Shown here: in pieces, positions 1 through 64,000 of the stretch
Numbering within the stretch: position 1 is the first letter of the stretch
Layout: the number at the start of each line of letters is the position of its first letter
From: a plasmid
Sequence record: CP063550.1
Length of the DNA: 64,000 nucleotides
Direction: 5' to 3' (one strand)
The notes under the pieces: generated by a model
What the model was told of the DNA's origin: nothing
Seen by the model: the letters and a program-made list of their open reading frames with translations, nothing else
The model's database searches: none
Made by a program: the position numbers and the translations under genes

Positions 1-797
1 ACCGTCAATACAAACAAAATAAATCTCGTTGTGGACGACGTTCAACCGTTTTATCTGATGAACAATCAACATATGTTCAAGAAAAGGTAGCTCAAGGGTG
101 GTCACCCGATGTGATTATCGGCCGTGGCGAGTTTCCAATTGATTGTTCTGTTCGTACACTCTATCGGATGTTTAAAAAAGGCCTTTTTGACACACAGTCG
201 TTACCTATGAAGGGGAAACGTAAACCGAATAATCATCAAGAAAAGCGTGGAAAACAGGCCTTTCGCAGAACGATTCATGAACGGAACAGTCTCTATCCAC
301 ACCTGACTAAAGAATTTGGTCATCTCGAAGGCGACACCATTGTGGGAGTTAAACACAAGAGCGCTGTTATTACATTGGTTGAGTGTTTATCCAAGGTTAT
401 TATTACTTTGAAACCGACAGGCAGACGAGCCGAAGATATCGAAAACAGGTTAAATGATTGGTTCAAATCCATGCCTAAACACTTGTTTAAATCCATGACA
501 TTTGATTGTGGAAAAGAATTTTCCAACTGGCGATCTATAAGTAACTCGAACGATATTGCCATCTTTTTCGCAGATCCAGGAACACCTTCGCAAAGAGGGC
601 TAAATGAGCACTCAAACGGCTTGCTTAGACGAGATGGCTTACCTAAAACAATGGACTTTAGGGACATGGATGAAACCTTTATTCAATCCGTTGCCTCGAA
701 AAGAAACCATATTCCAAGAAAATCATTAAATTATCGAACACCATTGGAAGTATTTTTGAGCTGCATAGATAAAGACATATTGTCTAGCTTAATTTGA
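1..797 (+). CDS. IS30-family transposase, 5'-partial (runs off the window start); C-terminal DDE region
   Basis: Frame 3 is open from nt 3 to the stop at 797. IS30-type DDE region. The last 54 aa are repeated almost exactly at 10862-11026. Confidence 0.8.
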   Translation, partial: RQYKQNKSRCGRRSTVLSDEQSTYVQEKVAQGWSPDVIIGRGEFPIDCSVRTLYRMFKKGLFDTQSLPMKGKRKPNNHQEKRGKQAFRRTIHERNSLYPHLTKEFGHLEGDTIVGVKHKSAVITLVECLSKVIITLKPTGRRAEDIENRLNDWFKSMPKHLFKSMTFDCGKEFSNWRSISNSNDIAIFFADPGTPSQRGLNEHSNGLLRRDGLPKTMDFRDMDETFIQSVASKRNHIPRKSLNYRTPLEVFLSCIDKDILSSLI

Positions 798-806
798 CAA
801 ATCAGA
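1..806 (+). mobile_element. IS30-family element, right part; right end at ...GACAAATCAGA (806)
   Basis: The sequence shared with the second IS30 3' fragment (10862-11035) stops 9 nt after the transposase stop codon. Confidence 0.6.
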
Positions 807-815
807 AAAGAAAAA

Positions 816-1043
816 ATGTATCAAGTTTTTGAAGAAATGGGTTATCCAATTAAAACGGTCACCAGAAAACTAGAAGTAATCAAAGCGGATGATACGATCA
901 GCGATTTGTTAGATGTGGAAGAAGGAGATCCAATGTTCTATTTCCATACACAGGGTTTTTCGCTAGAACGTCTGCCCGTTGAGTATTCGATTTCGAAATA
1001 TCGAGGAGACATTAACTACTTTGTTTTTGAACTTGCACAATAA
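816..1043 (+). pseudogene. Remnant of a GntR-family regulator C-terminal (UTRA-like) domain, truncated by the IS30 insertion
   Basis: 75-aa ORF with no N-terminal HTH; starts 10 nt after the IS30 end. The UTRA assignment is from motif resemblance only. Confidence 0.3.
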
Positions 1044-1257
1044 CTTCAGATTAAATAAAATGATTTATTAAAGATAAAAGTCGAATGAACAAGGCTGTCA
1101 CTATGACAGTCATGCTCGTTCGGTTTTATTTTTTAGAATAGCAGCTTGCAAATTCTGAAAAATTTTGCTTTCCTTCCTGCAGAAGGCTTCTTAAGAAAAC
1201 TTGTTCTAGCACTTTTCTTAAGAATTTGATAGTCTTAAAAAGAAAAGAGGCGATGAA

Positions 1258-2010
1258 ATGTTAAAAACGGATCGATTCCAAGCGATCATGTCGTTATTAG
1301 AGGTTAACGGTACAGTACGAGTCAGCGATATTATGGAGAAGTTTTCGGTTTCGGATATGACAGTCCGACGTGATTTGGACGAAATGGAGAAACAAGGATT
1401 ATTAGAACGCGTCCATGGCGGAGCGAAATTGAAGGATTTTTATCGGCATGTGGAGCTTTCTCATAGAGAAAAACAGATTATGCTGCAAGAAGAAAAGCAG
1501 CGGATTGTGGAAAAGGCGAATGAAATGATCAATGATGGTGATACGATATTTCTTGGACCAGGAACTACAATCGAGCTCATGTCAAAAATCATTCAAGGGG
1601 ATTCACTGCGGATTGTTACAAACTGTTTGCCTGTTTTTGAAGAATTAAATAAGCGAAAAGGGAATCGAAAAATCTATCTATTAGGTGGCGAGATGCGGGA
1701 AACGACTCAATGCTTTGTTGGTGAAATCACGAATAAATCGCTACAGGATATGAATTTTCATAAAGCATTTTTCAGCTGTAATGCTTTAAATGAACAGAAA
1801 ATTATGACTTCGACTTTTGAAGAGGGCCAAACTCAACAGATCGCTCTGAATAATTCTGTTGAACGCTTTTTATTGATTGATCATTCGAAAATTGGGAAAA
1901 GAGATTTTTCAGTATATTATAATCTGAATGATGTAACAGTAGTTATAACGGATGATGATGAACAAAAGCACTATGAAAAAATCGAAAAAGAAGAAAAATA
2001 TGTTGTGTAA
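1258..2010 (+). CDS. DeoR-family transcriptional regulator
   Basis: N-terminal HTH (VSDIMEKFSVSDMTVRRDLDEME) and a C-terminal DeoR sugar-binding domain; RBS GAGG upstream. Confidence 0.85.
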   Translation: MLKTDRFQAIMSLLEVNGTVRVSDIMEKFSVSDMTVRRDLDEMEKQGLLERVHGGAKLKDFYRHVELSHREKQIMLQEEKQRIVEKANEMINDGDTIFLGPGTTIELMSKIIQGDSLRIVTNCLPVFEELNKRKGNRKIYLLGGEMRETTQCFVGEITNKSLQDMNFHKAFFSCNALNEQKIMTSTFEEGQTQQIALNNSVERFLLIDHSKIGKRDFSVYYNLNDVTVVITDDDEQKHYEKIEKEEKYVV

Positions 2011-2566
2011 ATGAGAAACTGCCAAACTCTAGATAATTAGAACTTGGTAGTTTTTTGGTAGCCTTGAATTTAAGCGAATTATGTTATTTTTAGGGTGCAT
2101 CATTACTAATTCCTCCGAATACTTGAATACACCATTTGAAAAAAGATAGTCGATTTTTTTGGGATGTTATGTTTATGTGAAGGAAAAAATAGCAGTATCA
2201 ATCACCGCTTTATTAAGGAGGAAAAGGGATATCAAAACAACCATGGACACTAAGTCAGCTGAAGCTCTTTGACATGAAACGAGTTAGATCAGAAAAAGCA
2301 ATGATGAAATCGCACGCATAACCGCGGGATGCGAAGCGATTCAGGAAAAAAGAAATCAAGGAATTCGCAATTAAACAACAAAAAGTCAAAAAGCACAAAA
2401 CAAACAAGAACACAAAAAGAATCGTTGAGGAATACCAACAAAGGCAAGCTTAAAGGAGTTAAAAAAAGCATAAACGTTGATAATTTCTTTATTGGGTGTG
2501 GCAAGAGATGGGCTATGCTTTTTGAAATGGATTTTACATCTATTTATTTTTTATAGGTAAAATAAT

Positions 2567-2599
2567 ACCCCGAAGTCTAAAGACATTCGGGGTGTTTTT
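2567..2599. terminator. Bidirectional rho-independent terminator between the DeoR gene and gatC
   Basis: ACCCCGAA...TTCGGGGT stem followed by a T-run; A-rich on the other side. Confidence 0.5.
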
Positions 2600-2602
2600 A
2601 GC

Positions 2603-4060
2603 TTATTTAGCTTCGGCTGCATAAGTCATATTATGCGCCGTTGCCGGAGATGCATTCTCTTCTTTTTCAGCTGCGTATGCAGCGTTGCGTTTTTTCATTT
2701 GACGAGCGTACCAAATGAAGATTAAAAGGTATGCACCTAATGCTAAGGCAGCGTATATCACAAATTCGATTTGTCCTTGAGAAGCATTACCGACTAAATA
2801 ACCTAGGAATTTTTCAATCGGGCCTTCCATCGTTGTATGAGAGATCATGGCGGACCCGTTCAAGCCGGCTGGAAAGGCTCCGACTGCTTTAGCTGTTTGA
2901 GTAACGAACGGGGCGATCAAGGTGCCGGACCATAAGAATAATGGTAATTCGATCGCGCCGATTACGATCATACGGATTAATTTTCCACGAGTTACGACCA
3001 ATAGTGCTGGGGTAACACCCATTGCGATGATTCCGCCTAGTGGCAATAATTTATTTCCTGGTAAGATGATGGCTTCTAGCAACATGATTGGTGCTAATAC
3101 GTTAGCGGCAGCCCAGATTTCAGCGCGGCCTGCTATGAAAGGCCAGTCTAAACCTATGTTGATGGTACGTCCTTTTAGTCGTTTATTGGCAAAATCGGTA
3201 ATCCCTTGTGATAACGGTTCTACGGCTGCGATGAACCAAGCGCCTATCAAAGAGAACAATTCCAAACAGACGGCAGCGGTAAAGGCTAGCGAGAAAATTT
3301 GCGTTGGTGTTTGTCCTGCTAGTAATCCAACAAAAATCCCCAAATAAATTCCAATCGCGAATTTTGATCCCCAGAAGCCAATTTTACTATTCAATTTGGC
3401 AGCATCGAAATCATATTTATCCAACCAAGGGAAGATTTTGTCGAAAATTTTATCGAAAACCATAATAATCGGATTCATCATGTAGTTCATATGAGTCGTG
3501 GTCATCGGGTTGCTGTCTGGCGCATTTAACAAGTCATTGAAGGTTGGTTTCATTAAGTCGGAGTTCCAAATTTTTAATACACCAATGAAAATAACTAATG
3601 CAGAAGCAATAAACAGATTAGCACCGCAGAAGATCGCGAACAAACCAACAATTGCTAAATGCCAAATATCGAAAATATCCACATCTAATGTGTTGGTTTT
3701 TTTCATTGCTAACATGACAATATTGACGATCACCATAATTAGTAAAAAATAAAGCGTGTATGGCGACCCCCATGTGATGGTTGCTAGTGGGGCCCAACCG
3801 ACATCTGTAATGTTTAATGAAATACCTGTGCGTTCAACAAAAGCTGTCATAGCGTCTGAAAAAGCAGTAGTTAAAATTCCAATAATAGCTCCGATCCCAG
3901 TCAGGGCGATCCCTAATTTGAGCCCGCCTTCAAGAGCGCGTGACGGTTTTACTTTAAAAAATAAAGCAATAACAGTTAATACGATGGTCATTAACGGTGC
4001 CGCACCTAAATTAATTAGGGGGGTAAATACTTTATTGGCAATATCAATAATTGTATTCAT
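2603..4060 (-). CDS. gatC: PTS galactitol-family EIIC component
   Basis: 485-aa polytopic membrane protein with GatC-like topology, adjacent to EIIB and EIIA. Confidence 0.85.
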   Translation of the reverse strand: MNTIIDIANKVFTPLINLGAAPLMTIVLTVIALFFKVKPSRALEGGLKLGIALTGIGAIIGILTTAFSDAMTAFVERTGISLNITDVGWAPLATITWGSPYTLYFLLIMVIVNIVMLAMKKTNTLDVDIFDIWHLAIVGLFAIFCGANLFIASALVIFIGVLKIWNSDLMKPTFNDLLNAPDSNPMTTTHMNYMMNPIIMVFDKIFDKIFPWLDKYDFDAAKLNSKIGFWGSKFAIGIYLGIFVGLLAGQTPTQIFSLAFTAAVCLELFSLIGAWFIAAVEPLSQGITDFANKRLKGRTINIGLDWPFIAGRAEIWAAANVLAPIMLLEAIILPGNKLLPLGGIIAMGVTPALLVVTRGKLIRMIVIGAIELPLFLWSGTLIAPFVTQTAKAVGAFPAGLNGSAMISHTTMEGPIEKFLGYLVGNASQGQIEFVIYAALALGAYLLIFIWYARQMKKRNAAYAAEKEENASPATAHNMTYAAEAK

Positions 4061-4081
4061 ATGCTTTTCCTTTCTTTAGTC

Positions 4082-4384
4082 CTATTTGTTTAATGATTGG
4101 ATTGCGCTTTCCATACTTTGGTAAACAGGCTCAGCCATAGCAGGAATACGATAAAGAATAGCACCTGCATCAACGACAGGGATGTTAATGTCAAAACCCA
4201 AGTCGGTGTTGGCAATTTGTGCGAAAATGTCATAATGAGACAGCATTTCTTCATTGATATCTTTGATCATAACGGCGTCACAGGTGACTTGATAGCCACG
4301 ATTTTTCAATTCAGTTTCCAAAGCGCTTTTGATTTGATGGCTTGAATTAACGCCTGCTCCACATGCTGCTAAAATTTTGATCAT
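4082..4384 (-). CDS. gatB: PTS galactitol-family EIIB component
   Basis: 100 aa; MIKILAACGAGVNSS contains the EIIB phosphocysteine motif. Confidence 0.8.
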   Translation of the reverse strand: MIKILAACGAGVNSSHQIKSALETELKNRGYQVTCDAVMIKDINEEMLSHYDIFAQIANTDLGFDINIPVVDAGAILYRIPAMAEPVYQSMESAIQSLNK

Positions 4385-4440
4385 AATAATTCTCCCCTTA
4401 AAATAAGTTTATTTTTTATCCTGCGGTTAGGCAGAGACTT

Positions 4441-4920
4441 CTATATATAAAAATGTTCTTCTAAAAAATGATAAATCGCTTCTGTGTCCTCTAATTTGAA
4501 AAACGAAAACAGTTTTTCTTCGTCAACAGAATTAATGAAATCCATGATATTAGCCAACATGCCAGCCTGTGCTTCACCATTTTCGTTCAAGATCATGAAA
4601 AGAAATGAAGCGGAAATCTGATCGCTTGGCGAGATCATGTTGTAGAAAGGGATTTCATTTTTTACTTTGATTGGAATGATACGGGTGGTTCGCACAAACT
4701 CACTTTCGGTATGAGGGATAGCGATATCTGGCAATATTTTAGAGACAGGTGAGAGATCTAATCCCGTCGGATAATTACGCTCCCGTTCTAAAAGGTTCTC
4801 CAAAAAATCTTCGGTTACCAATTCTTTCTTTAACAGATCTTGATAGACTTCCTCGAACACTTCTTCCTGCGACTGCTTGTCAGAAACATAGACAGTGTCT
4901 TTGAAAAAGAATTCATTCAC
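4441..4920 (-). CDS. gatA: PTS EIIA component (galactitol/fructose type)
   Basis: 159 aa; EIIA-2 fold with conserved His (IAIPHTESEFV). Confidence 0.7.
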   Translation of the reverse strand: MNEFFFKDTVYVSDKQSQEEVFEEVYQDLLKKELVTEDFLENLLERERNYPTGLDLSPVSKILPDIAIPHTESEFVRTTRIIPIKVKNEIPFYNMISPSDQISASFLFMILNENGEAQAGMLANIMDFINSVDEEKLFSFFKLEDTEAIYHFLEEHFYI

Positions 4921-5034
4921 ACAAAACAGCTCCTTTATTAGTTCGTTTATGTTTATTTATATGTTTACAAGTTGAGTATAACCGCTTACAAAATCATTGT
5001 CAACGCATAAACGAAAATAAACGAACAATATGTG

Positions 5035-5063
5035 TTGAAAAATGTTCGTAAATGTTTTATTAT
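5035..5063 (+). promoter_or_regulatory. Putative sigma-A promoter (TTGAAA-17-TATTAT) for the lacR-lacABCD operon, with flanking A/T direct repeats that could be DeoR operators
   Basis: -35 at 5035-5040 and -10 at 5058-5063, 20 nt upstream of the GGAGG RBS. Confidence 0.4.
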
Positions 5064-5084
5064 AAGGTCGTGGAGGTACAGAAT

Positions 5085-5858
5085 ATGCTGAAAACAGAAC
5101 GACAGCGTTCGATCTTAGCGATGTGTGATCGCTATGGGACGATAACAGTCAAATTTATTCAGGAAGTACTGAATGTTTCAGATATGACGATCCGCCGAGA
5201 TCTAGAGGAACTCGCGCAGAAGAAAAAGCTTTTACGCGTTCATGGCGGTGCACAAAAAATCGATTATCTGGAAATGTCGACTTCTATAGAAGCAAATGAG
5301 CTTTCTCATACTGAAAAAAAGAAGCTGCATACAAAAGAGAAGGAATACATCGCTAAAAATGCGGCAGCTCATATCAATCAAGAAGACGACACGATTTTTC
5401 TTGGATCGGGTACAACGATCGAATTAATGACACGATACATCAAGCCGTCATCTCTCCGAATCGTTACCAATAGTCTGCCGGTTTTCAATCTATTAAGTGA
5501 AATAAAAAGATTTGAACTGTATTTGATCGGTGGGCTATATCGGGAAAAGACTGGAGCCTTTGTCGGTTCAATTGCCAATGAAGCTGTTCAAAAAATCGGT
5601 ATTAAGAAGGCTTTTGTCGGAGTGAATGGATTGAAGGGTTCGGAGGTTTCGAATTTCAGTATTGAAGAAGGTACCTTGCAAAAAATTGTTTTAGATAATG
5701 CGGCAGAAAAATGTTTGGTTTCAGATGCAAACAAATTCGACCATAGCGATTTTTATAATTTCTATGATTTGCGCAAGATCGACAAATTATTTACGGATTC
5801 TACTCTTTCAGCCGAGCTGAAGAGTTATTATCAGCAATTCACTAAAATCATTCAGTAA
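5085..5858 (+). CDS. lacR: DeoR-family repressor (LacR-like) of the tagatose-6-P operon
   Basis: Start moved to the ATG at 5085, which has GGAGG 8 nt upstream. HTH MTIRRDLEEL; DeoR C-terminal domain. Confidence 0.8.
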   Translation: MLKTERQRSILAMCDRYGTITVKFIQEVLNVSDMTIRRDLEELAQKKKLLRVHGGAQKIDYLEMSTSIEANELSHTEKKKLHTKEKEYIAKNAAAHINQEDDTIFLGSGTTIELMTRYIKPSSLRIVTNSLPVFNLLSEIKRFELYLIGGLYREKTGAFVGSIANEAVQKIGIKKAFVGVNGLKGSEVSNFSIEEGTLQKIVLDNAAEKCLVSDANKFDHSDFYNFYDLRKIDKLFTDSTLSAELKSYYQQFTKIIQ

Positions 5859-5877
5859 AAAATAGGAGGAAACAAAA

Positions 5878-6306
5878 ATGCGTGTAGTAATTGGTTCAGA
5901 CAGTGACGGCATGGAATTAAAGGAATTAATCAAGAAAAAATTGATCAAAGAAGGTATTACAGTAGTAGATAAGAGTGAAACGGCTTCAGAAGATTTTGTG
6001 GAATCAACTTTGGCGATCGCAAATGATCTGAATGAAAACGAAGGTAGTTTAGGAATCGCGGTTGATGGCTACGGCGCTGGCAGCTTTATCACGGCAACAA
6101 AGGTTAAAGGAATGGTAGCAGCAGAAGTTTCGGATGAGCGCAGTGCGTATATGACCCGTAAACATAATAATTCTCGGATGATCACACTTGGATCAAAAAT
6201 TGTTGGCGATGAGTTGGCGTTGAATATTGTTAAGGAATTTCTACAAGCAAATTATGATGGTGGTCGTCATCAAGTACGTGTCGACATGTTAAATAAAATG
6301 GCGTAA
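5878..6306 (+). CDS. lacA: Galactose-6-phosphate isomerase subunit A (RpiB/LacA/LacB family)
   Basis: 142 aa, [11 protein letters not shown]...; followed by lacB, lacC and lacD. Confidence 0.85.
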
Positions 6307-6324
6307 TTAGGAAGGATGAATGAA

Positions 6325-6840
6325 ATGAAAATCGCAATTGGCTGTGACCACATCGTCACAGATACAAAAATGGCAGTATCAGATTTCTTAAAATCAAAAG
6401 GACATGAAGTGTTGGATATGGGGACCTATGACTTTACCAGAACCCATTATCCGATCTACGGAAAAAAAGTCGGAGAGGCCGTGACTAGCGGAGAAGCAGA
6501 TCTAGGAGTTTGTTTGTGTGGAACAGGTGTTGGGATTAACAACGCTGTCAATAAAGTACCTGGTATCCGCAGTGCGCTGGTTCGCGATATGACGACTGCT
6601 ATCTATGCGAAGGAACAACTAAATGCCAATGTGATCGGCTTTGGCGCTCGGATTACGGGAGAATTTTTGATCTGTGACATATTAGAGGCCTTCATCAATG
6701 CCGATTATCAAGAAACTGAAGAAAACAAAAAATTGATCGCCAAAATCGATCACGTCGAAAAAGCCAGTGACAAGCAGTCTGATCCGCATTTCTTCGATGA
6801 ATTTATCGAGAAATGGGATCGTGGCGAATACCACGATTAA
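6325..6840 (+). CDS. lacB: Galactose-6-phosphate isomerase subunit B
   Basis: [11 protein letters not shown]...; start chosen 10 nt downstream of AGGAAGG. Confidence 0.85.
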
Positions 6841-6852
6841 GCGGGTGGACAA

Positions 6853-7779
6853 ATGATTTTAACAATAACGATGAATCCATCGATTGATATTTCTTATCCA
6901 TTAGAAACCTTCAAGCTCGACACAGTCAATCGAGTAAGAAATGTTCGCAAAACAGCTGGCGGTAAGGGCCTAAATGTGACACGTATCTTGAAGCAATTAG
7001 ATACGGAGGTGATTGCTAGTGGTTTAATCGGCGGTTTTTTAGGTGAAGAGATTAAAAAGGACCTGACTCAAAATGAGATTGCTCATGACTTTTTACCTAT
7101 CAGCGGAGAGACACGTAATTGCATCGCTGTTTTACATGACGGAAAACAGACGGAAATCCTAGAAAACGGACCTGTTATTACTGAACAAGAAGCAAGGGCG
7201 TTCTTGCAACATTTCGAAAAATTAGCTGTTAAAGCCGAAATCATTTCTTTTTCAGGAAGCTTGCCAGAAGGATTGCCTGCTGATTTTTATCGACAAATGC
7301 TGCAAGTTTGTCAGCCAAAGCCTGTCGTTTTAGATTGTTCAGGTACAGCATTAAGGGAAGTGTTGCGAGGCAGTGTAAAGCCTAAGCTAATAAAACCCAA
7401 TACCGAAGAGCTGGCTGGTCTGCTAGGACGAGAAATCTCAACAGAATTATCAGATTTAAAAGCCGCCTTGTCAGATTCGATGTTTGATGAAATTGAATGG
7501 ATAGTGGTTTCAATGGGGGGCGACGGAGCCTTTGCCAAACATCACGAGACTTTTTATTGCGTGACAATTCCAAAGATTGATGTCGTCAATCCAGTTGGCT
7601 CTGGTGATGCGACCGTTGCCGGATTGACCGCTGCGATTCAACAAGGTCTTTCGGATGAAGCCGTGTTAAAACAGGGTAATGTTTTAGGAATGCTGAATGC
7701 TCAGGAAGCGACGACTGGCTATGTCCAATTAGCCAATTATCAAAAACTATATGATCAAATCTTAGTGGAGAAAGTGTAG
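6853..7779 (+). CDS. lacC: Tagatose-6-phosphate kinase (PfkB family)
   Basis: 308 aa; PfkB motifs ([17 protein letters not shown]). Confidence 0.85.
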
Positions 7780-7791
7780 GAGGATACGGAA

Positions 7792-8778
7792 ATGAACGAA
7801 GAAAAACGTCAATATATCAAGCAACTATGCAATGAAGATGGAGTGATTGGGGCCTTAGCAATTGATCAACGCGGGGCTTTGAAGAAGATGATCACAAAAT
7901 TCAAGGGCAGCGAAGCAGAAGAATCAGAAATCGTTGAATTTAAAGAAATTGTTTCTTCACAATTAACGAAATATGCCTCATCGATTTTATTAGATCCCGA
8001 ATATGGCTTGCCAGCAGCTGACGTTAGAGCAAAAAATGCCGGCTTGCTGTTAGCTTATGAAAAAACTGGTTACGATGCGTCAACTCCCGGCCGTTTACCA
8101 GATTTATTATCGATCTGGTCAGTTAAACGTTTAAAAGAAGCAGGCGCCGATGCTTGTAAGTTCCTACTTTACTATGATGTCGATGAAGCAGAAGAAATCA
8201 ATAATCAAAAACATGCCTTTATTGAACGAATCGGCTCAGAATGTCAGGCTGAAAACTTACCCTTCTTCTTGGAGCTTGTTTCTTATGACGCGAACATCTC
8301 TGATGCGACTTCGAAAGAATACGCCATTAAGAAACCTCATAAAGTCAACGATATGATGAAGGAATTTTCTGATCCACGTTATGGCGTAGATGTGTTAAAG
8401 GTGGAAGTACCCGTCAATATGAATTATGTGGAAGGCTATGGGACAGACGAAGTCGTGTACACAAAGGCACAAGCGGCTAACTTCTTCAAGGAACAGGCTG
8501 AAGCCACTAACCTGCCATTTATTTTCCTAAGCGCCGGTGTAAAAGCAGAGTTGTTCCAAGAAACACTGCGCTTCGCGAAAAATGCCGGCTCAACCTTCAA
8601 TGGTGTACTTTGCGGCCGTGCGACTTGGGCAGATGGTGTAGAAAGCTATATCGTTGATGGAAAAGAAGCAGCGATGGAGTGGATGAATACGCAAGGGCGT
8701 AAAAATATTGAAGAATTAAATGCCGTATTGAAAGAAACTGCTACACCGGTGGAAGTGTTAACAAGCTCACTATCATAA
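7792..8778 (+). CDS. lacD: Tagatose-1,6-bisphosphate aldolase
   Basis: 328 aa LacD/GatY-type class I aldolase; last gene of lacABCD. Confidence 0.85.
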
Positions 8779-8784
8779 GAAATC

Positions 8785-8820
8785 AGACTGTGAAGCAAAA
8801 TTGCTTGCAGTCTTTTTTTA
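8785..8820 (+). terminator. Rho-independent terminator after lacD
   Basis: AGACTG...CAGTCT stem followed by TTTTTTT. Confidence 0.55.
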
Positions 8821-9233
8821 TACATAAAGCGTAAAATCATGCTGCATTATTAGGGGAACGAATTCTAAAATAGTAAGTGAGTTAAAACGAAGGGGTTTTT
8901 CTTTAGAGAGATTTTCTTACATGTGGTACTTAATGACTTGATGGCAATTTTCAGTATTCTAACGAGGCTTATTGGTCATAAACCAACGAACTTTGAAAAG
9001 TATATACAAGAAAACCAAGCAAATAGAAAGTAGTGAGACTGGAGGAAAGGTTCCAGTCTTTTTCTATTCTAGGTATTTTCAAACAGTAAAATCATTCTTA
9101 ATTATGTGTTTTTTAACAGAATGTATGAATTTCTTCAAATCTTCACAAAAAGAACGTGGACTTTGAAGAAGAGCGTGTACTATGCTAAAAAGCATAAGTG
9201 TAATTACTAAATCCGTATGAGGAGTGAATATAC

Positions 9234-9902
9234 ATGCGTGTACTGGTGGTTGAGGACAATCGTGAGCTGGTTTTATCCGTAAAAAAGGGCCTAGAGCAGG
9301 AGAATATTTCTGTAGATGTAGCTTATGATGGCGAGTCAGGAGAAGAGAAGGCCTTCATCAATTCATACGATGGGATACTACTAGATTTAAATCTGCCTAA
9401 AAAAGATGGATTATCTGTTTTACAAAGTCTCCGTGCTGAAGAAGTCGAAAGTCCAGTTATCATTATTACTGCACGTGATGAGATTGAAGAACGAGCAAAA
9501 GGCTTGGATTTTGGAGCAGATGATTATTTAGTCAAACCCTTTGAGTTACTAGAATTAAAAGCACGAATACGCGCGGTTATTCGTCGTTATCATGGACGTG
9601 CGCTGCCGCAGATTTCAATTGGTGCTTTGAAGATTGATCCATTAGGTCGAAGGGTCAGCTATCAAAAGACAGAGGTGGTCCTGAAACCCAAGGAATTTGA
9701 TATCTTACTGTGCATCGCTCAGCGTCATCCAGCGGTTGTTTCGTCTGAGGAAATTTCTGAACATGTCTACGATGAAGATTTTGATCCTTTTTCGTCGGTT
9801 CTGCGAGTGCATCTGGCTCGTCTAAAAAAGAAACTGGCTGAAGCAGCTGAAAAAGAGGTCTTAAAAACCATTCGAGCAAAGGGGTACCAGCTATGCTATT
9901 AA
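9234..9902 (+). CDS. OmpR-family response regulator
   Basis: Receiver domain (VVEDN...DLNLP) plus winged-helix DNA-binding domain; overlaps the kinase gene by 10 nt. Confidence 0.85.
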   Translation: MRVLVVEDNRELVLSVKKGLEQENISVDVAYDGESGEEKAFINSYDGILLDLNLPKKDGLSVLQSLRAEEVESPVIIITARDEIEERAKGLDFGADDYLVKPFELLELKARIRAVIRRYHGRALPQISIGALKIDPLGRRVSYQKTEVVLKPKEFDILLCIAQRHPAVVSSEEISEHVYDEDFDPFSSVLRVHLARLKKKLAEAAEKEVLKTIRAKGYQLCY

Positions 9903-11026
9903 ATTTTAAAATGACGTTAACGATGCTGGCTTTTTCACTGTTGGTGACAGGCGTGATTTTAGTGAGTTTCTTCTTTCTGAGAAATAATTTGGAGGGAATC
10001 AGTATCGCATCTACCTTAGGTGAAGATGTTTATTTTATGGAAGAGGGTAAGACGGTTCAAGCAGAGACGCAGATGGAAGCTTCGAAATCTTCCAACAATC
10101 AATTTATGACTATTTCGATGATAGATAAAGCTTACCAGGACGAACTATTTAAATATTTACCAGCGATGGTGCTGGTTATTTGTTCTGCCGTCATGTTATT
10201 AACGTTTATTCTTTGGTTGGTTTTACGCAAAATTTACAGTAATCAAATCTTAGCGATTACGCGTGATTTAACGTTTATTGATCAAGTTCCTAAAAATACT
10301 GTGAAGGACGAGGCATTAAATGCGGCTTTTAATAAGCTAAAGGATAAGTTCGATGGTCATTTGGAGGATTATCGACGATTAAATAGTTATCTGACCCACG
10401 AGCAGAAAAATGCCATCGCTATTTTGCGTACGAATCTGGAAATAGAACGGCAACATGCCGATCAAGGAAATTTAATGCTTTTAGATCGGATGACCGACAG
10501 TATTGACGATATTTTGACATTATCCAATAACTCAGAGGATCTTAGCACGGAAGTCGTAGACGTTTCACTGATCTGTGCGGAAGTTTGTGATGCCTACAAA
10601 ATGAATTATCCGAATCTTTTGTTTGCGTTTACTGAAGATCAACCAACCCTGATTCATGGACGAGATCGTTGGATTTATCGGGCGGTTTCGAATTTAGTTG
10701 ACAATGCAATCAAATATGGTGAAGGAAAACTGGTAATTGTCACCATTTCAAACCAAAAGGGTAGCGTGATTATTGAAGTAAAAGATCAGGGAATTGGCAT
10801 TCCTCAGGAGAAACAGGCATCAATTTTTTCTCATCAGTACCGAGTGCATGGGCTCAAGCAGGATGGCTTACCTAAAACAATGGACTTTAGGGACACGGAT
10901 GAAACCTTTATTCAATCCGTTGCCTCGAAAAGAAACCATATTCCAAGAAAATCATTAAATTATCGAACACCATTGGAAGTATTTTTGAGCTGCATAGATA
11001 AAGACATATTGTCTAGCTTAATTTGA
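9893..11026 (+). pseudogene. Sensor histidine kinase truncated in its HATPase domain and fused in frame to the last 54 codons of an IS30 transposase
   Basis: HisKA and the N box are present, but the frame runs into DGLPKTMDFRD...SSLI, which is the IS30 transposase C-terminus seen at 1-797. The G2 box is missing. Confidence 0.7.
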
Positions 11027-11035
11027 CAAATCAGA
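10862..11035 (+). mobile_element. IS30-family 3'-terminal fragment (last 165 nt of the transposase gene plus the right end)
   Basis: Nucleotide identity with 633-806 starts at GATGGCTTACC and ends at CAAATCAGA. Confidence 0.75.
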
Positions 11036-11109
11036 TGTCTATAAAATTCGTTAGAAAATACAATTTATAGATATCCAATTGATTTGTAAACAAAAAGGAG
11101 TTGTCAACT
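11036..11109. repeat. 74-bp repeat S (copy A); inverted copy at 63703-63776. Contains half of a terminator hairpin
   Basis: Reverse complement matches 63703-63776 with one mismatch. In copy A it continues into AAAAAGGAGT...ACTCCTTTTT, a hairpin plus T-run. Confidence 0.85.
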
Positions 11110-11244
11110 AAGCCACTCCTTTTTGTTGTAATTTTTCCCAATAAGAAAGTCTACTACTTTAGGAAGATAATAGTAAGATAGAAATGTTGCCCCCAAAATT
11201 ATTATCCAGCTGGATATAATTAATCAAATAAAAAGGATCAAAAA

Positions 11245-11680
11245 TGTAGTGACCCCCAAAAGTTAGACTTTTTTGGAGTGGAGAAATCCACTCTTTTTTT
11301 CATGCTCTAAAATGATATTTTTACACAACCGTAACGGTTGTTTTACGAAATTGGACGGGACTTTGCCAGTTTAATTTCTGTTTTATCCGTTCATTATTGT
11401 AGTAATAGATATAGCTATCGATGGCTGATTTTAATTCCTCGAAACAGTTATAAACTTTCCCGTGAAAAATCTCTTGTTTTAATAAGCCAAAAAAATTCTC
11501 CATAAGTGAATTATCTAAGCAGTTCCCTTTCCGAGACATGCTTTGAAAGATTTTGTACTCCTTCAATTTGTTTCTATAAGCTTTCATTTGATACGACCAA
11601 CCTTGATCTGAGTGAAACGTACGACGATAGGGACAATCGTTAGTGGTCTGGATAGCTTCCTCCAAACCTTCCATTACCGC
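11245..11680 (-). mobile_element. IS3-family element, truncated copy (IRR TGTAGTGACCCCCAAAAGTTAGAC plus the 3' third of orfB)
   Basis: The OrfB remnant (AVMEGLEEAIQ...TTVTVV) matches the C-terminus of the orfB at 61322-62125, and the IR matches 63679-63702. Confidence 0.8.
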
Positions 11681-12095
11681 ACGTGTTTCTGAATGGTGGT
11701 AGCGACCGATTTGAACGGCTAGGGCGGAAATACGGTGCAAATGCACGGTGGTTTCATGCAATGCTTACAGGGCGTATTTTGTAAGGGTATGTAACGGAGA
11801 TAATCCCGACGGTAATGGATGTGAGAGGCCAAGCCGACGCTGACGGTAGGGCAAACAAACATAGTTGCACTCTAGCGATCGTTATTTATTTTTAACGGTC
11901 AAACTAGGGTACAACTATGCTTAAAACACTTCGCCTCAACTTCTGGTAGCAAAAGTGATTTTGAAAGTCAAAATATTTTTTATGAGTTATTTATAATTCG
12001 CCGTTTGTATAATTAAGCGAGACAAATAAAAAAGCCATTTATGTTACACTCAAATTGTAATACCCGCTAAAGCATACAAGGAGAGTGAACATAAA

Positions 12096-12158
12096 TGACT
12101 TATACCCATCTTACACCAAACGAGCTTGTAATGATAGAAGCATATTTTCCCTTTTAAA
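12096..12158 (+). mobile_element. IS30-family transposase N-terminal fragment (20 codons, MTYTHLTPNELVMIEAYFPF) ending abruptly at the next gene
   Basis: Typical IS30 transposase HTH start; stops after 20 codons, exactly at the stop of the convergent ORF at 12154. Confidence 0.45.
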
Positions 12159-12429
12159 CTAATTGTTCAAACTCATCGTCTCCTAAAAAGTAGTGTTGAT
12201 TTTTCTTAAGTTTAGTAATTGGATTTTTTACAATCAATTTATACTTTAAAGCTTTGGTGGGGATTGTTTCGTAAATCCAAAAGATATTATAAGGATCTGA
12301 GGTAAGATAGAAATTTCTAAATTCAAAGTTTTTTTGTTTGTTTATAATTTTTTCCATGTATCGTGGATAGATACTAATAAGGATATTGTTAGTCATCGAG
12401 TGTCCATAATTCTCGTGTGGATTTTTCAT
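12154..12429 (-). CDS. Hypothetical protein; possibly the frameshifted C-terminal continuation of the upstream nuclease-like gene
   Basis: Overlaps the end of the previous ORF by 41 nt around an A5 run (ATGAAAAATCC). Confidence 0.3.
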   Translation of the reverse strand: MKNPHENYGHSMTNNILISIYPRYMEKIINKQKNFEFRNFYLTSDPYNIFWIYETIPTKALKYKLIVKNPITKLKKNQHYFLGDDEFEQLV

Positions 12430-13198
12430 TAATATAAGCTAAATAACTATTTTCAGTTAACTTAGCTGCCAGTTCCTTACTAGCTTCAGTCATTTCTATT
12501 AATGCTTTCCAATTGGGGATAGGGCTATCCAAACCAGAAATTTTTGTCGACTTATTTAAACGATTCCATTTTCTAATTGTTGTTCCTACTCTTATAGCTG
12601 AACTCGAACTGCTTTCTGTATTGTATTTATTTTTCACTTGTAAAAGAATTGGTGAGGTTCCTAAATAACAGAAATCAACAGCTCGATATACAGAGCCGGC
12701 GCACCAAATCCAACCTTCAGGTTCTAACACTTCGGCTAAATATTCCTCTAAAATACTTCCGTTCATGTTCTCAGCGCTCATATATAAAAAATGTCCACGC
12801 AAGTAGTCATTCAATACTTTTTGATCATCAATATTAGCATTTGCTGCTACTCTAGTAGTTAAAGCAGCATCTTTTTCGCCAAATGTTTTAAGAGGTTTTT
12901 TTAATGCTGGGTTATTCCTATCCCTGATGTATTTATTACACCATTTTGTTAAGTAAATTTTTGCCATAATTAATGGATTATCACTATCAGGTACTGATAT
13001 ACCAGTGAACAAACTTGGTCCATTGTTGAGTGCAAAATAAAAAAGTTCTTTTAAATTTTTATGATACTTACTATCTTCAACGTCATCGATAACTTCATCA
13101 AAAATAATGGATGCCGGTTCTGTGGTTAAACCTTCATTTAAGATTGATTCAAAAGTTCTATTTTTGTTAGGCATATACGTCACGTAGCTTGTTATCAA
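12389..13198 (-). CDS. Hypothetical PD-(D/E)xK-motif nuclease-like protein (restriction endonuclease-like candidate)
   Basis: 269 aa. AVDF...LLQVKNK fits D...(E/Q)xK. Divergent from hsdM. No family could be assigned without a search. Confidence 0.4.
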   Translation of the reverse strand: MITSYVTYMPNKNRTFESILNEGLTTEPASIIFDEVIDDVEDSKYHKNLKELFYFALNNGPSLFTGISVPDSDNPLIMAKIYLTKWCNKYIRDRNNPALKKPLKTFGEKDAALTTRVAANANIDDQKVLNDYLRGHFLYMSAENMNGSILEEYLAEVLEPEGWIWCAGSVYRAVDFCYLGTSPILLQVKNKYNTESSSSSAIRVGTTIRKWNRLNKSTKISGLDSPIPNWKALIEMTEASKELAAKLTENSYLAYINEKSTRELWTLDD

Positions 13199-13298
13199 GA
13201 ATAAGATTTTTTCTTTTTTTTTTGCTTTTTCTAAAAGGGAGTATGCTAAAATAAGAGGGTATATAGCAACTTTAAATAAGAGATAGGAGTGTATCTTT

Positions 13299-14894
13299 TT
13301 GGGTGCAGAATTAAATCAAAAATTATTTAGTGCGGCAGATAATCTCCGTAGTAAAATGGATGCGTCAGAATATAAAAATTATTTATTGGGACTGATTTTC
13401 TATAAATATTTATCCGACCGTTTGTTGGAACAAGTGGTTCTTTTAGCAGATGAATCCTTAGAGGAATATGACACAGTAAGCAAACAAACAATGTTGTATC
13501 GTGAATTACTTTCAGATGAAGAATCAAAAGAAGACCTGATTGCCACAATCGTTGATATTTTGGGGTATTCGATCTCACCAGAGTATCTTTTCAACGTCTT
13601 AGCGGATCAAGCAAAACAAGCAACGTTCCAATTGAACGATCTAAACAAAGCCTTTGTGCAATTGGCATCTACCTACAATCAATTTAATGGGTTATTTGAT
13701 GATGTGGATCTCCAATCAAAAAAACTAGGAACAGATGAGCAACAACGAAATGTGACGATTACCGAAGTTATCAAGAAATTGAATGACGTGGAAGTTTTAG
13801 GTCACGATGGGGATGTGATCGGGGATGCGTATGAATTTCTGATCAGTCAATTTGCTTCAGAAGCAGGGAAGAAAGCCGGAGAATTTTACACGCCTCATAT
13901 GGTTTCTGATATGATGGCACAAATCGTGACGTTGGATCAAAAAGAACGACGATTCTTTAGTGTCTTTGACCCAACCATGGGTTCAGGTTCCTTGATGTTA
14001 AATGTACGTAACTACTTAACTCATCCAGATAACGTTAAATATCATGGGCAAGAACTAAATACAACGACATACAATCTAGCAAAAATGAACTTGATTTTAC
14101 ATGGGGTAGATGCCGAAGAAATGAATCTCCGCAATGGGGATACGTTGAATAAGGACTGGCCAACAGATGAACCTTACACATTTGATGCAGTAGTGATGAA
14201 TCCACCTTATTCGGCTAATTGGTCAGCAGATACGACCTTCTTAGATGATTCTCGGTTTAATCGCTACGGGAAATTAGCGCCAAAATCCAAAGCAGATTTT
14301 GCGTTTCTTCTTCATGGTTTCTATCATTTGAAGGAAACAGGGACTATGGCTATCGTCTTGCCACACGGGGTTTTATTCCGTGGTGCTGCAGAAGGGGTCA
14401 TTCGTCAAAAATTATTAGAAGACGGCAGTATTTATGCTGTGATCGGTATGCCTGCGAACTTGTTCTTTGGTACATCGATTCCAACGACGGTGATTGTATT
14501 GAAGAAGAATCGTCAAACTCGAGATGTATTATTCATTGATGCTAGTCGTGAATTTGTTAAAGGGAAAAATCAGAATAAATTATCGGAAGAAAACATTCAA
14601 AAAATCCTCGAAACCTACGCTGAAAGAAAAGATGTCGAGAAATACGCTCATTTGGCAACCTTTGATGAAATCAAAGAAAATGACTATAACTTAAATATCC
14701 CACGCTATGTCGATACTTTCGAAGAAGAAGAACCAATTGATATGGTTCATGTCGGAAATGACATCAAGAAGATACGACAAGAACAGCAAGTGCTAGAAAA
14801 AGAACTTTTAGAAGCTATCTCTTCCCTGCAAACAACACCTGAAAATGAAGCGTGGTTACAAGGTGCGCTGGAGGTGTTCAAACATGAGCAATGA
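13299..14894 (+). CDS. hsdM: Type I restriction-modification system, N6-adenine methyltransferase subunit
   Basis: NPPY motif and HsdM N-terminal domain; TTG start. Confidence 0.9.
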   Translation: MGAELNQKLFSAADNLRSKMDASEYKNYLLGLIFYKYLSDRLLEQVVLLADESLEEYDTVSKQTMLYRELLSDEESKEDLIATIVDILGYSISPEYLFNVLADQAKQATFQLNDLNKAFVQLASTYNQFNGLFDDVDLQSKKLGTDEQQRNVTITEVIKKLNDVEVLGHDGDVIGDAYEFLISQFASEAGKKAGEFYTPHMVSDMMAQIVTLDQKERRFFSVFDPTMGSGSLMLNVRNYLTHPDNVKYHGQELNTTTYNLAKMNLILHGVDAEEMNLRNGDTLNKDWPTDEPYTFDAVVMNPPYSANWSADTTFLDDSRFNRYGKLAPKSKADFAFLLHGFYHLKETGTMAIVLPHGVLFRGAAEGVIRQKLLEDGSIYAVIGMPANLFFGTSIPTTVIVLKKNRQTRDVLFIDASREFVKGKNQNKLSEENIQKILETYAERKDVEKYAHLATFDEIKENDYNLNIPRYVDTFEEEEPIDMVHVGNDIKKIRQEQQVLEKELLEAISSLQTTPENEAWLQGALEVFKHEQ

Positions 14895-16101
14895 TACACG
14901 ACCAGAAATCCGGTTTCCTGGTTTTACGGAAGATTGGGAAGAGCGTAAGTTAGGAGATATGATGGATGTTACTTCTGTGAAGCGAATTCATCAATCAGAT
15001 TGGACTAACTCAGGTATTAGATTTTTACGTGCTCGTGATATTGTCTCAGCTGCAAAAAATGAGGAACCATCCGATTATCTTTACATTTCAGAAGAAAAAT
15101 ATAATGAATATTCGAAAAATTCAGGTAAAGTTTCTCAAGGAGACTTGCTTGTAACTGGTGTCGGATCAATAGGTGTCCCCTTATTAATCACTGATGATAA
15201 CCCAATTTACTTTAAGGATGGAAACATCATTTGGTTCAAGAATGAGCATAAAATTGACGGAAACTTCTTTTACTACTCGTTCATAAATAACAAAATTCAG
15301 AAGTATATCCGTGACGTTGCAGGCATTGGAACCGTCGGAACCTATACAATTGATAGTGGTAAAAAGACACCTATCTCACTTCCAACTTATGACGAACAGA
15401 TCAAGATCGGTTCATTTTTCAAACAACTTGATCACACCATCATGCTTCACCAGCACGAATTAGATTTGCTGAAGGAAACGAAAAAAGGATTCTTACAAAA
15501 AATGTTCCCTAAAAACGGAGCAAAAGTGCCAGAAGTTCGTTTTCCAGGATTTACGGGAGATTGGGAAGAGCGGAAGTTGGGGGAAGTGGTAGTTTTTTTG
15601 AATGGTAGAGCTTTTAAACAACAAGAATTACTTGATTCTGGAAAATATAGGGTTTTAAGAGTAGGTAATTTTAATACTAATGATAGATGGTATTATTCAA
15701 ACTTAGAATTAGAGGAAGACAAGTATGCTAATAAAGGAGATCTCTTATATTTATGGGCAACAAGCTTCGGTCCTGAAATGTGGAATGAAGAACGTGTAAT
15801 CTACCATTATCATATTTGGAAACTTAAATTTTTATCTAAGGAATTGGACAAACAGTATCTATATACTTGGCTATTGACTGATAAAGAGAAAATTAAAGAA
15901 TCAACTAACGGAACGACAATGGTACATGTGACTAAAGGTGGTATAGAACAAAGGACATTTCAGTTTCCACCGGATATAAATGAACAACAAAAAATTGGTG
16001 CCTTCTTCAAGCAGCTAGATGATACGATCGCTCTTCATCAACGTAAGTTAGATTTGCTGAAGGAAACGAAAAAAGGCTTCTTGCAAAAGATGTTTGTTTA
16101 G
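14884..16101 (+). CDS. hsdS: Type I R-M specificity subunit with two target-recognition domains
   Basis: The ATG overlaps the hsdM stop. The conserved spacer repeats (...FFKQLD...LDLLKETKKGFLQKMF) occur twice. Confidence 0.85.
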   Translation: MSNDTRPEIRFPGFTEDWEERKLGDMMDVTSVKRIHQSDWTNSGIRFLRARDIVSAAKNEEPSDYLYISEEKYNEYSKNSGKVSQGDLLVTGVGSIGVPLLITDDNPIYFKDGNIIWFKNEHKIDGNFFYYSFINNKIQKYIRDVAGIGTVGTYTIDSGKKTPISLPTYDEQIKIGSFFKQLDHTIMLHQHELDLLKETKKGFLQKMFPKNGAKVPEVRFPGFTGDWEERKLGEVVVFLNGRAFKQQELLDSGKYRVLRVGNFNTNDRWYYSNLELEEDKYANKGDLLYLWATSFGPEMWNEERVIYHYHIWKLKFLSKELDKQYLYTWLLTDKEKIKESTNGTTMVHVTKGGIEQRTFQFPPDINEQQKIGAFFKQLDDTIALHQRKLDLLKETKKGFLQKMFV

Positions 16102-16114
16102 GGAGGGAAGAAGA

Positions 16115-19100
16115 ATGAAAATTAGTCACCGTGAGGAAGCGGAAGTCGAAGAACAGTTGATTCGTGTCCTCGGGGAAGGACATAATCAGTGGACGTATCG
16201 TCCGGATCTAAAATCAGAAGAAGATCTTTGGAGCAATTTACGTCAAAAAATCATCTCAAATAATCAAGCAGAACTGAATGATTCTCCTTTGACCGATAAA
16301 GAGTTTGAAACGATCAAAACCGAATTATTGCTACGGACGAAAACCCCATTTGATGCTGCGAAATGGTTAAAAGGTGAAAATGGGATGGCTCGGATCACGA
16401 TTGAACGGGAAAATCCGCAATTGGGTTCTGTCTCACTTATCCTTTATTCCAATCAAGACATTGGTGGAGGAATCTCTACTTATGAAGTGGTCCATCAAAT
16501 TGCAAAACGTGGAAGTAACATAGAAGCGCGGGATCGACGTTTTGACGTCACCTTATTGATCAATGGCTTACCGATTATCCAAATCGAGCTAAAACAAGTA
16601 ACTGCAAAAGATGGTTTTTATCAGGCGTTTAATCAAATCAAAAAATATGCTGAAGAAGGCATGTTTCGGAACAATATCTTTTCGACCTTACAGTTGTTTG
16701 TGGTTTCCAATGAACAAACGACTCGGTATTTTGCAAATGCCTTACCGAAGGATTTGCATCCTAAGTTTTTATTTAGTTGGCGAACGAAAGATAATAAAAA
16801 GGTAGAAAACTTATATGAGTTTTGCAAACAAGTGCTAAATATCCCAGATGCCCATCGCTTGATTGCGGATTATACGATTGTCAGTGAAGATCAAGACAAT
16901 AAAACCCTCATGGTGTTACATCCTTATCAAGTGCATGCGATTCAAGCCTTGTTTATTGCCGCAAATAAACATCAATCAGGGTATGTGTGGCATGCGACTG
17001 GTTCAGGAAAGACGTTGACTAGTTTTGTATCTACTAAGCTTTTAGCACGAAAATCGGGGATCGATCGAACGATCATGTTAGTGGACCGCAAAGATTTAGA
17101 TAATCAGACCACCACAGAGTTTACGAAATTTGCTTCGGAGTTTAATACTGGGGTTTCTTCTGGTAATGCCAAAGCGAATAGCTTGATCGTGGGAACAGGA
17201 AGTGCCAAAGAGTTAAGTGAAACTCTGTTGGCAGATGCCAATGCGAATGTTGTGATCATTACAACCCGTCAAAAACTAGATGCGGCGTTGAAATATGCAA
17301 AGAAACAGGAAGAGAAAAAAGGAACCAATCGCTTCCAAAAATTAATGGGGCAACATATCGTGTTTGTAGTTGATGAGTGTCATCGAGCGTTAAGTGCTGA
17401 AAATATGGAAGAAATCAAAAAAATGTTTCCGAAATCCACTTGGTTTGGCTTTACAGGTACACCGATTTTCCCTGAGAATCGGAAACAAGCCAAAGGGCAA
17501 TTGGCACGTACGACCCATGATCAGTATGGAGAGGTCTTGCACACCTATACCATCAAGAATGCATTAGAAGATGGCTCGGTTTTAGGATTTCAAGTAGAGC
17601 ATGAAAACACCGTGGAGCCGACTTCATTAGAGAATAAAATCTATCGGAAATTAAAAGAAGTAGAAACATATGCAGAGTATTCACCGGAACAGATCAATCG
17701 TATGATCGATCAAATGGAGTCTGTCAAAAAAGAAAGTTATTTGGACCCTACTGTTTTTGAAGCAGAGGAACATATCCAAAAAGTCATTCATAAAATGTTC
17801 CGTCCAGACAATGCCTATACAAAATTTGATTTTCGAAATGGCCGTCCAACGAAGTCTGCGATCTTAACCACGAGTTCCATTGATATGGCCAAAAAGTATT
17901 ATCGGGCCATCAAAGAGATGACGAAAGAATCTGATTGGTTAATAAAAGAGTTTCCCAATCAGCCTATCCGTGAAGGACGAACGATGGAGGATCCTGATTT
18001 CCCACGAATCGCTATTACCTATTCATTAGAAGAAAATAGCCGAGATTCAAGTGCCCAACAAGAAGAAATGCAAAAAATTATTGAGGAATATAATCAGTAT
18101 TATGATACTGCCTGGTCACTAGCAGACATTGAGCGTTATAACGGAGACATCAATAATCGTTTGGCACGAAAAAGAGCGGAATTCAAACAATTTGGGAAAC
18201 AAATCGATTTAGTAATCGTAGTGGATCGTCTATTGACAGGTTTTGACGCCCCTACGATTCAAACCCTATTTGTGGATCGTAATCTAGAGTATGCAGGATT
18301 GATCCAAGCCTTTTCACGTACGAACCGTACGTATCCTGAAAAAACAAAAGGACTAATTGTTACTTTCCGAAAGCCAGCGACAATGGAGAAGAATGTCGAG
18401 GATGCGACAAAACTGTATTCAGAAGCTAAAGAAGAATCGGGTTTGATTTATCCAAGTTACCAAGAATCCAAAAAAAGATTCAAGCAAGCATATGGTAAGT
18501 TAAAAGAGGTTTCATCCATGGAATCCATTGATGAACATACGCCACTTGAAATCCGTATCGAGTACGTCAAAGCATTTCAAGAATTGAATCGTGCGTATGA
18601 ATCGTTAGTGACTTATGATGATTACAATGATGACATGGTGCAATCTTCAACTTTGAACAATCAAATTCAACTTTTGGAAGAACAAATTGGCGTGTACGAG
18701 ACCGTGAAGGGTTCATTGATGGAGGAAGAACCAGAAAAAGAGGGAGAAGATTTTTCAACGATCGAATTTTATAGTGAAAATACCACTAAGTTGTATGATA
18801 TTGATTCTACTTATATTGATCAATTACTAGGAACTTATGCTGCGAATAGTTCAGATGCACGAGAAGAAATTGAAAAAGCTTTGGCTAAATTGAATAAAAC
18901 AGAAGGAGTCAAAGAAGTTTACCGACAAATTTTAAATGCATTTGATGTGGGGACTTTAGATAGTAATGAAGATATCTTTGTCATTAAACGTCGCTATTTT
19001 ACACAAGCAAGTGATAATTTGATTCATGCCTTTTCCAATGAGTGGTTTGTTTCTGAGAAAGAATTACATGCTTCTAATCTGCAATATATGCCAGGTGAAG

Positions 19101-19264
19101 ATCCAATTCCTAATATGAAAGCAATTATCAACAGTAAGGATTACGAAGGATATAAAGCCAAACATCCAGAAGCGAAACCATTTAAATACCCACAAGAAAT
19201 GAAGCGAGCATGGCGTAAAATGTTAGATGATGAGTTGATTCCACTTGAAAATGAATTGAGGTAA
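16115..19264 (+). CDS. hsdR: Type I R-M restriction endonuclease/helicase subunit
   Basis: 1049 aa from the ATG at 16115, with GGGAGGG upstream. DECH helicase motif and a PD-(D/E)xK-type nuclease N-terminus (VHQIAKRGS...DVTLL). Confidence 0.9.
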   Translation: MKISHREEAEVEEQLIRVLGEGHNQWTYRPDLKSEEDLWSNLRQKIISNNQAELNDSPLTDKEFETIKTELLLRTKTPFDAAKWLKGENGMARITIERENPQLGSVSLILYSNQDIGGGISTYEVVHQIAKRGSNIEARDRRFDVTLLINGLPIIQIELKQVTAKDGFYQAFNQIKKYAEEGMFRNNIFSTLQLFVVSNEQTTRYFANALPKDLHPKFLFSWRTKDNKKVENLYEFCKQVLNIPDAHRLIADYTIVSEDQDNKTLMVLHPYQVHAIQALFIAANKHQSGYVWHATGSGKTLTSFVSTKLLARKSGIDRTIMLVDRKDLDNQTTTEFTKFASEFNTGVSSGNAKANSLIVGTGSAKELSETLLADANANVVIITTRQKLDAALKYAKKQEEKKGTNRFQKLMGQHIVFVVDECHRALSAENMEEIKKMFPKSTWFGFTGTPIFPENRKQAKGQLARTTHDQYGEVLHTYTIKNALEDGSVLGFQVEHENTVEPTSLENKIYRKLKEVETYAEYSPEQINRMIDQMESVKKESYLDPTVFEAEEHIQKVIHKMFRPDNAYTKFDFRNGRPTKSAILTTSSIDMAKKYYRAIKEMTKESDWLIKEFPNQPIREGRTMEDPDFPRIAITYSLEENSRDSSAQQEEMQKIIEEYNQYYDTAWSLADIERYNGDINNRLARKRAEFKQFGKQIDLVIVVDRLLTGFDAPTIQTLFVDRNLEYAGLIQAFSRTNRTYPEKTKGLIVTFRKPATMEKNVEDATKLYSEAKEESGLIYPSYQESKKRFKQAYGKLKEVSSMESIDEHTPLEIRIEYVKAFQELNRAYESLVTYDDYNDDMVQSSTLNNQIQLLEEQIGVYETVKGSLMEEEPEKEGEDFSTIEFYSENTTKLYDIDSTYIDQLLGTYAANSSDAREEIEKALAKLNKTEGVKEVYRQILNAFDVGTLDSNEDIFVIKRRYFTQASDNLIHAFSNEWFVSEKELHASNLQYMPGEDPIPNMKAIINSKDYEGYKAKHPEAKPFKYPQEMKRAWRKMLDDELIPLENELR

Positions 19265-19415
19265 ACGAGAAGAGTTAAGAAAATTGTACGATTCAAAGAT
19301 AGTAGTAAAGTGGAAGTGTAGAAAATAGGGATAGATGTCTTTTTACTTGTTCACATTTTATAACGGAGTATTTAAGAAAGCTATTGAATAATGATTCTTC
19401 CATCTTTTTCATTCA

Positions 19416-20222
19416 TTTACCGGTTCTGTTGCAGAGTTTTAAATAAAGAATAAAATCCCTTACGGTATCTATGATTTAAGCTGGGATTCCCAATAATACC
19501 TTGATTTCAGTACAGACCGAAAACCCGAAGAGAGTGCCTTCTTTTCGGGTTTTCTTATATAATCCTCGAATGGCTTCCATGCCTTTAATCGTGGTAGAGG
19601 CAGTGCGTAAACTTCGATAGAATTTATTGCGTCTCTTTACTGGACGATGGTCTTGTTCAATCAAATTATTCAGGTATTTAATGGTACGATGTTCTGTCCC
19701 TTGATAAAAGCCGTATTCTTTTAGTTTCTTAAAGGCACTTGTAATAGAGGGGGCTTTATCTGTGACTACAACCTTCGGTTCATCAAACTGCTTCACTAAC
19801 CGCTTAAGAAAAACATAGGCTGCTTGTGTGTCCCGTTTTTTACGTAACCAAATATCCAAGGTTAAACCATCTGCATCGATGGCTCGATACAAATAATGCC
19901 ATTTTCCTTTAATTTTGATGTACGTTTCATCCATTTTCCATGAATAAAAGGATTTTTTATTTTTCTTTTTCCAAATTTGATAGAGTAGTTTGCCATATTC
20001 TTGCACCCAACGATAAATCGTCGTATGAGAAACGTTAATGCCACGATCATATAAGATTTCTTGAACTTCACGATAGCTAAGGTTATAACGAAGATAGTAG
20101 CCCACGGCTACAATAATCACATCCTGCTGAAATTGCTTTCCTTTAAAATGATTCATCGTCATTCCTCCTGCTATCTTTTTCTATTATTCTACCTTATTTG
20201 ATAGTAGATTTAAAACTTTGCA
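19416..20222 (-). mobile_element. IS6-family insertion sequence, IS1216-like, complete
   Basis: Terminal IRs GGTTCTGTTGCAGAGTTTTAAA (19416) and GGTTCTGTTGCAAAGTTTTAAA (reverse complement at 20222). About 807 bp. Confidence 0.85.
19476..20162 (-). CDS. tnp: IS6-family (IS1216-type) transposase
   Basis: 228-aa intact DDE transposase. Confidence 0.9.
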   Translation of the reverse strand: MTMNHFKGKQFQQDVIIVAVGYYLRYNLSYREVQEILYDRGINVSHTTIYRWVQEYGKLLYQIWKKKNKKSFYSWKMDETYIKIKGKWHYLYRAIDADGLTLDIWLRKKRDTQAAYVFLKRLVKQFDEPKVVVTDKAPSITSAFKKLKEYGFYQGTEHRTIKYLNNLIEQDHRPVKRRNKFYRSLRTASTTIKGMEAIRGLYKKTRKEGTLFGFSVCTEIKVLLGIPA

Positions 20223-20290
20223 ACAGAACCATAATTCGAATTTTTATGTTATATACTATAATATAAAATCAATATATGATATAATTGGGT

Positions 20291-20647
20291 ATGGAAAAAA
20301 TATCTTTTGAAACATTTAAAAGACCTAATGGTCATGATGAATTTTTAGAATGGTTGGAAACATTACCAAAAAAAGATAGTGCGAAGCTTTTACGTACAAT
20401 AGAAGAAACAGAAAAGAATGGGATGCTAGTAGCTCAACGGTTGAAATGGGTGAAAAAATTAGACACTAATTTGTACGAATTAAGAAGTAAGGTAGGATCA
20501 AACATCCAAAGAGCTATCTATTTCCATGTGGTCAATGGAAGGTATGTCATTACCCATGGATTTACTAAAAAAACGGAGAAAACACCAATAAGTGAACTTA
20601 AACATGCAAAAGAACTTAGAGAGGAGTGGTTCACAAATGATGATTAA
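20291..20647 (+). CDS. Type II toxin, RelE/ParE superfamily (phage Gp49-like, HigB-type)
   Basis: Gp49-like motifs (LYELRSK...RAIYFHV...ITHGFTKKT). Followed by an XRE antitoxin gene that overlaps its stop. Confidence 0.7.
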   Translation: MEKISFETFKRPNGHDEFLEWLETLPKKDSAKLLRTIEETEKNGMLVAQRLKWVKKLDTNLYELRSKVGSNIQRAIYFHVVNGRYVITHGFTKKTEKTPISELKHAKELREEWFTNDD

Positions 20648-20903
20648 AAAATTGATTGAAGAAAAGCAAAAAGACAAAGATTTTGCAGAAGCATATGACC
20701 GTGAAGGAAGAAAACTCGAAACTGCGGTTGCTCTTTATCATGCACGGGAGGAAGCAGGCCTAACTCAAGCGGAGCTTGCACAAAAAGCACATACAACTCA
20801 ATCTACTATTGCTCGAATTGAGAGAGGGGATAACGTATCTTTCGATAAACTTGATGATATCGCTAGGGCATTAGGCAAAAAGCTGGTAGTAGAATTTGCT
20901 TAA
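20637..20903 (+). CDS. XRE-family HTH antitoxin (HigA-like)
   Basis: HTH LTQAELAQKAHTTQSTIARIERG. The ATG overlaps the toxin stop (AATGATGATTAA). Confidence 0.7.
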   Translation: MMIKKLIEEKQKDKDFAEAYDREGRKLETAVALYHAREEAGLTQAELAQKAHTTQSTIARIERGDNVSFDKLDDIARALGKKLVVEFA

Positions 20904-21061
20904 AAGCGAGTTGAAAATATACCTGTAATAGGCTCCTAACTAATCAATTAGTTTAGTGGGCCTTTTTGTACTAAATAGATAAAAGTTGTCCTATAGTGTA
21001 AAAGTCAATAAATTTTATACAAAAATTACTTTAAAGAGACATAAAGAGAAAGGTACAATAA

Positions 21062-22063
21062 ATGAAAACCATAAATCTAATAAAAGTATTTATAGCATCA
21101 CCAGGTGATATAGCAGCAAAGAGGAATGAAGTAGAAGAAACCATATATAGATGGAATATAGAAAATACAGATAATACAAAAGTAATTTTGATGCCAATTC
21201 GATGGGAAACGAATGCGATTCCTACTTATATAAATAATAGCTCTGGGCAAAGTGTTATTAATAAACAAATTGTAGAAAATAGTGATATATTATTAGCGAT
21301 TTTTGGCCATAAGTTGGGTTCTCCAGTTGATAATTATAGATCGGGAACTATAGCAGAAATTGATTACTTTTATAAAAATAGCAAAGGCGAGGTAGGGGTT
21401 TTTTTCTTAGATGAACCAGTTCCACAAGTTTTGGCTGAAGAGTATATAGAAGTTAAGAAGTACAGGGACTCTTTAGAAGATAAGGGTTTTTATGGAACAT
21501 ATAGCAAAGACAATATCAGAAGGTTTCTCACAAAAAAAGTGAATTATTTAATTGAGAAAGCACAAAATAATTTAGAATCAAAACGCTTTGATTTAGATTC
21601 TATTTCTTACAAGACACCTTCAGTAATTAACAAAAAAGTTACCGGAACTGATAAAGATTTTGATGACAACTTAGATATTTTTGATCCAATAGAATTTGAC
21701 AATGATGAAAGATTGCTGCTAATATATGCGTTTATGGATGAAAATTCTATCTTTTCAACTGATAATTCAACTTATAGAAAAGTAGTTCAATGGGAAAGTG
21801 ATAACAATTTAAGGAGTTACTTGAGTGATAGAGTATTTGATGTACTAGAAAAATTAAGTAAATCGGGAATTTTAAAGGAAGAATACGATTCTTCTTTTGA
21901 TGAGTATCCATCACGCTATATTTTGATTTCAGAGGACTATAAGAAATTTAAAAGGTATTTTTTAAAAAATGAAAAAAAGATATCTGTTATTATGGAGAAA
22001 TACAAAGCTCCAATACAGGCTGATCCATTTTCCAATTTGGATGAATCAGATTTACCGTTTTAA
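21062..22063 (+). CDS. Orphan protein with an N-terminal nucleoside-2-deoxyribosyltransferase-like/DUF4062-like domain (TIR-like Rossmannoid fold) and an acidic C-terminal region of unknown function; candidate defence or abortive-infection effector
   Basis: VFIASPGD...ILMPIRWE...DILLAIFGHKLGSP...SGTIAEIDYF resembles the NDT/DUF4062 D/SGTxxExG active-site Glu motif. The gene is very AT-rich compared with its flanks. This is a domain-level call, not a family assignment. Confidence 0.45.
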   Translation: MKTINLIKVFIASPGDIAAKRNEVEETIYRWNIENTDNTKVILMPIRWETNAIPTYINNSSGQSVINKQIVENSDILLAIFGHKLGSPVDNYRSGTIAEIDYFYKNSKGEVGVFFLDEPVPQVLAEEYIEVKKYRDSLEDKGFYGTYSKDNIRRFLTKKVNYLIEKAQNNLESKRFDLDSISYKTPSVINKKVTGTDKDFDDNLDIFDPIEFDNDERLLLIYAFMDENSIFSTDNSTYRKVVQWESDNNLRSYLSDRVFDVLEKLSKSGILKEEYDSSFDEYPSRYILISEDYKKFKRYFLKNEKKISVIMEKYKAPIQADPFSNLDESDLPF

Positions 22064-22432
22064 ATTTTAAATAGATAATTTCATTTTTTAGTAGCAGAGG
22101 TATAAACTTTTTTAATGTTTGAATTGAAAAGAAATGCTAATAGGTCGACTTTATGTTTCTCTTGTGCAATCGTAAATGCGGGGGACCATAAAATTGATCT
22201 ATTATCGAGTGTGTATAAAATAAAATTCAAATCTTATTAGTTTACATAAGATACATTATACTAAGTTGTCAATGTTAAATGCCTTTAAATAAGGACGATT
22301 TATGCATCAATTATATTTATGTTAACTAAATTCTTTTTAACATAAATGTAATCAACTTAGCTAGATGAATCTAAAATGATTGTCTGTATTGATGACAAAG
22401 CTAATTAATAATTACGTGATTCAAAAAAGAAA

Positions 22433-23047
22433 TCATACAATTAGTTGGTCGATTTCTTTTTTTATTCGGTAAATTGTTTGCCTAGTCACATTGTAGTCTG
22501 TTGCAATCTTTGAGATAGCAACCCCATTCTCAAGATCCTGAACGATACTCCTATAGACAAGGCGACGTTGAGGATCTTTGGTGTCTGCACTGTATAACTT
22601 AGGACGACCTTTATAGACGCCGTTTGCTTTAGCGATTTTAATTCCTTGTGCCTGGCGTCGTTTCGATTCAGTACGTTCTTGTTCAGCAATCATGGCTGAG
22701 ATTTAAATGATTAAGTCTTTGATGAATTTATCTAGGAGAGGATTTCCAATTGCTTCAGCCATGATCGGTAAACTGGTGATAATAAGTCGCACATTCTTCT
22801 TCTTTAGATAATTCACTGAATCGATAATCTCGTCATAATTGCGTCCAAGTCGATCAATGGCTTCTACAATAAAAATATCTTGCTCTCTGACAAAATCTAA
22901 AGCTTCCTGGAAAATCGGCCGATGACTAATCGTCGCTCCAGATTGTTTTTCGATAAAAATTTTTTCAGCGCCAAACTTTTTCATTTCTTCAATTTGACGT
23001 TGTTCATTTTGATCGATGGATGAAACTCTAATATAAGCAATTTTCAA
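22433..23047 (-). pseudogene. Serine recombinase (resolvase), frameshifted between the catalytic domain and the C-terminal HTH
   Basis: The N-terminal ORF 22703-23047 (YIRVSSIDQ, catalytic Ser) and the C-terminal HTH ORF 22433-22693 lie in different frames 10 nt apart. Confidence 0.75.
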
Positions 23048-23229
23048 ATTTATTCCCTACTTTTCTATAACGTTTATAATACACCCTAATCATACGTTAG
23101 AACTCTAAATTTTTCAATGTTATATTTTTGTCTATTTAGGGTAAACTCTAAATAGACAAACGGTTTTTGAATTCTAAAAGTTAAATAGTTTATAATAGAA
23201 GAAAAAGAATGGGGTGACGATTTCTTAGA

Positions 23230-23532
23230 TTGAAAAGGAAAGATAAATATTATAGATTATTACTTTTGACAGCTGAAGCAGGATGGATGGATTTTCCAGA
23301 AGTTGTAAAAGAAGTTCAAGAGATAGGTGCAACTATTTCTGATAGCCGCTCCTCTCCTATGAACTATCAGGATGCCCATGGAATTAAAATAATTGATCAA
23401 GAGAGAAATGTCAGAAAATACACAACAATAAATGAGTGTGTAATTAATGAAAATCTTTGTAGGGCACCGATAACGAAACACATTAAGAATAGAAGCAAAG
23501 CAAAAGACGGAAGAACTTTTACTACCTTCTAA
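23230..23532 (+). CDS. Hypothetical protein
   Basis: ORF only; TTG start; no recognisable motif. Confidence 0.25.
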   Translation: MKRKDKYYRLLLLTAEAGWMDFPEVVKEVQEIGATISDSRSSPMNYQDAHGIKIIDQERNVRKYTTINECVINENLCRAPITKHIKNRSKAKDGRTFTTF

Positions 23533-23628
23533 GTTTTTTTCATATTTGTTTGCTATACTTAGATCTAAGGAATTAGACTTTCGCTGCCCATTATTTAAGT
23601 TTGAGGTAGCGTCTTGCGAGGGATCAAT

Positions 23629-23851
23629 AATGGAAGAAGAAAAAATATTTGAAAAACGCTGGGAATTGGCTTCAGTTGAACAAAGAGCAAGGTACCATAA
23701 TCTAATGTCCTCTTACCGTAATATTGATTGGACTTACAAAGAAAAGAAGTACTTGCTTTGGTTATGTCAGTTAGATGTAAATACCTTTGAAACATTTGAA
23801 GTGATTCTAGATAAGATTAAAAACAGCAATGAAAAAAGAGCTGATCTATAA
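23629..23851 (+). CDS. Hypothetical small protein (start taken at MEEEKIF)
   Basis: ORF only. Confidence 0.25.
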
Positions 23852-24095
23852 TGGTTCGCTCTTTTTATTTTATTAACTCTTTGGTTACTATATGTAAAAT
23901 ACAGCTTCATATTACAATAAATTTCAGGATACAAATTTATTTAAGCATATATAAATATAATTGAAATAGGACATAAATATATGAGTATGAGAAAGGTGAT
24001 TCCATGTTTAATAAATGGGCAAACCACCCAATGAACTCGAGAGGTAGAGATAATTTGAAGGAGACGGACAAGTTCTGGGAAGAAGTATATAGTAA

Positions 24096-24912
24096 AAACG
24101 GTTCTGTTGCAAAGTTTTCCAAAAAATCTATTTTAGTGTAAAATTGAGAAAAAAGACAGAGAGGACAGAGTAATGAATCATTTTAAAGGCAAACAATTCA
24201 AAAAAGACGTCATTATTGTCGCTGTTGGTTACTACCTGCGTTACAATCTAAGCTATCGTGAAGTTCAGGAATTGTTATATGATCGTGGAATAAATGTTTG
24301 TCATACTACGATTTATCGTTGGGTATAAGAGTACAGCAAAGTCCTCTATTATCTTTGGAAGAAGAAAAATAGACAATCCTTCTATTCATGGAAAATGGAC
24401 GAAACCTATATCAAAATTAAGGGACGTTGGCATTATCTTTATCGTGCAATTGATGCGGACGGCTTAACCTTAGATATCTGGTTACGAAAGAAACGGGATA
24501 CGCAAGCAGCCTATGCTTTCTTAAAACGACTCCATAAACAGTTTGGTGAGCCGAAAGCAATTGTGACCGATAAAGCACCTTCTCTTGGCTCCGCCTTTAG
24601 AAAGTTACAGAGTGTGGGTTTATATACTAAGACAGAGCACCGAACTGTGAAGTATCTTAACAATTTAATAGAACAAGACCATCGACCTATTAAACGACGA
24701 AATAAATTTTATCAAAGTCTCCGTACAGCCTCTTCCACGATTAAGGGCATGGAGACCATTCGAGGAATATATAAAAAGAACCGAAGAAATGGAACGCTCT
24801 TCGGCTTTTCGGTGTCTACTGAAATCAAGGTATTAATGGGAATAACAGCCTAAGATATTTGGAGTTCAGAGAGGGCGCGTTTGATTTTCAAACTTCGCAA
24901 CAGAACCGAGAA
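24096..24912 (+). mobile_element. IS6-family IS1216-like element, second copy, inverted relative to 19416-20222
   Basis: IRs GGTTCTGTTGCAAAGTTTT (24096) and GGTTCTGTTGCGAAGTTTG (reverse complement at 24912). Confidence 0.8.
24170..24853 (+). pseudogene. IS6-family transposase with an in-frame TAA at 24326-24328 (RWV*EY where the intact copy has RWVQEY)
   Basis: The translation matches the 19476-20162 transposase except for the stop at codon 53. Confidence 0.8.
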
Positions 24913-24914
24913 CC

Positions 24915-25532
24915 TTGGGTTTTCAAGTGCTTTTTGGTTCATTAATCTTAACCATAGTGTTTTTAAAGTGGAAAACAAGCAACAAAAAAAGTATGTGGAG
25001 CCTTGTAGGAATAGTTCTTATTATTTTTACTGTGACTGCAGCAACAGAAGCAAATTATTCGCATAAAATTCAGTCGTATAAAGGTCGTTTAGTTATGACC
25101 AAAAAAGATGTTACACGTTATACATCCTCAAGAACTGGAGGCCTATATGACTATGCACCATTAGATGCATTGAAATATAAAGATCATTTAAAGAAACATG
25201 AAGTAAAAGTTGGTGATCGGTGGGAGAATGCATCTCATAAAGCATATAATTCCAAAATAGTCTATACAGTAGAAGATGCCGATGAGCAAAATATCACATT
25301 ACCTGTATTCAATTATTGGGGAACAGTTGTGAAAGTAAATGGGAAAAAGAGCACTATAGAAAATGACAATGGTTTAGTGTCTATTAAAGGTACGGGGAAA
25401 AGAACTATAGTTGAGGTTTCATCTACGTATCCAACTACGATGATTCTATCTTTATTAATTAGTTCAATAACTTTTATATTCTTATTTACACGTTATTTAA
25501 TAAGATGCTGCGGTGAAATGAAAATAGATTAG
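24915..25532 (+). CDS. Hypothetical membrane-anchored protein
   Basis: N- and C-terminal hydrophobic segments. The TTG start abuts the IS6 inverted repeat with no clear RBS, so the start is uncertain. Confidence 0.3.
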   Translation: MGFQVLFGSLILTIVFLKWKTSNKKSMWSLVGIVLIIFTVTAATEANYSHKIQSYKGRLVMTKKDVTRYTSSRTGGLYDYAPLDALKYKDHLKKHEVKVGDRWENASHKAYNSKIVYTVEDADEQNITLPVFNYWGTVVKVNGKKSTIENDNGLVSIKGTGKRTIVEVSSTYPTTMILSLLISSITFIFLFTRYLIRCCGEMKID

Positions 25533-25683
25533 ATAGATATTATAAATATGTTGATTCTATTTTCATAGCAATGGAGAAAATACATTAGCAATATATAAAA
25601 GAAGGTATCAAGAGTCACAGTGAATTTATTCCGAAAAGTGAAAAGAGCAAATATAAAATTTAATGAAAATATAGAACTAAATA

Positions 25684-25720
25684 GGAAAACGTAGACGTAA
25701 TTTTCTACGTTTTCCTTTTC
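25684..25720 (+). terminator. Rho-independent terminator (GGAAAACGTAGA / TCTACGTTTTCC stem plus T-run)
   Basis: Perfect 12-bp stem with an 8-nt loop. Confidence 0.5.
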
Positions 25721-26176
25721 ATATATATTAAATATTACGGAAAATTATATAAACTAATTTAGTGTTTTGTTTGTAATTCCTAATTTTGCTCCACTTTTAG
25801 ATAATTTTTAGGTCTATTTAACTCATCAGACATTCTATGCTCATTTTTCTCCAAATTTGTTTCAACTCTTTCGTACTTAATTTTGCGTATTTGAAAATTC
25901 TTCTTTTAGAGTACTTTTATTACGATACTAGTATGATATATATCTATAGCAAACAGTTAAAATCTTCCTAAAATAAGCGAATAGCATTCCTAAAACCTAT
26001 AAAATTTTTAGATGAAGCGACAAGTGGACAATTAATAAACTACTTGAACATGAAATTATGGATCACCTTTCAAATTTAGAAAATGGAATTCTTATACTTA
26101 TTGCGCAACATTTATTGATTGCAAAATTATGTGACAAAAAAAACTAGTAGAAGAAAGAATAATGGCTTGATAATAA

Positions 26177-26289
26177 AGTACTACCTATTAAAGGTAGTAC
26201 TTTATTTAATTTAGTATAAATTAACATACTACTATATTTTAGGTTTCATATTATATAAATTAATAATATACTACCATTTGTTGGTAGTA
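26177..26289. repeat. Pair of related palindromes (AGTACTACCT-attaa-AGGTAGTACT and ATACTACCA-tttgt-TGGTAGTAT) in an AT-rich intergenic region
   Basis: Read directly from the sequence; both share the core TACTACC...GGTAGTA. Confidence 0.6.
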
Positions 26290-26454
26290 TAATTTAAAGG
26301 TAATAAGTTATTCTTTTATTACTATGTTTGGGTTTTATAGCAAAGAAAGTTTAATAAGAGTTTGGACCTAGCAAACAATATTAATGAGGTCATTAAATCT
26401 TATTATCTTTAGTGATATAACGAAATATCTACACAGACAAAATGATAGCGTAAA

Positions 26455-27775
26455 ATATTTTGTGTAAATAGATATTTAGGGTAGAAAAAAAGAAAGTCCA
26501 TTCTGTAAAATTAAAGTTACCACAACCGAAATTTTATAGGAGGACTTTCTCATGCCCAATTTTACTACAGAAATTATGGAAACACTAATCAATAAAGGTG
26601 ATTTAGATGAATTATTTCGATGTCATTTAGAATTAGCTGTTAATTCATTATTGCAGGCTGAATTAACAGCTTTTCTTGATTATGAAAAATATGATCGTGC
26701 TGGGTTCAATTCAGGTAATTCCCGTAATGGGAATTATTCACGTTCATTCAGAACAGAGTATGGAGAATTAAATTTGGTAATTCCTAGAGATAGAAATGGT
26801 AAGTTTTCTCAACAAACTTTACCTGCTTATAAAAGAACCAATGACTCTTTAGAAACCACTATTATTCAGCTATTTCAAAAAGGAATTACTATGTCTGAAA
26901 TCTCTGAATTGATTGAAAAAATGTACGGGCATCACTATACGCCACAAACCATTTCAAATATGACTAAAATAGTTTCTGAAGATATTATTGCCTTTAAAGA
27001 AAGGTCCTTAGAATCCAGATACTCTGTCATTTTTATGGATGCTACTCACATTCCTTTAAAAAGACAAACTGTTTCAAAAGAAGCAGTTTATATTGTAATT
27101 GGCATTCGATTAGATGGAACCAAAGAGGTTCTTGGGTTTAGTCTTGCTCCAACTGAATCTGCTTATGTTTGGAAAGAGATTCTTCAAGACCTAAAAGACC
27201 GTGGTTTAAAAGAGGTTTTATTAGTCGTAACTGATGGTTTAAGTGGCATTAACGATAGTATTCATAGTGTTTATCCAAATGCTCAATTTCAACAATGTTG
27301 TGTCCATATATCTAGAAATATCGCTCATAAGGTTCGTGTTAGTGATCGACAAGAAATCTGTAGCGATTTCAAATTAGTTTATCAAGCAAGTTCAAAAGAA
27401 GAAGCAAATAATCAAATAAGGTTTATGATAGATAAATGGAAAAAGCAGTATCCACGAGTGGTTAAATTGCTCATGAATCCTGCTATATTAACCTTTTATA
27501 ATTTCCCTCCGTCAATCAGAAGAACTATTTATTCAACTAATTTGATTGAAGGTTTTAACAAACAATTAAAGAAATATACCAAAAGAAAAGAGCAATTTCC
27601 TAATGAAGAATCTCTGGAGAGATTTCTAGTATCTCAATTCAACAACTATAATCAAAAGTTTCTATGCCGAGTTCATAAAGGTTTTAAAGAAATACATGAT
27701 ACATTAGAATCAATGTTTTAACTTGATCAACAGAATGGGCTTTTCCATTTACACAAAATTATTGACGCTCCCGAC
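26455..27775 (+). mobile_element. IS256-family insertion sequence
   Basis: Imperfect IRs containing TTTTGTGTAAAT at both ends bracket the transposase gene; boundaries are approximate. Confidence 0.6.
26552..27721 (+). CDS. tnp: IS256-family transposase
   Basis: 389 aa; MULE/IS256-type DDE (VIFMDATHI...VVTDGLSG...). Confidence 0.85.
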   Translation: MPNFTTEIMETLINKGDLDELFRCHLELAVNSLLQAELTAFLDYEKYDRAGFNSGNSRNGNYSRSFRTEYGELNLVIPRDRNGKFSQQTLPAYKRTNDSLETTIIQLFQKGITMSEISELIEKMYGHHYTPQTISNMTKIVSEDIIAFKERSLESRYSVIFMDATHIPLKRQTVSKEAVYIVIGIRLDGTKEVLGFSLAPTESAYVWKEILQDLKDRGLKEVLLVVTDGLSGINDSIHSVYPNAQFQQCCVHISRNIAHKVRVSDRQEICSDFKLVYQASSKEEANNQIRFMIDKWKKQYPRVVKLLMNPAILTFYNFPPSIRRTIYSTNLIEGFNKQLKKYTKRKEQFPNEESLERFLVSQFNNYNQKFLCRVHKGFKEIHDTLESMF

Positions 27776-28193
27776 AAAATTATGATCTTGCGTAAAGTTA
27801 TAAAATATTAATAAAAATATTTTATTAATGAAAAGCTTGGTAGCACGGTTATTCATATGCTAATTTATTTCACTTTATAGTAAGGGGAGTTCTTAGTATA
27901 TTGTTCAAACTTAAATTTCATATAATTTAATTATGTAAATTAGCTATTCTAAGAACTTCTACGGATAACTGCCCGTCTAAAATTTAAATAAGAGCTTAGA
28001 ATCTTCATATAAGTAAGGTTAATTTTTTTGTACAAAAAAGTCGGAATATTCTGAGTTACTGAAATGATATAAAATCATAAACTAAATCCCTTGATTTTAT
28101 TGACTTTCAAAAGTTTATATATATAAGTTAATGATTATGGTAAAATATATACATAATCATTAACTCAGAATATTTTTAAGAAGGGAAACAATA

Positions 28194-28748
28194 GTGAGCT
28201 ATAATGTACAACCGTTAAGGACAAATGAAGAGATACAAGATTTTCAGTTTTGGCTAAGAAGAACAAGTAATCCGGAAAGAGATAGTTTTTTATTTTTGTT
28301 TGGAATCAATAATGGGTTACGTATGTCAGATATTATAGGATTAAAAGTTGGAGATATACGAGGCAAAAGTAAGCCTATTATTGTTGAACATAAAACAGGT
28401 AAGCGAAAACCGATTTTTATAGATAATTTGAGAGAAGAAATTTTATTATATACTGAAGGTAAAGAAGAAAATGATTGGTTATTTCCGAGTCGGCAACAAG
28501 GTCGACATATAACAAGGGATCGTGTCTATCAGATATATGCAGATATAGCAGAAAAATTAGGACGAGATGATATAGGAACACATACATTAAGAAAAACTTT
28601 TGGGTATCACTACTACAAGAAAACTAGAGACATTGCTACCTTAATGTTTATTTTTAATCATAGCTCGCAAGCAATTACAAAAAGGTACATTGGTATAACT
28701 GAAGATGAAATAGGAGCATCACTTCGTGGATTTAAACTAGGTGTATAA
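28194..28748 (+). CDS. Small tyrosine recombinase/integrase (catalytic domain only)
   Basis: R...K...HTLRKTF...RY catalytic residues in 184 aa. Confidence 0.65.
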   Translation: MSYNVQPLRTNEEIQDFQFWLRRTSNPERDSFLFLFGINNGLRMSDIIGLKVGDIRGKSKPIIVEHKTGKRKPIFIDNLREEILLYTEGKEENDWLFPSRQQGRHITRDRVYQIYADIAEKLGRDDIGTHTLRKTFGYHYYKKTRDIATLMFIFNHSSQAITKRYIGITEDEIGASLRGFKLGV

Positions 28749-28920
28749 TTTAAAAATTTTTATAAACAGTAAAGACAAAGATTAAAAGCTATTTTTATCT
28801 AGAACGATTTTATTTCATAAAGTTCGCGGAATAAAAGCTGGGGTTACTGGTACTTGGTATAGGTTCGTGTTATATAAACTAAGTAATTAAATAACATTTT
28901 TAGGTTGGAAAAGGATGAAA

Positions 28921-29394
28921 TTAAAAAAAGAGAATCAATACGGTCTCAAAAACGCAAACGCTGCGGAATAAGAAAAATACTGATAACTCAACGTTTAGCA
29001 GACTATCTAATAGGGATAGTCTGCTTTTTTCGTTTTTGACCATACTTTTGACCTTCTGCAAACTTCCTTGCTTTTCCTCTGTAGAACTCATGAAATCTGC
29101 AAAACGAATTGCCGTTTCCTCTGTCTGCTTTTTCGCGATATGGGTGTATATATCATCCATAGTGGTTTTAATATCTGTATGTCCAAGTCGAACATACACT
29201 TCTTTGACAGACGCACCAGATTCAAAGAGCAGACTACAATGGGTATGACGAAAACCATGAAGTGTGATATGTTTTAAGTTATTCTCTTTAATGATGATTT
29301 TCAAATTGTGATTTACATAGTCTAAATAAAGGGGCTTATTTTCTTCTGATGAAAACAAAAGTTGTTCACCATCTTTTATAGGTTTGATTCTCAT
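28921..29394 (-). pseudogene. Tyrosine integrase C-terminal fragment, 5'-truncated
   Basis: HGFRHTHCSLL...LGHTDIKTT...YTH catalytic box with no N-terminal domains. Confidence 0.6.
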
Positions 29395-29405
29395 TTTTAG
29401 ATATT

Positions 29406-30353
29406 ATGCCCGCACGTATTCATCACATTTCTATTGTGAATCGCTTTATTCGACCGACATTTGACTTTTATCATAATATACTCGGTTTAAAATTACTAAT
29501 GAAAACAATTAATCAAGACGATCATACCATGTATCACCTGTTTTTTTCAGATAATCACCACCGTGTGGGAACTGAACTGACTTTTTTTGAAGTACAAGAA
29601 GGGAACAACCAGTTTTTTGGAACCAATACGATTGAACGAACGATACTAAAAGTTCCTTCCGAAGCATCATTGCATTTTTGGGAAATATATTTTGAAACAC
29701 AAGGCGTTTGCCATTATGGAATCGAATCATTTTCTGGACGACCTATCTTACGTTTTGAAGGGCCAGATGCAACACGATTAGCTTTAGTTCCCTTACGCGA
29801 ATTTGAAGATATTGATGATTATTTCCCGTATGTCACAGACCAGATCCCTACAGAGCATGCCATTTTAGGAATTGATGCCATTCAACTACGCGTACAATAT
29901 TCCGATGCGACTGAACGAGAGTTATTGTCGGTAGGCTGGTAGCACAAAGAATACGTCAGTTTCTTTTCGGGTCATCAACGAGTGACAATCTTAGAAAATC
30001 AAGACACTCAGTTCTATCAAGAAGTTCAGATTATTCAAGATCGTGAGAATCCAGTTGCCATTGAAGGGATTGGTAGCGTCCATCATGTTGCGTTTGGCGT
30101 AGAAAATAAATCTGATTTACAACGCATCGACAAACAATTACAAGAGCGCAATTTTATAAATTCAGGAATAAAAGATCGTGAATTTTTTGTATCACTTTAT
30201 TATCGTGACCCAAATCAATTATTGATTGAAATTGCTACAGGGGAAGGAAACCTAGATGCAAAAGCGTATGAAAATCAAAGTCCACGCTTTGAAGAAATTC
30301 CTTTATTTTTACCGCAGTACTTAAATTTCATTCGTGAACAAGTGGAGCAATAA
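29406..30353 (+). pseudogene. VOC-family ring-cleaving dioxygenase/glyoxalase-like gene interrupted by an in-frame TAG at 29943-29945
   Basis: ORFs 29406-29942 and 29982-30353 are in the same frame, and both halves show VOC repeats. Confidence 0.6.
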
Positions 30354-30623
30354 TTAGCTAATCAAATCCATGACGAAGAGTAAGAGGTTGACTCATAAGT
30401 CAAAAAATAAAGAAAAACGCATCAAATCCATTCTAAAGAATGTTGATTTGATGCGGTTCCTATTTTTATAAACTATCATTTTCGACTAATAAAACTACTT
30501 ATGAGTCAGCCTCTCTTTTTTTCTTGATTTTTATACCTCTTTCTAGGTAAACTAAACATCTGCCAAAAATACCGTGTCTCATTGAAACATTCTCAACTAT
30601 TTCAAAATAAAGGGGAGTACCAA

Positions 30624-31908
30624 ATGAACGAGTATATTGAAATTATCCACGCAAGAGAAACAACTTAAAAATGTCAGTCTCAAAATTCCCAAAAATAAAA
30701 TTAGTATTTTTACCAGCGTATCTGGTTCAGGAAAATCATCGATTGTTTTTGATACTATTACCCAAGAAGCTGGTCGTCAACTGAATGACACCTATGATAG
30801 TTTTACCCGTTTATTTTTACCTAAATACAGTCGTCCAGAGGTTGATGAGATTGATAATCTTTCTACGGCGATTGTGGTCAATCAAAAGAAGATTGGTGGC
30901 AGTGCGCGCTCAACGTTAGGGACGATTACTAACATCAATGCGTTATTTCGTGTGTTGTTTTCATGTTTTGCAACACCTAGTTTAGGATATGCAAATGCTT
31001 ATTCATTTAATGATCCTAGTGGAATGTGTTCTGTCTGTCAGGGAATCGGTAAGACGATTGCATTTTTAATAGGATTGCTTTATTTTTCGGCTATTGATAA
31101 TGCTGATTTTGTATTTTCTGATCCATTTACCGCAGAAGTTTTGTCTGGAATTGAGGAACAGGCAAAGAATCATGGTTATTTTGTATTGGTGCATAATGTT
31201 AATTCAGCAGAAGATGTTAAAACTATTCAGAGAAATTGGCGTTTTGAGGGGTTCATTGTTGTTGGTGTACGTGTAAAAGAATTTTTGGAATTAAATAACG
31301 TTTTTGATGGTCCTGTTGTTTATATTGATACGCATCTTTCAAAAGAGACATTAAGAGAACTTGAACAACAAATGAATCGTTTATTTGTAAATACAAATGA
31401 TTACCAAGCTAGTACATTGGCAGTGGAACATTTGATTCATTATGGTCATGAGAAAATAGCGTTTCTTTCTTTTGACTACATTGTAGGTGAACCAAGTGTT
31501 ATTCAAGAACGACATCAAGCTTATATCGATACATTAAAGAAATATCATTTAACCTTTAAATCGCATTGGATATATAACAACTCTGAATTTGAGCGAATTT
31601 ATCAAGAATTAGCTGAATTTACTGCAATTGTTGTTACTGGAGATTATTTAGCGGCTAAATTAGTAAAATTTTTAAAAAATAAGAATAAACGAGTGATGGA
31701 ACAATTATCGATTATTGGATTTGATGATATTACTTTTGCAGAATTAATGGATCCTGCGTTGACAACAATACGACTAAATCCAGGTAACAAGGGGGCGATT
31801 GCTTTTCACCAACTGATTGGACTGGCCAAACAAGAAGAAATAAAAAATCAAGTACTACTATTAGAGGGAGAATTGATTTCTCGAGACTCTGTTCACAAAA
31901 TCAAATAA
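30624..31908 (+). pseudogene. Fusion remnant of a UvrA-like ABC ATPase N-terminus (frameshifted after codon 13) and a LacI-family C-terminal sugar-binding domain
   Basis: MNEYIEIIHARE in frame 0, then KNVSLKIP...SGSGKSS (Walker A) in frame +1; from about aa 150 onward the sequence is a LacI periplasmic-binding-fold domain with no HTH. Confidence 0.55.
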
Positions 31909-32122
31909 AAAAGCTCTGTGAAATAAGTATAGTTAACAATAAAATATCCGAACGATAGAGAGAATGAACTGTGATCTAGCAGTTCCTCGTCGCAAATTCA
32001 CTAGAATTAGCATTATTTACTCTAAATTGTTCGGATATTTTTTCTTGTTTTTAATTATGATTACAGTGCCTATTTTTAACGAAATTTGCTTATTTTCAAA
32101 ATGTATGATTATATGTTAGTAA

Positions 32123-33178
<1,056 letters not shown>

Positions 33179-33315
33179 AAAAGTAAACATCCAAAAAAGG
33201 GTGTTTACTTTTTTGTTTACTAATATTTTTAGTAAAAAATCTCGACAAAACATTAAGTAAACAGTTATGGTGTTGTTAACAAAAAGAAAACGCATTCAAA
33301 ACAGGAGGAATTAAG

Positions 33316-34581
33316 ATGAAACATTTCAAAAAAATAGCTTTAACAGGGATAGCTGTTTTAACTGGGACATTACTCGCAGCATGTGGTGGGGGAGATAGTA
33401 ATTCTAAAGACGGGCAAGTAACTTTAAGCTATGCGAGTTGAGATACTGACCAAGCTCCAGGACTAAGAAAAATGTTAGATGAATTTGAAAAACAAAATCC
33501 TGATATCAAAGTAGAAATGGAGACAACGCCTTGGGATCAATATTGGGTTAAATTAGAAGCTGCAACAACGGGAGGTAATATGCCAGATGTAGTAACCATG
33601 CACTCTAGCGAATCCTATAAATATATGTCACAGAATGCTTTGATGGGACTTGATGATGTTATCAAAGAAAATGATATTGACATGGGAAACTTTACTGAAG
33701 GAATTGCTGATTTCTATACGCTTGAAGACGAACTATACGCAATCCCTAAAGATGCTTCTGTAGTGGGGCTATGGTACAACAAAGAATTATTTGATAATGC
33801 AGGTGTCGATTATCCAGATGAAACATGGACATGGGAAACACTCAGACAAGCTGCAATTGATTTAACAGATGAATCAAAAGGCATCTATGGTTTTGCATCA
33901 CATATTGGAACAGAGACTGGCTACTGGCCATTTATTTATCAAAATGGGGGAGAAGTATTTGCCGATGACAATACAAAATCAGGTTTGAATACCCCAGAAG
34001 CACAAGAAGCTTTAGCTTTTTATCGAGATATTGCACTTGTTGATCATGCTTCACCAACAATTACAGAATTACAAGATCCTGATAAGTTAAGTCGTTTTCA
34101 ATCAGGTAGATTAGCAATGATGATTGAAGGAAACTGGTTTGCACCGGGATTTTTGAAAAATGACTATCTAGTTGAAAATGTTGCTTCTGCCGTGTTACCT
34201 AAGGGAAAAGTTAATGCAACAATTACAAATGGACTTGGTTGGGCTGCCAGTGCGAGTACAAAATACCCAGAAGAAGTGAAAAAACTAATGGCATTTTTAG
34301 CTAGTGAGGACGCCAATAAAATCCAAGCGGAAACGGGGGCATCAATCCCAGCACTAAAAGGCTTTGAAGACGAGTGGGCTGCTTCTTCAGATACAATTGA
34401 TTTGAGTGCTTTTGGAAAAATGTTGGAGTATGGAGTCCCTCGTCCATACAATAAAGATGGATTACGAGCTGAACAAGCAGAAGTTCAAATTATTAACCGT
34501 ATTCTGTCTGGTGAAGTAACTGTTGAAGATGGAACCGCTCAAATTGAAAAAGAAGTCAATGCGATATTGAGCGGAAATTAA
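33316..34581 (+). pseudogene. Sugar ABC transporter substrate-binding lipoprotein with an in-frame TGA at 33439-33441 (YAS*DT)
   Basis: Lipoprotein signal (LLAACGG), then a same-frame stop where homologues have Trp. The remainder (33472-34581) is an intact family-1 SBP. Confidence 0.75.
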
Positions 34582-34663
34582 ATTAGTTAATTATACAATA
34601 TACAGGCGAAAGGATTCTATTTCGTCTGTATATTAATGGATGAATACCAAAAAGGGGGATATT

Positions 34664-35560
34664 ATGAAAAATCGAATTTTTGGAAAATATCGTAAAGATC
34701 AAGTGATATGGGGCTATATTTTTATTTTTCCAACGGCATTAGGATTAATTTTATTAAATATATGGCCAGCAATTCAAACAGCAATTTTAAGTTTTCAAAA
34801 AACGGTAGGGTTCGGTGATACTGAATGGGTCGGATTAAGAAATTACCAAAAAATGTTTGCAGACGGTGAAGTTTTTCAGTCTTTATTAAACACATTAATT
34901 TATGCAGTGGTTTCGATACCTAGTATTGTTGTATTATCCTTGTTGGTGGCAGTTTTAATGAATAGAAAAGTTAAAGGATTGTCGATTTATCGGACAATTT
35001 ATTTTCTACCAGTCGTTGCTGCACCATCCGCAGTCGCAATGATTTGGCGCTGGATGTTCAATAATGATTATGGACTGATTAATAACATGTTGGCTAAAAT
35101 AGGTCTCGATGGACCAGCATGGTTAACGGATCCATCGATTGCGATTTATTCTATTATCATTGTAGGAGTTTGGAGTGCTATTGGTTATAACATGGTGTTA
35201 TTACTAGCCGGCTTATAAGAAATTCCTAAAGATTATTATGAAGCAGCGGAAATTGATGGTGCTAGTCCAATCCAGCAGTTTTTCAACATTACGTTACCAT
35301 TAGTTACACCAACATTATTTTTTGTAGTTGTAACAACAGTTATCAATGCTTTCCAAGTATTTGATGTTATTTTTATGATGATTACTCCTAATAGTACCGC
35401 CATGTTTAAATCACAATCATTAGCCTATTTATTCTATAAACATTCATTTATTTTAAATGACAAGGGATATGGTTCGGCAATCGTTATGTTCCTTTTAGTG
35501 ATTATATTAATTATTACTGCAATTCAAATGAAGTTGCAGAAAAAGTGGGTAAACTATTAA
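34664..35560 (+). pseudogene. ABC sugar permease (MalF/UgpA type) with an in-frame TAA at 35216-35218 (LLAGL*EIPKDYY)
   Basis: Same frame on both sides of the stop; the stop lies in the EAA-loop region where Gln is expected. Confidence 0.75.
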
Positions 35561-35575
35561 GGAGGCTATCAAATT

Positions 35576-36400
35576 ATGAAAAATAAATTTTTTTCAAATG
35601 CGCCAATCCATATCATGCTTATTTTAGGTGGTATTGCAATGGCATTACCTTTTATTTGGATGATTTTAACTTCAGGGAAAACGTTGGTTGAATCTACCCA
35701 AATTCCACCTACAATTTTCCCTGAGAAATTTCAGCTAAGTAACTATCAACAAGTACTTGATTTATTACCATTCATGGCTTTTTATATCAATACATTTTTA
35801 ATGGTTGTTGGACGAGTGATTGGCTCGGTTTTATTTTCAGCAATGGCTGCATATGCTTGTGCGCGTCTAAGTTTTCCAGGGAAAAATATCCTTTTCAGCT
35901 TAGTACTTATTCAAATGATGATTCCCGGTTCCATTTTTATTACTCCACAGTATTTATTAGCACAAAAATTGGGTATTTTAAATACAATTCCAGCATTAAT
36001 ATTACCAGGGGTAGTTAGTGCGTTTGGTACGTTTTTATTAAGACAATTTTTCTTAGGTTTACCTGATGAATTGGAGGAAGCGGCCTATTTAGAAGGTGCC
36101 AATATTTGGACGATCTTTTTCAAAATTATGTTGCCGCTTGCTAAATCAGGATTGGTTGCACTTGGAATATTCACAGCGTTGTTTGCATTTAAAGATTTAA
36201 TGTGGCCATTGATTGTCAATACTTCAATTGATAAGATGCCTTTAGCTCCGGGATTAGCAAACTTACAAGGACAATATGCCACGAACTTCCCACAATTAAT
36301 GGCAGGTTCGTTATTAGCAATTTGGCCAATAGTTGTGATATTCATCGTTTTCCAAAGAAAATTCATTGAAGGAATTGCTACAACAGGTAGTAAATTATAA
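35576..36400 (+). CDS. ABC sugar permease (MalG/UgpE type)
   Basis: 274 aa, six TM segments, EAA motif. Confidence 0.85.
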   Translation: MKNKFFSNAPIHIMLILGGIAMALPFIWMILTSGKTLVESTQIPPTIFPEKFQLSNYQQVLDLLPFMAFYINTFLMVVGRVIGSVLFSAMAAYACARLSFPGKNILFSLVLIQMMIPGSIFITPQYLLAQKLGILNTIPALILPGVVSAFGTFLLRQFFLGLPDELEEAAYLEGANIWTIFFKIMLPLAKSGLVALGIFTALFAFKDLMWPLIVNTSIDKMPLAPGLANLQGQYATNFPQLMAGSLLAIWPIVVIFIVFQRKFIEGIATTGSKL

Positions 36401-36431
36401 AACTATTAATTAGTGATTGGAGAGTAAGTAC

Positions 36432-37742
36432 ATGACAAAAATTACATTTATTGGTGCAGGAAGTACTATTTTTGCAAAAAACGTATTAGGCGATGCGATG
36501 TTAACTCCAAGTCTACAAGATGCACATATTGCATTGTACGATATTGATGAAAAACGACTAAAAGAATCAAATTTAATGCTTAAAAATATTAATAAAAATT
36601 CGAATGAAAATCGTGCTGATATTGTTTCTTATTATGATCGCAAAGAAGCGTTAAGAGAGGCTGATTTTGTTATCAATGCTATTCAAGTGGGTGGTTATAA
36701 ACCTTCAACAGTGATTGATTTTGATATTCCTAAAAAATATGGGTTGCGACAAACTATTGGTGACACCATGGGGATTGGTGGGATTTTTAGAACCCTACGG
36801 ACACTACCAGTAATGTTAGACTTTGCTAAAGAAATGGAAGAAGTTTGTCCAAATGCTTGGTTATTGAACTATACAAATCCGATGGCGATGTTAACCATGG
36901 GTGTTTTAAAAGCGACGAGTATTAAGACTGTTGGTTTATGTCATAGCGTTCAAGTATGCGTACCAGAATTGTTTGAGCATTTAGGAATAGCCGATCAATA
37001 TGACTTAAATGACTTTCAATGGAAAATTGCAGGCATTAATCATATGGCATTCTTGTTGGAAATTACAAAAAATGGGGAAGATTTCTATCCAACAATTCGT
37101 CAGTTAGCTGCAGAAAAACCAAATCCACATCCAGATTCTGTACGTTTTGAATTGTTGAAACGTTTTGGTTACTATATTACAGAATCAAGTGAACACAATG
37201 CAGAATACCATCCATACTTTATTAAATCAAAATACCCAGAATTGATTGACGAATTAGGGATTCCGTTGGATGAATACTTACGTCGTTGTGAACAACAAAT
37301 TAATGATTGGGAAAGCATGCGAGAGGACATTGTAAATAATGGGGAGTTAACACATACGAGAAGCCGTGAATATGCTTCATATATCATGGATTCTATTACG
37401 ACAGGAACTCCGTCAGTGATTGCAGGAAATGTCTTAAATAAAGGCTTAATCACAAACTTACCGACAGATGTTTGTGTGGAAGTACCTTGTTTAGTCGATA
37501 AAAATGGCGTGCAACCAACCTATGTCGGTGAATTGCCAACACAATTAGCTGCTTTAAATCGGACGAATATCAATGTTCAAGAACTGACAGTAGAAGCCGC
37601 TTTAACACTAGATAAATCAAAAATTTATCAAGCAGCGTATTTAGATCCACATCTATCATCTGAATTGTCTTTAACAGATATCAAAAATTTAGTGGATGAT
37701 TTAATCGAAGCACATGGGGACTATTTACCTGAATATAATTAA
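36432..37742 (+). CDS. melA: Glycoside hydrolase family 4 alpha-galactosidase (NAD/Mn-dependent, MelA-like)
   Basis: FIGAGS Rossmann N-terminus and the GH4 catalytic CHS motif. GGAGAG RBS. Confidence 0.75.
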   Translation: MTKITFIGAGSTIFAKNVLGDAMLTPSLQDAHIALYDIDEKRLKESNLMLKNINKNSNENRADIVSYYDRKEALREADFVINAIQVGGYKPSTVIDFDIPKKYGLRQTIGDTMGIGGIFRTLRTLPVMLDFAKEMEEVCPNAWLLNYTNPMAMLTMGVLKATSIKTVGLCHSVQVCVPELFEHLGIADQYDLNDFQWKIAGINHMAFLLEITKNGEDFYPTIRQLAAEKPNPHPDSVRFELLKRFGYYITESSEHNAEYHPYFIKSKYPELIDELGIPLDEYLRRCEQQINDWESMREDIVNNGELTHTRSREYASYIMDSITTGTPSVIAGNVLNKGLITNLPTDVCVEVPCLVDKNGVQPTYVGELPTQLAALNRTNINVQELTVEAALTLDKSKIYQAAYLDPHLSSELSLTDIKNLVDDLIEAHGDYLPEYN

Positions 37743-37889
37743 AAAGAAGCTGAAAGAGTAAGGAATTTTCAATTCCTTACTCTTTTCTTAGTTAAATTTA
37801 GTAAAAATATTGACAAAACACTTAGTAAACAGTTACATTAGTGTTAACAAAAAGAAAACGCATTCAAATTGTATAAGGAGGAGCATAAA

Positions 37890-39149
37890 ATGAAGTGGTC
37901 TAAAAAAATTATTTTAGCTTGTATAGCACTAGGAGCAACGATCTCTTTGACTGCTTGTGGAAAAAATCAGGAAGATGCAAGCGGTAAGGTAGAAATAGAG
38001 TTTTTTAATCAAAAAAAAGAAATGACTCAAACGATTCAGGAGATTGCTAAAGATTTTGAAGCAAAAAACCCTGATATTCATGTAAAAGTTGTGGATGTAC
38101 CGAATGCTGGTGAAGTAATTAAAACACGTATGCTTGCAGGCGATGTACCAGATGTCATTAATCTTTATCCTCAAAGTATAGAATTGAAAGAATGGGCGAA
38201 AGCTGGTTATTTAGAGGACTTAACCGAAGAACCGTATTTAGAGAATATCAAAAATGGATATGCACAACGTTTTGCTATTGAGGATCGTGTATATAGCATA
38301 CCATTAACCGCTAATGTCTATGGTTTTTACTATAACAAAACTGCTTTTGAGGAAATGGGGATTCAAGCACCAGAAACTTGGGCAGAATTTGAAAAAATAG
38401 TAGCTGAGATTAAAGATCAAAACAAAGTACCGTTTGCGATTGCAGGAGCAGAAGGCTGGACTTTAAATGGTTATCACCAACTAGCTATAGCGACTGCTGC
38501 TGGTGGTGAAGAGGAAGCGAACAATGTTTGGCGTTTCTCAGAAGTTAATGGAATTAATGCTGAAAGCAAAGAAATGCAAAAAGATTTTAATCGATTAGAT
38601 TTGTTAAGAGAACCAAAAGCTTTGCAAAACAACTGGCAAGGTGCCGGTTATAACGATACAGTAGTTACTTTTACAAAAGGTGATGCGTTGATTATGCCGA
38701 ATGGTTCATGGGCAATGCCGATGATTCATTCACAAAATCCAGATTTTGAAGTAGGAACTTTTCCTTTTCCAGCAGATGAAGCAGGTCAAAGTCTAACGAT
38801 TGGCGCAGGAGACCTAGCCTTATCAGTTTCTGCAACTTCTCAACATAAAGAAGAAGCCAAACGTTTTGTAGAATATATGACAACACCTGAAGCGATGCAG
38901 AAATATTATGATGTAGATGGTGCACCGTGTGCTGTTGAGGGCGTTATCGAGAATACTCAGGATTCACCATTAAGTGGTTTAACTGAACTTGCTTTTACTG
39001 ATCGTCATTTAGTTTGGTTAGCCAAAGATTGGAATAGTGAAAATGATTTTTATACCTTAACAACAAATTATTTACACAATGGCAATCAAAAAGCCATGAT
39101 TAACGCATTAAATGCTTTCTTTAATCCAATGAAAGCTGACGGAAGGTAG
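37890..39149 (+). CDS. Sugar ABC transporter substrate-binding lipoprotein (intact paralogue of 33316-34581)
   Basis: AAGGAGG RBS; lipobox LTACG. Confidence 0.85.
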   Translation: MKWSKKIILACIALGATISLTACGKNQEDASGKVEIEFFNQKKEMTQTIQEIAKDFEAKNPDIHVKVVDVPNAGEVIKTRMLAGDVPDVINLYPQSIELKEWAKAGYLEDLTEEPYLENIKNGYAQRFAIEDRVYSIPLTANVYGFYYNKTAFEEMGIQAPETWAEFEKIVAEIKDQNKVPFAIAGAEGWTLNGYHQLAIATAAGGEEEANNVWRFSEVNGINAESKEMQKDFNRLDLLREPKALQNNWQGAGYNDTVVTFTKGDALIMPNGSWAMPMIHSQNPDFEVGTFPFPADEAGQSLTIGAGDLALSVSATSQHKEEAKRFVEYMTTPEAMQKYYDVDGAPCAVEGVIENTQDSPLSGLTELAFTDRHLVWLAKDWNSENDFYTLTTNYLHNGNQKAMINALNAFFNPMKADGR

Positions 39150-39158
39150 GAAAATAAA

Positions 39159-40031
39159 ATGAAAATAAAAGAAATTTTAAATCGTTACTGGGCAATCATT
39201 TTTGTAGCAATTCCAATTATTTTGCAGATGATTTTTTTCTACTTTCCAATGGTTCAAGGTGCTTTTTACAGTTTAACTAATTGGACTGGTCTGACTTATA
39301 ATTTTGATTTTGTGGGTTTGAACAATTATAAGATTCTTTTTTCTGATCCGAAGTTTATCAAATCGATTGGCTTCACTTTAATTGTGACGCTTTGCATGAT
39401 TGCTGGACAAATTGGTTTTGGTATTTTGATTGCGCGGGCGTTGAACGCAAATATTAAAGGGAAAACATTCTTTAGAGCATGGTTCTTTTTTCCAGCGGTC
39501 TTATCGGGCGTGGTTGTTTCTTTAGTATTTAAACAAATTTTTAACTATGGTTTACCAAAAATTGGTAGTATGTTAGGCATTGAATTTTTACAAACCAGTC
39601 TTTTAGGAACAACATGGGGAGCGATTTTTGCAGTAATTTTTGTTTTACTTTGGCAAGGAATTGCCATGCCAGTCATCATTTTCTTAGCGGGTTTTCAAAG
39701 TATTCCACAAGAAATTATTGAAGCTGCTAGAATGGATGGGGCGAATGATAAGCAAATTTTTTGGAATATTGAAATCACCTACTTATTACCAAGTATTTCA
39801 ATGGTATTTATTATGGCATTAAAAGGTGGCTTAACAGCATTTGATCAAATTTTTGCTTTAACTGGTGGTGGACCAAGCGATGCCACAACATCTTTGGGGT
39901 TACTTGTTTATAATTATGCTTTTAAAAACAATCAGTTTGGTTATGCGAATGCTATTGCTTTAGTCTTATTTATCTTAATTGGGATTGTTTCACTGGCACA
40001 ATTAAAATTATCGAAAAAATTTGAAATCTAG
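39159..40031 (+). CDS. ABC sugar permease (MalF/UgpA type)
   Basis: 290 aa membrane protein. Confidence 0.85.
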   Translation: MKIKEILNRYWAIIFVAIPIILQMIFFYFPMVQGAFYSLTNWTGLTYNFDFVGLNNYKILFSDPKFIKSIGFTLIVTLCMIAGQIGFGILIARALNANIKGKTFFRAWFFFPAVLSGVVVSLVFKQIFNYGLPKIGSMLGIEFLQTSLLGTTWGAIFAVIFVLLWQGIAMPVIIFLAGFQSIPQEIIEAARMDGANDKQIFWNIEITYLLPSISMVFIMALKGGLTAFDQIFALTGGGPSDATTSLGLLVYNYAFKNNQFGYANAIALVLFILIGIVSLAQLKLSKKFEI

Positions 40032-40042
40032 GAGGTTTCCCA

Positions 40043-40873
40043 ATGAAAACATCAAAAGAAAAAAATATTTCTAAATACTTGCTTTTATTATTAGGGGGCT
40101 TCATGATTTTAGTTCCCTTAGTTTCAACGCTATTCGGTTCATTTAAAACAACACCCGATATTATGAATAATTTCTTTCGTTTTCCTAATCCAGCGACTTT
40201 GGAAAATTTCCGAAGATTGTTAGCGGATGGAATTGGTCATTACTTTTGGAATTCGGCAATCATCACAATCATTGCAGTAGTTGCTGTGACAGCAATTATT
40301 CCTATGGCTGCTTATTCACTAGCAAGAAAAATGACTCGTGGGAAAGCATACGGATTGATGTATTTATTTTTAATTTTAGGAATTTTTGTTCCTTTCCAAG
40401 TAATTATGATTCCGATTACCGTTATGATGAGTAAAATTGGTTTAGCAAATATGTGGGGATTAATCTTACTCTATCTCACTTATGCCGTACCACAGACACT
40501 ATTTTTATATGTTGGTTTTATTAAACTAAATGTGCCTATCAGTCTGGATGAGGCTGCTGAAATTGATGGGGCTAGTCACTTTACAACTTATTTCAAAATT
40601 GTTTTCCCAATGTTAAAACCAATGCATGCGACGACTATTATTCTTAATGCTCTATGGTTTTGGAATGATTTCATGCTACCATTATTAATTTTAAATCGTG
40701 ATTCTAATATGTGGACACTACCATTGTTTCAATATAATTATACGGGACAATATTTTAACGACTATGGTCCAAGTTTTGCTTCCTATACAGTAGGAATTGT
40801 CACGATTACACTAGTTTATCTTGCTTTCCAAAGAAGTATTATAGCTGGAATGAGCAATGGAGCAGTGAAATAA
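40043..40873 (+). CDS. ABC sugar permease (MalG/UgpE type)
   Basis: 276 aa membrane protein; GGAGG RBS. Confidence 0.85.
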   Translation: MKTSKEKNISKYLLLLLGGFMILVPLVSTLFGSFKTTPDIMNNFFRFPNPATLENFRRLLADGIGHYFWNSAIITIIAVVAVTAIIPMAAYSLARKMTRGKAYGLMYLFLILGIFVPFQVIMIPITVMMSKIGLANMWGLILLYLTYAVPQTLFLYVGFIKLNVPISLDEAAEIDGASHFTTYFKIVFPMLKPMHATTIILNALWFWNDFMLPLLILNRDSNMWTLPLFQYNYTGQYFNDYGPSFASYTVGIVTITLVYLAFQRSIIAGMSNGAVK

Positions 40874-40912
40874 CCAATAAATTATTCTCATTATAAAGGA
40901 GTTCATAAACTT

Positions 40913-43096
40913 ATGATTATATTTGACAATCACACACAAACATTTCATTTACAAAATAAAAAAATTAGCTATCTATTAGGAATCGAAGAAAATAATTATT
41001 TAACGCATCTTTATTTTGGAAAAAAGATTACGCACTATTCTGGTGGGTATCGCTACCCCCGAACAGATCGTTCCTTCTCACCCAACAATGCAAATGCGCA
41101 AGATCGTTTATTATCTTTAGACACATTACCATTAGAATTTCCAGGATATGGACATGGTGATTTTAGAGAACCGGCGCATAATATTAAATTAGGAAACGGT
41201 AGTCGTGTAAATGATTTTCGTTATGATAGCTACGAAATTCAAAAAGGAAAGCCCAGCTTAGCGGGATTGCCAGCCTTATATACGGAAGATGATGATGAAG
41301 CTGAAACGCTGATTATTCAATTGAAAGACGCGATTAGTGGATTGACTTTACAGTTGTTCTACACAATTTATCAAAATCACAGTGTAATTATTCGTTCTAC
41401 GCAATTAGTAAATAATAGTGATGAAACAGTGGAGATTAACCGCTTAGCTAGTCAATCAATTGATTTTCCAAATCGTCCACTCGAGTTAATTCATTTAAAT
41501 GGTACCTGGGCAAGAGAACGTCAAATGACTAGAGAAAAAATTCATACAGGGATAAAAGTATTAGATAGTAAACGCGGATCAAGCAGCCATCAACAAAATC
41601 CGTTTGTTGCTTTAGTAGATGCCAAAACAGATGAATTTCAAGGAGAGGCATATGGATTTAATTTAGTTTATAGCGGTAATCACGAAACGGTGATTCAAAA
41701 AGATCCATTTGACCAAACACGGGTCATTATGGGAATTAATTCATTTAATTTTGGTTGGCAACTAAAAACTGGCGACTCATTTCAAACGCCAGAAGTCGTG
41801 ATGGTTTATAGTAATGAAGGTCTGAATACGTTATCACAGACGTATCATGAATTGTATAATCACCGTTTAATTCGTGGAAACTATCGTTTAAAAGAACGTC
41901 CCACGTTAATCAACAACTGGGAAGCAACGTATTTTGATTTTAACGAAGAAAAAATCATGAATATTGTCGATGATGCGAAGAACTTGGGCATTGAAATGTT
42001 TGTTTTAGATGATGGTTGGTTTGGCGGTCGTGAAAATGACTTCACTTCATTAGGTGATTGGGTTGAAACAGAAGGCAAACTTGCTTGTGGTTTGGAAAAT
42101 TTAGCCAAGCAAGTGCATGATAACGGGATGAAATTTGGGATTTGGTTTGAACCGGAAATGATTTCTGAAGATAGTGAACTATTTCGAGCACATCCAGATT
42201 GGGCATTGGGTATTCCAGGTCGTGACCGCTCAATTAGTCGAAATCAATATGTTCTTGATTTTTCAAGACAAGATGTTCGTGATAATATCTATCAACAAAT
42301 GACGGCGATTTTTGATCGTGTACCGATTGATTATGTGAAGTGGGATATGAATCGAAATATGACAGAAGTCTATTCTGTCTTGTTGGACTCAACGATGCAA
42401 GGTGAAGTGGCTCATCGTTATATGTTAGGGTTATATGAATTTTTAGAAAAGTTAACAACGAATTATCCAACTATTTTATTTGAAAGTTGTTCGGGTGGAG
42501 GCGGTCGTTTTGATGCAGGTTTCTTGTATTACATGCCACAAACTTGGACGAGCGACAATACCGATGCCGTGGCTCGTCTGAAAATTCAATATGGAACCAG
42601 CTTAGTGTATCCAATTTCAAGTATGGGTGCGCATGTTTCAGCAGTCCCAAATCATCAAACAGGAAGAGAAACGAGTTTAACTATTCGTGGCAATGCTGCG
42701 ATGGCTGGTGTTTTTGGTTATGAGCTAGATCTAACGCAATTAACTTCTGAAGAAAAAGCAGAAATTAAAGAACAAGTTGCCTTTTATAAAAAGCATCGCC
42801 AACTTTTGCAATATGGAACTTTTTATCGCTTGGAAAGTCCGTTTGAAGGCAATGATACTGCATGGATGTTTGTCTCAAAAGACCAAACAGAAGCCATGGT
42901 CTTTTATTTCCGAGTATTAGCAGAAGCTGCGCATCCATTAGTCACATTGAAATTAGCAGGATTAGCAGAAGAAGCAACTTATCAAATGGAAGATGTAACA
43001 TTTGCTGGCGATGAATTGATGAATCTCGGTTTTTATATTGACTCAGAACTACATGGTGATTATGCGACACAACGCTTTTATTTGAAACAGATATAG
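40913..43096 (+). CDS. agaA: Glycoside hydrolase family 36 alpha-galactosidase (raffinose/melibiose)
   Basis: 727 aa; GH36 motifs (KWDMN, CSGGGGR). Confidence 0.9.
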   Translation: MIIFDNHTQTFHLQNKKISYLLGIEENNYLTHLYFGKKITHYSGGYRYPRTDRSFSPNNANAQDRLLSLDTLPLEFPGYGHGDFREPAHNIKLGNGSRVNDFRYDSYEIQKGKPSLAGLPALYTEDDDEAETLIIQLKDAISGLTLQLFYTIYQNHSVIIRSTQLVNNSDETVEINRLASQSIDFPNRPLELIHLNGTWARERQMTREKIHTGIKVLDSKRGSSSHQQNPFVALVDAKTDEFQGEAYGFNLVYSGNHETVIQKDPFDQTRVIMGINSFNFGWQLKTGDSFQTPEVVMVYSNEGLNTLSQTYHELYNHRLIRGNYRLKERPTLINNWEATYFDFNEEKIMNIVDDAKNLGIEMFVLDDGWFGGRENDFTSLGDWVETEGKLACGLENLAKQVHDNGMKFGIWFEPEMISEDSELFRAHPDWALGIPGRDRSISRNQYVLDFSRQDVRDNIYQQMTAIFDRVPIDYVKWDMNRNMTEVYSVLLDSTMQGEVAHRYMLGLYEFLEKLTTNYPTILFESCSGGGGRFDAGFLYYMPQTWTSDNTDAVARLKIQYGTSLVYPISSMGAHVSAVPNHQTGRETSLTIRGNAAMAGVFGYELDLTQLTSEEKAEIKEQVAFYKKHRQLLQYGTFYRLESPFEGNDTAWMFVSKDQTEAMVFYFRVLAEAAHPLVTLKLAGLAEEATYQMEDVTFAGDELMNLGFYIDSELHGDYATQRFYLKQI

Positions 43097-43117
43097 TAGC
43101 TTGAATTTACAATATAA

Positions 43118-44377
43118 GTGCAACACCAAAAGAGACTCATTCCAAACGAAGAAAATATGTTTTATTTACACGCATTTACTAAAAAGCAGCCTGATTTGAA
43201 TTGGGAAAATGAAGAAGTACGTGAAGAAATCTATGCAATGATTAACTATTGGTTAGATAAAGGACTAGGCGGATTTAGAATCGATGCGATATTAAACATC
43301 AAAAAAAAACTAGAGTATGGCATCTTTGAATCTGATGGAGAAGATGGGTTAGCCTTCATTGGGCCCTGGATTCTTAATCAGTCGGGCATTGAAGTGTGGT
43401 TAAAAGAAATGAGAGAGCGGACATTTAAACCACATAATAGTATGACGGTAGCAGAAGCCGATGTTCCTAATGAACGTTTAGATGAATATATTGGTGAAGA
43501 TGGCTATTATTCGATGGTTTTTGATTTTAGTTATACGGATATTGATGTACCTGAAACTGGTGAATGGTTTAAAGATAGCCAATGGACATGGACGGATATG
43601 CGTACCAATATTTTTACGAATCAATTAGTTACGCAAGATAAAGGTTGGGGCGCCTTATATTTAGAAAACCACGATCAACCACGTTCAATTAATAAATATA
43701 TTCCAGAAGAATGGATCAATGATTATAGTAAAAAAATGTTGGCGACGCTTTTTATGTTACTAAGAGGTACCCCTTTTATTTATCAAGGACAAGAACTAGG
43801 AATGACCAACATAGAAATGGCATCATTAGAAGATTTTGATGATGTAGCTACGCATTCTCAGTATAAACGGGCATTAGAATATGGATTGGCACCAGAGCAA
43901 GCATTGAAAGCTGTCAATAAACGAAGTCGGGATAATTCTCGCACACCTATGCAATGGAATACGCAAAAAAATGCCAGATTCTCAACTTCTGATAATGTAT
44001 GGTTAAAAGTAAATCCTAATTATCCAGAACTCAATGCAGAAGCTCAGTTAACCAATCAACAGTCGGTATTCAATTATTATCATCAATTAATTAAATTAAG
44101 AAAAAATAGTGTATACAAAGACGTGCTAATCTACGGACAATTTCTACCAGTGAAAGATAAAAATGAACATATTTTGCTTTATGAACGCCAATTAGAAGAT
44201 AAAATCGTATTAGTTATCTTAAACGTTACAGCAACAGAACAAGAATATTATGTAGATGAACAGTACCAACAAGTATTAATCAATAATTATGAAGATGTTT
44301 TATTAGATCAAAGTCGAAAATTGCGTTTACGACCGTTTGAAAGTATTGTATTAGCTAATTATGGAGGACAATTATGA
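43118..44377 (+). pseudogene. GH13 oligo-1,6-glucosidase/alpha-glucosidase missing about 130 N-terminal codons
   Basis: Starts inside the conserved QPDLNWEN region; GFRIDAI and later motifs are present. The gene begins 21 nt after the agaA stop. Confidence 0.65.
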
Positions 44378-45834
44378 AAATTAAAAACGAAGCAATGCTC
44401 ATCACCTATGCAGATAGTTTAGGAAAAAACATGGGCGAATTAAAACAAGTCTTAGACAAACATTTACAAGGTGTTATTGGTGGTGTACATCTGTTGCCTT
44501 TTTTTCCATCGACAGGTGATCGAGGCTTTGCGCCGAGTGATTATACGACAGTTGATCCAGCTCTTGGAACATGGGAAGATGTGGAAGCATTAGGTGAAGA
44601 TTATTATTTGATGTTTGATTTTATGATTAATCACATTTCTCGTGAATCAAAATTTTTCCAAGATTTCAAAAAAAACCATGAGCAGTCACCATACAAAGAA
44701 ATGTTTATCCGTATTCATGAATTTTTCCCAGAAAATCGACCAACACAAGAAGATATTGATTTAATCTACAAGCGTAAAGACAAAGCGCCGTTTCAAACGG
44801 TAGAATTTGCGGATGGTACGACAGAAGAGGTTTGGAATACCTTTGGGGAAGAACAAATTGATTTAGATGTGACCAAAGAAGTTGTGAAAGAATTTATTCG
44901 AGAAACCATCAAAGATATGGCGAACCATGGCTGTTCTTTAATTCGATTAGATGCGTTTGCTTATGCGATTAAAAAATTAGATACCAATGATTTCTTCGTG
45001 GAACCAGATATTTGGGAACTTTTAGACGAAGTGCGTCAAGAAGCAGCGAAATATGACGTCGAATTATTACCAGAAATCCATGAGCATTATTCCATTCAAA
45101 TGAAAATTGCCAATCATGATTATTATATCTATGACTTCGCCTTGCCAATGGTCACTCTGTATTCACTTTATAGTGGAAAATCAGAACGTTTAGCCAATTG
45201 GTTGAAAATGAGTCCGATGAAGCAGTTTACAACATTGGATACGCATGATGGAATTGGTGTTGTGGACGCTCGTGATTTATTAACAGATGAAGAATTGGAT
45301 TACACCTCTGAGGAATTGTATAAAGTCGGGGCGAATGTGAAGAAGGTCTATTCAAGTGCCAATTACAATAATTTAGATATTTATCAAATTAACAGCACCT
45401 ATTATAGTGCATTAGGCGATAATGACCGTAGCTATCTGTTAGCACGTGCGATTCAAGTATTTGCGCCAGGGATTCCACAAATTTATTACGTTGGGTTATT
45501 AGCAGGAAAAAATGATATTGAACTGTTGGAAGCAACGAAAGAAGGGCGTAATATTAATCGTCATTACTATGATTTAGCCGAAATTGAAGAAGAAGTGCAA
45601 CGGCCAGTGATTCAACAATTATTTGCACTTTTAAAATTTAGAAATGAATCTGCGGCGTTTGATTTGGATGGAACGATTGAAGTAGCAACGCCATCAGAAT
45701 CAGAAATAGTGATTACACGTAAAAATAAAAACGGTAGTGATAGTGCAACATTAACGGCTAACTTGGATACGAAAGAATTTATCATTGAGTCTAAAGATAT
45801 AAAAATTTTCACTAGTGTTGCATTAAAATTTTAA
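44374..45834 (+). CDS. gtfA: Sucrose phosphorylase (GH13_18)
   Basis: 486 aa with the typical N-terminus ([10 protein letters not shown]...LPFFPS). Confidence 0.85.
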
Positions 45835-45871
45835 CCTATTCCATAGAACAAAAAATCCTTTATACTAGCAC

Positions 45872-47017
45872 TTGGATGACTTATCCAAGACCAATAAAAA
45901 GGACTCATACATGGATAAGTATAAAACAAATACAGCATTTAATAAATGGTTTTCTGCCATAAAATTAGGAAAACTTTCTGTCAACTCCCAAAAATGTATT
46001 TTTGATTACAATTCGTATCGTAAAAAACTGTCTTTTGAAGCTGTGCTCAAGCTCTTTCTCTACGCAGTTAATGAAGAAAAAGAAAGTTTGCGTGATTTGA
46101 GTACAGCTCTTATCGACCGATCGCTCCAACTAGAAACCGATGTGTCATCGATTAGTCATACCCAATTGTCTCGAGCATTTAATGCACTTGAACCTAAAGT
46201 GTTAGAAGAAATTTTTCAACAACTGTTAGAAAAAGTTCAACATCAAATCAAACCAACCAAGCGAAATCATCTGTATCTGATTGATTCCAGTACGTTTTCG
46301 CTTAGTTTAAAACGTCATAAGTGGGCGACTTTCCGTCAAACAAAATCAGGTGTCAAGTTACACTTAAACTATTGTTATATGGACGATACTACGATGTATC
46401 CAACTGATTTTACCTTAACAAATGCCCATGAACATGATCTCAATCAACTACCAGTATTGGTGAATCAACCAGAGGCAACTTACGTGTTTGATCGTGGGTA
46501 TTAGGACTTTGAAAAGATGGATCAGATGCATTGGGATGGCTATTTCTTCGTCACTCGGATTAAAAAAAACACCAAAGTTCACGTGATAGATACTCTGGAA
46601 ACATCGCCAGAAACAGAAATTCTACGAGACGAGCTGGTTCGTTTAGGATCTAAAACCTATCTAACCGCCAATTTCCGACTAGTCACTGTTCAAGATAAGA
46701 ACGGACGTGTGTTTCAATTTATCACCAATCGAATGGACGTCTCTTCAAAAGAAATCTCTGATATGTATCACGCTCGTTGGCAAATCGAATTGTTTTTCAA
46801 GCACATCAAACAACACATGACCATTAAAACCTTCTTTTCTCAAAGTGAAAAAGGCGTGCAGAATCAATTGATTTTAACGATGATTTCCGCTCTCCTCACG
46901 TTTCTCATCAAATTGGAGACGAAAACGGAAAAATCAGTGTTCCAAATCAAACGATTCTTTCGTTATTTACTGTTTCAGCCCTTTGAATGTTGTCTAGAAA
47001 AATTAATTCCCACATGA
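45872..47017 (+). pseudogene. IS4-family DDE transposase with an in-frame TAG at 46502-46504
   Basis: ORFs 45872-46504 and 46517-47017 are in the same frame. Y-2-R-3-E-6-K signature present (YHARWQIELFFKHIK). Confidence 0.65.
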
Positions 47018-47338
47018 GAAAAAAGAAATTTGGCTCGTTACTTTTGGTTTTCAGTTGAATAACAGATAAAAAATTTTCTGGAAAAAGTCATCCTCTGCGT
47101 CAGCACAGTTTTTTTTGACTTATTTTCAGAGGAAATAGTTTTCAGAATATTCTAAAATGTTTTATGCAACACTAGTGATATTTTTTAGAATTAGATTTCT
47201 AATGTGCATTTTTTGAGTATTAAGGAGCAAGTATACAAAGATTTATAAAGCTGATTAAATTTGAATAAAAATATGCAGGAACGCTACTATTTTTAGTAGT
47301 GTTCTTTTTTATATTTGAATAAAAAATGTGGTGGTTAA

Positions 47339-47548
47339 ATGGTGGTTATAACAAAAAATGAATTAATGAAATTAGGTTATGGGAAGTATCAGTCTGAGAG
47401 AATCATACGACAGGCAAAAGCAATTATGGTTTCAAAAAGCTATACCTATTACGAAAATAGAAGATTAGGACTAGTACCTGTTGAATCTGTAGAAGAAGTT
47501 TTAGGTATGAAGATAGAGGTAGAGGAGGATTTTCAGAATCATGGTTAA
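47339..47548 (+). CDS. DUF3173-like small protein (integrase-associated)
   Basis: 69 aa (ITKNELMKLGY...IRQAK...VPVESVEEVLG), immediately upstream of an integrase gene. Confidence 0.5.
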   Translation: MVVITKNELMKLGYGKYQSERIIRQAKAIMVSKSYTYYENRRLGLVPVESVEEVLGMKIEVEEDFQNHG

Positions 47549-48666
47549 TTTTAAAAAAGATAAAAATGGGAAATATCATTTTACTGCTAGTTTGGGATTC
47601 GACAAACGAACAGGGAAAAGAGTACAAAAAAACGTAGAGGGGTTAAAACAGTTAAAGAAGAAAAAAAGCGTATACCGAACTTGTTTCTAATTATGGAAAA
47701 GAAGCAGAAACTTCTCAAAGTACTATGTTGTTTGAGGAGTTTTTTTATAAATTATTCCTACCTTATTATCAAGGGAAAGTAGAAGAAAGAACATATAAAA
47801 ATCGGTTATCTACAATCAAAAAAACTTTTCTTATTTCTTTAAAATGGAGTTAAGAGAAATACGTCCAATTGACATTCAAAAGTGGCAAAATAATTTATTG
47901 AGCAAATATAAAAATTCTTATGTAAGAAACATGTATGGGATTTTTCAGATGTCATTAGATCGAGCAGTTGTTTTGGGACTACTTGAAAAAAATCCTGCAA
48001 AAGTTATTGGAAATGTGAAGAAAAGGAAAACTACAGTTGATTTTTGGACAAAAGAAGAATTTACAAAAGTTATTTCAACTTTTTATATTGATGATTTGTA
48101 CCAACATTTTGGTTTTATTTGTATGTGGTTACTTTTTATGACCGTTATGCGTTTGGGAGAAGCCACTGCATTAACTTGGAAAGATATTGATTTTGAAAAT
48201 AAAAACTTGCGTGTGAATAAAACACTCTATTATAAGAGAGCCAAAACCTATGAGTTTGTAGAACCCGAAACGGCTTCTAGTATTCGTACAATCGAACTAG
48301 ACGACAATACAATTACCTTTTTAAAAGCTTGGAAGGAGCGTCAAGTTTCAATAGGAGGCATGTCGTTTGTACTTTCTTATAATGGAACACCTACTCAGAA
48401 ATATACAATCCGTCATATTATGAGAAGACATGCAACGATCGTTGGTGTTCATATAATCCGCATACACGGATTAAGGCATAGTCATGCTTCTTTGCTTATA
48501 TCACAATAAAAAGATGCACTTCGAATTAAAGAAAGGTTAAAACATGCTGATGTACAAACGACTTTAGGAACTTATGGTCATTTGTATCTAAATTCATTGA
48601 GAGAGATAACAAATGATCCCACAGATTATATCCAAACTAATTTTTCTAAAATCAAACCGACACCTA
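47541..48666 (+). pseudogene. Phage-type tyrosine integrase, frameshifted near the N-terminus and carrying a premature TAA (48507-48509) before the catalytic Tyr
   Basis: The N-terminal ORF MVNFKKDKNGKYHF stops after an A-rich tract at 47660-47670. The main ORF 47844-48509 is followed in frame by ...RLKHADVQTTLGTYGHLY. Confidence 0.65.
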
Positions 48667-48792
48667 TTTACGATAATAAAAAATAAATGATAAACAAAAG
48701 TAGGATCACACCAAAAGAAACACACTAGAAAAACTATAATACAGGCTTTTCTAGCGTGTTGTTTCTTATTTCCGCCTATTTATACATTATAC

Positions 48793-49887
48793 TCATAAAG
48801 CATTTAATGCATCGATCGTAGCCGCATTGTCTATATGGGTATATAAAGTTGTTGTATTGGTACTTGAATGTCCCAATTGTTGGGCAGTTAATACCAATGA
48901 ATTTGTCTGTTGGTAGAGTCTAGTAGCTAATGTATGACGCAGTTTGTGAGGGCTGACTTGAATTCTAAAGCCTTTTGAATATTTTGCTACCATCCGTTCG
49001 ATTGCAATACCGGATATACGCTTGGCTTCTCCTTGGTAAATTGCTAGAAATAAAGCTTTTTCGTTTTCTGTTACTTTATATCGTTCTTTCCGAATAGCTA
49101 GATAATTAGCTAAATATTCCATTGCGAATGCTGCTATATTGACAGCATCTCTTTTATTTCCTTTTCTAGTTACTACCACATTATTCTTATCTAAAGATAG
49201 GTCATCTAAATTAATATTTATAACCTCGGAGAGTCTCAATCCAGATCCTAAAATCAGTGCATTGATCGCCAGGTCTCTTTCTACATCTCGTTGATAATAG
49301 ATCAAAGCTCGTTTACTCAAAGTATTTTTATATTCATTGGCAATATAATCTAGATAATTTTGTGTATCCTTATCTAGAAATAATTTTTTCTCAATGGCAT
49401 TGGCACGTGCAGCTAACGTAGTTTTATCTGTGATGGTTGCTACTTGATCCATAGGATTATTGTCTAAGTATGGTTTTCCTAGAGGATTATTGGAACTTTT
49501 CGAAAGATATTTAAATAGAACCTTTAATGCCGTGATATTTCTATTGATAGTAGAAGTAGATAGACCTAAGTTATTATTATCTTTGAGCTTAGTTTTTGTT
49601 GTCTCTTTTTTTACATTTTCTTTTGTGCGACGTTTCAAATGAGATTTGTACAAGTTTAGGTCATAGGCAGTTAACTGTCTTATCGAGGTGATAGAAGTAT
49701 CAGGAACGATAGACTCACTCAGAAGCCATTCATAAAAGAGCTTATAATTTTTTAGATATTCTAAAGTGGTTCGAGGTGATTGATCTTTATCCTCACGATC
49801 TTGAACAAAATCTTTTATATAATCGGGCATATGAAGTATGATTGTATCTATTTTTTGATATATTTCTGTATTTTTCATGTCATTCAT
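48793..49887 (-). CDS. XerS/XerD-like tyrosine recombinase
   Basis: 364 aa; RHTLATRLY...LGHSSTNTTTLYTHI catalytic region and XerS-like N-terminal blocks (TLEYLKNYKLFYEWL). Subfamily assigned from memory. Confidence 0.6.
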   Translation of the reverse strand: MNDMKNTEIYQKIDTIILHMPDYIKDFVQDREDKDQSPRTTLEYLKNYKLFYEWLLSESIVPDTSITSIRQLTAYDLNLYKSHLKRRTKENVKKETTKTKLKDNNNLGLSTSTINRNITALKVLFKYLSKSSNNPLGKPYLDNNPMDQVATITDKTTLAARANAIEKKLFLDKDTQNYLDYIANEYKNTLSKRALIYYQRDVERDLAINALILGSGLRLSEVININLDDLSLDKNNVVVTRKGNKRDAVNIAAFAMEYLANYLAIRKERYKVTENEKALFLAIYQGEAKRISGIAIERMVAKYSKGFRIQVSPHKLRHTLATRLYQQTNSLVLTAQQLGHSSTNTTTLYTHIDNAATIDALNAL

Positions 49888-49916
49888 CCTTTCAATAAGT
49901 AGGGGAGAAGAGTATC

Positions 49917-49944
49917 TCTATAATTGGACTATACCAATTATAGA
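49917..49944. promoter_or_regulatory. Perfect 11-6-11 palindrome TCTATAATTGG-ACTATA-CCAATTATAGA (dif-like recombinase site candidate), 30 bp upstream of the XerS-like gene
   Basis: Read directly from the sequence. A partial third half-site (TACCAATTGAC, reverse complement) lies at 49955-49966. Confidence 0.45.
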
Positions 49945-50211
49945 ATGTTTTGTCAATTGGTATGCTCTAAAATTTATTAATTTGTTTCAAAAAAAGCATA
50001 TAAACAGGTATACGTTTAATAATTTAAAATAAATGGTATACATAAATAGGGAAGGAAATAGAAGGGAGCAATCTAAATTTTTTGAATTTTCTTAATTAAT
50101 TATATAGAAAGAACAATCTTTCTATAGAGTTAGACATGAGAGGGACTATGCTTGATTTAAAATCAACAAGCGTATATACTGTATATACAAAGAAAAAGGA
50201 GGGAGAAGACT

Positions 50212-50445
50212 ATGGCAATTAAAGAAAGAAAATTTAGGGAAGTGGGGAACTCAGTAGTATTAACTATTTCAAAGGAGTTTCTTAAAGAAAATGGGTTAAA
50301 TCCCGGAGATACGGTTTTTTTAGATGAAGAAAAACTTCGAGCGGCAATTACAAAAAAACAAGCCTTATCTGATGAAATTGATTTAGCAATATCTCAAGCA
50401 TTAACTGAATATGATACTACTTTTAGAGAGCTTGTCGATAAATGA
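50212..50445 (+). CDS. AbrB/MazE-fold antitoxin (Phd-like partner of Doc)
   Basis: 77 aa with a SpoVT/AbrB swapped-hairpin motif (VGNSVVLTI); overlaps the toxin gene by 4 nt. Confidence 0.6.
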   Translation: MAIKERKFREVGNSVVLTISKEFLKENGLNPGDTVFLDEEKLRAAITKKQALSDEIDLAISQALTEYDTTFRELVDK

Positions 50446-50849
50446 GTATTCATTACCTAGAAGCCAAAGATATTATAAAAATGAATGTAATCCAAATAAA
50501 AAAATACTCTCCTAATGAACCCCTTGGTGTAAAGGATGCGAATGCTTTAGAAATGTGTGTAGGGCAACTTCGAGCCTCAGCTTTTGGTGAAGAGGTTTAT
50601 CCTTCGATTTATGAAAAAGCAGCTATCCTACTTATACAATTGATAAAGAAACATCCTTTTCACAATGCAAATAAACGTACTGCTTTCTTAGCTACTTTTG
50701 TCTTTTTGAAAATCAATGGACAGCTTTTAGCTATTGATCAAAAAGATGCTGTAAATTTAGCGGTATATATTGCTACGTATGATAAGGATTTCGATCAACT
50801 AAAATATGAAGTGATCAACACTATAAAGACACATACGCAGCCCATTTAA
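50442..50849 (+). CDS. doc: Fic/Doc-family toxin (death-on-curing)
   Basis: HPFHNANKRTAF matches the Fic/Doc core HxFx(D/N)(A/G)NKR. Confidence 0.75.
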   Translation: MSIHYLEAKDIIKMNVIQIKKYSPNEPLGVKDANALEMCVGQLRASAFGEEVYPSIYEKAAILLIQLIKKHPFHNANKRTAFLATFVFLKINGQLLAIDQKDAVNLAVYIATYDKDFDQLKYEVINTIKTHTQPI

Positions 50850-50930
50850 GGAGTTACTGTATGTGTCTTTATAGGGTTATTAGCTGCTATAGCGAAATAA
50901 TTGAAGTAAATTACAAATAGCTATAATTCA

Positions 50931-50974
50931 AATCCAACTATATAGAAAACGTAAATTTTCTATATAGTTGGATT
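50931..50974. repeat. Perfect 19-bp-arm palindrome (AATCCAACTATATAGAAAA / TTTTCTATATAGTTGGATT) downstream of doc
   Basis: Read directly from the sequence; 6-nt loop; no T-run follows. Confidence 0.5.
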
Positions 50975-51356
50975 AAGATAACGACTATTTATTTTATCAT
51001 ATTTTTACTATACCCTATACTTTTACTTGGTATATTTATGAATAATCGCAAATTTACCCCTATACTACTAGTTTGTAAGTTAGATTAATAAAAATACTAA
51101 AGTTATTTGTTCTTTTATTAAATACACCTACAACTTATAAATTGATGGTATTTAGATAACACGAAAGAATAAAAATAACAGCTGATAGTAAAGTTTGTTG
51201 ACGATTGCTACTCAATCGAAAGTGAGTTAGTGCGTATGAACTTGCTTCTGAAAACTTATGAAATGAAAGACCTTTTACATCTTGCAGAAATCGGTACTGG
51301 GATTAAACTAAGCAATAAAAACTAATGTTCCCCTCATTCTTTGAACTTCTACTATT

Positions 51357-51706
51357 TGATTTATTTATTCTGATAAATGACGATTTCACCTTCAGGATCT
51401 TCAAATCCCGTATAGAATTTATTTAAGATCTCTTCAGTATCAGTAATAGGATAGGCGATAGGCCACATACCCTTTGATGGTTAGAATAAACTGCTCAAAA
51501 TCTGTATCGTATGTTGGCTTTAGCATATTAACAAAGGCTATCTCCAAATTATAAACCATAAGCGTTGAATCGTTCTTAACAATTTCAATTCTTCCTAACC
51601 CAAAGTCAGAAGATATAATTACCGGACTTGCCTTACCCTTCATGTGGGTTGTTGAGATTCCATATTTAAAGGGAATTGTCGGTACTATCGGCGGTCTGAA
51701 AAACAT
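51357..51706 (-). pseudogene. Hypothetical small gene apparently split by a frameshift near 51470
   Basis: The 88-aa ORF 51440-51706 and an overlapping 40-codon ORF ending at 51357 would read through if shifted by one frame. Confidence 0.25.
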
Positions 51707-51985
51707 CCCAAAAATAAAAAAATCTTTCCCCTGCTAGTCTCCTAAGTCCCTTTGTAGCGGATATGGCACCATAATCTCATTTTATCGAAGTGAGTCATGG
51801 TTTATCTGTTGGCCAACCAAAATTGATACAATCTAACGATGCACCCTCTACGGCATTCTAGGGGAGTGCACTTGCATTCACCCAATAAAAACCGGCAGTT
51901 AGCAAAGAACTTATGTAGTCGTATGTTCTTACTGTTAACATACAAGAGGTCTCCTTTCCACAATTGCTTAGCAGTAAACGGGAAT

Positions 51986-52504
51986 TTACAAAGCTAATCT
52001 CTTCCATTTTCTTATCTTTGTTCTAAAAGTCCCAAATGGAGCAACTGTATTTACATGAATAAATTTATATACTTCCCATACAGCCGTTTTGGTTGCCTCG
52101 TCTGCCCATTTTCTTTTGTGTGCAGTGAATAGATCTTCATCACTCATTGAATCAATCATCATGTTAATATCATCAATATTACGATTGAGAATTTCCTCTA
52201 ATTCTTTCAATGGTAGATGTGCATAGGTATTTGTAAACCACTTATATAACTCTCCTAACTGATTCCATTTAAATTGATCAGAAGGCGTTTTAACAGATAA
52301 TCCATTTCTTTCATCATTTTCCCATTTTAGAATTAAATTCGTCCAACCAACTTGATATGCTAAATTTTCAGCAGGTGTTCTATCCACTTCCTCAACTCTT
52401 TTATCCTTCAATTCTTCAGGAATAGTTTCAAATTCTAAAATATATTTAGTATAAGTCCTATTTATTTCTTTTTTTAATTCTTCTTTATTTTTATATGTTC
52501 TCAT
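51986..52504 (-). CDS. ClbS/DfsB-family (DUF1706) four-helix-bundle protein
   Basis: 172 aa; recalled family blocks (YTKYILEFETIPEE...WTNLILKWE...). Family assignment is tentative. Confidence 0.45.
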   Translation of the reverse strand: MRTYKNKEELKKEINRTYTKYILEFETIPEELKDKRVEEVDRTPAENLAYQVGWTNLILKWENDERNGLSVKTPSDQFKWNQLGELYKWFTNTYAHLPLKELEEILNRNIDDINMMIDSMSDEDLFTAHKRKWADEATKTAVWEVYKFIHVNTVAPFGTFRTKIRKWKRLAL

Positions 52505-52852
52505 TATATTACCTCCATAAATTCCTAATTGTCTCCTTTAATTCATCTATAATTTCATCCACGATATTTTAATCCGTTCTACAATGCATATCTGATATGC
52601 ATTGACTGTCTAACTCATATGTGAATGATTTATAAAATATCCCAACGTCTCATCTAAAGAAATGTTGATCGTCAGCAAGGAGCTAAAAAATACGAATATA
52701 TTTCTTTTGTAGTAAAATCGGACTGGTTTGCATATCATTTTCTTCGTAAATATCAAAATCATGTTAACTACTATCAATTACTAATAAAAACTACCACTTT
52801 AAGCGTTAAGAACTGTTAAGTTTAGTTAAGTGAGGATAGTTCACAAAATCCA

Positions 52853-53119
52853 TTGTTAAACTTCACGAAAGTGGTAAAACTCAAAATGCTTTATATAGGA
52901 TTACAGCATCGCTCTTTCTTCGATTGCGCGTTGGGTAAAAAATATTATGAAGTAAAAATTGACGATGACACGTTCCTTACGGCTCATCAGATGAAACAGC
53001 TACAAAAACGAAATGATCAACTCGAAGAAAATTTAATTCTAAAAAAGCGATTGCCATATTCACGCCTCGCTCGACGAACTATTAAAGGTCAAGATTTACC
53101 TGAAGATCATCCTTTTTAG
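52853..53119 (+). pseudogene. IS3-family OrfA remnant (C-terminal leucine-zipper region only)
   Basis: TAHQMKQLQKRNDQLEENLILKK parallels TPEQKELLELRKRNQQLEMENDILKQ of the orfA at 53622-53912; no HTH. Confidence 0.35.
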
Positions 53120-53621
53120 GAAATTGAAGCTTTTTATGTTGCACAATGCATTTATAATACTACAATGATGTTTTCACCAGATATTCTTCTAGGGTGCGGT
53201 GTAATGAAACAGATACACTTGCAAAAGAAAATTCACCGCGAATTTACTAAAATTATGAATAATTATGTTAATCTTCCGAAATTTTTTTCCAAAATTAAGG
53301 GATCAAGCTGGTGTTATAGATTGTTTAAGGTTGGCAAAAAAATAACTTCTTTTTAAACAATTATAGAAAACCGATACTCTGTTAAGTTGGTTGACACGGT
53401 GTCGATTTTTATGACTTTCTTATTCTGAAACTTCACTAACGGACAGTACCTAAAAAGTCTATAGTATGGACGTTTACGAGTACTATTTTATCAAAAATGC
53501 TGCTCATTTCAACTTATATGTTTTAGTGAACTACCCCCACTTAGCTTGGATAGGCTACAATTAACTAGACAGAAAAATTAAGGTGTGTAGACTAGAAGAA
53601 AACATACCAGGAGGAATTTTT

Positions 53622-53912
53622 ATGTCTAAGAGAACACGAAGAACTTTTTCACAAGAATTCAAGCAACAAATCGTCAATCTTTACTTAGCTGGAAAGCCAC
53701 GTGTAGAAATCATTCGAGAATATGAACTAACGGCTTCAGCATTTGACAAATGGGTAAAGCAATTTAAAACGAGTGGTTCATTCAAAGAAAAAGATAATCT
53801 TACGCCTGAACAAAAAGAATTGTTAGAACTACGTAAAAGAAACCAGCAATTAGAAATGGAAAATGATATTTTAAAGCAAGCAGCGCTGATATTCGGACGA
53901 AGAGACAAGTAA
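53622..53912 (+). CDS. IS3-family transposase OrfA (HTH plus leucine zipper)
   Basis: ATG with AGGAGG 7 nt upstream. Confidence 0.8.
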   Translation: MSKRTRRTFSQEFKQQIVNLYLAGKPRVEIIREYELTASAFDKWVKQFKTSGSFKEKDNLTPEQKELLELRKRNQQLEMENDILKQAALIFGRRDK

Positions 53913-54784
53913 TCGATGCGAATAAGCATCTTTACCCTATATCAGCGATGTGCAGAATATTAGGTCTATCACGTCAGTCCTATTATTATCAATCAAAACC
54001 AAAGAAAGACGAATCAGAACTTGAAGAAGTAGTCGCTGAAGAATTTATCCGCAGCCGAAAGGCCTACGGCTCAAGAAAAATAAAAAAAGCCTTATCAAAA
54101 CGAGGCATTCAGATCAGCCGACGAAAAATTAGTAGAATCATGAAAAATAGAGGATTAAAATCGAGCTATACTGTTGCTTATTTTAAAGTACATCATTCTA
54201 CTTGCAATGAAGCCAAAACGACAAACGTATTGAATCGTAAATTCTTAAGAGACAACCCATTAGAAGCGATCGTAACAGACTTGACTTATGTACGAGTCGG
54301 GAAAAAATGGAATTATGTCTGTTTCATTTTGGATCTGTTCAATCGAGAAATTCTCGGCTATTCTTGTGGAGAACATAAAGATGCCGTTCTAGTAAAAAAA
54401 GCATTTAGCCGTATCAAACAACCTCTGACAGAGGTTGAGATTTTTCATACTGATCGTGGAAAAGAGTTTGATAACCAAGCTATTGATGAATTATTAACAA
54501 CTTTTGACATCAATCGATCATTGAGTCATAAAGGCTGTCCTTTTGATAATGCCGTAGCTGAATCAACTTATAAGTCGTTGAAAGTAGAATTTGTCTATCA
54601 ATACACATTTGAAACCTTACAACAATTGGATTTGGAGTTATTTGACTATGTCAATTGGTGGAACCACCTTCGGTTGCACGGTACACTTGGCTACGAGACA
54701 CCGGTTGGTTACCGTAACCAGAGATTGGCGCAGCGAATCCTTGATAATGAGCTCGGATGTGCTAACGCTAGCGAGGCAGTCTAA
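53870..54784 (+). CDS. IS3-family transposase OrfB (DDE); expressed as an OrfAB fusion by a -1 frameshift at TTTAAAG
   Basis: The -1 frame is open from 53867; DDE motifs (TDLTY, DRGKEF, WWNHLRLH). Confidence 0.8.
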   Translation, partial: FKASSADIRTKRQVIDANKHLYPISAMCRILGLSRQSYYYQSKPKKDESELEEVVAEEFIRSRKAYGSRKIKKALSKRGIQISRRKISRIMKNRGLKSSYTVAYFKVHHSTCNEAKTTNVLNRKFLRDNPLEAIVTDLTYVRVGKKWNYVCFILDLFNREILGYSCGEHKDAVLVKKAFSRIKQPLTEVEIFHTDRGKEFDNQAIDELLTTFDINRSLSHKGCPFDNAVAESTYKSLKVEFVYQYTFETLQQLDLELFDYVNWWNHLRLHGTLGYETPVGYRNQRLAQRILDNELGCANASEAV

Positions 54785-55281
54785 CTTTAACTGTTAGCTC
54801 CTGCCGAAGATCGTCACATCCGAGGAGGCTCATTGTCAAGGACAATCGGAATAGCATACGGAAAGAAGTTCTGCACCTTATAAAATTTGTCAAAAAAACT
54901 GTTGCCATTCCATACATCTTTCAGCATTTTACTATATTTGGTATATAGTGCTAAGGTTCATATTCGATTGACAAGAGAATATAAATTGATCTATTTCTAT
55001 TTCCTAAGTTGAGTAAACATAACTTTGCCCTTTATAAATATCTTCCCTCTCTCTCTTCTCTCTATATTTTATATTTGAATAATCATATCAAGGTATTCCA
55101 ACGAAATGCCAATGGATTTCGAAGCTTTTATAACTTTAAATTACGGATCATGATTTGGCATGGGGAATCATTACTAATAAAATAAAAAAATGAACAGAAA
55201 GAAAACAGTTCTTTCTGTTCACCAACTTCATTTGACAAATATCCTATTTAGCTTATTTTATAGCTTTTTATATACACTTTT

Positions 55282-55758
55282 TTAAAAAGTGATTTTTCCA
55301 CATGAATTCCCATGAGCAATTCGACCATTATCTATTATTAAATCATTGAACTGATTTTTCTCCGGAAAAACAACTATAACAGAAGTATCTTTACCAGATT
55401 TTATTATTTTGTCAAAATCCACATCAACCAACGAGGTTTCAGGAGTAACCTCATCATTTTCTTGAACACAAATCGAAAAAGGCTCTCCTTGTAATTCAAC
55501 TGTATCAATTCCAATATGAATCAAATAATCAATGCCTGAGTTGCTTTTTATATTAATAGCATGTTTAGTAGGAAATATATTTGTTACTCGACCAGCCAAT
55601 GGAGCATAAATTTTTGAACCATCAGGTATGACGGCAAAACCATCACCTAGTAATTTTTGTGAAAAGACAGGATCATTTACTTCTGTGATGGAAATGATTT
55701 TTCCGGAACAAGGTGCATAAAAAGTTTCTTGTTTTTTCTTTTTGAAAATTTCAAACAT
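55282..55758 (-). CDS. PTS glucose-family EIIA component
   Basis: EIIA-Glc fold with His residues (KHAINIKSNSGIDYLIHIGIDTV). Confidence 0.85.
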   Translation of the reverse strand: MFEIFKKKKQETFYAPCSGKIISITEVNDPVFSQKLLGDGFAVIPDGSKIYAPLAGRVTNIFPTKHAINIKSNSGIDYLIHIGIDTVELQGEPFSICVQENDEVTPETSLVDVDFDKIIKSGKDTSVIVVFPEKNQFNDLIIDNGRIAHGNSCGKITF

Positions 55759-55770
55759 ATTAAAAACCTC

Positions 55771-57273
55771 CTAATTATCTTTTCCTAATATTTGATTGAT
55801 TTCTTGACTTAATAAGTCAGCTTTCCCTCCAAAAACAGCTTGGATGCCACCCTTCACTTCGAAGACAGCAGTTGCACCAGTGTCTTTTATTGTTTGTTTT
55901 TGAATAATCTCCCCATTCGTAACAGCAACACGCAAACGAGTTGCACAAGCTTCAACAGACTCAATATTTTCTTTTCCACCAAGAGCTTCAATAATGATAA
56001 GAGACTCTTCATGTAATGATGTATTTTTGTTTATTACTTTTTCAGAATGAACTTCTGATTCTTCTTCCATTCCAGGAATAGCTACCTTAAATTTTTTGAT
56101 AAAGAATGTAAAAACAAAGAAATATATAAATGCCCATGCAATACCAAAAGGAATTAATTTTAACCAATTAGTTTTGTCATTCCCTTGAAGTACACCGAAT
56201 AATAAAAAGTCGATCAAACCACCTGAAAAGGAATTCCCTACACGAATATTTAAGATATCAGCAAAATAAAAAGATAATCCATCTAAGAATGCATGAATCA
56301 CATAAAGCCAAGGAGCAACAAATAAAAACATATATTCAACTGGTTCAGTAATTCCAGTTAAAAATGATGTAAGGGCCCCGCTAAAATAAAGCCCACCATT
56401 CTTTTTACGATTTTTCTTAGGAATTGCACGATACATTGCATAACATGCTGCTGGTAATCCAAACATCATTGTTGCAAATCTTCCTGCAAAAAATCTAGTA
56501 CCATAAGTAAACAGACCAGTGTGGTTTGGATCAGCTAGTTGGGCAAAGAAAATATTTTGGGCTCCAGCAATTGTTGATCCAGCTACAGTTTCGGTACCAC
56601 CTAAAGATGTATACCAGAACAAAGGGTAAATGGTGTGGTGTAGTCCAACAGCACCTGTTAAACGCAATAAAAAACCATATAAAAAAGTTCCTAAACTACC
56701 CATTTGGGCAATTTGTTCACCAGCAACTACTAAACCATTTTGAATTGGTGGCCAAATTAAATAAAAGAAAGAACCAATAATGATTGCAGCTAAACTAGAA
56801 ACAATCGGAATAAATCTTGATCCTCCAAAAAAACCTAAGAATTGTGGTAATTCAATTTTTCTATAACGATTGTGTAAAAATGCAACAGTACCACCAACAA
56901 CAATTGATCCCACTACACCTGTATCTAGTGTTGCATCTTTTGCTGAAAAAAGTTCAAGAAACCCACTAATAGTTGCAGTATATACTAGATAAGCTACTCC
57001 ACCAGCTAAACCAGCTGTTCCTTTATCTCCATTTGCAAGTCCTACAGCAATACCAATTGCAAAAATTAGTGCTAGGTTTGCAAAAACTGCATTTCCAGCA
57101 TAACTCATAATACTTAAAATTGTATGCAACCACGGTTGATCTAAAAATGGATAAGCATTTATAGCACTCTCATTTGTTAACGCTCCTCCCAGTCCCAATA
57201 GTAATCCGGCTACTGGTAATATAGCAATTGGTAACATGAAAGCGCGTCCTAATTGTGAAAATTTTTTAAACAT
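55771..57273 (-). CDS. PTS glucose/GlcNAc-family EIICB component, probably ManNAc/aminosugar-specific given the nanE linkage
   Basis: 500 aa; EIIC membrane domain plus C-terminal EIIB (ATRLRV). Confidence 0.8.
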   Translation of the reverse strand: MFKKFSQLGRAFMLPIAILPVAGLLLGLGGALTNESAINAYPFLDQPWLHTILSIMSYAGNAVFANLALIFAIGIAVGLANGDKGTAGLAGGVAYLVYTATISGFLELFSAKDATLDTGVVGSIVVGGTVAFLHNRYRKIELPQFLGFFGGSRFIPIVSSLAAIIIGSFFYLIWPPIQNGLVVAGEQIAQMGSLGTFLYGFLLRLTGAVGLHHTIYPLFWYTSLGGTETVAGSTIAGAQNIFFAQLADPNHTGLFTYGTRFFAGRFATMMFGLPAACYAMYRAIPKKNRKKNGGLYFSGALTSFLTGITEPVEYMFLFVAPWLYVIHAFLDGLSFYFADILNIRVGNSFSGGLIDFLLFGVLQGNDKTNWLKLIPFGIAWAFIYFFVFTFFIKKFKVAIPGMEEESEVHSEKVINKNTSLHEESLIIIEALGGKENIESVEACATRLRVAVTNGEIIQKQTIKDTGATAVFEVKGGIQAVFGGKADLLSQEINQILGKDN

Positions 57274-57286
57274 TTTATTTCTCCCC

Positions 57287-57976
57287 CTAACTTAATGCTT
57301 TAACAAATCTTGATGCAATTTCCTGTGGTCGAGTAATAGCACCACCCACAACAATACCTGCAACTCCTATTTTTTTTATCTCTTTTGCTTGTTCTGGAGT
57401 ATGAATCCTTCCCTCAGCAATTACACAAATCCCTTCTTCTACCAATTTTTTAATCAAATCTATATCTGGCCCATCTTGTTTTTTACTTTCCTCAGTATAT
57501 CCACTTAAAGTAGTTCCTACAAAATCTATTCCTGCTTTATATGCATTTTTGCCTTCTTCAAATGTAGAAATATCTGCCATAAATAACTGATGAGGATATT
57601 TTTCTTTTATTTTAGTAATAAAAGAATTTATAGATAGTCCATCATGTCGATTTCTAAGAGTGCAATCAAGAGCGATTACCTCAACACCGGTTTCTACTAA
57701 TTCATCTACTTCTCTCATAGTGGCAGTAATGAATGGAGATTCTGGTGGATAATCTCTTTTAATAATTCCAATCATTGGTAATGATACACACTTTCTAATT
57801 TCAATAATATCTCGAACAGAATTTGCACGTATACCAACTGCTCCAGCCCTTTGAGCAGCCAAAGCAAAATAAGGCATTAAACTTTCTTCCTCTTTGTAAA
57901 ATGGTTCACCAGGTAATGCTTGACAGGAAACAATCAAACCTTTTGAAATAAGATCTAAAAACCTCTTTTTATCCAT
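57287..57976 (-). CDS. nanE: N-acetylmannosamine-6-phosphate 2-epimerase
   Basis: NanE family; start set at MDKKRF with GGAGTG upstream. Confidence 0.8.
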
Positions 57977-58136
57977 TATCCTAAACACTCCAATTTTTTA
58001 TTATTTTTGGATAACAACTCCAAAAACAATATAGCATCCGCTTTCATAAAAGTAAAGATAAAAATGGAGTATTTAGGAGTTTTTTTTATTATTTTGGAGT
58101 ATAATGGAGAAAAGTTGAAATTGTAGAGGAGTTTGT

Positions 58137-58955
58137 ATGAGTTATATCTATTTAATTAAAGAAAATTATCCATTTTTAACGAAGTCTGAAAAAAAAGTCG
58201 CTGATTTTATTTTAAATTCTGGGAAAACTATTATTTATAGTACGATGAGTGATATTAAGAAAAACACAAAAGTTGGCGATGCTACTATTATTCGCTTTTG
58301 TCAAAAAATTGGTTTTTCTGGTTTTTCTGATTTAAAAATTGAAATTGCAAAGGAAGACTTTAGTCAAAAAAAAGAACATCCGACTAGTGTAAAGTACTAT
58401 GATGAAATTGCTAATAGTTTAACAGAAGCTCTCTATTCCACTATTAGGCTTTTAGACGAAGAAAAATTGAATGAAGCCATTAAAATGATCACTCAATCAA
58501 AAAACATATATATATTTGGAGTGGGATCTAGTGGAAATACTAGTCTTGATTTAGAAAATATGTTTCTTCGCGTAGGAGTTCAAGCAAAAGCTGTACTAGA
58601 CCCTCATTTTCAAGCCCAAGTCGCTTCTTTATTAACAGTTAATGATTTAGTAATCATTTTTTCTTTATCTGGGAAAACGAAAGATACTTATGATTCATTG
58701 AAAATAGCTAAAAAAAATGGCGCAAAAATTATTGCTATAACTAACTATATTCATTCACCTATAGGAAAGTCTGCAGACTTAGTTTTACAAACAGCCATTG
58801 AAGAATTTCTTAATGGTGGATCTTTAGCTGGAAAAATATCACAACTTTATATTTGTGATCTATTAGTTCATGGTTATGAACAAAACAATAATATTGATTC
58901 AGTTGAATTAAGAGAAAAAGTTTTGCGCTCTATTATTGATAAAAGTATTGAGTGA
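58137..58955 (+). CDS. RpiR/MurR-family transcriptional regulator (HTH plus SIS domain)
   Basis: 272 aa; HTH_6 N-terminus and SIS motif (GVGSSGN). Confidence 0.85.
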   Translation: MSYIYLIKENYPFLTKSEKKVADFILNSGKTIIYSTMSDIKKNTKVGDATIIRFCQKIGFSGFSDLKIEIAKEDFSQKKEHPTSVKYYDEIANSLTEALYSTIRLLDEEKLNEAIKMITQSKNIYIFGVGSSGNTSLDLENMFLRVGVQAKAVLDPHFQAQVASLLTVNDLVIIFSLSGKTKDTYDSLKIAKKNGAKIIAITNYIHSPIGKSADLVLQTAIEEFLNGGSLAGKISQLYICDLLVHGYEQNNNIDSVELREKVLRSIIDKSIE

Positions 58956-59184
58956 ACTACCCCCACTTAGCTAAACCTAACGGTTTTTAACGATTGAAGT
59001 AGGCAATTCTTGGGATGAGAGCATACTTGATAGCTTATTTTTTACTAATAGCGGTGGCTCTTATTGACCAAATATCCCTGTAGTTCCTACGGTTCTTGAT
59101 TTTATCTAAAGATATTTTTATCGTGGAAGCTATTGATCAACTTGAAAGAAAAACGTGTAGCTCATTATCACTAGTTTATCGAGT

Positions 59185-59415
59185 ATGGATGAAGCAATGG
59201 ATCATCCTCTCTTAAATAAATTTATTAAGGATCTGATCCTTCAAATTTTTTCCATGATCGATGAGCAGGAACCTACTGAATCTAAACGACATCGGGCACA
59301 AGGAATTATTAAGATTGCTAAGCGAATGTTTTCTATAAAGGGTGTTCTAAGCTATACAGTGTTAATTCAAAAGATTCCCAATCATCTTGTTTATAAGAAC
59401 AACGTTGAAGATTAA
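59185..59415 (+). pseudogene. Degenerate resolvase C-terminal remnant
   Basis: LLNKFIKDLIL and RHRAQGIIKIAK resemble the 22433-23047 resolvase ([22 protein letters not shown]). Confidence 0.35.
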
Positions 59416-59675
59416 AAAAGTGTTTCAATGCTAAAATTGCAAAATACTTCAATGTTATGAGACAAACTGTCTATAAGAATCAATTTCCACCCATTTCATC
59501 ACTTGTTAAAAGTTTATGATCCTTTTGATTTTTATATTAATTTATCTGTATTTAATACAGATTTTATTTATTAGTTCATCTGCCTATTGTATTTTATTTT
59601 GTTGCCTTACCATCTGAAGTAAATATACTCTTAATTGTCAAATTAAGTTAGACAGATCATCAATACTTACGTAAC

Positions 59676-59840
59676 TCAAAAATACTTCCAAAGGTGTTCG
59701 ATAATCCAGTGATTTTCTAGGAAGATTATTTCTGCGCCAGCATTTTCTAATGTTTGAATTTGTGTTTTGTAATCTTGGTTGCTTGTGCTAATTCTTGAAT
59801 AGCCGTAAATTGCCAAAATTTCATCACCCTTTCTGGACAT
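59676..59840 (-). pseudogene. Serine recombinase N-terminal remnant (about 45 codons)
   Basis: LAIYGYSRISTSNQD...LENAGAEIIF, then divergence and a stop. Confidence 0.4.
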
Positions 59841-59869
59841 AAGTTTCTGACACCAGTTAAAATCAAGTC

Positions 59870-60625
59870 TATCAGTAACCCATACACCCGTGAGGACGGG
59901 TGTATTTTTAATCCCCCTAGAAGGGGTCGACACTCGCTGCCCCTTAAAAGGGGATTTTTAAAAGACCGCCAACTGCTCATCTTCACTCACTTACTTCTCT
60001 TTATTTTTTAAATGGTTCTACGTACTCTCTTTTACTTATAATATATCGAATGCGATCATCAGCTTCTTGTTCACGGATGTATTTTTCATTTGTCTTTTGA
60101 TTCAATCCGACTGTACTCACATAGTATCTCTTCGACCAAAAGGATTTGTTTCCGTATTTATATTTGAGATTTGCGTGCTGCTCGTGGATTAGTACCGCAC
60201 TACGACCTTTCAGATACCCCATAAAACTGGATATACATATTTTTGGTGGTACTCGAACAAGCATGTGAATATGATCTAGCATTGCATGTGCTTCTATGAT
60301 TTCCACATCTTTCATTTCGCACAACTTCCTAAGTATTTTTCCAAGATCTTTTCGTAATTGCCCATAGATTACTTTTCGTTGATATTTTGGTGTAAAAATA
60401 ATATGATACTTACAATTCCAACGAGTATATGCTAAACTTTTATCGTCATTTGACATGAAAAAACTCCTTTCGATCTGATGAGCGGTTGGTAGCCACTCAC
60501 TAGTATATCGAAAGGAGTTTTTATCGCTAAAGATACTTCTTCCACGCGTAGAAACGCGCGGTTTTCTTGTTTCGCACGCTTTACGCACAAAACTGACTGA
60601 AGTCATTAAGAAAATAAAAGGGTCT
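59870..60625 (-). mobile_element. IS200/IS605-family element (tnpA only) with subterminal hairpins
   Basis: Hairpins ACCCGTGAGGACGGGTGT, CCCCTAGAAGGGG and CCCCTTAAAAGGGG at one end and CCACGCGTAGAAACGCGCGG at the other; boundaries approximate. Confidence 0.6.
60001..60456 (-). CDS. tnpA: IS200/IS605-family Y1 (HuH) transposase TnpA
   Basis: HuH motif HIHMLV and catalytic Tyr (RYYVSTVG); AAAGGAG RBS. Confidence 0.85.
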   Translation of the reverse strand: MSNDDKSLAYTRWNCKYHIIFTPKYQRKVIYGQLRKDLGKILRKLCEMKDVEIIEAHAMLDHIHMLVRVPPKICISSFMGYLKGRSAVLIHEQHANLKYKYGNKSFWSKRYYVSTVGLNQKTNEKYIREQEADDRIRYIISKREYVEPFKK

Positions 60626-60698
60626 AAAACTTTTAAGTTTTGTACCGACCCCCAAAAGTTAGACCAAAAAATCTAACTTTTGGAGGTCGGTATTTTTT

Positions 60699-61280
60699 AT
60701 GGCTAAGTATACTTTTGAACTTAAATTAAAGATCGTTCATGATTACTTGGATGGTAAAGGCGGAAGTGATTATCTGGCAAAGAAATATTCCATTAAGGCT
60801 CCATCACAAGTGAAGCGCTGGATCAATGCCTATCAAGAATTTGGTGAAGAGGGTCTAGTAAGAAAGCGACAAAAGAAAAAATATTCTGTTCAATTTAAGC
60901 TGGATGCGATAGAGTTATATCTAACAAGTGAGCTGTCCTATCGTGAAGTTGCCAACACACTTAACATGAACAACCCTAATTTGATCGCTAGTTGGATGCG
61001 TCAATTCCGTGAGGGTGGGATCGATGGACTCTCAAAAACGAAAGGATGTCCACCTATCTTGTCTAAGAAAAATGAACCCAAAAATAAGAAAAAATCTACA
61101 ACTAAAGCAACGTCTAAAGAACGTGAACGCATCGAGGAGTTGGAGAAACGAGTCCGTTCCCTTCAAATTGAAAATGCCTTTTTAAAAGAATTGAGGAAGC
61201 TGCGAAAACAGGAAGCCCAACAACGACGAATGAAGCAATCGCACGAATCATCGCAAGCCTCCGAGGACCGTTTAAATTAG
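60699..61280 (+). CDS. IS3-family transposase OrfA
   Basis: HTH plus leucine zipper; the slippery heptamer TTTAAAA at 61181-61187 leads into OrfB. Confidence 0.8.
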   Translation: MAKYTFELKLKIVHDYLDGKGGSDYLAKKYSIKAPSQVKRWINAYQEFGEEGLVRKRQKKKYSVQFKLDAIELYLTSELSYREVANTLNMNNPNLIASWMRQFREGGIDGLSKTKGCPPILSKKNEPKNKKKSTTKATSKERERIEELEKRVRSLQIENAFLKELRKLRKQEAQQRRMKQSHESSQASEDRLN

Positions 61281-62125
61281 TTGAGCTTCTAGAAACTTTA
61301 AAGTTCCCTAAGGCAATCTTTATGTACTGGCAAAAACGATTGGACCGTAAAAATCCAGATCAAGAGATTGAAGCGGAAATGCTTAAAGTTCGGGAGAAGC
61401 ACAAGGATTATGGCTGTTTACGGATGACCAATGAACTAAGAAACCGCGGTTTCTCTATCAATAAAAAGAAAGTTCAGCGCCTGATCAAGAAGCTAGGAAT
61501 AAAAGTAACGACATACACACGTAAATCACGGCGCTACAATTCTTATCGAGGACAAGTCGGAGCAGTAGCCAAAAATCGGATCCATCGTCGTTTCTACACC
61601 AGTATCTGCCATCAGAAAATCACGACGGATACAACTGAATTTAAATACCATGAAGTGGATGCCAAAGGCATTATCCGTCAAAAGAAATTGTATCTAGATC
61701 CTTTTATGGATATGTTCAATAGTGAGATTTTATCCTATCGTATCTCTGAAAAGCCCAATGCATTAGCGGTAATGGAAGGTTTGGAGGAAGCTATCCAGAC
61801 CACTAACGATTGTCCCTATCGTCGTACGTTTCACTCAGATCAAGGTTGGGCGTATCAAATGAAAGCTTATAGAAACAAATTGAAGGAGTACAAAATCTTT
61901 CAAAGCATGTCTCGGAAAGGGAACTGCTTAGATAATTCACTTATGGAGAATTTTTTTGGCTTATTAAAACAAGAGATTTTTCACGGGAAAGTTTATAACT
62001 GTTTCGAGGAATTAAAATCAGCCATCGATAGCTATATCTATTACTACAATAATGAACGGATAAAACAGAAATTAAACTGGCAAAGTCCCGTCCAATTTCG
62101 TAAAACAACCGTAACAGTTGTGTAA
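61181..62125 (+). CDS. IS3-family transposase OrfB (DDE), produced by a -1 frameshift from OrfA
   Basis: The -1 frame is open from 61172; DDE region (TDTTEF, HSDQGW, MENFFG). Confidence 0.8.
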   Translation, partial: FKRIEEAAKTGSPTTTNEAIARIIASLRGPFKLVELLETLKFPKAIFMYWQKRLDRKNPDQEIEAEMLKVREKHKDYGCLRMTNELRNRGFSINKKKVQRLIKKLGIKVTTYTRKSRRYNSYRGQVGAVAKNRIHRRFYTSICHQKITTDTTEFKYHEVDAKGIIRQKKLYLDPFMDMFNSEILSYRISEKPNALAVMEGLEEAIQTTNDCPYRRTFHSDQGWAYQMKAYRNKLKEYKIFQSMSRKGNCLDNSLMENFFGLLKQEIFHGKVYNCFEELKSAIDSYIYYYNNERIKQKLNWQSPVQFRKTTVTVV

Positions 62126-62163
62126 AAATATCATTTTAGAGCATGAAAAAAGGAGTGGATTTC

Positions 62164-63656
62164 GGCTCTATAATTTCTAGGACTGATAGAAAATCATTCT
62201 ATCGGTCCCTTTTGAGCATGAAAAAACAAAACATACAGAAGCTCCGTTAGAATTGAATCACCACAACACAATCAAAGGAGCGTTCTGTATGCCTGATCTT
62301 CATCATATCAAACTACTACTTGGAATCAAAGATAAAAACATTTTCATCACAAATGTGGAATCGAAGAGCATTAAGAATATCAAGAGTCTTGTTGTTTCTG
62401 CGACGTTAAGTAAAGAAATTCGTCGCTGTCCTTTGTGTAAACAGATGAATCATGAAGGCATGATCGTTAAGAACGGAAAGAAAAAATCGCTCATTCAACT
62501 TAATAAATGTGCGAACCAACTGACTTATCTTGCTTTAGCGAAACAACGCTACCACTGTCGTGGCTGCCACACCTATTTTACGGCGAATACCTACATTGTC
62601 GATAGAAACTGCTTTATCGCTAAACAAGTGCGCTATAAAATTTTAGAAGAGCTAACTGAAAAACAAGCAATGACGACAATTGCTAAGCATTGCGGCGTTT
62701 CTTGGTCGACCGTTTCTCGGACACTCGCTTCTCTGATCCCCATGACAAAAGTAAAAAGAAATTGGTTACCGCGTTGTTTATTAATGGATGAATTTCGTTC
62801 ACTGAAAAATCAAGTCGGTCCCTACTCCTTTTCTTGTATGGATGGCGATACTGGAAAATTACTGGATATTCTTCCTTCACGGAAGAAAAAGGCTCTCGTT
62901 TCTTATTTTATGCAATTTGAACGACGCGCACGATTGAAGGTAAAGGTCATCGTGACGGACATGAATGTTTCTTATGCCTCTCTGATAAAGGAATGTTTTC
63001 CAAAGGCAAAACTCGTTGTGGATCGTTTTCACATTGTCAAACATCTCATTCGTAAATTTGAGGATATTCGCGTACGAATCATGAAAAGCTTTGATCGAAA
63101 CGATCCAACACAAGCCAAATATTATCGACAATTAAAGGCGTTGTCTCGGCTTCTGATCAAACGACAGGACAAGCTTGTTTATGACAAATGGACCAAATGG
63201 CGCAATTTTGGTTGGGCGTATCTCACCGAAAGTGAAGTGGTGGATCGTCTGCTTTCGATCTCTGACGAATTACGAATCGCCTATTTTTACTATCAAGAAA
63301 TTCTTCAAGCGTTTCACGACAAAGAGGCGGACACTTTCTTTAAACTTGTAAGAACGATGCCCAATTCCGTTCCAAAAGAACTGCATTCTATAAAAAAAGC
63401 TTTTATAAACTATGAATCCGGCATTCGTTTAGCCCTCGAATTGCCTTATTCAAATGCCAAAATAGAAAATCTGCATACCCACATCAAAGCATTGAAACGA
63501 GTCGCTTATGGCTTTCGAAGCTTTCGGAAAATGAAGACCAGAATTTTCTTACTAAATAATCTGATTACCTATGAATCAAAAAACATCTAAAGTAGAAAAG
63601 GAATTCTACCTTAGATGTTCTTATCTCACTCTATCAGTCCTATTTGACAAAGAGCC
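62164..63656 (+). mobile_element. ISL3-family insertion sequence (IS1251-like) nested in the IS3 right end; 8-bp target duplication TGGATTTC
   Basis: IRL GGCTCTATAATTTCTAGGACTGATAGA and IRR reverse-complement GGCTCTTTGTCAAATAGGACTGATAGA; TSD at 62156-62163 and 63657-63664. Confidence 0.85.
62289..63590 (+). CDS. tnp: ISL3-family transposase
   Basis: ATG with AAGGAG upstream; zinc-finger N-terminus (CPLC...CRGC) and a DDE domain. Confidence 0.85.
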   Translation: MPDLHHIKLLLGIKDKNIFITNVESKSIKNIKSLVVSATLSKEIRRCPLCKQMNHEGMIVKNGKKKSLIQLNKCANQLTYLALAKQRYHCRGCHTYFTANTYIVDRNCFIAKQVRYKILEELTEKQAMTTIAKHCGVSWSTVSRTLASLIPMTKVKRNWLPRCLLMDEFRSLKNQVGPYSFSCMDGDTGKLLDILPSRKKKALVSYFMQFERRARLKVKVIVTDMNVSYASLIKECFPKAKLVVDRFHIVKHLIRKFEDIRVRIMKSFDRNDPTQAKYYRQLKALSRLLIKRQDKLVYDKWTKWRNFGWAYLTESEVVDRLLSISDELRIAYFYYQEILQAFHDKEADTFFKLVRTMPNSVPKELHSIKKAFINYESGIRLALELPYSNAKIENLHTHIKALKRVAYGFRSFRKMKTRIFLLNNLITYESKNI

Positions 63657-63702
63657 TGGATTTCTCCACTCCAAAAAAGTCTAACTTTTGGGGGTCACTA
63701 CA

Positions 63703-63776
63703 AGTTGACAACTCCTTTTTGTTTACAAATCAATTGGATATCTACAAATTGTATTTTCTAACGAATTTTATAGACA
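63703..63776. repeat. 74-bp repeat S (copy B), inverted relative to 11036-11109, lying directly between the IS3 IRR and the 3' end of a LacI-family gene
   Basis: Reverse-complement identity with copy A apart from one mismatch. Confidence 0.85.
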
Positions 63777-63795
63777 TTAAAAAATTAATTTAACG

Positions 63796-64000
63796 TTAAA
63801 TACTTCCTCCAGAAAGTATTGAGATTGGTAAAATATAATCCTTATTTGTCTTTTCGCCTTTAATTTTTTTCAGAAGAATATCAACAATAAGACTTGCAAT
63901 TTCATCAATTGGTTGTCTTATTGTTGTCAATTGTGGGAAAAATTTCTCAATAAAAGAGGTACCATCGTATCCAATAATTTTTAAATCTTCTGGGATATTA
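63796..64000 (-). CDS. LacI-family regulator, C-terminal part (3' end; continues past the window end)
   Basis: Minus-strand translation ...IPEDLKIIGYDGTSFIEKFFPQLTTIRQPIDEIAS...LPISILSGGSI, with the stop at 63796-63798. Confidence 0.6.
   Translation of the reverse strand, partial: NIPEDLKIIGYDGTSFIEKFFPQLTTIRQPIDEIASLIVDILLKKIKGEKTNKDYILPISILSGGSI

Follow-up and report, generated by a model that had tools for sequence, protein, structure and literature searches.

A candidate abortive-infection protein on Enterococcus plasmids combines a DUF4062 domain with a winged-helix module ending in an SSB-like tail

The gene at positions 21062..22063 (+ strand) of the analyzed window, a 64,000-nt stretch of a plasmid (record CP063550.1), encodes the 333-aa protein WP_002344895.1, named 'DUF4062 domain-containing protein' in RefSeq. 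The ORF list returned exactly the reading frame of the original prediction, and its translation contained all four blocks that had been quoted as signs of an N-terminal deoxyribosyltransferase/DUF4062/TIR-like domain (KVFIASPGD, VILMPIRWE, SDILLAIFGHKLGSP and SGTIAEIDYF). The protein is laid out as a NIR/DUF4062 effector domain, a disordered linker, a winged-helix module and an acidic PF tail, with the following coordinates.

21046..21053, + strand: SD-like GAGAAAGG, 8 nt before the ATG (read from the sequence)
21062..22063, + strand: whole gene, WP_002344895.1 (ORF list; RefSeq annotation of an identical plasmid)
21062..21565, + strand: residues 1-168, DUF4062 (NIR, TIR-like) domain with a trailing helix (149-167), predicted NADase effector
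21089-21091, + strand: Phe10 codon, counterpart of Eva01 F11 (invariant)
21203..21208, + strand: Trp48-Glu49 codons (RWE), counterpart of the DUF4062 'Q/W/E' motif (invariant)
21356..21358, + strand: Glu99 codon (SGTIAE), predicted catalytic glutamate (invariant in the homologue alignment)
21566..21673, + strand: residues 169-204, variable disordered linker from effector to sensor (pLDDT 30-34)
21674..21997, + strand: residues 205-312, acidic winged-helix domain, predicted sensor/assembly module
21998..22060, + strand: residues 313-333, flexible acidic tail ...ADPFSNLDESDLPF-COOH (low pLDDT)
22043-22060, + strand: SSB-Ct-like tip ESDLPF of the tail

As had been noticed, the gene is more AT-rich than the hsd genes, with a GC content of 29.3% (GC3 22.5%) compared to 38.5% in hsdR and 35.0% in the window. 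The promoter-like AT tract ascribed to it was not borne out by a scan, which found 11 promoter-like sites against 13.1 expected and hence no enrichment; the SD-like element was the only expression signal that stood. No Rfam families were found in the 64,000-nt window. Two flanking loci define the immediate context of the gene.

20291..20903, + strand: HigB-like (Gp49/RelE-ParE) toxin and XRE antitoxin pair (Pfam; RefSeq annotation)
22433..23047, − strand: serine recombinase/resolvase, a pseudogene here (Gln115 to stop; Pfam Resolvase and HTH_7, two ORFs)

Pfam matches identified the upstream TA pair as described (Gp49/HigB-like PF05973, E 2e-19; XRE HTH_3, E 5e-15), and the gap between the xre stop at 20903 and the ATG at 21062 measured 158 bp, close to the ~160 bp claimed. 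The resolvase proposed downstream is present in convergent orientation, but its reading frame is interrupted: the copy in the window shares 95% nt identity with an intact 204-aa copy and carries a CAA-to-TAA change, which creates an in-frame nonsense codon. The IS1216 bracket held on its left side only, where the copy is intact, whereas the right IS6-family copy (24100-24853) is 76.5% identical to the left one, inverted, and has a split ORF. On Enterococcus plasmids, higB, xre, the gene and the resolvase form a 2.8-kb cassette, which inserts next to other genes of defence. The gene lies in a defence-island context, adjoining here a SinI REase and a type I R-M system (RefSeq annotation of an identical plasmid), and its homologues adjoin hsdMSR with a helicase, AbiJ/Fic/SEFIR-TIR, HEPN-ApeA, an RT gene, Qat and an Abi gene. 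In the islands of distant relatives it occurs alone, with no conserved partner, in agreement with the stand-alone gene that had been envisaged.

Joint action with the HigBA-like pair, proposed at the same time, would join the three genes into one unit with this gene as the effector, perhaps a toxin under the control of the TA pair or of the XRE protein. The higB-xre-gene-resolvase block is kept in pTEF2-type E. faecalis, E. lactis and E. faecium plasmids, with the gene in the same orientation as the pair and at the short distance given above; XRE regulators control some defence genes, and the XRE protein matched the PADLOC capH and control-protein models. However, adjacency of the pair was confined to copies of 96% identity or more, and the pair was absent at four homologue loci of 72, 47, 39 and 37% identity. 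The E. casseliflavus gene remained intact after removal of higB by IS1216, a hairpin with a T-run follows xre (weak and not statistically significant, z −0.77), and Eva01, Swarozyc and Vulcan each work as single genes. Since all copies of the block are at least 96% identical, the HigBA linkage reflects recent common descent. HigBA was rejected as a functional partner for lack of deep conservation of the adjacency, which makes a three-gene unit very improbable and suggests that the TA pair is a hitch-hiker rather than a component.

The N-terminal domain matched PF13271 (DUF4062) over residues 8-101 and model positions 1-80 of 82 at 28.3 bits (E 2e-6), only modestly higher than the gathering score of 24.7, and of the 19 full-length homologues in the alignment, 17 had a precomputed PF13271 match. 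Its fold is flavodoxin-like, of the TIR/NDT type, consistent with the domain originally predicted. Across 20 full-length homologues of WP_002344895.1 (38-97% identity), F10, W48-E49 and E99 were invariant down to 38% identity, while both the length and the sequence of the linker differed. These residues align with F11, W51-E52 and E87 of Eva01, in which F11 and E87 are essential and the 'Q/W/E' motif was defined (bioRxiv 10.64898/2026.06.25.731849). The glutamate of SGTIAE that had been singled out as catalytic is E99; the motif aligns with SYTEME of Eva01, and the residue also maps onto the catalytic Glu of VstA. Equivalent essential glutamates are E97 in KpSwz (bioRxiv 10.64898/2026.05.01.722283) and E98 in Vulcan and E108 in PsAvs2 (bioRxiv 10.64898/2026.09.04.749371). 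The claim that the gene is of an undescribed kind did not survive, as three independent preprints of 2026 (Swarozyc, Evangelion, NIR/Vulcan/Vesta) establish DUF4062 as a TIR-like NADase effector of abortive-infection defence; cleavage of NAD+ into ADP-ribose and nicotinamide was demonstrated for KpSwz, TEP1 and PsAvs2 only. Other proteins of the same N-terminal subfamily carry NB-ARC STAND, TIR, OST-HTH or further kinds of domain at their C-terminus. Because enzymes of the NDT/TIR clan can act on compounds other than NAD+, nucleotides and dNMPs among them, the substrate here need not be NAD+.

Among the known systems, Swarozyc is similar in architecture, being a single protein in which an N-terminal DUF4062 NADase domain, with its catalytic Glu around residue 97-99, is followed by a helical segment and an AUX-type region with an HTH/winged-helix core; it, too, is located in defence islands. 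KpSwz of Klebsiella pneumoniae requires its AUX, is activated by clustering on dodecameric portals, and causes abortive infection by NAD+ depletion (bioRxiv 10.64898/2026.05.01.722283). A PDB sequence search gave no matching solved-structure sequence, and in a comparison limited to the published KpSwz residue numbering, ~200 module hits agreed at no more than 3 of 7 positions. KpSwz has W238/Y239 at its wing tip, where WP_002344895.1 has an acidic or YGNP-type loop, and its description mentions no SSB-like tail of the kind seen in WP_002344895.1.

Eva01 of S. aureus pMW2 is likewise a plasmid-borne single gene (324 aa compared to 333 aa), has a DUF4062 core with the three motifs F, W-E and S-x-T-x-x-E, and is found on resistance plasmids in the vicinity of TA and recombinase genes. 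In contrast, its essential C-terminal AUX is an unrelated helical region with no PF tail. BLASTP against Eva01 gave nothing significant (best E 0.088, in an off-register segment), and hhalign aligned the core only, at a probability of ~1% (E 0.06). In tblastn searches of PLSDB, Eva01 was found on 202 Staphylococcus and 0 Enterococcus plasmids, and the present protein on 148 Enterococcus plasmids, with no Staphylococcus among the genera listed. Eva01 membership was rejected on these three grounds, namely the lack of significant similarity, of AUX homology and of genus overlap between the tblastn matches. In the broad sense of Evangelion, that of one gene on a mobile element with a DUF4062 core, a non-catalytic auxiliary region and no conserved partner, the description does fit WP_002344895.1.

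PsAvs2, Vulcan and Vesta have the effector domain and the essential Glu in common with it (bioRxiv 10.64898/2026.09.04.749371). Assignment to Vulcan was rejected because Pfam detected no C-terminal HEAT repeats, to Avs because it detected no STAND NTPase with repeats, and to Vesta because the neighbours are the HigB-like/XRE pair and the resolvase and no alkaline phosphatase gene adjoins. A PADLOC check, recommended with the original prediction, was positive for the N-terminus, in which residues 4-156 matched positions 2-156 of the PDC-S60 model; this is ~17% of its 906 positions, the rest remained unmatched, and PDC-S60 was rejected for this reason.

The gene is carried by ~148 Enterococcus plasmids (PLSDB, tblastn), including E. 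faecium megaplasmids from clinical isolates (blood, rectal swab) and pTEF2-type E. faecalis plasmids, and no phage-borne copies of it were found. The Evangelion plasmid census counts 159 Enterococcus plasmids (bioRxiv 10.64898/2026.06.25.731849), which are very probably carriers of the same gene. The same preprint reports that the Eva02 lineage protected neither S. aureus nor E. coli (bioRxiv 10.64898/2026.06.25.731849). If Eva02 is the Enterococcus protein, this result counts against an abortive-infection system as the best explanation, as do the weak similarity to Eva01 and the modest Pfam score.

The C-terminal half of the protein had been described as acidic and as matching nothing. Its acidity was confirmed by the net charge of −7 and pI of 4.7 of the winged-helix domain, and no Pfam or NCBIfam family was found in this half. 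However, the winged-helix and tail module recurred in 194 protein clusters, mostly of TIR proteins and at the C-terminus in every case. The domain follows the order alpha-beta-alpha-alpha-beta-beta, then two helices, and displays the strongly conserved surface motifs W244-E245, LS.(N/R)Y and a TSYGNP wing. Winged-helix domains often bind DNA, a point that likewise counts against the best explanation; this one is acidic, but Eva01 does bind ssDNA-tailed substrates (bioRxiv 10.64898/2026.06.25.731849). The partner domain was an SpbK-type TIR_2 in 8/10 sampled proteins, PADLOC spbK matches of the module-carrying TIR proteins reached E values down to 3e-52, and a small TIR_2 gene lay directly upstream of the short module versions (3/3). 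The module is common to DUF4062 and SpbK-like TIR effectors, and its predominant occurrence in fusion with SpbK-like TIR or after a small TIR gene points to a shared sensor/regulatory module of NADase effectors, on which the exchange of TIR and DUF4062 partners appears to represent an effector swap. SpbK of B. subtilis ICEBs1 is itself an Abi NADase of a mobile element and becomes active when it clusters on the dodecameric phage portal (PMC12847820). Most carriers of the module have an SpbK-like TIR replacing DUF4062; SpbK differs from them in the C-terminal position of its TIR, a different N-terminal sensor and the lack of the winged-helix-tail module, and WP_002344895.1 differs from SpbK in having DUF4062 rather than a canonical TIR.

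The last three residues of the protein, L331, P332 and F333, were (near-)invariant across the homologue alignment. PF ended 85 of 150 module proteins (57%), and F ended 105 of the 150. In the profile of these 85 tails, F at −1 and P at −2 were present in 100%, a hydrophobic residue at −3 in 96% (L in 66%), and D/E in 71% at −4 and ~40% at −5 and −6, with basic residues nearly absent from −6 to −1. The family, which extends to Bacteroidota, Desulfobacterota and Alphaproteobacteria, admits F/I/V/M at −3. The resulting consensus, (D/E)-hydrophobic-Pro-Phe-COOH, is represented by ...DESDLPF in WP_002344895.1. The SSB-like tail was absent from 16/16 DUF4062 relatives with other C-termini; it goes with the winged-helix module, not with DUF4062. 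The ending resembles the SSB-Ct (DDDIPF / DDDLPF) in that a flexible segment closes with a stretch of acidic residues and a terminal hydrophobic-Pro-Phe, and a DPF/NPF motif precedes the tip in both Enterococcus plasmid SSBs and WP_002344895.1. Unlike an SSB, the protein has no OB fold, no ssDNA-binding domain and only a short linker, and the docking role of its tail is putative. The combination of the winged-helix module with the SSB-like tail is what is new here and was previously undescribed.

Taken together, the gene probably encodes an abortive-infection system that consists of one protein and belongs to the DUF4062 (NIR, TIR-like NADase) kind. In the proposed mechanism, modeled on the related systems, the N-terminal domain (residues 1-168) with the predicted catalytic Glu99 would act as the effector, and the disordered linker would tether it to the C-terminal sensor/regulatory module. 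The winged-helix and tail module would keep the enzyme off in uninfected cells. Once it recognised something of phage origin, most probably a protein that forms oligomers, it would cluster the NADase domains into an active assembly, paralleling the action of portal proteins on Swarozyc and SpbK, and the expected NADase activity would result in abortive infection.

How the tail might contribute can be read in several ways. The hydrophobic-Pro-Phe end may serve as an internal latch or assembly element by inserting into a conserved pocket, either in the winged-helix module of the same or an adjacent protein or in the effector, leading to autoinhibition and/or side-by-side polymerisation of the sensor domains on the trigger; the likeness to SSB would then be convergent. 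The motifs W244-E245, LS.(N/R)Y and TSYGNP wing could form the necessary pocket, the tail is near the domain in many members, and two-gene versions retain it although their TIR subunit is encoded separately, so that the tail there has to work in trans on that subunit or else on itself. On the other hand, AlphaFold2 gave no confident docking of the tail (pLDDT ~50-59), hydrophobic contacts alone do not explain why acidic residues precede PF when the domain to be latched onto is itself acidic, and no homology of the module to the Swarozyc AUX was found in PDB sequences or by published residue numbering. We hold such a latch to be a tentative possibility. A somewhat more doubtful one is that the tail is a decoy of the SSB-Ct, in which case phage or host proteins that dock there (recombinases, helicases, primosome and exonuclease proteins) would bind ...DESDLPF, and either the sentinel would be recruited to sites of replication/recombination or oligomeric phage SSB-binders would cluster the tails and turn the NADase on. 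The family tail profile reproduces the SSB-Ct pattern DDD[IL]PF (PMC5872125), and the (N/D)PF...DISDDDLPF ending of Enterococcus plasmid SSBs is paralleled by ADPFSNLDESDLPF in WP_002344895.1. Such endings are rare, being found in 1/521 open segments in the window and in only 3 proteins of S. mutans, 2 of them SSBs (PMC5143411). The tail is predicted to be flexible (low pLDDT), and it tracks the winged-helix module rather than DUF4062. Escape mutations from Eva01 fall in phage recombinases and Eva01 binds ssDNA-tailed substrates (bioRxiv 10.64898/2026.06.25.731849), suggesting that DUF4062 systems can monitor replication or recombination. However, the tail extends only ~5-20 residues past the last helix in many members, compared to the long linker of SSB, and PF ends only 57% of the representatives. 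Proteobacterial SSBs end in IPF, whereas the named Gram-negative members (Paracoccus, Desulfobacter) end in FPF, and the tails therefore do not obviously follow the SSB of their host. A literature search turned up no earlier case of TIR or defence proteins that mimic an SSB tail. No SSB gene lies within the 64,000-nt window.

The C-terminal LPF could also be a ClpXP degron that keeps the toxic NADase at a low steady-state level, so that phage interference with proteolysis or synthesis would alter its abundance. Degradation of SsbA/SsbB by ClpXP in S. mutans UA159 depends on their C-terminal LPF, which is also sufficient for it, and GFP-LPF is degraded (PMC5143411); Enterococcus, too, belongs to the Lactobacillales. 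However, recognition of LPF varies by strain even within S. mutans and does not occur in E. coli, GFP-LPF was assayed with purified ClpXP as well, and single LPF substitutions abolished recognition in S. mutans (PMC5143411), yet the family has F/I/V/M at −3. We therefore consider a degron improbable. More speculative than a decoy in WP_002344895.1, and rather unlikely in our judgment, is the general proposal that the winged-helix and (D/E)-hydrophobic-Pro-Phe module constitutes a widespread, previously unrecognised 'SSB-tail decoy' sensor, a guard-by-mimicry in ~190 TIR/DUF4062 NADase clusters, whether as fusions or in two-gene operons.

The DUF4062/NIR NADases were recognised only in 2026 as a defence effector ranging from bacteria to human TEP1. 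Our analysis separates WP_002344895.1 from Eva01 and defines a sensor module common to TIR and DUF4062 effectors, which provides a route to ~190 further candidate systems known to current catalogues only by their TIR domain. With the gene on ~150 Enterococcus plasmids, including clinical E. faecium megaplasmids, the system is relevant to phage therapy against enterococci. The SSB-like tail offers a concrete handle on the trigger of NADase effectors. If the tail is indeed a decoy, these NADases would fire when phage replication/recombination proteins that dock on SSB cluster the decoy, and NAD+-depletion immunity would be linked to the hijacking of the SSB interactome.

The studied gene lies exactly where the original prediction placed it, as a plus-strand ORF of 333 aa whose translation contains all the sequence blocks quoted there, and the proposed DUF4062/TIR-like identity stood, with domain identity, fold and conserved catalytic motifs all established.

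Features of the window around the studied gene
12389-19264: gene for a SinI-family restriction endonuclease (minus strand) and complete type I R-M system (hsdM, hsdS, hsdR), directly left of the cassette
21062-22063, plus strand: studied gene, 333-aa ORF, RefSeq WP_002344895.1, 'DUF4062 domain-containing protein'
22433-23047, minus strand: serine recombinase/resolvase with an in-frame CAA-to-TAA change (Gln115 to stop) at 22703-22705
23230-23851: two small ORFs of 100 and 101 aa without Pfam match
24100-24853: right-hand IS6-family copy, inverted relative to the IS1216 at 19380-20260, 76.5% identical, transposase ORF split

At 29.3% GC (GC3 22.5%; window 35.0%) the gene is, as had been claimed, more AT-rich than hsdR (38.5%). 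An AT tract read as its own promoter was not borne out by a promoter scan, which gave no excess over shuffled sequence (11 promoter-like sites against 13.1 expected). The upstream pair is indeed HigBA-like: its toxin is of the Gp49/HigB kind and the partner is an XRE-type HTH protein; the toxin (20285-20647) also matched the C-terminal part of PADLOC NsnC of the Menshen system (E 5e-9), probably reflecting a shared Gp49/RelE-like fold. The supposed IS1216 bracket held only on its left side, where the copy is intact, while the right copy is a degenerate IS6-family element; its divergence, inverted orientation and split ORF rule out a simple IS1216 composite transposon. The resolvase exists downstream but is convergent with the gene; a pTEF2-type plasmid carries an intact copy coding for 204 aa, and measured against it (95% nucleotide identity) the version in the window plasmid is a pseudogene. 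For 23230-23851, RefSeq lists shorter hypothetical proteins (WP_008271463.1, WP_002311006.1), and annotated copies of the small ORFs also flank the cassette on its right in an E. lactis plasmid (L021).

The window comes from an E. faecium megaplasmid. Plasmid spread of the gene was established: a 6-kb region around it is 100% identical in numerous E. faecium plasmids between 150 and 300 kb, and the higB-xre-gene-resolvase block is kept on different backbones in copies at least 96% identical, on a pTEF2-type E. faecalis plasmid, an E. casseliflavus plasmid (with the higB annotation gone and an IS1216 copy adjoining) and an E. lactis megaplasmid. The defence-island context was likewise established. 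In these copies the block adjoins an Abi gene, a Qat system or IS elements; in the window it adjoins the SinI-family endonuclease and the type I R-M system, and this part of the megaplasmid is a defence island. At four loci carrying homologues of 72-37% identity the HigBA neighbour was absent, and the neighbours were AbiJ, Fic, SEFIR/TIR and Fst (L009), hsdMSR with a DEAD helicase (L007), HEPN-ApeA (L008) and an RT gene (L006). HigBA, linked to the gene in the copies at least 96% identical, was therefore rejected as a functional partner, against one of the two options originally offered; the gene stands by itself in defence islands, and the TA pair is a passenger of the small mobile cassette. 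Phage genomes were free of the gene. At L007 (1-9547) the 37%-identical homologue lies between hsdR and an 838-aa DEAD/ResIII/Helicase_C_2 helicase, resembling the window gene in adjoining type I R-M. Large AEP-TOTE primase-polymerase-type genes near two family members (L006 10287-12809; L018 6920-9280), one with RVT_1 and the other with PriCT_2/VapE-like domains, hint at a satellite or integrative-element context.

The kind of system proposed exists and was largely right, but it is not undescribed: we found three 2026 preprints on DUF4062 defence. Osinski et al. (bioRxiv 10.64898/2026.05.01.722283) show DUF4062 to be a TIR-like NADase and describe Swarozyc KpSwz as a single protein with DUF4062, a helical stalk and an auxiliary region (AUX) with an HTH/winged-helix core, which is switched on by binding the dodecameric phage portal and depletes NAD+, leading to abortive infection, with E97 essential. 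Ibarra-Chavez et al. (bioRxiv 10.64898/2026.06.25.731849) describe Evangelion Eva01 from the S. aureus plasmid pMW2, one gene with a DUF4062 core and an essential AUX; F11, E87 and W162 are essential, infection lowers NAD+, escape phages are mutated in their UvsX/Sak recombinases, and Eva01 binds ssDNA-tailed DNA. Le Mouellic et al. (bioRxiv 10.64898/2026.09.04.749371) renamed DUF4062 NIR and show that it acts as effector in an Avs2 protein and in two further systems, Vulcan (NIR with HEAT repeats) and Vesta (NIR protein with alkaline phosphatase).

Vulcan, Vesta, Avs and PDC-S60 were ruled out on architecture. The Eva01 gene was located on pMW2 (L002 3863-4837); its product showed no significant BLASTP similarity to the window protein, only its core aligned weakly with the window-protein profile (profile-sequence hhalign, E 0.06), and its AUX, a helical region ending in NKHLYE, is unrelated to the C-terminal half of the window protein. 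Eva01 was rejected on these grounds, and by sequence the studied gene belongs to a distinct lineage. The Evangelion census of PLSDB put the carriers at 202 Staphylococcus and 159 Enterococcus plasmids (10.64898/2026.06.25.731849). With Eva01 as tblastn query we recovered 202 Staphylococcus plasmids, equal to the census number, and 0 from Enterococcus, and with the window protein 148 Enterococcus, 7 Rhodococcus and 5 Synechococcus plasmids; therefore, the Enterococcus plasmids in the census are almost certainly carriers of the studied gene. Going by the published description of KpSwz, the Swarozyc layout is the same as that of the window protein. A search for KpSwz through sequences of solved structures gave no PDB match to the window protein, and none of the module hits fitted the published KpSwz numbering.

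The C-terminal module, a winged helix with a flexible tail, has invariant F207, F212, D213, E216, W244, L254, K264, Y293 and K297 in its alignment, and the extreme terminus (D/E)LPF is invariant among homologues. The net charge of the winged helix (-7 in the window protein; family median -4) speaks for a protein ligand rather than DNA. An exhaustive profile search over 1.84 billion cluster representatives recovered the module in 194 clusters, C-terminal in all, and only ~31 of 168 carriers had a DUF4062-type N-terminus. Eight of ten sampled carriers lacking it had a canonical TIR_2 domain, which PADLOC classed with SpbK (E as low as 3e-52), and short proteins of winged helix and tail only lay directly downstream of a TIR_2 gene in all three cases.

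Two-gene operons of TIR_2 (126-136 aa) and linker-winged-helix-tail proteins
L015 4643-5657
L017 4612-5645
L018 4608-5630

These candidate uncatalogued defence systems come from Desulfobacter hydrogenophilus, one metagenome contig and Paracoccus sp., respectively; their second protein consists of linker, winged-helix module and acidic FPF/LPF tail, with nothing else. The SSB-like tail was absent from all 16 DUF4062 relatives with other C-termini (STAND, TIR, OST-HTH and others). Taken with the TIR-linked carriers, fused or split, this indicates that winged helix and tail form a self-contained module pairing with NADase-type effectors in fusion or in trans. Modular exchange with TIR was thus established, and DUF4062 has taken the place of TIR in the studied lineage.

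Among 150 module representatives, 105 end in Phe and 85 in Pro-Phe. The tail profile ends in P at -2 and F at -1 (both 100%), preceded by a hydrophobic residue (96%; L 66%) at -3 and D/E at -4 (71%), -5 and -6 (~40% each); basic residues do not exceed 5% from -6 to -1. The window protein's ending, ...ADPFSNLDESDLPF, resembles those of plasmid-borne SSBs from E. faecium and E. faecalis (...NPFGGQSIDISDDDLPF and ...DPFSKDVSPIDISDDDLPF) and the E. coli SSB-Ct, DDDIPF, a docking site of many genome-maintenance proteins (PMC5872125). Endings of this kind are uncommon: among 521 open segments of the window one has it, and S. mutans has three such proteins, two of them SSBs (PMC5143411). This likeness and rarity favour a decoy of SSB-Ct, a reading we consider rather doubtful, and the FPF endings of the named Gram-negative members give no support for strict host-SSB mimicry. 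Possibly the tail is instead an assembly or autoinhibition latch, given that the KpSwz AUX C-terminus tucks beneath the neighbour's N-terminal part in the side-by-side assembly (10.64898/2026.05.01.722283). A degron is improbable, even though in certain strains of S. mutans LPF can mark proteins for degradation by ClpXP (PMC5143411). AlphaFold2 left the tail unplaced in its model (pLDDT ~50-59), and our literature search returned no paper in which a TIR or DUF4062 protein bears an SSB-like tail. SMU.394 is the sole non-SSB protein ending in LPF in the S. mutans genome (PMC5143411). In E. faecium megaplasmids that share the replicon family of the window plasmid, the plasmid ssb gene comes immediately after an AbiEii/AbiGii toxin gene (L003 1-786; L004 1-798).

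By analogy with characterised relatives, the resting protein would be autoinhibited, and the winged-helix module may recognise a phage component and so cluster the effector domains; clustering on phage portals activates KpSwz (10.64898/2026.05.01.722283) and SpbK (PMC12847820). The E99 site would then hydrolyse NAD+, with abortive infection as the expected outcome. The studied gene is a distinct DUF4062/NIR lineage of an already published kind of effector, and its significance is moderate because that effector is known. An undescribed module, an acidic winged helix carrying an SSB-like tail, is the predicted sensor of this lineage and is common to a large set of TIR proteins; were the tail an SSB mimic, the significance would be high.
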